DNA from: Desulfatibacillaceae bacterium
Lineage (GTDB): Bacteria; Desulfobacterota; Desulfobacteria; Desulfobacterales; Desulfatibacillaceae
Assembly: GCA_030018745.1 (NCBI GenBank)
Contig: JASEHB010000001.1
Location: forward strand, 1-31,468
Direction of reading: 5' to 3'
Length of the DNA: 31,468 nt
Positions within the stretch are counted from its first letter, which is position 1; every line of letters starts with the position of its first letter. A program made the translations under genes and the position numbers. This document shows, one piece after another, positions 1-31,468 of the stretch. The notes below the pieces were generated by a model that was not told the DNA's origin, made no database searches, and saw only the letters and a program-made list of their open reading frames with translations.

Positions 1-531
1 CGTAATTTCGCTTTTAGTGGCCTTTTTTTTGGGGTTTTTGAAAACGAAATTTACTATGGCCTGGACCCCAACACCCTGCTTGCAGTCAACCGCAACTATT
101 TTCAGGACACAATCCGTCAGGGCCTTGAAATTGGCGTAAGGGCCTACCCGACAGAAAAACTCTTTGTGTGGGCAAACTACAGCTTTGTGGATGCCCATTT
201 TGAAGGTTCCGGCCGCCCCATACCCCTGGTTGCCGCCCACAAGGCGGATGCAGGCCTGGAATGGCAGGCCCTTTCCCGGCTTGTTGCAGCCCTTTCCGGA
301 AGCTTTGTGGGAGAAAGAAGGGACGGCAATGACACGGAGGATTTCCGGCACCCAGGGCTGGATAGCTATTTTGCCATAAACGCAAAGCTTGTTTACGATT
401 TTTATGGGGCCAGGCTTACAGCCGGGGTCTTAAACGCCCTGGATGCCCGTTTCATGACAACAGCATACAGCGGGCGGGGCTACCCCATGCCGGGCCGCAA
501 TTTTTACGGCTCTGTTGAGTTTGACTTTTAA
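1..531 (+). CDS. TonB-dependent outer-membrane receptor, C-terminal part (5' end outside window); possibly cobalamin-type
   Basis: Frame 1 is open from base 1 (RNFAFSGLFFGVFENEIYY...GLEIGVRAYP..VWANYSFVDA). It has amphipathic beta-strands, an N-x-L-D motif (VLNALD) and a typical ending GRNFYGSVEFDF with terminal Phe. The substrate is inferred only from the neighbouring gene. Confidence 0.85.
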   Translation, partial: RNFAFSGLFFGVFENEIYYGLDPNTLLAVNRNYFQDTIRQGLEIGVRAYPTEKLFVWANYSFVDAHFEGSGRPIPLVAAHKADAGLEWQALSRLVAALSGSFVGERRDGNDTEDFRHPGLDSYFAINAKLVYDFYGARLTAGVLNALDARFMTTAYSGRGYPMPGRNFYGSVEFDF

Positions 532-561
532 GAGGCAATTTTTTGCCGGGCAGAAGAAACC

Positions 562-2214
562 ATGAGCAAAAAAAAGGCTGCAAAAATCCGTTTTCTGGCC
601 TTTGGGCTTATTCTTTTTATGGCGCTGGCGGGAATCGCCTTTGCCGGGCCTTATTCTCCTGCTGTGGGCAAGCCCGGCAGCAATGCTGTGCCCATGAATT
701 CTACGGAGATTGCTGCCTGGGCCTCCTTTGTGCAGAGCGTGGAGTTTGGCAGCCATCTTGACGATGCCTGGAAGAACACGGCAAATGCTCTTGGACCTGC
801 TTCGGGAACAGCCTTTGCCGTGGTGAGTTTGGGCCGGGGCGGGCGCATAACCCTTGGTTTCAACCCGCCCATTGCAAACGGGCCGGGCTGGGATTTTGCG
901 GTTTTTTCCAACAGTTTTTCAGACACTTTTCTTGAGCTTGCCTTTGTGGAAGTTTCTTCAGACGGAGCCAACTTTTTCCGCTTTCCCAATTCCTCCCTCA
1001 CCAAAGAGCCGGTTGCCGGTTACGGAAGTGTTGACCCAACCAATGTAAACGGGCTTGCAGGCAATTTCCGCCAGGGTTTTGGCACCCCATTTGATTTGAC
1101 TGACCTGCTTGATGCGCCGGGGGCGTGGGGGGCCATTGCAGAGGGCAGGCTGGATTTGGGCGGCATTGCCTTTGTGCGGATTGTTGACATTGTGGGGGAT
1201 GGCTCGGCAAAAGACAGCAGCGGCAACCCCATTTACGACCCTTACCCAACATTTGGCAGCGCGGGCTTTGACCTGGATGCAGTTGCCGCCCGCTACACTG
1301 CGGCAGCCCAGGCAGTTAACTCCCCGCCCCTTGCGCCAGTGCTGTTATCGCCCCTCCACAATGCAACCCAGGTGGCCTTTCCGGCAATTCTGGAAACCGG
1401 ACCCTTTGCAGACCCGGATTTTGGCGACAGCCAGGCCCTTGCCCATTGGCAGATAAGCACCAGCCCGGGCCAGGGTTTTGAGGACAACCTTGTGTTGAAC
1501 GCCCTCACCCCCCTGCACCTGACCACCCTTGAAATATGGGCGCCCCTGCTGGATGCCGGTAAAACATACGCCTGGAGGGTGCGCCATTTTGACAGCCGCA
1601 TGACCCCCTCCCCCTGGTCGGAAACAGCCCTTTTTACAACAGAGGCCCAGGGCGGCCAGGGAGTTCCCCTTGAGCAGGCAACAGACAGAATATGGACAAC
1701 CGATGAAGCCTTAAATGCGGCAATACTGACCTTGAAGGCCCAAAACAGCGCAGGCAAAGCCGTTATCATGGGAATTGCGCCGGTGAGCAATGTTGCGCAG
1801 ATTATAAGCGCCCGCGCCCTTCCCCTTGATTCCACAGCCCCCAAAAACCGTCCGGCTTTGGATACGGGGCTTATGGGTTTCAGGGTCATTGCAGCAGACC
1901 CTTTGCAGCCCGTGCAGGTGGATATACACCTGGACCCGCCCGCGCCGCCCGGCTCAACCTGGTACAAGCACGATCCAATATCCGGGTGGAGGCCCTTTGC
2001 CCACGCCCGATTTGCGCCAGATGGCAAAACCGTGCGCCTTACCCTTACAGACGGCGACCCGGAAAAGGGTGATGTTGACAGGGTGGCAAATGGAGTGATT
2101 GTTGACCCTGGCGGAGCCGTGTTTGGCAAAAACACCCCTGCGCCTCCAAGCCAGGAAGCAGGAATCGGCGCAGGCGGGGGGTGCTTTGTCCATTCTTTGA
2201 CAGAACGGGAATAA
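562..2214 (+). CDS. Secreted multidomain surface protein: signal peptide, putative cobalamin-binding (BtuH-like) domain, FnIII-like segment, choice-of-anchor-U-like domain, GGGCF C-terminal tail
   Basis: 550-aa ORF starting 30 bp after the receptor stop, with GAGG upstream. Signal peptide [28 protein letters not shown]. Motifs: [40 protein letters not shown]; [11 protein letters not shown]; [26 protein letters not shown]; C-terminal [11 protein letters not shown]. Domain names are from recall. Confidence 0.8.
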
Positions 2215-2411
2215 AAGAATAATTCCAAAGTGTTTGGAGCCGCAAAAAACAAAAAAACAAGGCCTGGCAGCCTGTAAATTTCCGCTTTAAGCGCCAGGGA
2301 CAGCACAAGGGGCCGCTTTTTGCATGGTCTTTATGAACTGATCTGGACAAAACCCTGCTTTTGCCCTAAAACCAGGCTGCCTGACAAATCCAAACAAACC
2401 CTGGTGAAGCC

Positions 2412-3257
2412 ATGTCTTTTGAAGCTTACGAGAAGGCGGGAATAAGCGTTTCCCAATCGTATTTCGGCGTTTCGGACGAGGTGGAGCTTCTGGTTACGGC
2501 CTTTGATCCTCCAGAAGCTAAACCCGGCACGCCCACCCTTGTTTTTGTCCCGGGCTGGATATCCCTTTTGAGCGGATGGCACGAGGTTCTTGGCCAGTTG
2601 TGCCCCTGCTGCCGGGTGCTCTACATAGAAACCCGCGAAAAGAAAAGCGCCAGGCTGCCGTCTTTGAAAAGAGAGTTTAGTGTTGAGCGCATGGCTGATG
2701 ACATAATCGAAGCCGTGGAAGCCCTTGTGCCGGAAAATGCACCATTCTGCTATGCAGCAAGCTCGCTGGGGGCCACAGTGGTTCTGGAGGCCATGAGCCG
2801 CCAGTCCCGCGCTCCAAACGCCGCCATGCTGGTGGGGCCTATCGCCCAAATGCACTTTCCGGCCCTTGGCCTTGCCTTTGCCAGAATACTGCATCCATCC
2901 TTGTTTTTTGTGTTCAAGCCCTGGCTGAAATGGTACCTGGCCAATATTCGCTGCGACAAGAAAAAAGAGCCGGAGCAGGTTGCCAAATACTTTGCCACCA
3001 TTGATGCTGCCGAGCCTGCCCGCCTGAAGAAAAACGCCTTTGCCATAAGGCATTACAGCCTGTGGGAAAAGCTTCCCAAAATCGGGGCGCCCGTTACAGT
3101 TTTCGGTGCAAGAACCGACAAGGTTCACGGCCTGGAAACTTTAGAGAAAATAGCAGCGGCCCTGCCTGCTGGAAGGCTGGAAATCCTTGAATCCAACAAG
3201 GAAACCCACAGCGAGCGCTGCGGCAGAATAATGGCGCGTATCATTGCCGGGGCTTAA
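2412..3257 (+). CDS. Alpha/beta-fold hydrolase
   Basis: 281 aa. Oxyanion region FVPGW, nucleophile elbow AASSLGA (A replaces the first G of GxSxG), Asp in GARTDKV, His in KETHSE. Confidence 0.8.
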   Translation: MSFEAYEKAGISVSQSYFGVSDEVELLVTAFDPPEAKPGTPTLVFVPGWISLLSGWHEVLGQLCPCCRVLYIETREKKSARLPSLKREFSVERMADDIIEAVEALVPENAPFCYAASSLGATVVLEAMSRQSRAPNAAMLVGPIAQMHFPALGLAFARILHPSLFFVFKPWLKWYLANIRCDKKKEPEQVAKYFATIDAAEPARLKKNAFAIRHYSLWEKLPKIGAPVTVFGARTDKVHGLETLEKIAAALPAGRLEILESNKETHSERCGRIMARIIAGA

Positions 3258-3279
3258 GGCTGCCAGCATTTTCCCTGCC

Positions 3280-4374
3280 CTATTTTTCCTGCATTTTGAC
3301 CGGCATCAGGGATTTGCCCCGCTCTTCTGCAATTTGCAGCATAAGCTCCTGCACGCCGGAAGGCGGGGTGCGGCGCCTGCTGCTGTCAACAGGCAGAAGG
3401 CTCAGGGCATCTTCCGGGCACTCTGTAACGCAAAGCCCGCAGCCTATGCAGCGGTTCAAATCCACAATGGCCGTGCCGTCATCATCACTAAAGGTGATGG
3501 CGTCCATCTGGCAGCGCTCTGCACACAGGCCGCAGCCAGAGCAAAGGGACGAATCGCACTGTGCAAAATAGTTGGTGAGCACGGCCTTTGCCGGCTCGGG
3601 CAAAAGCTTTAGCGAGCGCAGCACGCCGCAGCAGTCGCCGCAGCAGTTGCACATTCCCCCAGGGTTGGTCACATTGAAGGGCTGGGTAACAAGCCCGGCC
3701 TTCTGTGCGCCCTCAAGGGCGGCAAGGGCCTCATCCAGGCCCACAAAGCGGGCCAGGCCATTTTCCACAAAGTAGTCTGCATGGCTGCCAAACACAAAGC
3801 ACACCTCCAGCGGCTTGCCGCATCCCTTTTCCACAAGCTTTTGCTGGGTGCGGCAAATGCAGTTTGCCAGGGCTATTTTCTTCTGGCTGCTCAAAATCTT
3901 AACAGCGTCATCGTGGGCAGCCACAGGGTGTGTAACGCTCACGGCCCTGTTAACGGGAATTGTGCGCATGGGCAGGGTGGTTTGCCCCAGGCTTGGCACA
4001 AAGGCCTCCTCAAAATATTGCTCCACCATGCTGGCAAGCTCCCTGTCCATGTTGCCAAGCTGGAACTCATAGGAGCCTACAACAAAGGGAACAGCCGCAT
4101 AGCGCACAGCATTGTTGCGGCGCAGGCGGAAAATAAGGCCTTTTTGGGCCATTGTGGCAAGCGTTCTGGCGGTTTGTTCAATATCCCGGCCAGTGCGTTC
4201 AGCAATGGAATTCGCCTCCTCCAAAAAGAGGGAGAGGTCCAGATAAAGGGCTGCCTCCTCCGGAGTAAACAGCTTTTTTAGAATGCTGATTTCCACACCG
4301 GATTGTGTTTGCGGAAAGCCCACGGAATAATTATCCATCTGCTGCTGCAATTCCCGGTAAATGCCGTCTGTCAT
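3280..4374 (-). CDS. wHTH + Cys-rich + 2x[4Fe-4S] ferredoxin-domain protein, function unknown
   Basis: 364 aa, SD GGAGG upstream. N-terminal winged-helix-like segment, then CICR, CNCCGDCC and two ferredoxin motifs (CSGCGLCAERC, CIGCGLCVTECP). Confidence 0.88.
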   Translation of the reverse strand: MTDGIYRELQQQMDNYSVGFPQTQSGVEISILKKLFTPEEAALYLDLSLFLEEANSIAERTGRDIEQTARTLATMAQKGLIFRLRRNNAVRYAAVPFVVGSYEFQLGNMDRELASMVEQYFEEAFVPSLGQTTLPMRTIPVNRAVSVTHPVAAHDDAVKILSSQKKIALANCICRTQQKLVEKGCGKPLEVCFVFGSHADYFVENGLARFVGLDEALAALEGAQKAGLVTQPFNVTNPGGMCNCCGDCCGVLRSLKLLPEPAKAVLTNYFAQCDSSLCSGCGLCAERCQMDAITFSDDDGTAIVDLNRCIGCGLCVTECPEDALSLLPVDSSRRRTPPSGVQELMLQIAEERGKSLMPVKMQEK

Positions 4375-4435
4375 AACCGCCTCCTATGAGGTCTTGGGAA
4401 GTACAAGGGAATGAAAACCGGCAAAAAAACAAGGT

Positions 4436-4463
4436 TGCAAAACCTGTATCCAGTTCTATTATT
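4436..4463 (+). promoter_or_regulatory. Putative sigma70 promoter for hypA-hypB-FeS operon
   Basis: TTGCAA-N16-TATTAT upstream of hypA. Confidence 0.45.
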
Positions 4464-4537
4464 ATAGGTAATATGGCCCGATGATGCACTTTAAGTTTTT
4501 GCCCCCTTTTTTTCAACCCTTGCCGATAGAGGTGTTT

Positions 4538-4888
4538 ATGCACGAGATGGGCATTGCCATGCAGATTGTGGACATAGCCAAGTCCGCGATTCCAAAAAAT
4601 ATTTCCTCTCCACGGGTTGAATCGGTCAATCTCAAGGTGGGCAAGCTCACGGCCATTGTTCCGGAAAGCCTTCGCTTTTGCTTTACCGTGGTCACAAAGG
4701 ATACGCCGCTGGAAGGCGCAAAGCTTAACATTGAGGAGTTGCCTGTTGTGGCTCTCTGCGAGGAGTGCGCTCATAAAAGCACCATAGAAAATGCAGACTT
4801 CTCCTGCCGCAAATGCAAGTCCGGCAAGCTTAAAATCCTTTCGGGCAGGGAGCTTACGGTAAGCTCCATTGAGCTTGCGGAAGACTGA
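4538..4888 (+). CDS. hypA: Hydrogenase maturation nickel metallochaperone HypA
   Basis: N-terminal MHE Ni motif and two CxxC (CEEC, CRKC). Start moved to ATG 4538, which has GAGG upstream; 116 aa. Confidence 0.95.
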   Translation: MHEMGIAMQIVDIAKSAIPKNISSPRVESVNLKVGKLTAIVPESLRFCFTVVTKDTPLEGAKLNIEELPVVALCEECAHKSTIENADFSCRKCKSGKLKILSGRELTVSSIELAED

Positions 4889-4960
4889 TTGTTTTTTTAA
4901 CGGAAGCCTGGCTTTTTGCCTTCCTGTTTTGCTTTTAATTCGCATGAAAGGGGATATTCA

Positions 4961-5629
4961 ATGGAAGTGAAGGTAGTTCGCCGCGTGCTTGACGCCAACG
5001 AGACAATGGCCCAGGAAAACCGGCAGTCGTTTGCCGAAAAAGGCGTGTTCGTCTTTAATCTGATGAGCTCGCCGGGTTCGGGCAAGACCACAATGCTGGT
5101 GGAAACCCTAAAGCGCCTGGGCAAAGAAATCCCCACAGCCGTGATTGTGGGCGACATCTGCACCACAAACGATGCAGACCGCCTGGCCCAAACCGGGGTG
5201 GAGGTGGTTCAGATAAACACTGACCAGTTCGGCGGCGACTGCCATCTTGGCGCCCATGTCATCCGCAGGGCCTGCCAGGATATCAACCTGGATGCCGTGG
5301 ACCTTCTCATTGTGGAGAATGTGGGCAACCTTGTCTGCCCGGCAGAGTTCGACATGGGTGAGGACCGCAAGGGCGTGGTGCTCTCCGTCACCGAAGGCGA
5401 GGACAAGCCCTTAAAATACCCCCTCATGTTCCGGGTCTGCGACATGGCCGTGTTGAGTAAAATTGACCTGCTGCCCCATCTGGATTACGATAAGGACCTG
5501 GCGGTCAAAAACATCAATACAGTCAACCCCAACATTCCGGTTTTCTGCCTTTCCACCCGCACAGGGGAAGGGTTTGACGCCTGGATGGAATGGCTCAAAA
5601 ATCAGGTGGCCGCCAAAAAGAAATCCTGA
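4961..5629 (+). CDS. hypB: Hydrogenase nickel incorporation GTPase HypB
   Basis: P-loop SSPGSGKTT, GDCHL, ENVGNLVCPAEF, EGEDKPLKYPLMF, SKIDL. Start at ATG 4961; 222 aa. No N-terminal CxxCGC or His-rich region. Confidence 0.95.
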   Translation: MEVKVVRRVLDANETMAQENRQSFAEKGVFVFNLMSSPGSGKTTMLVETLKRLGKEIPTAVIVGDICTTNDADRLAQTGVEVVQINTDQFGGDCHLGAHVIRRACQDINLDAVDLLIVENVGNLVCPAEFDMGEDRKGVVLSVTEGEDKPLKYPLMFRVCDMAVLSKIDLLPHLDYDKDLAVKNINTVNPNIPVFCLSTRTGEGFDAWMEWLKNQVAAKKKS

Positions 5630-5653
5630 CCCCTGCCAATGCAAGGAGATGCC

Positions 5654-6652
5654 ATGAGCGAAAAATCCCTTTACGAGCAGCTTGCAGATAAAATAATGGT
5701 TCCCGGCTCAAAGCTCATTCCAGAGCTTTTTGCCATGCTTGTAAACGAAGATGAGGCCAGGATATTGCTGGCCCTGCCCGGCTTTGCCCAGGATCTGGCG
5801 GAAAAATCCGGCATGACTCAAAAGGATATGGAGGCAAAGCTTAAAGAGTTTTTCGACAAGGGCCTTGTGTTCAAGTCCATTAAGCCCGAAGGCGTAAAAT
5901 ACCGTCTTTGCCGCGATATTGTGCAGTTCCATGACGCCACAATTTTGTGGTCCGGTGCAGGCAGGGACTACTTTGACAAGTGGCAGCAGTTCATGGAAAC
6001 AGAGTGGCCCGCCTATGCCAAAATGGTGGAAAGCGTTGTGCCACGGCCCTTCACCCGCATCATTCCCGTGGATCGCTCAATTACGCCCCGCACCCAAATT
6101 CTGGCATTTGAAAGCGCCAGGGAGGTGATCGAGCAAAATGACACAATTGCCGTGACCCCCTGCACCTGCCGCCTTATTGCAAGAAAATGCGATTCTCCGG
6201 TGGAAGTCTGCCTCCAGGTGGGCAAGGCCGCGGATTACAACATAGAGCGGGGCACGGGCCGCAAAATCAACAAGGAAGAAGCCCTGGAGATTCTCGTGAA
6301 ATCCGAGGAAGCTGGCCTGATGCATGTGACCATGAACCGCTCGCACGATATGCACTTTATTTGCAACTGCTGCGGTTGCTGCTGCATTGCCATGCCCATT
6401 ATGATTGAATATGGCACAAAAATGGTGGACCCCAGCCGCTTTTTGGCCGTGGTGGATGCAGATGCCTGCCAGGGCTGCGGCACCTGTGAGGACAGGTGCT
6501 GGTTTTCGGCCATAATTGTGGATGCAGAAAGCGCCATAGCGGTTGTGGATGCAGACAAGTGCATGGGCTGCGGCGTATGCCAGGTTTCCTGCCCGGAAGA
6601 CGCCATAAGCTTAAAGGAGGTGCGCCAGAAGGAGTTTGTGCCTGCCGCCTGA
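5654..6652 (+). CDS. wHTH + Cys-rich + 2x[4Fe-4S] protein, paralog of 3280..4374
   Basis: SD AAGGAG before ATG 5654; 332 aa. Motifs CTCR, CNCCGCCC, CQGCGTCEDRC, CMGCGVCQVSCP. Confidence 0.88.
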   Translation: MSEKSLYEQLADKIMVPGSKLIPELFAMLVNEDEARILLALPGFAQDLAEKSGMTQKDMEAKLKEFFDKGLVFKSIKPEGVKYRLCRDIVQFHDATILWSGAGRDYFDKWQQFMETEWPAYAKMVESVVPRPFTRIIPVDRSITPRTQILAFESAREVIEQNDTIAVTPCTCRLIARKCDSPVEVCLQVGKAADYNIERGTGRKINKEEALEILVKSEEAGLMHVTMNRSHDMHFICNCCGCCCIAMPIMIEYGTKMVDPSRFLAVVDADACQGCGTCEDRCWFSAIIVDAESAIAVVDADKCMGCGVCQVSCPEDAISLKEVRQKEFVPAA

Positions 6653-6696
6653 CAAGGCCCCAACACCTCTCCATAAGCCTTGCAGCGCTGCCTTTT

Positions 6697-6748
6697 TGCG
6701 GGGGGAAGCCCTTTTTAAATAAGACAGCTTCTCCCCGCACTTCTTTTT
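6697..6748 (+). terminator. Hairpin terminator after hyp operon
   Basis: TGCGGGGGGAAGC (6697-6709) pairs with GCTTCTCCCCGCA (6727-6739), one G-U. Followed by CTTCTTTTT. Confidence 0.6.
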
Positions 6749-6852
6749 AGACACCCTTGGTTAGGCGCAAAAAGCATTCTTAAAAAACAGGCGGGGGCCT
6801 TTTGGGTGGCGTTTTGCATGGGCTTTTCAGCAGACTTTTTCTGTGGCTATTC

Positions 6853-6881
6853 TTGACAAGTTACACTTAAGCCATAGCTTA
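6853..6881 (+). promoter_or_regulatory. sigma70 promoter with overlapping inverted repeat
   Basis: TTGACA (6853-6858)-N16-TAGCTT (6875-6880). TAAGC-CATA-GCTTA (6868-6881) overlaps the spacer and -10. Confidence 0.5.
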
Positions 6882-6925
6882 CAATACTAATTTAGGAACT
6901 TTTATCATTTACAGGGAGGTGGCTT

Positions 6926-7279
6926 GTGGACCCCGCAAGGCTGGAAGCCCGCGTGGCAAAGCTTGAGGAGGAGCTGGCAAGGATAAAGGCCTACCTTAAC
7001 CTGGACAAGGAAAAACCTTCCCGGCCCGCAAGCCCTCATGAGGAAGCCATTTTAAAGGCCCTGGAATCTTCAGGAAAGCCAAGGCAATCCATCTCGGAAT
7101 TGAGAAGCTCAATGGGCATGAAGGATTCAGACTTTGACAGGGCACTCATGGACCTGGAGCAGGCAGGCCGCATAACCCTCATTGAATCCGGCGGCATGAG
7201 CCTTTCCCTTTCCAAGTCGGCCAGCGGCCTCATGGGCGATGACGGGCGCTGGTTTACCCAGGTTGAGCTTAAAAAGTAG
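6926..7279 (+). CDS. Hypothetical protein: N-terminal coiled coil + winged helix-turn-helix-like domain
   Basis: GTG start with SD GGGAGG; 117 aa. Heptad RLEARVAKLEEELARIKAYL, then helices ILKALES..SISELRSSMGMKDSDFDRALMDLEQAGRITL. Confidence 0.72.
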   Translation: MDPARLEARVAKLEEELARIKAYLNLDKEKPSRPASPHEEAILKALESSGKPRQSISELRSSMGMKDSDFDRALMDLEQAGRITLIESGGMSLSLSKSASGLMGDDGRWFTQVELKK

Positions 7280-7300
7280 GCTTTTAATCAGATGCCTTAA

Positions 7301-7336
7301 AAACAAAAGGAGGAAATCTTAAAAAAGATTCCCTCC
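7301..7336 (-). terminator. Intrinsic terminator between convergent genes
   Basis: On the minus strand: GGAGGGAATCTT-TTTT-AAGATTTCCTCC, followed by TTTTGTTT. Confidence 0.7.
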
Positions 7337-7389
7337 CCAAAAAAGCCTTATCATAAAAAGGCAGTCCGTTTGTAAAACCAGGCGCTTTT

Positions 7390-7662
7390 TTATTTCTGCA
7401 CAAGGAAATCCAGAACAGCACTACGCTCATCTTCGTTTAACAAACCAGCTCTTTTGCTCATCATCCTGTCCACCGTCTGCTCCCAGGCAGCGCGATCCTT
7501 CACTTTTTTGGCAGCCTCCACCCTTCCAAGGCCATGACATTGCGAGCAGCGGGCGTTGACAAGGCTTTCTCCGTCATAACCCTGGGAGCTTATTCCCTGG
7601 GCCGCCCCAAAGGCAATAAAAACACCAATTGCAAGTACAAGCGCCAGCCATGACTTTTTCAC
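7390..7662 (-). CDS. Small periplasmic monoheme c-type cytochrome
   Basis: GTG start at 7662 with SD AAGGAG; 90 aa. Signal peptide MKKSWLALVLAIGVFIAFGAA, a single CSQCH, and downstream Met residues (RMMS) as possible axial ligand. Confidence 0.85.
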   Translation of the reverse strand: MKKSWLALVLAIGVFIAFGAAQGISSQGYDGESLVNARCSQCHGLGRVEAAKKVKDRAAWEQTVDRMMSKRAGLLNEDERSAVLDFLVQK

Positions 7663-7813
7663 GGGCTTTCTCCTTTTATGTTGGGCAGGACAAAAGCAAC
7701 AGGGCCGCAAAACCGGACAACGGCCCAAAAGCCGGTGTTGCTGGGTTGCAGCCCTTGTTGGGCATGGGGCCTATGGCACAAGCCCTTTTGCAAATTATGA
7801 AAAAACCTTATTT

Positions 7814-8317
7814 TCAGGCCTTTAAAAGAGCAAGCTGGTTGCTTATCATTCTGGCGTGGGCCATTTCCTCGCGTATTATTTCATCCACCTTGCATTTATC
7901 CGCCTCGCTGCCCACCATTTCCCTCATGCCGCTGTAAAAGGCAATGGATTCCTGCTCGCGGGAAAGGGCAAATTCCAGCACTTCCTTGATATCCGCATCC
8001 GAGCATGTTCCATCCTGGCCAAAGGAAGGCTCCTTGTCCGATGAAAAAACCCGCCTGTCCGCCAGGGATTTGAGGTACATGGCGGTTTCGCCTTCCGGGT
8101 CGAATGTGGTGGAAACCCGGCTCTTTCCGGGAAGTTCGGCCCGCATCTGGGAAAAGGCCTCCTCGTGGCCTTCCTCCATTGCTGCAAGCTCTTCCAAAAT
8201 CTCGCGGGTATTGTCGCAGCTCACACTTTTGGCGGCCTTGCGGTAAAAGGCTGCGCCGTTTTTCTCTATTTGGGCGGCCATTGCAAAAATTTCATCCGGC
8301 GAAAAATCAAAGCCCAT
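7814..8317 (-). CDS. Ferritin-like / rubrerythrin-family diiron protein (no rubredoxin domain)
   Basis: 167 aa. IEKNGAAFY, MEEGH (ExxH), SREQESIAFY, EEMAH (ExxH). Confidence 0.88.
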   Translation of the reverse strand: MGFDFSPDEIFAMAAQIEKNGAAFYRKAAKSVSCDNTREILEELAAMEEGHEEAFSQMRAELPGKSRVSTTFDPEGETAMYLKSLADRRVFSSDKEPSFGQDGTCSDADIKEVLEFALSREQESIAFYSGMREMVGSEADKCKVDEIIREEMAHARMISNQLALLKA

Positions 8318-8459
8318 TGCTTTTCCTTTCTCTTTTTTGCACCTTCAGGTTGGCGCTGGCGGCCTTACCTGGCCTTTACAATTCCACTTTGCCTTGCTTG
8401 CTTTATTTTGGAGCTAATTTTTAAAAACCCAACTGACACCCTGCACCACATCTTAATGC

Positions 8460-8488
8460 AATGTAATTGTAACCGCTTGGCTTGTCAA
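8460..8488 (-). promoter_or_regulatory. sigma70 promoter of ferritin-like gene
   Basis: Minus strand TTGACA-N17-TACATT. A small CAAT-N3-ATTG palindrome (8459-8469) overlaps the -10. Confidence 0.55.
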
Positions 8489-8570
8489 CGGCGCACAGAG
8501 GTTTTAAGCGCCGGGCAGGGCAGCGTTTTTCATAAACATCCCGCAATAAATGCCTGTTGGGATTACGCCT

Positions 8571-8894
8571 TCAGGGGCTTGTTCCTTTGGAGGGAGGAAG
8601 TACAATGCTGCGTTTTTCCGGGTCCGGATGCTGGCGGAAGAAAATAGCGGTGTGCCCCACAAGCCCCACAAGGCAACTGTTGGTGGCAGCAGCTATGGCA
8701 GATGCAATTTCCTGCTTTTGCTCCTTTAACTTAAAGTCAACAAACTTTACCTTGAGAAGCTCGTGATCGAGAAGGGCGCTGTCCACATTTTTGGCCAGAG
8801 CGCCGGAAAAGCCCTTGTGCCCCACCTGGACAATCGCTTTGAGTCCATGGGCCTTTCCCCTTAAGAATTTTCGTTGAGAAGATGAAAGTTCCAA
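8571..8894 (-). CDS. yhbY: Ribosome assembly RNA-binding protein YhbY (CRM domain)
   Basis: 107 aa, TTG start. LSSSQRKFLRGKAHGLKAIVQVGHKG, ALLDHELLKVK, GLVGHTAIFFR. Confidence 0.92.
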   Translation of the reverse strand: MELSSSQRKFLRGKAHGLKAIVQVGHKGFSGALAKNVDSALLDHELLKVKFVDFKLKEQKQEIASAIAAATNSCLVGLVGHTAIFFRQHPDPEKRSIVLPPSKGTSP

Positions 8895-9048
8895 ATTTTT
8901 TTGCTTTGCTTTTTGGTGTTTATGATTCTTTTGCCCACAGCCTTATCCCTAAAGATGGCAACATAGTATATTCCCTTGAGTTGGTAAACGGATATTCGGG
9001 TTGTTGCACAAAAAAAGCCTCCAATTCATTTTGGCGGGCAGCAAAAAA

Positions 9049-10503
9049 TCATTCCGGCACAAAGCGGCTTTTTACCTTGTGTTTGCGCAACAGCTCGTAG
9101 AGCCTTGGCACCGAAAGCCCGGAAATGTCCGAAGCCTCGCGCACATTGCCGTCCGCCTGGCTCATCAGGGACACAAGGTATTTGCGCTCTGCTTCCCCAA
9201 GCACATCCCTGCGAAAGCGCTTCCAGGGCTTGACGGGCTTTGTCGGCTCTTCACTGGCCACAGCGGAAAGGGCTGCATCTTCAACAGGCTCCGGTACATT
9301 TTTTAAGCCCGTGCGCACTGCATGAACCCGTATGTATTCGGGCAAATGCCGCCCAAAGAGAATGGATTCATCGCGGGCAAGGGCAAAAACGCCGTCCAGC
9401 GTATGAAAAAGCTCCCGCACATTGCCCGGCCAGGGATAGGTTTCCAGAACCTTGATAAAGCTTGCGGAAAGCTCCTTTTCTTCCACCTTGTATTCAGCGC
9501 ACCTGCGCAGCAGGTGATGGCGGGCCAGGGGGGCAATGTCCTCAATGCGCTCGCGCAGAGGCGGAATTCTTATGGTAACGCTGCGTAGCCGGAAAAGGAG
9601 ATCCTCCCGGAAAAGCCCTCCCTTTACAAGCTCGTCCAGGTCCTTGTTGGTGGCCGAGACAAGCCGAAAATCGCTGGACACCTCCGTAAGATCTCCCACA
9701 GGCCTGAATCGCCGGTTTTCAAGAACCCGCAGAAAGGCTTTTTGCACGGCTAAAGGCAACTCCCCCACCTCGTCCAGAAACAGGGTTCCACCGTCTGCGT
9801 GCTTTATAAGCCCGGTTTCAGAGCGGTGGGCGTTGGTGAAGGCCCCTCTGTTATGCCCCATGAGGATGCTTTCTGCCAAGTTGTCCGGCAGCGAGCTGCA
9901 ATCTACAACCACAAAGAGCCGGTCAGCTCGCTTGCTGTTCTCGTGGATTGCCCTTGCAAGAAGCTCCTTGCCTGTTCCGGATTCGCCGGTGACAAGAACA
10001 TTGGCCTCGTTGGCCGCACATTGGGCTGCTATGCTCAAGCAGCTTTGCAGGGCCAAGCTCTCTCCCACAATGGCAGGCCGTGCAAAACCGGCAAGGGGGT
10101 CGCGCAGAGTTTTCTGGGCGCGGTACTGAAGGGTGTTTTCCAGGGCCTGGTCCAGAGCGCTCAAGGATACCGGCTTTTGCAGGTAATCCCAGGCATTGGC
10201 CTTAATGGCCTCCTCTGCACCCTGAACATCTGCATATCCTGTCATAACAATCACTTCGGGCGCGCCACGGCTTTTTTTGATGGCCGAAAGGTAATCCAGC
10301 CCGCTGCCATCAGGAAGGCGCACATCCAAGAACACCACATCAAAAGCCTCCTGACCGGCCTTTTCCAGGGCATTATCCAGAGTGTGGGCGCAGGCAACCA
10401 GATGACCCGCATCTACAAAGACCCGTGTCAGGGAATCGCAGATTTCAATGTCATCATCCACGATAAGCAGCTTGGCAGCCAGCGTTTTCTTGATGTTTTC
10501 CAT
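9049..10503 (-). CDS. sigma54-dependent response regulator (REC-AAA+-Fis HTH, NtrC family)
   Basis: Start reassigned to ATG 10503 (SD GAGGGA); 484 aa. REC LIVDDD/FLDVRLPD, Walker A GESGTGKE, GAFTNA loop, Walker B LFLDEVGEL, FREDLLFRL, WPGNVREL, C-terminal HTH. Confidence 0.95.
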   Translation of the reverse strand: MENIKKTLAAKLLIVDDDIEICDSLTRVFVDAGHLVACAHTLDNALEKAGQEAFDVVFLDVRLPDGSGLDYLSAIKKSRGAPEVIVMTGYADVQGAEEAIKANAWDYLQKPVSLSALDQALENTLQYRAQKTLRDPLAGFARPAIVGESLALQSCLSIAAQCAANEANVLVTGESGTGKELLARAIHENSKRADRLFVVVDCSSLPDNLAESILMGHNRGAFTNAHRSETGLIKHADGGTLFLDEVGELPLAVQKAFLRVLENRRFRPVGDLTEVSSDFRLVSATNKDLDELVKGGLFREDLLFRLRSVTIRIPPLRERIEDIAPLARHHLLRRCAEYKVEEKELSASFIKVLETYPWPGNVRELFHTLDGVFALARDESILFGRHLPEYIRVHAVRTGLKNVPEPVEDAALSAVASEEPTKPVKPWKRFRRDVLGEAERKYLVSLMSQADGNVREASDISGLSVPRLYELLRKHKVKSRFVPE

Positions 10504-10528
10504 GGCAAATCCCTCAAAAAATAGGTGG

Positions 10529-13249
10529 TCAAATGGCCGGCTTTTGCAGCTCTTTGCTTTGGCCGGTATCATACTCCGGTGTGGCGGCCCGGCGTTTGGC
10601 TTTGGGGGCAACCTTTAAAATTTCTTTTGCAATCTCTGCGGCAGTAACGGGTTTTCGCACAACGCTTTTGATGTTTGGCAGGCGCTCAATTTGCTCCAGG
10701 GCGTTTTCCGAAAAGCCAGAACACAAAATCACGGGTAGATCCGGGCGGATGTCATTGATGATTTTTGCAAGCTCAAGGCCGTTCATGTCCGGCATTCGCA
10801 TATCCAGAACAACTGCATCAAAAAAGGAGGGCGCCTTTTTAATTTTTTCCAGGGCGCTGCCTGCAGAAAGCTCGACAAAGGACCTATAACCAAGGTCGTC
10901 AAGCCCTGCGGCAATGGCATTGGCAAGAATGGGCTGATCATCCACAACAAGAACCTGCAAGGGGCGTCCCAGAGATTCCTGTAAGGCATTCCGGTCAAGG
11001 GCCTCCTGCTGGGCAGATGTCTGGCTTGCAGGAATCCACACATCAAAAATGGTTCCCGATCCAATGCGGCTCTGTACCCGCAGGAAGCCGCCAAGTTCAA
11101 GCACTATGCCATGCACCACGGAAAGGCCAAGCCCTGTGCCTTCCCCTATTTTGCGGGTGGTGAAAAAAGGCTCGTAGATGCGCTCCAGAACATGGTGGCT
11201 CATTCCGCAACCAGTATCCTTCACGGAAAGGACCACAAACTCTGAATTATCAGGCAGATGAGAATAATCCTCATCTGCTTCTGCAAGTTTTGCGTTTTCC
11301 AGAAAAACACGCAAATCTCCACCCTTTGGCATGGCCTGAATGGCGTTTGTGCAGAGATTTAAAAGTATTTGCTGGATTTGGTAGGGCGTTGCCCGAACAG
11401 TATCATTTTCCGCATTTATTGAGACAGTTACGGAAATGTTCTCCGGGCATGATGCACGGACAAGTTTGATGGTTTCCTTTACAACGGGTGAAAGGGAAAA
11501 ATTTTCCGGAGTGTGAACGCCGGAGCGGCTGAAGGCAAGAAGCTGTCCGACCAGGTCTTTGGCCCTTTGAGAAGATTCCAGAGCTTTTTCAAGGGCCTGG
11601 CGCAGTTGGGGCGAATCGGCGGACTTTTTTATGCCGTACTCAATGTTTAGCATTATGCTCATGAGTATATTGTTGAAATCGTGGGCAACACCGCCTGCCA
11701 GGGTGCCAACGGCTTCAATTTTCTGCATGGCAAAGCCCCGCCGGGCCAGCTCCACTTCGCGGGTGACATCGCGCACTGCGGCGATTATGCTTTTTATCCG
11801 CCCCACATCATCTGTCACCGGGCTGAAAAGAATGTCCAGCCAAAGGGCGTTGCCAAGGCTGTTTTCCATTTCGCACCGGCCCGTGTGAGCCTGCCGGGTT
11901 TTAAGCACAATTCTAAAGGCGGCCATGGGCGATATGCCCTGGCTCGGCTCCTTTTCCCAGCATTCCAGCGCCTCGGCGCAGTGTTTTCCGACAGCGCCTT
12001 CCTGCGAAAGCCCGCATTTGTCCAAAAAAGGCGCGTTGAGGTCTGTTATTATGCCGTTGGCGTCAACAATAAAGATTTCCTCTTGTATGCTTGAAAGGAT
12101 ATTGCGGAAGTAGTCCTCGCTCTTTTTAAGGGCCTGCTCGATTTTTTCCCGCTCAACAATGTCTGCCTTAAGGGCCTGGTTGGCGTCTTCCAGATGCAGG
12201 GCAGATTGGCGGATTTTCTCCACCAGGGCGTCAAAGGCATTGGAAAGGGCGCCTATTTCATCCGCGCTGCCAAGAGTGAGTGGCAGGGATGCTGTTTGAT
12301 CCCTGCCCAGCAAGTTAAGCCTTTGGGTAAGGGATCTCACAGGCAGAAGAACCGTGCGCCGGACCATTTGGTGCAAAAGCAGAAAATAAATTGCGCAGAT
12401 AATTACCGTGGCTGCCAGTGAAAGGGATGTCATGCGCAGGCCCTGCTGAAAAATATTGCGGGGAATATGCGCAGAAAGGGTAAGAACAGGTTTGCCCATA
12501 AGGCTGGGAAGCACAGTGGAGACCACAAGGGTTTCCGATGAGGACTTGGCAAAGTAGATGGGCCGGTTATTGTGAAGAATGACAGCATCTTCCGGCCCCG
12601 GTGGCCGTGGCTGGTCAAGGGAAAGGGTAAGCCTTGTCTGGATTGCCATCCGCTCAAGAAACCTGTCGTCAAGGAATATGCCCATCAGAAAGGTGCCCTT
12701 GGGCGGACCTACATTGTTGCTGTCCAGAATCGGATACACGGCCACAATCATTGGCCCGCTGGAGCTTGGATAAAGCCCTGTTTTTGCGGCATCCTTGTAG
12801 GCCTGGCCGGGTTTTGCCCGAAAGAGAAGCGGGTGTGTGCTGTGCAGCCTGCCTTCAGAAAGCTCCGGAAGGGTTAGTTGGACCTCCTCTTCCAGATCCC
12901 ATATCTGTCCCCACACCAGATTGCCATGCTCGTCATACAGGTTGAACAGGTTTATGCGGTTGTCAAAAAATGATGAGGGCACCAGATTGCTTTCAATGTA
13001 CAGGCTGTTTTTATCCTGAATGAATTCATAGGTATGGTCCCAGGCAGCCCAGTCCCAGCAGGTGAGTCCCAGGCGCTCTGCCTGGCCTTCAATTGCAAGA
13101 ATGGCCCTCTCCAGATCCTGGGCCGCCTCCTTGAACTCCAGGCCTGAAAATCCTTCAAGAATGATATAGCGGTGAAAGCCAAACAGGGAGGCAGAAAGCA
13201 GCACGAAAATAACAAGCAGCAGCAAAACCATTTTTCTTGCCACGGTCAT
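10529..13249 (-). CDS. Hybrid sensor histidine kinase (TM-CHASE4-TM-HAMP-PAS-HisKA-HATPase-REC)
   Basis: Start at ATG 13249 (SD GGAGAGG); 906 aa. CHASE4 signature DWAAWDHTYEF, H-box GGVAHDFNNIL, NLCTNAIQAM, DTGCGM, PFFTT, GTGLGL, REC VLVVDD/VLDMRMP. Confidence 0.95.
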   Translation of the reverse strand: MTVARKMVLLLLVIFVLLSASLFGFHRYIILEGFSGLEFKEAAQDLERAILAIEGQAERLGLTCWDWAAWDHTYEFIQDKNSLYIESNLVPSSFFDNRINLFNLYDEHGNLVWGQIWDLEEEVQLTLPELSEGRLHSTHPLLFRAKPGQAYKDAAKTGLYPSSSGPMIVAVYPILDSNNVGPPKGTFLMGIFLDDRFLERMAIQTRLTLSLDQPRPPGPEDAVILHNNRPIYFAKSSSETLVVSTVLPSLMGKPVLTLSAHIPRNIFQQGLRMTSLSLAATVIICAIYFLLLHQMVRRTVLLPVRSLTQRLNLLGRDQTASLPLTLGSADEIGALSNAFDALVEKIRQSALHLEDANQALKADIVEREKIEQALKKSEDYFRNILSSIQEEIFIVDANGIITDLNAPFLDKCGLSQEGAVGKHCAEALECWEKEPSQGISPMAAFRIVLKTRQAHTGRCEMENSLGNALWLDILFSPVTDDVGRIKSIIAAVRDVTREVELARRGFAMQKIEAVGTLAGGVAHDFNNILMSIMLNIEYGIKKSADSPQLRQALEKALESSQRAKDLVGQLLAFSRSGVHTPENFSLSPVVKETIKLVRASCPENISVTVSINAENDTVRATPYQIQQILLNLCTNAIQAMPKGGDLRVFLENAKLAEADEDYSHLPDNSEFVVLSVKDTGCGMSHHVLERIYEPFFTTRKIGEGTGLGLSVVHGIVLELGGFLRVQSRIGSGTIFDVWIPASQTSAQQEALDRNALQESLGRPLQVLVVDDQPILANAIAAGLDDLGYRSFVELSAGSALEKIKKAPSFFDAVVLDMRMPDMNGLELAKIINDIRPDLPVILCSGFSENALEQIERLPNIKSVVRKPVTAAEIAKEILKVAPKAKRRAATPEYDTGQSKELQKPAI

Positions 13250-13514
13250 GGCGCCTCTCCAGATAAAAACCGCTCTCAGGGCAATCGGGAAAGGGAATCT
13301 GAAGGCGCAAAAAGGCTGCTGCCAAATTTTTTCAGATGAGCCGGGCACCCGGAGCCCTTATTTTAATGTGCCAAAAAGCAGGCTTTAAAGCAATAGAAAA
13401 AATAAATACACAAGCCAACTATAGCAAGAAAAGAACAATGGCTTTGAAGACAGCAGGAACTCCGGGAAGGGCTTGCCCCAGACCGGAATTTTTTTGCATC
13501 CATTTCCTTAAAAG

Positions 13515-13537
13515 GCCTTATTTGCCTTAAATAAGGC
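13515..13537. repeat. Perfect 9-bp inverted repeat, candidate operator
   Basis: GCCTTATTT-GCCTT-AAATAAGGC. Confidence 0.55.
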
Positions 13538-13615
13538 TAAAATATCCGGATAAGGCAAGTTGCCGATATGCCAAACTCATTCTTGCCCACATGGAGAAAA
13601 TTCTTTTCCCCGTCC

Positions 13616-13643
13616 AAAAAGTTATGCTAATTACATAATTTTT
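13616..13643. promoter_or_regulatory. Candidate upstream activator sequence (near-palindrome)
   Basis: AAAAAGTTATGCTAATTACATAATTTTT, core TTATG-N7-CATAA (13622-13638), centred about 130 bp upstream of the predicted sigma54 start. Confidence 0.5.
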
Positions 13644-13658
13644 AAAGCCCCATGTCAA
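13630..13658 (-). promoter_or_regulatory. sigma70 promoter for the kinase/regulator operon
   Basis: Minus strand TTGACA (13658-13653)-N17-TGTAAT (13635-13630). Confidence 0.55.
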
Positions 13659-13722
13659 GCGTTTTTATTCACCAGGGGCTTTAACCCCCCCAAACAATGG
13701 CAGAAATTTGAATGTAGAAAAT

Positions 13723-13735
13723 AATCAATTTGTTG
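13723..13735 (+). promoter_or_regulatory. IHF binding consensus
   Basis: AATCAA-TTTG-TTG exactly matches WATCAANNNNTTR, with an A-rich tract upstream. Confidence 0.55.
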
Positions 13736-13749
13736 GCACGGTTTTAGCT
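13734..13749 (+). promoter_or_regulatory. sigma54 (-24/-12) promoter
   Basis: TGGCACGGTTTTAGCT versus consensus TGGCACG-N4-TTGCW: one mismatch, correct GG-N10-GC spacing, followed by AT-rich ATATAAATATA. Confidence 0.72.
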
Positions 13750-13759
13750 ATATAAATAT

Positions 13760-13938
13760 AGCAGGCGAGGGTGGCCGGGTTGTGACAACAGCGCGTGGCA
13801 GAAACGGGTTTTAAAGCAGATTTCGGGTGTCGGCGTCACCCTTGTCTGCAAAACCTTCGGCATAACCCCCGTACACAGCCTGGCCCCCTCTCCCAATCGG
13901 CGCTTCTTGAATTTTCAGGAAGCCGCCGGTTTTTTTTT
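13760..13938 (+). ncRNA. Putative sigma54-dependent structured small RNA (~180 nt), family not recognised
   Basis: Bounded by the -24/-12 promoter and an intrinsic terminator. Closing stem 13767-13786 / 13871-13890; apical stems 13807-13829 / 13837-13855. No ORF with an SD. Confidence 0.62.
13898..13938 (+). terminator. Rho-independent terminator
   Basis: CGGCGCTTCTTGA-ATTT-TCAGGAAGCCGCCG followed by G and T9. Confidence 0.85.
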
Positions 13939-14078
13939 GCGTTTGTGATGGATGTATTTAATGCATGGCCAAACTTGGCGACAGCGGTGCTGAAAAAATC
14001 CTGAAACAGTTTTTTTGCTTTTGGGGCAATGGCAGAACTTGAATTGTGATTGCAGAACCAAAATTTGGTTGGGGAAGG

Positions 14079-14762
14079 CTATTTTTTAATGGCATCCAGC
14101 ATGAGGCCGGGCAGGCCGGGAACGCGGCTCACCCGGACTTTTTTCAGTGGGAGTTTTTTGGCAAGCTCGCGCATCTCCTCCATATCCAGGGAGGGGCCTG
14201 CCACCTTTACCAGGTAGAAGATGCGGAAGATGGGCTTTGCAAAAAAAGGCAGGGGGGTTTTTTGGGCCAGGTAGGCCACATCTTCAAGGCGGCAGCCCCT
14301 GTCCGCCTCCACCACCAGAAGCCTTGAGCCGGGTTTTAACACCCGCACGCATTCAACAAGGCCCTTTAGCCTGTCGGGCCAGTGTTTTATGCAGCCAATG
14401 CTCACCACAAGGTCAAACTCATTGTCCGGCAGGGGCATATCCAGGGCAGATGCGGTTATGGCGCTCATTCTGGAGCCATAAGGCGCAAGGCGCTTTTTTG
14501 CGCGGCGAATCTGGTCGCTGGAGAGATCCACGCCAAGGCCCCTTGCGTTGGGCCGCCTTTTTGCGATGTATTCCAAAAGCTGGCCGCCGCCGCAGCCCAC
14601 ATCCAGCACAAAGGCGTCATCCATGCCGTCCATTAAGCCCAAAGCCTGCTCAAAATGGCTGTAAAAACCGGCCACGGTCGGGGCGATGAAGTGGTCGTAA
14701 AACTTTGACTCCAGACGGGTATAGGGCTTTGTTGAGTCTTTGACCATGCTGAACAGGCTCAT
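14079..14762 (-). CDS. Class I SAM-dependent methyltransferase (UbiE/Methyltransf_11-like)
   Basis: Start at ATG 14762 (SD GGAGG); 227 aa. VLDVGCGGG, GVDLS, ALDMPLPDNEFDLVVS, RVLKPGSRL. Confidence 0.9.
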   Translation of the reverse strand: MSLFSMVKDSTKPYTRLESKFYDHFIAPTVAGFYSHFEQALGLMDGMDDAFVLDVGCGGGQLLEYIAKRRPNARGLGVDLSSDQIRRAKKRLAPYGSRMSAITASALDMPLPDNEFDLVVSIGCIKHWPDRLKGLVECVRVLKPGSRLLVVEADRGCRLEDVAYLAQKTPLPFFAKPIFRIFYLVKVAGPSLDMEEMRELAKKLPLKKVRVSRVPGLPGLMLDAIKK

Positions 14763-14795
14763 GGCAGACCTCCATTTGGGGAGGGGGTTTTTCAA

Positions 14796-15722
14796 TCAGG
14801 TTGTCTCAAGGGAGCCTATAAAGTCGCTGATTTTTTCGATTTTGTTGTCCGTACAGAATGCCCTTATTCCCTCAACTATGTCAATACACGCGGTTGGGTT
14901 TACAAAGTTGGCGGTTCCCACCTGTATGGCGCTTGCGCCCACAAGCAGGTATTCCAGGGCATCCCTGGCGCTGCTTATGCCCCCAAGGCCTATAACGGGA
15001 ATCCCCACAGCCCCTGCTGTCTGCCACACCATGCGAAGGCCAACCGGCTTTATGGCCGGGCCGGAAAGCCCGCCGGTTATGTTGTGCAGCACCGGCCTGC
15101 GGCGGTCTATGTCCACTGCCATGCCGGTAAGGGTGTTTATAAGGCTCACGGCATCCGCGCCGGCGTCCTCCACGGCTTTTGCAATTTCTACAATGCTTGT
15201 CACATTGGGCGACAGCTTGGCAATGACGGGTTTGCCGGTGTTTTGGCGGACACCCTTCACCACTGCATGGGCTTGGCTTGGGTCTGTGCCGAATACAACA
15301 CCGCCCGCCTTTACATTGGGGCAGGAGATGTTTACCTCCAGAGCCGCCACGCCATCTTCGCTGTCCAGGCGGCTGGCAATCTCTGCATACTCCTGCCGGG
15401 TTTTACCGTAAATGTTGGCGATAACAGGGGTATTGAAGGTTTTAAGAAGCGGCAGCTTGTCAGCGACAAAGGCCTCCACCCCTATGTTTTCCAGGCCGAT
15501 GGCATTTAGCATTCCGCAGGGGGTTTCAACAATCCGCACGGGCGGATTGCCCGAAGAAGGCAACAGGGACAGGCCCTTTACAACTATGGCCCCAAGCAGG
15601 CTCAAATCCAAAAGGGGCGAAAACTCCAGGCCGTAGCCGAATGTGCCCGAAGCACTCATGACAGGGTTTTTTAACATCAGCCCCCTGCCGATGGTCACGC
15701 CAAGATCCGGTTGCCGGTTCAT
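14796..15722 (-). CDS. pyrD: Dihydroorotate dehydrogenase, family 1 catalytic subunit
   Basis: ASGTFG, NAIGLEN, NISCPNV (catalytic Cys), [19 protein letters not shown]. Start at ATG 15722; 308 aa. Confidence 0.95.
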
Positions 15723-15776
15723 GGGCTGTTTCCTTAAAAAGGCGATCAATAAATAAGGCCGGGCAAAGGCTTTTCT

Positions 15777-16703
15777 TCAGCAGGCATCAGCTTGGTTTTG
15801 CGCGGCGAGCCGTTTGTGGATTGCAGCCACCCTGGCCTTTAAATTGAGAAGATAGGCAGGTTCAGGCTGCTTGGGGTCGGGCTTGGGGTCGTACTCTGTG
15901 GCCCGGACAAGGGCCATGACCCTGTCCATATCCCCGTGCTCCTCATTTAACAGGCGCTCCACCTCATCCTTGAAAGCAGCGCACTGGCTCATGGCCTGTT
16001 TTATGTATCCGGCTGCATCCGGCCCGGCTATCACCCCCCCGTGGCCCACACAAATCAGGTCCAGGTCAAGCATCGCAAGCTTTTCAAGGGAAGCCCGGTA
16101 CATATCATAATCCACAAGAAAATCCGCGTAAATATAGCCCGTGACATCAGGTATGCCCGCAGCCTCGGAGCTTATAAGCGCCTTGATCTGGGGCAGATGG
16201 AAACTTATGCAGTCCCTTGTGTGGCCGGGGGTTTCAATAACCCTCACAGAAAGGCGGCTGGAAATTTCAAACTCAAAACCCTGGCGCAGAATCCTGTCCA
16301 CCCGGTATGGGGCAAAGTCAATGTCCTGGGCGTCAAGGCCCCATATCTGCTTCATCATGACATAGGCCACCCGGCTCAACTGGCTTATAACCTCAACCGC
16401 GCCGGGCCTTTCCATCACCCTGGCAGCACCGGGTGCGGCCCCCACTGCCAGGCCCTCAATGTGCTGCTGGAGATAGCCCGCTGCCCCGCAGTGGTCGTAG
16501 TGTGAATGGGTGAGCCAAAGCTCTTTTAAGGGCCGGTTACCCAGAACGCCCGAAATGGCATCCGCATAAAAAGGCCCCAGGCAGGCAAAACCCGCGTCAA
16601 AAGCCACCGGGTTGTCCCCGTCCGCCAGAAAAAGCGGTATCTCCGGGTTAAGAAGCAGGTAAAAATCTTCTGCAATTTTTCCGGTTTTCTTTTGCAGCTT
16701 CAA
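15777..16703 (-). CDS. MBL-fold metallo-hydrolase
   Basis: THSHYDHCG, TPGHT, SEAAG, CVGHG. Start uncertain: TTG 16703 chosen (AAGGGA upstream); the frame is open to 16802. Confidence 0.85.
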   Translation of the reverse strand: MKLQKKTGKIAEDFYLLLNPEIPLFLADGDNPVAFDAGFACLGPFYADAISGVLGNRPLKELWLTHSHYDHCGAAGYLQQHIEGLAVGAAPGAARVMERPGAVEVISQLSRVAYVMMKQIWGLDAQDIDFAPYRVDRILRQGFEFEISSRLSVRVIETPGHTRDCISFHLPQIKALISSEAAGIPDVTGYIYADFLVDYDMYRASLEKLAMLDLDLICVGHGGVIAGPDAAGYIKQAMSQCAAFKDEVERLLNEEHGDMDRVMALVRATEYDPKPDPKQPEPAYLLNLKARVAAIHKRLAAQNQADAC

Positions 16704-16998
16704 AATAGGGCATCCCTTTGCAGCAGTCTTGAAAACAGGCCAAAGGCCCGAAAGGCTCAAGCCCTTCATAACCGAGCAGGCCTTCCGGGTCAAGCTGTGC
16801 AAAAGGCGGCAAATTGGAGGCTGTCTTGGAGCAACTATTGGGTTGGAATGCCCGCACCTGATGATAGCAGAAAGGAGTTGCAGACCGACAAATGCGAAAG
16901 ACCATGTCCATTGGCCCTGAAGTGGCCACGCATAGCCTGTATTAATCTTGAATTGGATTATGGCAGGATGGAGGAATTGAACCCCTGGGAAAAAAACA

Positions 16999-17045
16999 GG
17001 CAGACGGCTTCTTCAGAGAAAGAGCCGTCTGAAGAGCCGTCTGCC
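16999..17045 (-). terminator. Long hairpin downstream of tRNA, probable terminator
   Basis: GGCAGACGGCTTCTTCAGA / TCTGAAGAGCCGTCTGCC form an 18-bp stem with one bulge; TGTTTTTT follows on the minus strand. Confidence 0.65.
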
Positions 17046-17087
17046 ATATTCCGTGAGCAGAAGAAATTTATAACTGCTTGATATTTT

Positions 17088-17163
17088 TGGTAGTCCCAAC
17101 GGGACTCGAACCCGTGTCTCCGGCGTGAGAGGCCGACATCCTAGACCGCTAGACGATGGGACC
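17088..17163 (-). tRNA. tRNA-Glu, anticodon CUC
   Basis: 76-nt cloverleaf GGTCCCATCGTCTAGCGGTCTAGGATGTCGGCCTCTCACGCCGGAGACACGGGTTCGAGTCCCGTTGGGACTACCA, with TTCGA T-loop and encoded CCA. Confidence 0.97.
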
Positions 17164-17500
17164 ACACAAAAATTGCCGACTGTGTGAAGCCCAAAGCAAG
17201 GGCAAAGACCAGCCGGTGAAAAAGCACCTTATTCAACTTTTCATGGGATTGTCAAACAATTTTGTACAATGCCTTCCTTTTTGGCCCGGCGCAAATGCTG
17301 TCTGCACACAGGGCCGAAATTGTCTTCCGCGCAATTGATGCCAAACTGCGGTCATGCCGAAATTTAATCAAAGAAGGGTCCAATTCCCCGCGGCTTGCTG
17401 TGTTGAGATTGGCACATCCTTTAGTTTTTATACCCCGCAGTTTGCTGCGGGGAGATTCATTCCGGCAACAGCCTTCCGCCGCAGGCAAGGCTTTGGGGCG

Positions 17501-18328
17501 CTATTTGCCTGGCTTGTCAGCCTTTCGCTTTTCCATGCGGGCAACTGCCCTGTCTTTGTCAGGAGCCATTGTTCCCTTTTCAAAAAGAACCCCTTTGAGC
17601 CATTCATGGCCTAGGCGCATAAGGGCGACATCATCGGTCTTTATTGCCTCAAGGGTTTTTTCATCTAAAGGGTTTAATGAAAGGAAGCTGCTTTCCAGAA
17701 CAAAGCGCCGGAAGCGGTCCATATCATAGCTTGCCATGTAAAAGAGCTTTTTGGCGTCTGTGGAAAAGCGGATGTTGGGCGGAAAGGAGCGCTTGCGCAC
17801 CATCAGCTCAATCCAGCCCTCATTTGCAATGTCGTGGGTATCAACCCCCTGGTCCTCGCGCCAGGAGGCCACGGTCCATTCCTTTTGGCATTCAAAACCC
17901 TTGCAGTGGGGTTCCCGCACAAAAAAGTAAAACTGCTCCGAAGCATCCCCCTCCTTGGGCCGAAGAGTGGCGTGGCCAACAGGATAGTAGCGGCAGGCAG
18001 AAGGCCTGTCCTCGTAAATGATGCAGCCTTCCCCCTCGCGCACAAAGGGGCATGACTGCTCCTTGTCATCCAGCAGTCTTAAGGATGGAACAGGAAGATC
18101 CGTTTTCTCCAGAAGCTGAATCTCGGTGTAAATGGCAAGAAACTGCTCGGAATCAAGCCCAAGGCGCTGTTTCATGCGAATCACATCATAGGGGGTGAGC
18201 ACTATGTTTATTCCCCGGCAGCAGCGGGTGAAGCATTCCAGGCCCTTGTGGCAGGAAAACTGGAAACGGCTTTCCAGGGTGAGCTGCTGTGGCTCTATGT
18301 GGGGCATATTGTTGGCTGATTTTTCCAT
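17501..18328 (-). CDS. YkgJ-family cysteine-cluster (CxxCxxCC-type) protein
   Basis: 275 aa. FSCHKGLECFTRCC, CPF..GCIIYEDRPSACRYYP, EPHCKG. Confidence 0.88.
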   Translation of the reverse strand: MEKSANNMPHIEPQQLTLESRFQFSCHKGLECFTRCCRGINIVLTPYDVIRMKQRLGLDSEQFLAIYTEIQLLEKTDLPVPSLRLLDDKEQSCPFVREGEGCIIYEDRPSACRYYPVGHATLRPKEGDASEQFYFFVREPHCKGFECQKEWTVASWREDQGVDTHDIANEGWIELMVRKRSFPPNIRFSTDAKKLFYMASYDMDRFRRFVLESSFLSLNPLDEKTLEAIKTDDVALMRLGHEWLKGVLFEKGTMAPDKDRAVARMEKRKADKPGK

Positions 18329-18407
18329 GAAGACTCCTTGAAAAGGCCCAAAAAGGGCCGTTGGTGCAAAAGGTGGCCATCAATTGGCACGGGCGCGGCA
18401 ACCCTTC

Positions 18408-18436
18408 TTGCCCTTAAAGGCCATTGAGCTTATATT
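18408..18436 (+). promoter_or_regulatory. Putative sigma70 promoter
   Basis: TTGCCC-N17-TATATT upstream of the gene at 18541. Confidence 0.45.
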
Positions 18437-18540
18437 AGTTGCCAAAAGCGGCAGGGCATTGGGCCTGAACGCCTTGAGCGCCCTGCAAGGGCTGCATCCT
18501 GTCCGCTATGGGTCATCCCCCCACAAGCAAGGAGAAAACC

Positions 18541-18927
18541 ATGAGCACCTTGAAGGACTATTTTGAAAAGGTCAAGGGCAAGGGCGTGCTTTGCACTTCA
18601 GGAAAGGGCGGCTCGGTCAATGCCGCTGTTTTTGCAACGCCCCATTTTATGGAGGACGGCTCCCTTGCCTTTATCATGCCAGAGCGCATGACCTATGCAA
18701 ATCTTGTTGAAAACCCCCATGCCCACTACCTTTTTATGGAGCAGGGCGCAGGTTACAGGGGCAAAAGGCTTTATCTTAAAAAAATCGGCCGGGAAACCGA
18801 TACAGAACGCCTCTATTCTCTGCGCCGCCGCCAGCACCCGGACAAGGACAGGCCCAAAACAACCCGCCACCTTGTATTTTTTTCCCTGGAAAAGGAGCTG
18901 CCTTTAATCGGAACCGGGGATGAGTGA
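18541..18927 (+). CDS. Pyridoxamine 5'-phosphate oxidase-like FMN-binding protein
   Basis: SD AAGGAG before ATG 18541; 128 aa. GVLCTS..G.VNAAVFATPH, TYANLVENPHA, GKRLYLK. Confidence 0.85.
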   Translation: MSTLKDYFEKVKGKGVLCTSGKGGSVNAAVFATPHFMEDGSLAFIMPERMTYANLVENPHAHYLFMEQGAGYRGKRLYLKKIGRETDTERLYSLRRRQHPDKDRPKTTRHLVFFSLEKELPLIGTGDE

Positions 18928-18983
18928 CCGCTTGATGTTAAAATAAGAATGGTATTTGCCTTTTCAACAGGCAGCCAAAAAAC

Positions 18984-19034
18984 AAAAAGCAGGGGGAGCG
19001 GCCTGTTAAAAGCCTTCCCCCCTGCCGGTTTTTT
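18984..19034. terminator. Bidirectional terminator between convergent genes
   Basis: A-tract, then GCAGGGGGAGCGGC...GCCTTCCCCCCTGC, then T-tract. Confidence 0.6.
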
Positions 19035-19043
19035 CCGCAAAGA

Positions 19044-19451
19044 TTAAGCGGCCGTTACGGAAATTTTCCTTGGCTGGGCCTTGGCCACCTTGGGAAGAAC
19101 AAGGCGCATGACCCCGTTTGACATGGAAGCCTCGATTTTGGCCTGGTCAATGGAATCGGCCAGGGTGAACTGACGGAAATACTTGCCTGTCTCAAACTCG
19201 CTGACAACAGCCATCTCATTGTCAGCTTCCGCATCACCTGTAAGGCCTTCAAGGGTAAGGATGTTGTCGGCAAGGCCTATGTTAAGGTCCTTGGCTGCAA
19301 CACCGGGCATATCCGCCAGGATGACTATCTCGTTTTCCTTTTCAAGAATGTCCACTTCAGGGGTGAAGGTCCGGCCTGGACGGGTGGTTTCCGCTCCGGT
19401 AACCTCCTGCTTTTCCCTGGCAACCATGCTCTGTTTCTCCTTTTTGTCCAT
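19044..19451 (-). CDS. Hsp20/alpha-crystallin small heat-shock protein
   Basis: 135 aa, SD GGAGG. FTPEVDI, ADMPGV, YFRQFTL, ASMSNGVMRLVLPK. Confidence 0.93.
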   Translation of the reverse strand: MDKKEKQSMVAREKQEVTGAETTRPGRTFTPEVDILEKENEIVILADMPGVAAKDLNIGLADNILTLEGLTGDAEADNEMAVVSEFETGKYFRQFTLADSIDQAKIEASMSNGVMRLVLPKVAKAQPRKISVTAA

Positions 19452-19501
19452 AGCGCACCTCCTTTTGAACTTTCTGCAATTTCAAGCCGTTTTCTTGGCT
19501 G

Positions 19502-19957
19502 TTAGGCTGTCTTCACCTTAATCTGCCTGGGCTTGGCTGCCTCGGACTTGGGCAGGGTAACCGTGAGCACGCCGTTGACGCTCCTGGCGGATACCTTTTC
19601 CGTGTCCACATCGCCGGGCAGGGTTATCATGCGGGAGAAAGCCCCTGCCTTGCGCTCCCGGCGGTGATAGCTTGCGCCCTCCTCATCGGGTATTGCCCTC
19701 TGTCCGGAAATGGAGAGGGTGTTGCCGGTGATGGAGATGTCAATCTGATCTGCGCCAAGCCCCGGAAGCTCTGCACGCACAAAAAAGGCGTCCGGAGATT
19801 CGGTGACATTGGCAAGGGGAAAAACCCCTGAAACCGGAGCCCAGCCAAAAAGCTGCCCGCGCTCGCCCATCAGCCCGTCAAGCTGGCGGCTCAAGCGCTC
19901 AAGCTGCGAAAGTGGGTTGCCTGTCCCTGACCACGGGAAAAAGGTTCTTGTAATCAT
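19502..19957 (-). CDS. Hsp20/alpha-crystallin small heat-shock protein
   Basis: 151 aa, SD AAGGAGG. FPLANV, AELPG, HRRERKAGAFSRMITLP, NGVLTVTLPK. Confidence 0.93.
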   Translation of the reverse strand: MITRTFFPWSGTGNPLSQLERLSRQLDGLMGERGQLFGWAPVSGVFPLANVTESPDAFFVRAELPGLGADQIDISITGNTLSISGQRAIPDEEGASYHRRERKAGAFSRMITLPGDVDTEKVSARSVNGVLTVTLPKSEAAKPRQIKVKTA

Positions 19958-20041
19958 TTTGCTTTCCTCCTTGTTTCCGTTTTTGTCTCACTGCCTGCAA
20001 AACAGGCGCTTGTTTTGACTTACAGATAAACTCTCGCCGTT

Positions 20042-20078
20042 CTTCCTGTTATCCATTTATTTAATGGATAACAGGAAG
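20042..20078. repeat. Perfect 16-bp inverted repeat in hsp20 leader
   Basis: CTTCCTGTTATCCATT-TATTT-AATGGATAACAGGAAG. Confidence 0.9.
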
Positions 20079-20097
20079 TTATCTTGCTTTTGAGCAA

Positions 20098-20125
20098 AAT
20101 TTAATACCCCTTTTCGCCTTGTCAA
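20098..20125 (-). promoter_or_regulatory. Putative sigma70 promoter of hsp20 operon
   Basis: Minus strand TTGACA-N16-TAAATT. Palindrome TTGCT-N4-AGCAA (20084-20097) lies at the predicted start site. Confidence 0.5.
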
Positions 20126-20382
20126 GGGCTTGCGAACCCCGGAAAAGGGCCTGCTTTAGCTTCTGCAAAAAGGTTCTTGAGGTATTTTGCACCGGCACGG
20201 GCAAGAAAAGAGGTTGACGAAAAGTGGTTTATGGACAATAAATTATGGTTCTTTTACTGTGCAAAGTTTTGGGCTGCTGTTTGCCTGCAAGCTCTGCACA
20301 TTAAAAGCAGGGCTGATAAACAAAAAAACCATCGGCGCGCCATGCGCCTTTATTGCAAACATTAAAAAAGGAGAATTCAATC

Positions 20383-21291
20383 ATGTCAGCAAAACTTATT
20401 CTGGGAACGGAAATCCGCGAGCAGATTCTTGAGGAAATCACCCAGGAAGTGGCCCAAATCAAGGAAAAACACGGCAAGGTTCCCGGTCTTGTGACAATCC
20501 TGGTGGGTGCAAATCCGGCATCCATGAGCTATGTGACCTTGAAGATTCAGACTGCTCACAGGGTGGGCTTCCACGAGGTTCAGGACAGCCAGCCCGACAC
20601 CATCAGCGAAGCGGATCTTCTGGCGCTCATAGACAAATACAACAAGGACGAAAACATCAACGGCATTCTTGTTCAGCTTCCCCTGCCCAAGCACATTGAC
20701 GAGAAGAAGGTGCTCAATGCCATTGACCCGGACAAGGATGTGGACGGCTTTCACCCTGTCAATGTGGGCCGCCTGATGATTGGCGGAAACGAAGTGAAGT
20801 TTGCCCCCTGCACGCCGGCTGGCATTCAGGAGATGATTGTGCGGGCAGGCGTGGAAACCAAAGGCGCGGAAGTTGTGGTTGTGGGCCGCAGCAACATTGT
20901 GGGCAAGCCCATTGCAATAATGATGGTGCAAAAAGGCCGCGGCGCCAACTCCACGGTTACGGTTGTTCATACCGGCACAAAGGACCTGGCCTCCCACTGC
21001 AAGCGGGCCGATATCCTCATTGTGGCGGCAGGCGTGCCGGAGCTGGTGAAGCCCGAATGGATCAAGCCCGGCGCCTGCGTCATTGATGTTGGCGTAAACC
21101 GCGTTGGCGAAAAGGTCTCCGAGAAGACCGGCAAGAAGGTGGCCATCCTGCGCGGAGATGTTGACTTTGAGAAGGCCAAGGAAATCGCCGGCTACATCAC
21201 CCCTGTTCCCGGCGGTGTCGGCCCCATGACCATCACCATGCTCATGCTCAACACCTTGAGGTCCTTGAAGTACAAGCTGGGCCTCATGTAG
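20383..21291 (+). CDS. folD: Bifunctional methylene-THF dehydrogenase / methenyl-THF cyclohydrolase
   Basis: SD AAGGAG, ATG 20383; 302 aa. YVTLK, GILVQLPLP, KDVDGFHP, PCTPAG, VGRSNIVGKP, TPVPGGVGPMT. Confidence 0.97.
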   Translation: MSAKLILGTEIREQILEEITQEVAQIKEKHGKVPGLVTILVGANPASMSYVTLKIQTAHRVGFHEVQDSQPDTISEADLLALIDKYNKDENINGILVQLPLPKHIDEKKVLNAIDPDKDVDGFHPVNVGRLMIGGNEVKFAPCTPAGIQEMIVRAGVETKGAEVVVVGRSNIVGKPIAIMMVQKGRGANSTVTVVHTGTKDLASHCKRADILIVAAGVPELVKPEWIKPGACVIDVGVNRVGEKVSEKTGKKVAILRGDVDFEKAKEIAGYITPVPGGVGPMTITMLMLNTLRSLKYKLGLM

Positions 21292-21342
21292 GAGCAAGCC
21301 TGGCCGGTTTGCAACAAAGAGCCGGGCTTTGTAACGGTAAAA

Positions 21343-21382
21343 TGCGGGGAAAGCCTTAAAGGAACAAAAGGTTTTCCCCGCA
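21343..21382 (+). terminator. Hairpin downstream of folD
   Basis: TGCGGGGAAAGCCTT / AAGGTTTTCCCCGCA, 15-bp stem with one G-U and a 10-nt loop. No strong U-tract. Confidence 0.5.
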
Positions 21383-21489
21383 ATGCTTCATGGCGGCAGG
21401 CCGCCGTATAAAGAGGCTGTTTGGTGAAAGGCTGCCGGGTTGCCTTATGGGTATGGACCCTTGCCGCCAACCAGCCAGAGGCTTAAAAA

Positions 21490-21867
21490 ATGATAGAGCT
21501 TGATTTTGAAAAGCAAAATGGCCTTTTGCCAGCCATTGTTCAGGATGCAGACACTGGCGAGGTGCTGATGCTGGCCTACATGAACCGCCAGGCATTTGAA
21601 CACACCTGCAAAACCGGCCTTGCAACCTATTGGAGCCGCTCAAGAAACGAGCTGTGGATAAAGGGCAAAACTTCGGGCAATGTGCAGAAGGTCCGCCAGA
21701 TTCGCATTGACTGCGACAAGGACACTCTTTTGCTCAAGGTTACCCAGGTGGGGGATGCTGCCTGCCACACGGGCCACAGAAGCTGCTTTCACCTTGTTGT
21801 TGAGGGCAGCGAACTGGTTGTGTGCGGCAAACCCCTGTTTGATCCGGAAAAGGTCTATAAAAAATGA
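21490..21867 (+). CDS. hisI: Phosphoribosyl-AMP cyclohydrolase
   Basis: 125 aa. [44 protein letters not shown]. Confidence 0.96.
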
Positions 21868-22763
21868 ATGAAAAGCTTAAACTGGGCATTCCCAAGGGAA
21901 GCCTTCAGGATGCAACCATCGCCCTTTTCAAGCGCAGCGGCTGGCGCATTTCCGTTGCCAACCGCAGCTATTTTCCTGAAATTGACGACCCTGACATAGA
22001 TTGCGCCATCTGCCGCGCCCAGGAGATGAGCAACTATGTGGCGGACGGAACCCTGGATGCGGGCCTCACAGGCAAGGACTGGATTGCGGAAAACAATTCG
22101 GTTGTCCATGTGGTCTGCGACTTGGTTTACTCCAAGGTAAGCTCGCGGCCCGCCCGCTGGGTTCTCGCCGTGGCGCATGACAGCCCGGTGAAAAAAATTG
22201 AGGACCTTGCAGGCAAGAAAATCGCCACGGAGCTTGTCAACTTCACAAGGCGCTACTTTGAGGAAAGAAACATTCCTGTGACTGTAGAGTTCTCCTGGGG
22301 CGCAACAGAGGCCAAGGTGGTCTCCGGCCTGGCGGACGCCATTGTGGAGGTCACGGAAACCGAAAGCACCATCCGTGCCCACAGCCTGCGCATTCTTGAA
22401 GTGATGATGGTCACCAACACCCAGCTCATAGCCAACAAGAAGGCCTGGGAAAATCCAATAAAGCGCGCCAAGCTCCAGCAGCTTGCCCTGCTTCTTAAAG
22501 GCGCACTGGATGCGGAAAAGCGCGTGGGACTCAAGATGAATGTGCCAAAGGACAGGCTTGAATCCGTCATGGAGGTTCTGCCCAGCCTGGATGCGCCCAC
22601 AGTGGCCTCCCTGTACAAGTCTGATATGCTCTCTGTTGAAACGGTTGTCAGCGTTTCGGCAGTACGGGATCTCCTCCCAAAGCTTCTGGAAAGGGGCGCA
22701 AGGGGCATAATCGAGTTTTCCTTAAACAAGCTTATCGGCCCGGACAACGGGGCCGGGTTCTAG
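21864..22763 (+). CDS. hisG: ATP phosphoribosyltransferase, long form
   Basis: 299 aa. [34 protein letters not shown], plus C-terminal regulatory domain ([10 protein letters not shown]). ATGA overlap with hisI. Confidence 0.96.
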
Positions 22764-22788
22764 ACATTTAAACAGGTTGGGCAGCTTC

Positions 22789-23940
22789 ATGGAACAAAAA
22801 AGAGCAAGCGAAAAGGTAAGCTCCATCAAGCCCTTTATTGTGATGGATGTGCTTGAGCGGGCCAAGGAGATGGAGCGCCAGGGCCAGGAAATCATCCACC
22901 TTGAGGTGGGCGAGCCTGACTTTGACACGCCCCAGGTGATTGTGGAGGCAGGCATAGCGGCCCTCAAGCAGGGCCATACCCACTACACCCACAGCATGGG
23001 GCTTCTTCAACTGCGCCAGGCAATATGCAGCCACTACAAAAAAACCTATTCCGTGAGCGTGGAGCCTGACCAGGTCATTGTAACCAGCGGGACTTCTCCG
23101 GCCATATTCATGATTTTTGCAGCCCTGCTGCGGCCCGGAGACGAGGTCATCATCTCGGACCCCCACTATGCCTGCTATCCCAACTTCATTGAGTTTGCAG
23201 GGGGAAAACCTGTGCGGGTGGAGGTGTATGAGGAAGATGCCTTCAATTTCCGCCAGGAAAAGGTGGCCCAAAAAATAACGGAGAAGACTCGCGCCATCTT
23301 CATCAACTCCCCGGCCAACCCCACAGGCACCCTGCTTTCGGCAGACTGCATGAAAGAGCTTGCGGGGCTAGGGCCTATGGTGGTTTCAGATGAGATTTAC
23401 CACGGCCTTGTTTACGAGGGCAAAGAGCACTCCATACTGGAGTTCACTGATGACGCCTTTGTGCTTAACGGCTTTTCCAAGGCCTATGCCATGACGGGCT
23501 GGCGGCTGGGATACCTCATCTGCCCTAAAGATTTTGTGCGGCCATTACAGAAGCTGCACCAGAACTTTTTTATATGCGCCTGTGCAATGGCCCAGATGGC
23601 AGGCATTGCAGCCCTGGAAAAAGCCGGGCCTGCCGTGGAGAAGATGCGCTCCATTTACAACGAGCGCCGCAGGTACATGATAGGCCGCTTGAAGGGCATG
23701 GGCTTTGGCATTTCCGTTGAGCCTACAGGCGCATTCTATGTGTTTGCCAATGCCAAAAAATTTTGCTCGGACAGCTATGCCTTTGCCTTTGATATTCTGG
23801 AAAACGCAAGGGTGGGGGTGACCCCTGGGGTGGATTTTGGCAAAAACGGCGAGGGCTATATCCGCTTTTGCTATGCCAACTCATTGGAAAATATTGAAAA
23901 AGGCATGGATCGCCTGGAAAGCTTTGTGAAAAGCCTCTAA
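22789..23940 (+). CDS. Class I/II PLP-dependent aminotransferase (aspartate aminotransferase-like)
   Basis: 383 aa from ATG 22789. LEVGEPDF, NSPANPTG, SDEIYH, NGFSKAYAMTGWRLG (PLP Lys). Confidence 0.93.
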   Translation: MEQKRASEKVSSIKPFIVMDVLERAKEMERQGQEIIHLEVGEPDFDTPQVIVEAGIAALKQGHTHYTHSMGLLQLRQAICSHYKKTYSVSVEPDQVIVTSGTSPAIFMIFAALLRPGDEVIISDPHYACYPNFIEFAGGKPVRVEVYEEDAFNFRQEKVAQKITEKTRAIFINSPANPTGTLLSADCMKELAGLGPMVVSDEIYHGLVYEGKEHSILEFTDDAFVLNGFSKAYAMTGWRLGYLICPKDFVRPLQKLHQNFFICACAMAQMAGIAALEKAGPAVEKMRSIYNERRRYMIGRLKGMGFGISVEPTGAFYVFANAKKFCSDSYAFAFDILENARVGVTPGVDFGKNGEGYIRFCYANSLENIEKGMDRLESFVKSL

Positions 23941-24020
23941 CCTTTGCGGTAATTGCAAAACACAAATAATTACAGGGTGTTGCAGATGGCTCCTTTCATC
24001 AGCTTTCTTCAGGAGCAGGA

Positions 24021-24617
24021 ATGATTATTAAAAGCGCCGAATTTGTCACAAGTGCAGGCAGGCCAGGGGAATACCCCCCGGCAAGTCTGCCGGAAATAGC
24101 TTTTGCCGGGCGCTCCAATGCAGGCAAGTCTTCGCTGGCCAATACCCTGCTCAAAAGAAAAAGCCTTTTCAAGACCTCGTCCAAGCCAGGCCTCACCCGG
24201 CGCATAAACTTTTTTATAATCAATGAGGCGCTTTACTTTGTGGACCTGCCAGGATACGGCTATGCCAAGGTCAGTAAAACCGAGCGGGCCAAGTGGGGCC
24301 CCATGATAGAAACCTACCTGTCAAACCGGGCCACCCTGGCCGCTGTAGTGCTTGTGCTTGATGTAAGAAGGCTGCCCGGAGTTTGGGAAACCGAGCTTTT
24401 GGCCTGGCTTGCCTTTCACGGCAAACGCTGCATAGTGGCAGCCACAAAGGCTGATAAGCTTTCGGCCAACAAGGCGGCTGCCGGGCGGGCTTCAATTGCC
24501 AGGGCCTTGAGCCTGCCTGTAGATGAGGTTACTTTGTTTTCGGCAAAAACAGGGCTTGGCAGGGAGGCCCTGTGGAATGAAATCACCCTGTCCACAGAGC
24601 TTGATATCCATGACTGA
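24021..24617 (+). CDS. engB: Ribosome biogenesis GTP-binding protein YihA/YsxC (EngB)
   Basis: 198 aa. FAGRSNAGKSS, SSKPGLT, VDLPGYGYAKVS, TKADK. Confidence 0.96.
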   Translation: MIIKSAEFVTSAGRPGEYPPASLPEIAFAGRSNAGKSSLANTLLKRKSLFKTSSKPGLTRRINFFIINEALYFVDLPGYGYAKVSKTERAKWGPMIETYLSNRATLAAVVLVLDVRRLPGVWETELLAWLAFHGKRCIVAATKADKLSANKAAAGRASIARALSLPVDEVTLFSAKTGLGREALWNEITLSTELDIHD

Positions 24618-25524
24618 AAGCATAGACCAACCTTTTTTTTCGGGCTTTGCAGCCCTTGTGGGTGCGCCCAATGTGGGCAAGTCAACCCTCACAAACCGCC
24701 TGCTGGGCGAAAAGGTGAGTATTGTCTCGCGAAAGCCCCAGACCACCCGCAACAGGATTCTTGGCATAGTCCACAGGCCAAATTCCCAGATAGTTCTTGT
24801 GGATACCCCCGGCGTCCACCAGGCCAAAGGGCTTTTAAACCGCTTCATGGTGGACACGGCTCTATCAGCCCTGGCGGATGTGGACATTGTATTGTTCATA
24901 GTGGATGCCGCCAAGCCCGACCCGGAAGCCGAGTCTGCCGTGACCTGCGCCCTGGAAAAACGATCCGTCCCCGTTTTTCTGGTGTTAAACAAGATAGACC
25001 TGGTGGAAAAGGAAGCCCTTTTGCCCCTGATGGAAAAATGGGCCTCTGTGCGGAGCTTTGATGAGGTCATTCCCATTTCCGCAAAAACCGGCACCCAGGT
25101 GGACCTTCTTCTTGATCTGATTGAAAAGCGCCTGCCAGCAGGCCCGCCTTATTTCCCGCCGGATCAGCTCACCGATGCGCCGGAGCGTTTTCTGGCAGCC
25201 GAAATGATAAGGGAGCAGGTCTTTGCCCAGACCGGCCAGGAGATTCCTTATATAACCGCCGTGACCGTGGAGGAATATAAGGAGCAACAATCTCCGCCCC
25301 TTGTACGGATTTCCGCTGTAATCCATGTGGAGCGCGAATCACAAAAGGGCATACTCATCGGCAAAAAGGGCGCAGGCCTCAAAAGAATAGGCACGGCGGC
25401 CCGCCTGGAGCTTGAAAAGGCCCTGGACACAAAGGTCTTTTTATCCCTTTTTGTGAGGGTGGAAAAAAACTGGTCCAAAGACCCAAAGGCCATGCGGCGA
25501 TTGGGATATGACACAGCCCGGTAA
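24610..25524 (+). CDS. era: GTPase Era
   Basis: ATG 24610; 304 aa. GAPNVGKST, KPQTTR, DTPG, NKID, and a KH domain with ERESQKGILIGKKG. Confidence 0.97.
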   Translation: MTESIDQPFFSGFAALVGAPNVGKSTLTNRLLGEKVSIVSRKPQTTRNRILGIVHRPNSQIVLVDTPGVHQAKGLLNRFMVDTALSALADVDIVLFIVDAAKPDPEAESAVTCALEKRSVPVFLVLNKIDLVEKEALLPLMEKWASVRSFDEVIPISAKTGTQVDLLLDLIEKRLPAGPPYFPPDQLTDAPERFLAAEMIREQVFAQTGQEIPYITAVTVEEYKEQQSPPLVRISAVIHVERESQKGILIGKKGAGLKRIGTAARLELEKALDTKVFLSLFVRVEKNWSKDPKAMRRLGYDTAR

Positions 25525-26386
25525 AAGAGCGTCAACCTTGCAGCAAAACGGGATTCTTTCCTTTAATCCGGTATTTGTGGGAGACAAAAACCTGCTCTGC
25601 GCAGGCCGCAGGCCGGGGCCGGATGATTTGTCCGCCATGAAAAAGGCCTGGGCCGTTATTCTGGGCCAGGGTTGCCCGCAAGAGCTTTATCAGATGGCGC
25701 GGGCGGCTTCGCCACGGGTTTTTCCCAATTATGACAGCAGGTTTGACTTTCCAGGCAAAACCGGCCAGGCAGGTCTGTTTTTAAAATACAATGCCCCCTT
25801 TCCCAAAAGCCTTGTTTTTAAAAGAGCGGCGGACTGCCGCAAAGGCCTGGATAAAGATGTCGGCAACCTTCCCTTTGCCCTGCCCTTTGTGTTCAAGTAT
25901 GATTGGGGAGGTGAGGGCCAGACGGTTTTTCTTTTGCACAGCATTGATGAGCTGAAAGAAAGGCTTGAGGAGGCAGAGCGCTTTGAGGCAGCAGGCCAGA
26001 GCGGCTTTCTGCTTCAGGAGTTTGTGCCATGCAATAACCACAGCCTGCGGGTTGTGGTGGCCCACGATGAGCTTGTGGCATACTGGCGAAAAGGCCCGCC
26101 GGGCAAACCCATAATGGGCGGCCTTTGCCAGGGTGCGATCTTGGATAAGGAGTCGGACCCGCACCTGATGGAGGCAGGCAAGGAGATGGTGGCTGATTTT
26201 TGTGGTAAAACGCTCATCAACCTTGCCGGATTCGATCTGCTTTTTGACGAAAGGCAAAAAGGCCCTGCCCCGCTTTTTCTGGAAATAAACTGGTTTTTCG
26301 GGCGCAGGGGGCTTGGCGGGTCCGATGCCTATTATAAGCTTTTAAACAGAGCCATTGACCGATGGCTGAAAGATCTTAAGAATTAA
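25508..26386 (+). CDS. RimK-like ATP-grasp protein
   Basis: 292 aa. PFVFKYDWGGEGQTVFL, FLLQEFVP, LRVVV, AGFDLL, FLEINWFFG. Overlaps the end of era by 17 bp. Confidence 0.78.
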   Translation: MTQPGKRASTLQQNGILSFNPVFVGDKNLLCAGRRPGPDDLSAMKKAWAVILGQGCPQELYQMARAASPRVFPNYDSRFDFPGKTGQAGLFLKYNAPFPKSLVFKRAADCRKGLDKDVGNLPFALPFVFKYDWGGEGQTVFLLHSIDELKERLEEAERFEAAGQSGFLLQEFVPCNNHSLRVVVAHDELVAYWRKGPPGKPIMGGLCQGAILDKESDPHLMEAGKEMVADFCGKTLINLAGFDLLFDERQKGPAPLFLEINWFFGRRGLGGSDAYYKLLNRAIDRWLKDLKN

Positions 26387-26421
26387 AAATCCGCCCTGAA
26401 AAAAAACTGCAACAGGAAAAC

Positions 26422-26787
26422 ATGGCCAAAACCAGGCGAAAAAATCTCTCCAGACAAAAAGAGGCTCTGGCTTTTGAATCCTTTTCCGGTGAAGACCAGG
26501 ACAGGCGCAGGGAAAAGAATCTTGCCCGCGATCTGCGCCGGACCCGCTGGTGGAAGGAGAAGCTTGCCCAGGGAATCTGCCATTACTGCAAGGGCAGCTT
26601 TGCCCCGGAAGAGCTGACCATGGATCATGTGGTGCCCCTTGCCCAGGGCGGCAAGAGCGTGAAGCAGAACCTTGTGTGCGCCTGCAAGAACTGCAACACC
26701 GAAAAAAGCTATCAGTATTCAATGGATTTTGAAATCGCCCGCCAGGAAGATCAAGGGCCGGACCCTGACCAGGAGGAAAACTCCTGA
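26422..26787 (+). CDS. Small stand-alone HNH endonuclease
   Basis: 121 aa, AGGA upstream. CHYC..MDHVVPLAQGG..NLVCACKNCNTEK. Confidence 0.9.
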   Translation: MAKTRRKNLSRQKEALAFESFSGEDQDRRREKNLARDLRRTRWWKEKLAQGICHYCKGSFAPEELTMDHVVPLAQGGKSVKQNLVCACKNCNTEKSYQYSMDFEIARQEDQGPDPDQEENS

Positions 26788-26861
26788 TTCAAGGGCCCGG
26801 CCCCTTAAGTTGTTAGCAACAACGGCATTCAGAAAGATTTTGCCTTTATTGCCGCTGTTTT

Positions 26862-27395
26862 TCAGTCATCCAGATCCGGAGCTGAATAGGGTCCGCCGGG
26901 CCTCATGCCCGGCCTGCCGCCGGGTCCCATCATGCCAGGCTCCAAGCCGGATCCGCCGGGGCCTCTCCGCATGGTGCCGTCCTTCCAGCCTCTCCGGTAA
27001 TTGCGGAAACCTTCATTGACCTGGGAAAACCTTTCGGTGCCGATGGTCTGCCGAACATGCATCAAGAAATCAAAGCGCTCCTGGGCAAGGGCATCCTGTG
27101 CCTTGCTCACCTTATTGTGCTGAGCCGCGATTGCGGCTTTGGATGCATTGGCATCCTTTAGAAGTGTATCCAGCTCCGCCCGCTCGGCGTTAAGCTTGTC
27201 TTGCAGCTCCTGGCGGATCAAAAGGCTTTTTTGCTGGGCCTCATCCAGGGCCGTTTTTTCCTGCTCGGTAAGCTCCACCTGGGGGGCAAAGCGGTCGCAG
27301 TGCCACCACCAGCCCCTTTCCCACTGCTGGGCCAGGGCAAAGGCAGGAATTGCAAGAACTGCGATTACAAGAATTGGAAGCAATTTCTTAAACAT
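26862..27395 (-). CDS. Periplasmic Spy/CpxP/ZraP-like protein
   Basis: SD AGGAG, ATG 27395; 177 aa. Signal peptide, LTEQEK motif, long helices, Gly/Met/Pro-rich tail (GMMGPGGRPGM). Confidence 0.78.
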   Translation of the reverse strand: MFKKLLPILVIAVLAIPAFALAQQWERGWWWHCDRFAPQVELTEQEKTALDEAQQKSLLIRQELQDKLNAERAELDTLLKDANASKAAIAAQHNKVSKAQDALAQERFDFLMHVRQTIGTERFSQVNEGFRNYRRGWKDGTMRRGPGGSGLEPGMMGPGGRPGMRPGGPYSAPDLDD

Positions 27396-27990
27396 GGCTT
27401 GTCTCCTTTTGTAAAATGCGCCCCTGTAACAAAGGGTCATCCCCTGCAAGGGGCGCAATAAAGTCCAAAAAATCCTCAAAAAAGCTGTCTTCCTGGTCTG
27501 TTTCTGCGTTATTGAGCAGGTTCATCTCTCCGGCAAGGATAAGATAATCCAGGCCCAGAATGCCTGTCTGACTTGCAGAATAGCCTTCAACAACATCTTC
27601 GCCTGTTGGCAGCCCCGCAAGCTCCGGCCCCTTAAGCCCGCTGAAAGCTGGCGGGCCGCTGGTTTTAAGCAGCCCCATGCCCACAGCAAGGCCAAACACC
27701 AGAACAAGGCTTGCTGCAAAGGCCAACACGGGTTTAAAGCCCAAAGTCCAAAGAGGCCTGTTTGGGGTTGCAGCAACCGGAAGGCGCACCGGGCCGGGCA
27801 TGGGGGGCGTGTGCCGCAAGGCAGCCCTGTGCAGGGCGGCCAGATCTGATTCCAGGGCTTTTGCAGCCTGCACGCATTCCGGGCAGCCTGCCGGTTGACC
27901 GTTGGAATTGACCGCAGGGTCCATCACCTTTTCAAAAAGCTGCTGGCAGGCCTTCTGGCTGCAATTTGTAAGGGACTCCTGCTTTTTCAT
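27388..27990 (-). CDS. Putative membrane-spanning anti-sigma factor
   Basis: 200 aa. N-terminal Cys residues (C10, C15, C36xxC39), one TM helix (VLAFAASLVLVFGLAVGMGLL), translationally coupled to the ECF gene. Confidence 0.72.
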   Translation of the reverse strand: MKKQESLTNCSQKACQQLFEKVMDPAVNSNGQPAGCPECVQAAKALESDLAALHRAALRHTPPMPGPVRLPVAATPNRPLWTLGFKPVLAFAASLVLVFGLAVGMGLLKTSGPPAFSGLKGPELAGLPTGEDVVEGYSASQTGILGLDYLILAGEMNLLNNAETDQEDSFFEDFLDFIAPLAGDDPLLQGRILQKETSHV

Positions 27991-28610
27991 GATACTTCCT
28001 CCTTGCGGATGTACTCTGAAAGCCTTCTGTCGCTTTCAAACTTGGCAACAGCCCGATAAAGCAGCGTTTTTACCGTGCTCTGGCTCTTGTTGAGCACCTG
28101 GGCTATTTCCGGAATTTTCAACTGGTCAAGAAACCGCAGAAAAAAGACTTCCTTTTCGCCGGTTGAGAGCTTTGCTGAAAAAGCATCCACATGCGACCAA
28201 AACTCCCTGCTCAAAAGCCCGTCAAGAGCAGTTTGTCCGCCCGCTTCTTCATCAGACCTGCCAACTTCAGGCAGAACATCATCCGGGCTGCCCAAGAAAA
28301 ACAAAAAGCGCTTTTTTCTTTTGAAATCCGTAACCCGGTTTCTTGCAATGGAAAAAAGCCAGGGTACAAACTTTTCTGCCTCTTGCAGTTTTGCCATATT
28401 TTTGTACGCCCGGATAAACACTTCCTGGGTAAGATCCTGGGCATCCTGAACATTTCTCACACGGGCATAAATCATGGCAAAAATGCGCTCCGAATAGATT
28501 TGGACAAGTCGCTCAAAAGCCGACCTGTCTCCGCGGCGGGCCTTTTCCACCAGCTCTGCATCCGGCCCGGCGTCAAAAGAGTTCCTTTTAAAAGAGGCCA
28601 TTGCCTCCAT
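27987..28610 (-). CDS. ECF-type sigma-70 factor
   Basis: 207 aa. Region 2 DAQDLTQEVF, WLFSIARN; region 4 LSTGEKEVFFLRF..EIAQVL..STVKTLLYRA. Confidence 0.93.
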   Translation of the reverse strand: MEAMASFKRNSFDAGPDAELVEKARRGDRSAFERLVQIYSERIFAMIYARVRNVQDAQDLTQEVFIRAYKNMAKLQEAEKFVPWLFSIARNRVTDFKRKKRFLFFLGSPDDVLPEVGRSDEEAGGQTALDGLLSREFWSHVDAFSAKLSTGEKEVFFLRFLDQLKIPEIAQVLNKSQSTVKTLLYRAVAKFESDRRLSEYIRKEEVS

Positions 28611-28728
28611 AATTCGCCCTTATCCGCCAAAATCCTTTATTGAACAGCATCCTGGCAAAAAGCTTTCCCCAAAAAGTCGGCGGCGCCATTCCCGGCAGGG
28701 GAAAATCTCTGCCGCTGTTGACCATAAA

Positions 28729-28756
28729 GACGCATCTGCCTCAAAAACAGTTTACA
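28729..28756 (-). promoter_or_regulatory. ECF-type promoter, probably autoregulatory
   Basis: Minus strand TGTAAAC-N17-CGTC, about 120 bp upstream of the sigma start; matches the general AAC / CGT ECF pattern. Confidence 0.6.
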
Positions 28757-28838
28757 AAAAGTTGATCTATAGAGCCTAAAGGAAAAATTCAGGGTAGGTG
28801 ACGGACGGGCAAATGCTGTTCTTGATTTTGAGCAGAAA

Positions 28839-29525
28839 TTAATAGGTTGAAAAGGGCAGGGCCAATTTGCCCAGCCAGGGCACGAACTGGGCCATGATGG
28901 CCTTTCTCACCCACTGGGCGTATTCCGTGGAGGCCGGGTCCATGCCCATGCGCCGGGCATGGGCTGCGGGTGCGCCCAGAAAGTTGACAAAGGCTGCAAT
29001 AAGGCAGGAGAAAAACATGTCAATCTCATCTTCTGGCGCGGAAAGAGGAACCTTTTTGCGGAAGGACGAGCCGATTCTTGCAAAAAGCTCCGGCACCAGC
29101 CGATAGCCGGGCAGGGCGTCAAGGCGGTCCACCTGGGCTATGTTCTGCATTATAATGCAGGTGCCGTGGGGATATTGCCTGTCATAAGCCAGAACCCTGT
29201 CCACCAGAAGGCCAAGCCCCTGGGAAGGCGAAAGGGTGTCCAGATCCTGAAGCCAGATGAGGTGGGCATCGCCGAATTCCAGCACAATGCGCTCCACCAC
29301 TGCGGTGAAAAGGGCTGCCTTTGTGGGAAAGTAGTAACGGATGAGAGGATGATCAAAGCCGCCCTGCTTGGCTATGGCCCTTAAGCTTGCTGCATGGTAG
29401 GGCTGCCTGGAGAAAACCTCCTTGGCTGCCTGGAGAATTTTTTCCCTTGCAAGCTCGCTCTTTTTCGGGTCAGCCCCGTTGACGGTTGCTTTCACCCTTT
29501 TGCTTGTTTCCTTGCTCGCTTCCAT
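28839..29525 (-). CDS. TetR/AcrR-family transcriptional regulator
   Basis: 228 aa. REKILQAAKEVF..ASLRAIAKQGG..LIRYYFPTKAALF. Confidence 0.92.
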   Translation of the reverse strand: MEASKETSKRVKATVNGADPKKSELAREKILQAAKEVFSRQPYHAASLRAIAKQGGFDHPLIRYYFPTKAALFTAVVERIVLEFGDAHLIWLQDLDTLSPSQGLGLLVDRVLAYDRQYPHGTCIIMQNIAQVDRLDALPGYRLVPELFARIGSSFRKKVPLSAPEDEIDMFFSCLIAAFVNFLGAPAAHARRMGMDPASTEYAQWVRKAIMAQFVPWLGKLALPFSTY

Positions 29526-29725
29526 ATACTAGTTATTACTCCAGGCTTGTAGCAATGTCAACTTGTTTTACCATTTGTAAAAAAATATTTCCGCTTTTTC
29601 CAGGTACTCTTCCCCTCGCCGGATAAGAGCCGGTTTTTATTTCCATAAAAGATTACGGCACGATTAGTCGCATTATTCTACGGGCGGATTGCTGAAATGG
29701 GCAGGCCGGTTTCGGGGATTTTTGG

Positions 29726-30895
29726 TCAGTATTGGCTGGCCTTGTCAAGGGGCAACCTGTTGCGGCGCTCAAAATGGGACAGGGAGGGATTGGCCAGGCT
29801 CAAAAGCAGAAGTGCGGGGAAGGCTCCGATGACCGCGCTGGTGTTGAGGCCACGGATAAGGCCCTCCGTGATGGGGCCGTGCACAGCTTTTAAGCCCAGA
29901 ATGCGCCCGCCCAGCCTGGGAAGGCGATAGGCCCTTTGGCAGATGAGCCTCAATAGGGCCATGTTGGCAAAAAGGGGCCGCAAACTTTTTTCGTAAAATA
30001 TCCGGGCAGTTTCCGGGCTTGCACCAAGTGCGGCCAAAGCTGCTGCATGGCCTGTGTACAAGGCCGCATAAATACCCTCTCCTGTCATGGGGTCTGCAAA
30101 TCCGCCTGCATCCCCGGCAAGCAGAAGGGGTGCCCGGCCCGGCAGGGAGTAGCCACCCCAGGGTATGGCTCCGCCGGTGATTTTGCCGGGGGCATCCTCT
30201 GCAAGCCTTTTTTTAAGATAATCTGCCAGGCCCAGGCGCATCTGCGCGCCAGAAATATCGGCAACGCTGTACACCCCGGCATTTGCCCTGCCGTCCCCAT
30301 AGGGGAAAACCCATCCGTAGCCTGAAGCAACCATGCCGCCGTCAAAAAGAATCCTGGGCCTTTCGCCTGGGGTTTCAAGCTCATCGGCCATGAGCGCCAG
30401 AGCCTGGCAGGAGACTGTTCCGCCAAAGGAGCGGCGCACACGGCTGGCAGCTCCATCTGCTGCAATGAGCCGGGGTGATTTCAACACCTTGCTGCAAAGG
30501 GTTTTCAGCGTGAAGATCCGCCCGTCCCAGGATGCCCCGCTTATTGCGCCAAAAACAAAGTTTATGCCCATATTTTGCGCCGCGTCCCGCAGGCTCTGGT
30601 CAAAGAGCGCACGGCGGGCAATGTGAAGGGCAGGTTTTTTAAGGGTAAAGCAGTTGTAGTGATGGGGCGGGGCATTTCCTTCCAGATAAAAGACGGGATG
30701 ACCCAGATGCGCATCAAATTTGAGCTTGCGGATAAGCTTCACAGCCCGTGGCGTAAGGCCCCCGCCGCAGGCCTTGCCGCCTGCCCTCTCTTTTTTTTCG
30801 ACCACGGCGACCCGCGCCCCGGCCCTGGCAAGGGTTATGGCCGCAGCCATCCCGGCAGGCCCGGCCCCGGCCACAAGGCAGTCTATGCGCTCCAT
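29726..30895 (-). CDS. Geranylgeranyl-reductase-family FAD-dependent oxidoreductase
   Basis: 389 aa. GAGPAG, KACGGGL, AADGAAS, GYGWVFP, AGDAGGFADPMTGEGIYAAL. Confidence 0.9.
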   Translation of the reverse strand: MERIDCLVAGAGPAGMAAAITLARAGARVAVVEKKERAGGKACGGGLTPRAVKLIRKLKFDAHLGHPVFYLEGNAPPHHYNCFTLKKPALHIARRALFDQSLRDAAQNMGINFVFGAISGASWDGRIFTLKTLCSKVLKSPRLIAADGAASRVRRSFGGTVSCQALALMADELETPGERPRILFDGGMVASGYGWVFPYGDGRANAGVYSVADISGAQMRLGLADYLKKRLAEDAPGKITGGAIPWGGYSLPGRAPLLLAGDAGGFADPMTGEGIYAALYTGHAAALAALGASPETARIFYEKSLRPLFANMALLRLICQRAYRLPRLGGRILGLKAVHGPITEGLIRGLNTSAVIGAFPALLLLSLANPSLSHFERRNRLPLDKASQY

Positions 30896-31468
30896 GCGCC
30901 CTCCTGCTCCTCTGCATCCCTGGCAGCCTTTTCTCCGGCTTTAACATCCACGCGGCTCAAAAGCAGGCCACCGGCAATAAAGAAAAAAACCAAAGCCACA
31001 ATGGAAAAGCGGGCCTGGCCTGTTGCCTGGGCCACAACTCCAAAAACAAGCGGCCCGAAAATGCCCGCCATTTTGGCGCTGGCAGAGAAAAACCCGAAAA
31101 ATTCAGCAGCCCTGTGGCGCGGCGTCATTACAGCAAATATGGAGCGCGAAAGGGCCTGGCATCCGCCCTGAACAGTTCCCACCGCAGCAGCCAGAAGAAA
31201 AAAATGCCAGGGAACGCGCATCCAATAGCCTAAAATGCAGATGATTGCATAAACCCCAAGGCCCGCCAGCACACAGGGCTTGGCCCCAAACACATTTGCA
31301 GCCCTGCCAAACAGCAGGGTGCAGACAATGCCCACAAACTGGGTTATGACCAAGGCTCCGGCCATGTGGCCCACACCAATTCCTATTTCGCTTCCATAGG
31401 CTGTGGCCATTTTTATTATGGTGCTTATGCCGTCATTGTAAAGCCAGAAGGCAAAAAGAAACAGCATA
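30883..31468 (-). CDS. MFS transporter, UMF1/Atg22-like family (5' end outside window)
   Basis: FWLYNDGISTII, GGCQALSRS, AEFFGFF..AKMAGIFGP, multiple TM helices. Overlaps the next gene by 13 bp. Confidence 0.88.
   Translation of the reverse strand, partial: MLFLFAFWLYNDGISTIIKMATAYGSEIGIGVGHMAGALVITQFVGIVCTLLFGRAANVFGAKPCVLAGLGVYAIICILGYWMRVPWHFFLLAAAVGTVQGGCQALSRSIFAVMTPRHRAAEFFGFFSASAKMAGIFGPLVFGVVAQATGQARFSIVALVFFFIAGGLLLSRVDVKAGEKAARDAEEQEGAWSA

Follow-up and report, generated by a model that had tools for sequence, protein, structure and literature searches.

A probable sigma54-dependent small RNA gene linked to a hybrid sensor kinase and its NtrC-type activator in Desulfatibacillaceae

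Results

A promoter, a rod-shaped predicted RNA and a terminator beside a kinase/activator operon

The window, i.e., the whole 31,468-nt stretch of a Desulfatibacillaceae contig that was analysed, carries on its minus strand a two-gene operon. The first gene (10529-13249, -) encodes a hybrid sensor kinase with the Pfam domain order CHASE4-HAMP-PAS-HisKA-HATPase-REC, and the second (9049-10503, -) encodes an NtrC-type sigma54 activator (REC-AAA+-HTH). A sigma70-like sequence that may serve as the promoter of this operon spans 13630-13658 (-), with TTGACA at 13653-13658 and TGTAAT at 13630-13635 separated by 17 nt. On the plus strand, divergent from the operon, a sigma54 -24/-12 promoter sequence, TGGCACGGTTTTAGCT, occupies 13734-13749. 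It has the GG-N10-GC spacing and matches 11 of the 12 consensus positions, the deviation lying in the -12 element, which reads AGC (or GGC) for TGC. Transcription is predicted to start near 13760 (+). The next gene downstream encodes a class I methyltransferase (14079-14795, -) and is convergent to the unit described here, leaving no gene downstream on the plus strand. Across the 3.3-Mb genome of the window (designated G000), ten intergenic sigma54 sites score at least 11/12, among them the site at 13734-13749, which is the sole strong intergenic sigma54 site with a terminator, and without a gene, behind it. The genome encodes rpoN (contig C526).

The RNA that would be transcribed from this promoter has a strong predicted fold. 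The plus-strand segment 13758-13938 has a predicted folding energy of -84.4 kcal/mol (z = -5.6), a value not reached by any of 200 dinucleotide shuffles. The fold comprises a rod-shaped body of 130 nt (13764-13893) and an intrinsic terminator hairpin (13895-13931) with a T-run extending to 13938 (T9, 13930-13938). In the rod, a basal stem (13764-13784 / 13874-13893) is followed by a central bubble (about 13785-13805 / 13856-13873) and an apical arm (13806-13855), in which the helices GGGUUUU/AAAACC, GCAGAU/GUCUGC and GGGUG/CACCC are capped by the loop UCGGCGU (13830-13836). The initial annotation of this DNA, made from the letters alone, had described the same sigma54 box with one mismatch, a long, extendable basal stem (13767-13784 with 13874-13890), the stacked apical arm with its TCGGCGT loop, a terminator hairpin with T9 (here at 13895-13938) and a convergent downstream gene, all of which were recovered. 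The internal loop that it placed at 13787-13794 / 13864-13870 is also present, but it is larger than proposed.

The minus strand of the locus has a weaker fold (-75 kcal/mol). Because four G-U pairs of the rod would become A-C mismatches if the minus strand were read, the RNA is assigned to the plus strand. The word (U)CGGC(A/G) is repeated in the 3' side of the bubble, in the apical loop and in the terminator. The rod RNA gene is present as a single copy in the genome.

The predicted RNA matches no catalogued family

The initial annotation had not recognised the family of this RNA, and the comparison with Rfam 15 bears this out. At the gathering threshold, the sole match in the whole window was a tRNA; at E<=10, the region 13600-14050 yielded only chance matches of at most 18 bits, with no match to Qrr, GlmY_tke1/GlmZ, CrcZ, Pxr, SRP or CsrB. 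The most divergent copy of the RNA, found on the metagenome contig L145 (see below), gave nothing real in Rfam either.

Three known types of regulatory RNA were considered and rejected. The locus is not a 6S RNA gene: the 6S model (RF00013) does not match there even at E<=10, and the canonical 6S RNA of the genome is encoded elsewhere (G000:C290:7685-7871 (+), 79.9 bits). A CsrA sponge of the CsrB/RsmZ type was set aside, as the unit contains a single GGA, in the terminator loop, in keeping with the lack of GGA repeats remarked on in the initial annotation. An Hfq-dependent pairing sRNA was likewise rejected; Hfq was not detected, there being no Pfam match to it in a genome estimated to be 100% complete.

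Weak matches to the Rfam narK RNA model (RF03032; ~17 bits against a 43-bit threshold) were observed in two unrelated loci, L145:2477-2530 (-) and L059:3049-3108 (-). Both cover a sigma54 -24/-12 box and may owe their scores to promoter-like sequence and not to RNA structure.

The RNA accompanies the kinase operon in three species

A BLAST search over 60 relatives returned one homologue, in G001, a second species of the same genus, where the RNA has 88-92% identity and occupies the same position relative to the kinase operon. A search of metagenome contigs with the kinase sensor domain revealed one further orthologue of the kinase, on L145 (about 79-80% amino acid identity). A covariance model built from the window and G001 copies (R1) matched just upstream of this kinase gene, in divergent orientation, with 104 bits. 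The same metagenome species was seen in a second run (contig L157), and its RNA copy there is identical to that of L145. Models R1 and R2 found no copy in 12 genomes of the family, 150 genomes of the order and 87 kinase-related loci, and over seven metagenome loci they returned only the copy of the metagenome species. A match in another genome of the family, G007, lies within a coding region and was discarded. A search for sequencing runs containing the locus returned no RNA run; in a landfill DNA run, 13% of the words of an 8-kb stretch were present and none was placed on the locus.

The sensor part of the kinase has only three orthologues among 5.8 billion proteins, and the RNA lies upstream of each of them. 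The identity of the activator is above 90% within the orthologues and then falls to 55% beyond them. On the flank away from the kinase operon, the RNA of the metagenome species is bordered by a gene for a Fer4/CCG protein and not by the methyltransferase gene, which indicates that the RNA travels with the kinase operon. This arrangement bears on the possibility that the hairpins are a cis element producing no discrete RNA, for example a bidirectional terminator for the methyltransferase operon or an insulator of the kinase promoter. The terminator, located 140 nt past the stop of the convergent methyltransferase gene, is well placed for such a role, but the minus strand has no U-tract after the hairpin, the rod stays with the kinase operon where the convergent gene is replaced, and a conserved sigma54 promoter is directed into the rod. 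We consider a cis element highly improbable.

The sequence of the unit is conserved well above its surroundings. The promoter (13734-13749) is identical in G001 and reads TGGCACGGTTCTGGCT in the metagenome species. Between the window and L145, identity is 60% at the four-fold degenerate sites of the kinase gene and 30% in the spacer 13673-13731, compared with 79% in the rod (13764-13893; 79-82% across copies) and 89% in its 3' half (13856-13893), the best-conserved portion of the molecule; the promoter core is retained. Flanking spacers are 30-50% identical. Within the rod, the sequences of the bubble strands and of the apical hairpin are kept at least as well as those of the helices, and this conservation of the unpaired bubble strands and of the apical hairpin indicates contacts with another molecule. 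The terminator hairpin and the U-rich tail are found in G001 as well and, more weakly and with a changed sequence, in L145. The repeats of the (U)CGGC(A/G) word are incompletely kept in G001.

Outside the unit, both hexamers of the putative kinase-operon promoter are kept in the three-species alignment. In the window and G001, but not in the metagenome species, whose entire spacer at this position does not align, an IHF-consensus-like site, AATCAATTTGTTG (13723-13735), adjoins the -24 box. The 5' leader of the kinase gene contains a block (13338-13377, -) that is kept in all three species and consists of TTTTTGGCACATT followed by a GC-rich hairpin, GGGCUCCGGGUGCCCGG.

What is maintained among the three copies is the pairing. 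In the model alignment, 96% of the paired cells are paired, against 46-58% when the partners are slid, and two to three pairs have compensatory changes that keep the pairing, RNAalifold identifying three (U-A to A-U, G-C to A-U and A-U to G-C). Covariation across the three sequences is not significant, with 63 of 500 shuffles equalling it, because only three distinct sequences are available. The follow-up in related genomes that the initial annotation had called for thus produced homologues in G001 and L145 and conserved pairing, but not significant covariation.

The same alignment bears on whether the transcript instead encodes a short peptide. Each species has possible ORFs of 10-61 codons, but they differ among the three in frame, start and length and have no common start, and the 69-codon ORF at 13795-14004 has no Pfam match. 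No conserved ORF is shared by the three species: indels of 1 and 2 nt shift every frame, so that a protein-coding frame is not maintained. A small protein gene appears to us extremely improbable. Hence, as had been expected of a structural RNA, the homologues keep base pairing and not a reading frame. At the level of sequence, these comparisons establish that the rod RNA is conserved beyond neutral expectation, is non-coding and is linked to the kinase/activator pair.

A palindrome shared by related activator loci connects the RNA to the regulator

The palindrome TTATG-N7-CATAA at 13622-13638 is a candidate activator-binding site (UAS). It precedes the -24 box by 111 bp and is kept in all three orthologous loci. 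In five loci, namely, the window, G001, L145, G006 and G003, the core form TATG-N7-CATA is located 99-111 bp ahead of the -24 box, and G007 has TATG-N5-CATA at -89 from its sigma54 promoter. We estimate that ~0.03 such palindromes would be expected by chance per 260-bp region. The specific form of the palindrome occurs nowhere else in the genome, and a genome-wide search for a palindrome regulon gave three matches where ~2 were expected, that is, no regulon beyond the locus.

The loci that share the palindrome contain related activators. Activators 53-57% identical to that of the window are encoded in four other genomes, representing three other genera of the family, and three of those loci have, just 3' of the activator gene, a sigma54 promoter that drives type IV pilin-like genes; the operon on contig C88 of G003, for example, encodes FimT/GspH-, PilV- and PilW-like minor pilins. 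Because sigma54 promoters next to related activators have this palindrome in common, the RNA can be tied to the regulator encoded beside it. On good comparative evidence, the palindrome at 13622-13638 would be the binding site of this activator subfamily, with the RNA as its target, and given that the specific form is unique, the activator may have no direct output other than the RNA. The palindrome also overlaps the -10 box of the putative sigma70-like promoter of the kinase operon, an arrangement that would allow autoregulation of the operon.

The activator of the window is a paralogue and not PilR proper, as the canonical pilS/pilR/pilA set of the genome, with a sigma54 promoter of its own, is located on another contig (G000:C53:300-3686). 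That promoter, TGGCACGCATTATGCT at C53:671 (-), is located immediately 3' of pilR, and the gene that it drives encodes a Geobacter-like pilin of type IVa. The sigma54-contact loop of the window activator is GAFTNA, and it is the same in all three orthologues (window, L045 and L145). Among 120 relatives, the loop is GAFTGA in 61, GAYTGA in 40, GAFTSA in 10 and GSFTGA in 7. The GAFTNA loop coincides with the non-consensus -12 element (AGC or GGC) of the presumed target promoter, and this combination suggests that activation could be weak or unusual.

In G007 (contig C12), the locus L059:2905-3109 (-) has a sigma54 box, TGGCACAAGTCTTGCT, beside an activator 57% identical to that of the window, followed not by a pilin gene but by a rod-like predicted RNA (-81 kcal/mol, z = -5.2). 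This rod RNA was not detected in five other genomes of the family, has no Rfam match and shows no detectable homology to the rod RNA of the window; it may be an independent second RNA output of this activator subfamily. On its 3' side, two tandem repeat units of ~120 nt (L059:2380-2620, -) are located within ~700 nt without a convincing ORF.

Proposed circuit and mode of action

The locus very probably contains a real non-coding RNA gene of ~175 nt that is switched on by the neighbouring two-component sensor through the sigma54 promoter. The initial annotation had likened it to sigma54-dependent sRNAs encoded beside their two-component systems, an analogy supported by the presence of rpoN, by a unit that is conserved at every known orthologue of the kinase and by the recurring palindrome.

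We propose the following circuit. A signal would be perceived by the CHASE4 hybrid kinase (10529-13249, -) and passed by phosphorelay to the NtrC-type activator (9049-10503, -). Bound at TTATG-N7-CATAA, ~110 bp upstream of the -24 box, the activator would remodel the sigma54-RNA polymerase waiting at 13734-13749, and the resulting transcript would start near 13760 and end at the T9 terminator. Its rod-shaped product, in which a large bubble of conserved sequence would separate a long basal helix from a conserved apical hairpin, would act in trans as the main, and perhaps the sole, output of the two-component system. The most likely mode of action would be Hfq-independent antisense pairing via two conserved unpaired stretches of the bubble, AGCGCGUGGCA in its 5' strand and UUCGGCAUAACCCCCG in its 3' strand. 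Transcription, activation by this activator, action in trans and the mode of target recognition are what we infer from the locus. The model in full, with a stand-alone, regulator-driven RNA gene at 13760-13938 (+) whose product acts in trans as an antisense RNA through the bubble, is in our estimate moderately probable.

The searches for an antisense target gave no outstanding candidate. A duplex-energy screen over ~4,500 start regions contained no outlier, its best match (on C41) falling within the expected extreme. Pairing with the kinase leader was no better than that of shuffles and is not conserved, and pairing with the mRNA of a FimT-like gene of the genome (see below) ranked at the 43rd percentile of random genes and is not conserved either. 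The C-rich 3' strand, moreover, is largely tied up in the basal helix, which counts against the antisense pairing model.

The lack of an outstanding antisense target leaves a protein-binding role as a serious rival. The same transcript, under the same control, would then be a decoy whose bubble and apical loop sequester a protein, either RNA polymerase, by a short 6S-like mimic of an open promoter, or another protein, as in decoys of the GlmY or CrcZ type. Like 6S RNA, the rod has a closing helix that is separated from a second one by a large central bubble, and the high conservation of the bubble and apical-loop sequences, the recurrence of (U)CGGC(A/G) at the three sites named above and the failure to detect Hfq all agree with protein binding. 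Conversely, the Rfam 6S model is silent at the locus and recognises the genuine 6S RNA elsewhere in the genome, the rod measures ~130 nt against ~185 nt for 6S, CsrB-type GGA repeats are missing, the repeated word is only partly preserved in G001, and none of the nearby genes encodes a candidate partner protein. We regard the decoy as unlikely and retain antisense pairing as the preferred mode of action of the rod RNA.

Comparison with known sigma54-dependent RNAs

Several features of the sigma54-dependent sRNA class that includes Qrr, GlmY, CrcZ and Pxr are present at the locus, namely, the promoter, rpoN, an adjacent activator and a candidate UAS. The rod RNA very probably represents an uncatalogued family within this established design, in which a sigma54-dependent sRNA is encoded beside its regulator.

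In Vibrio, qrr1 adjoins luxO and is divergently transcribed. Qrr sRNAs are produced from sigma54 promoters through LuxO, the NtrC-type response regulator that ends a phosphorelay (PMC10162802). The window RNA resembles this system in being a presumed sigma54-dependent sRNA under an NtrC-type regulator and in the divergent arrangement of the neighbours. It differs in its architecture: Qrr RNAs are ~100 nt long, Hfq-dependent and composed of several stem-loops and often occur in several copies, whereas the window RNA is a single-copy rod in a genome in which Hfq was not detected, with no match to Qrr in sequence or in Rfam. The glmY gene has a sigma54 promoter with upstream activator sites and an IHF site, and adjoins the genes of its two-component system (PMC3045617, PMC8745638). 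GlmY with GlrK/GlrR (= QseE/QseF) of Enterobacteriaceae is comparable in that the system acts mainly through the sRNA. In contrast, GlmY is a RapZ decoy homologous to GlmZ, and for the window RNA we found no homology to GlmY, no link to RapZ and no overlapping sigma70 promoter, while the IHF-like site is not kept in the metagenome species.

Pxr of Myxococcus and its relatives is a sigma54-dependent, lineage-restricted sRNA that is always located beside one NtrC-type regulator, Nla19 (PMC5568312). It shares with the window RNA an origin in a formerly 'deltaproteobacterial' lineage, a fixed regulator neighbour and a narrow family. Pxr, however, is ~108 nt long, has three stem-loops and lies downstream of nla19, whereas the window RNA is one rod with a terminator, located upstream of and divergent from the kinase gene, and has no match to the Rfam Pxr model. 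In Desulfovibrio vulgaris, four sigma54-dependent non-coding RNAs were placed in activator regulons by comparative genomics (PMC4641369). That case concerns a sulfate reducer and the same type of inference, but the order differs, and no relation at the sequence level was detected. Finally, although 6S RNA (SsrS) is a rod of the same layout, the window RNA is shorter and has its own terminator and a sigma54 promoter, whereas the 6S promoter is of the housekeeping type.

The rod RNA would thus add an uncatalogued family to the sRNAs that serve as dedicated outputs of sigma54 two-component systems, in an uncultured lineage of the sulfate-reducer type in which Hfq was not detected. Its practical value is limited, as only three hosts, all uncultured, are known; the comparative data nevertheless amount to a testable circuit of sensor, activator, palindromic site, promoter and RNA.

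A possible origin from a minor-pilin gene

In sister genera, the related activators have minor-pilin operons as their output, with a promoter homologous to that of the rod RNA, and this hints at how such circuits arise. A search for the pattern TGGCACGGTT.T.GC followed after 12-13 nt by AGGYGAGGG, which describes the promoter and the first transcribed bases of the rod RNA, found one other genome among the 401 of the order, at the minor-pilin promoter of G006; controls with the reversed pattern gave zero matches. This agreement with a pilin promoter suggests that the output of the regulator may have switched from pilins to an RNA. The G006 pilin leader itself was rejected as a rod, being unstructured (z = +1.9).

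The genome of the window has a minor-pilin operon of its own (FimT/GspH-, PilV- and PilW-like; G000:C579:5139-3646, -), with a counterpart in G001 (L156) and no sigma54 box upstream of the C579 operon. A 15-nt segment of its FimT-like gene, GGCGTCACCCTTGTC, which comprises the codons for G-V-T-L-V, is identical to 13832-13846 in the apical hairpin of the rod. This identity is a weak clue to the origin of the RNA: nhmmer found no extended homology of the rod RNA to the pilin gene, and a 14-mer of the apical hairpin occurs in an unrelated gene as well. We offer only tentatively a scenario in which the 5' portion of a minor-pilin gene, comprising its promoter, its first bases and perhaps some codons, gave rise to the RNA gene; in this genus, a PilR-like two-component system would have exchanged a pilin operon for the RNA as its output, and the C579 operon would have left sigma54 control. 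If true, it would represent a traceable birth of a small RNA from the 5' end of a protein gene, with inheritance of the regulator of that gene.

The same similarities could be read as decay. A minor-pilin gene under sigma54 control would have disappeared from the locus or been relocated, and its promoter, leader and initial codons would persist there, transcribed or silent, as a functionless remnant. The shared promoter and AGGYGAGGG element, the G-V-T-L-V codons and the very narrow distribution would all fit such a remnant. It is made unlikely by the conservation of the rod, which far exceeds that of the four-fold sites and neighbouring spacers; furthermore, compensatory changes maintain the helices, the terminator directly follows the rod in all three species, and indels have destroyed any pilin frame. 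With the pilin similarity itself limited by the nhmmer result and by the second occurrence of the 14-mer, we judge a decaying relic quite improbable. As a separate observation on the C579 operon, its first prepilin has an unusual processing site, G|VTLVE as opposed to G|F, in both species of the genus.
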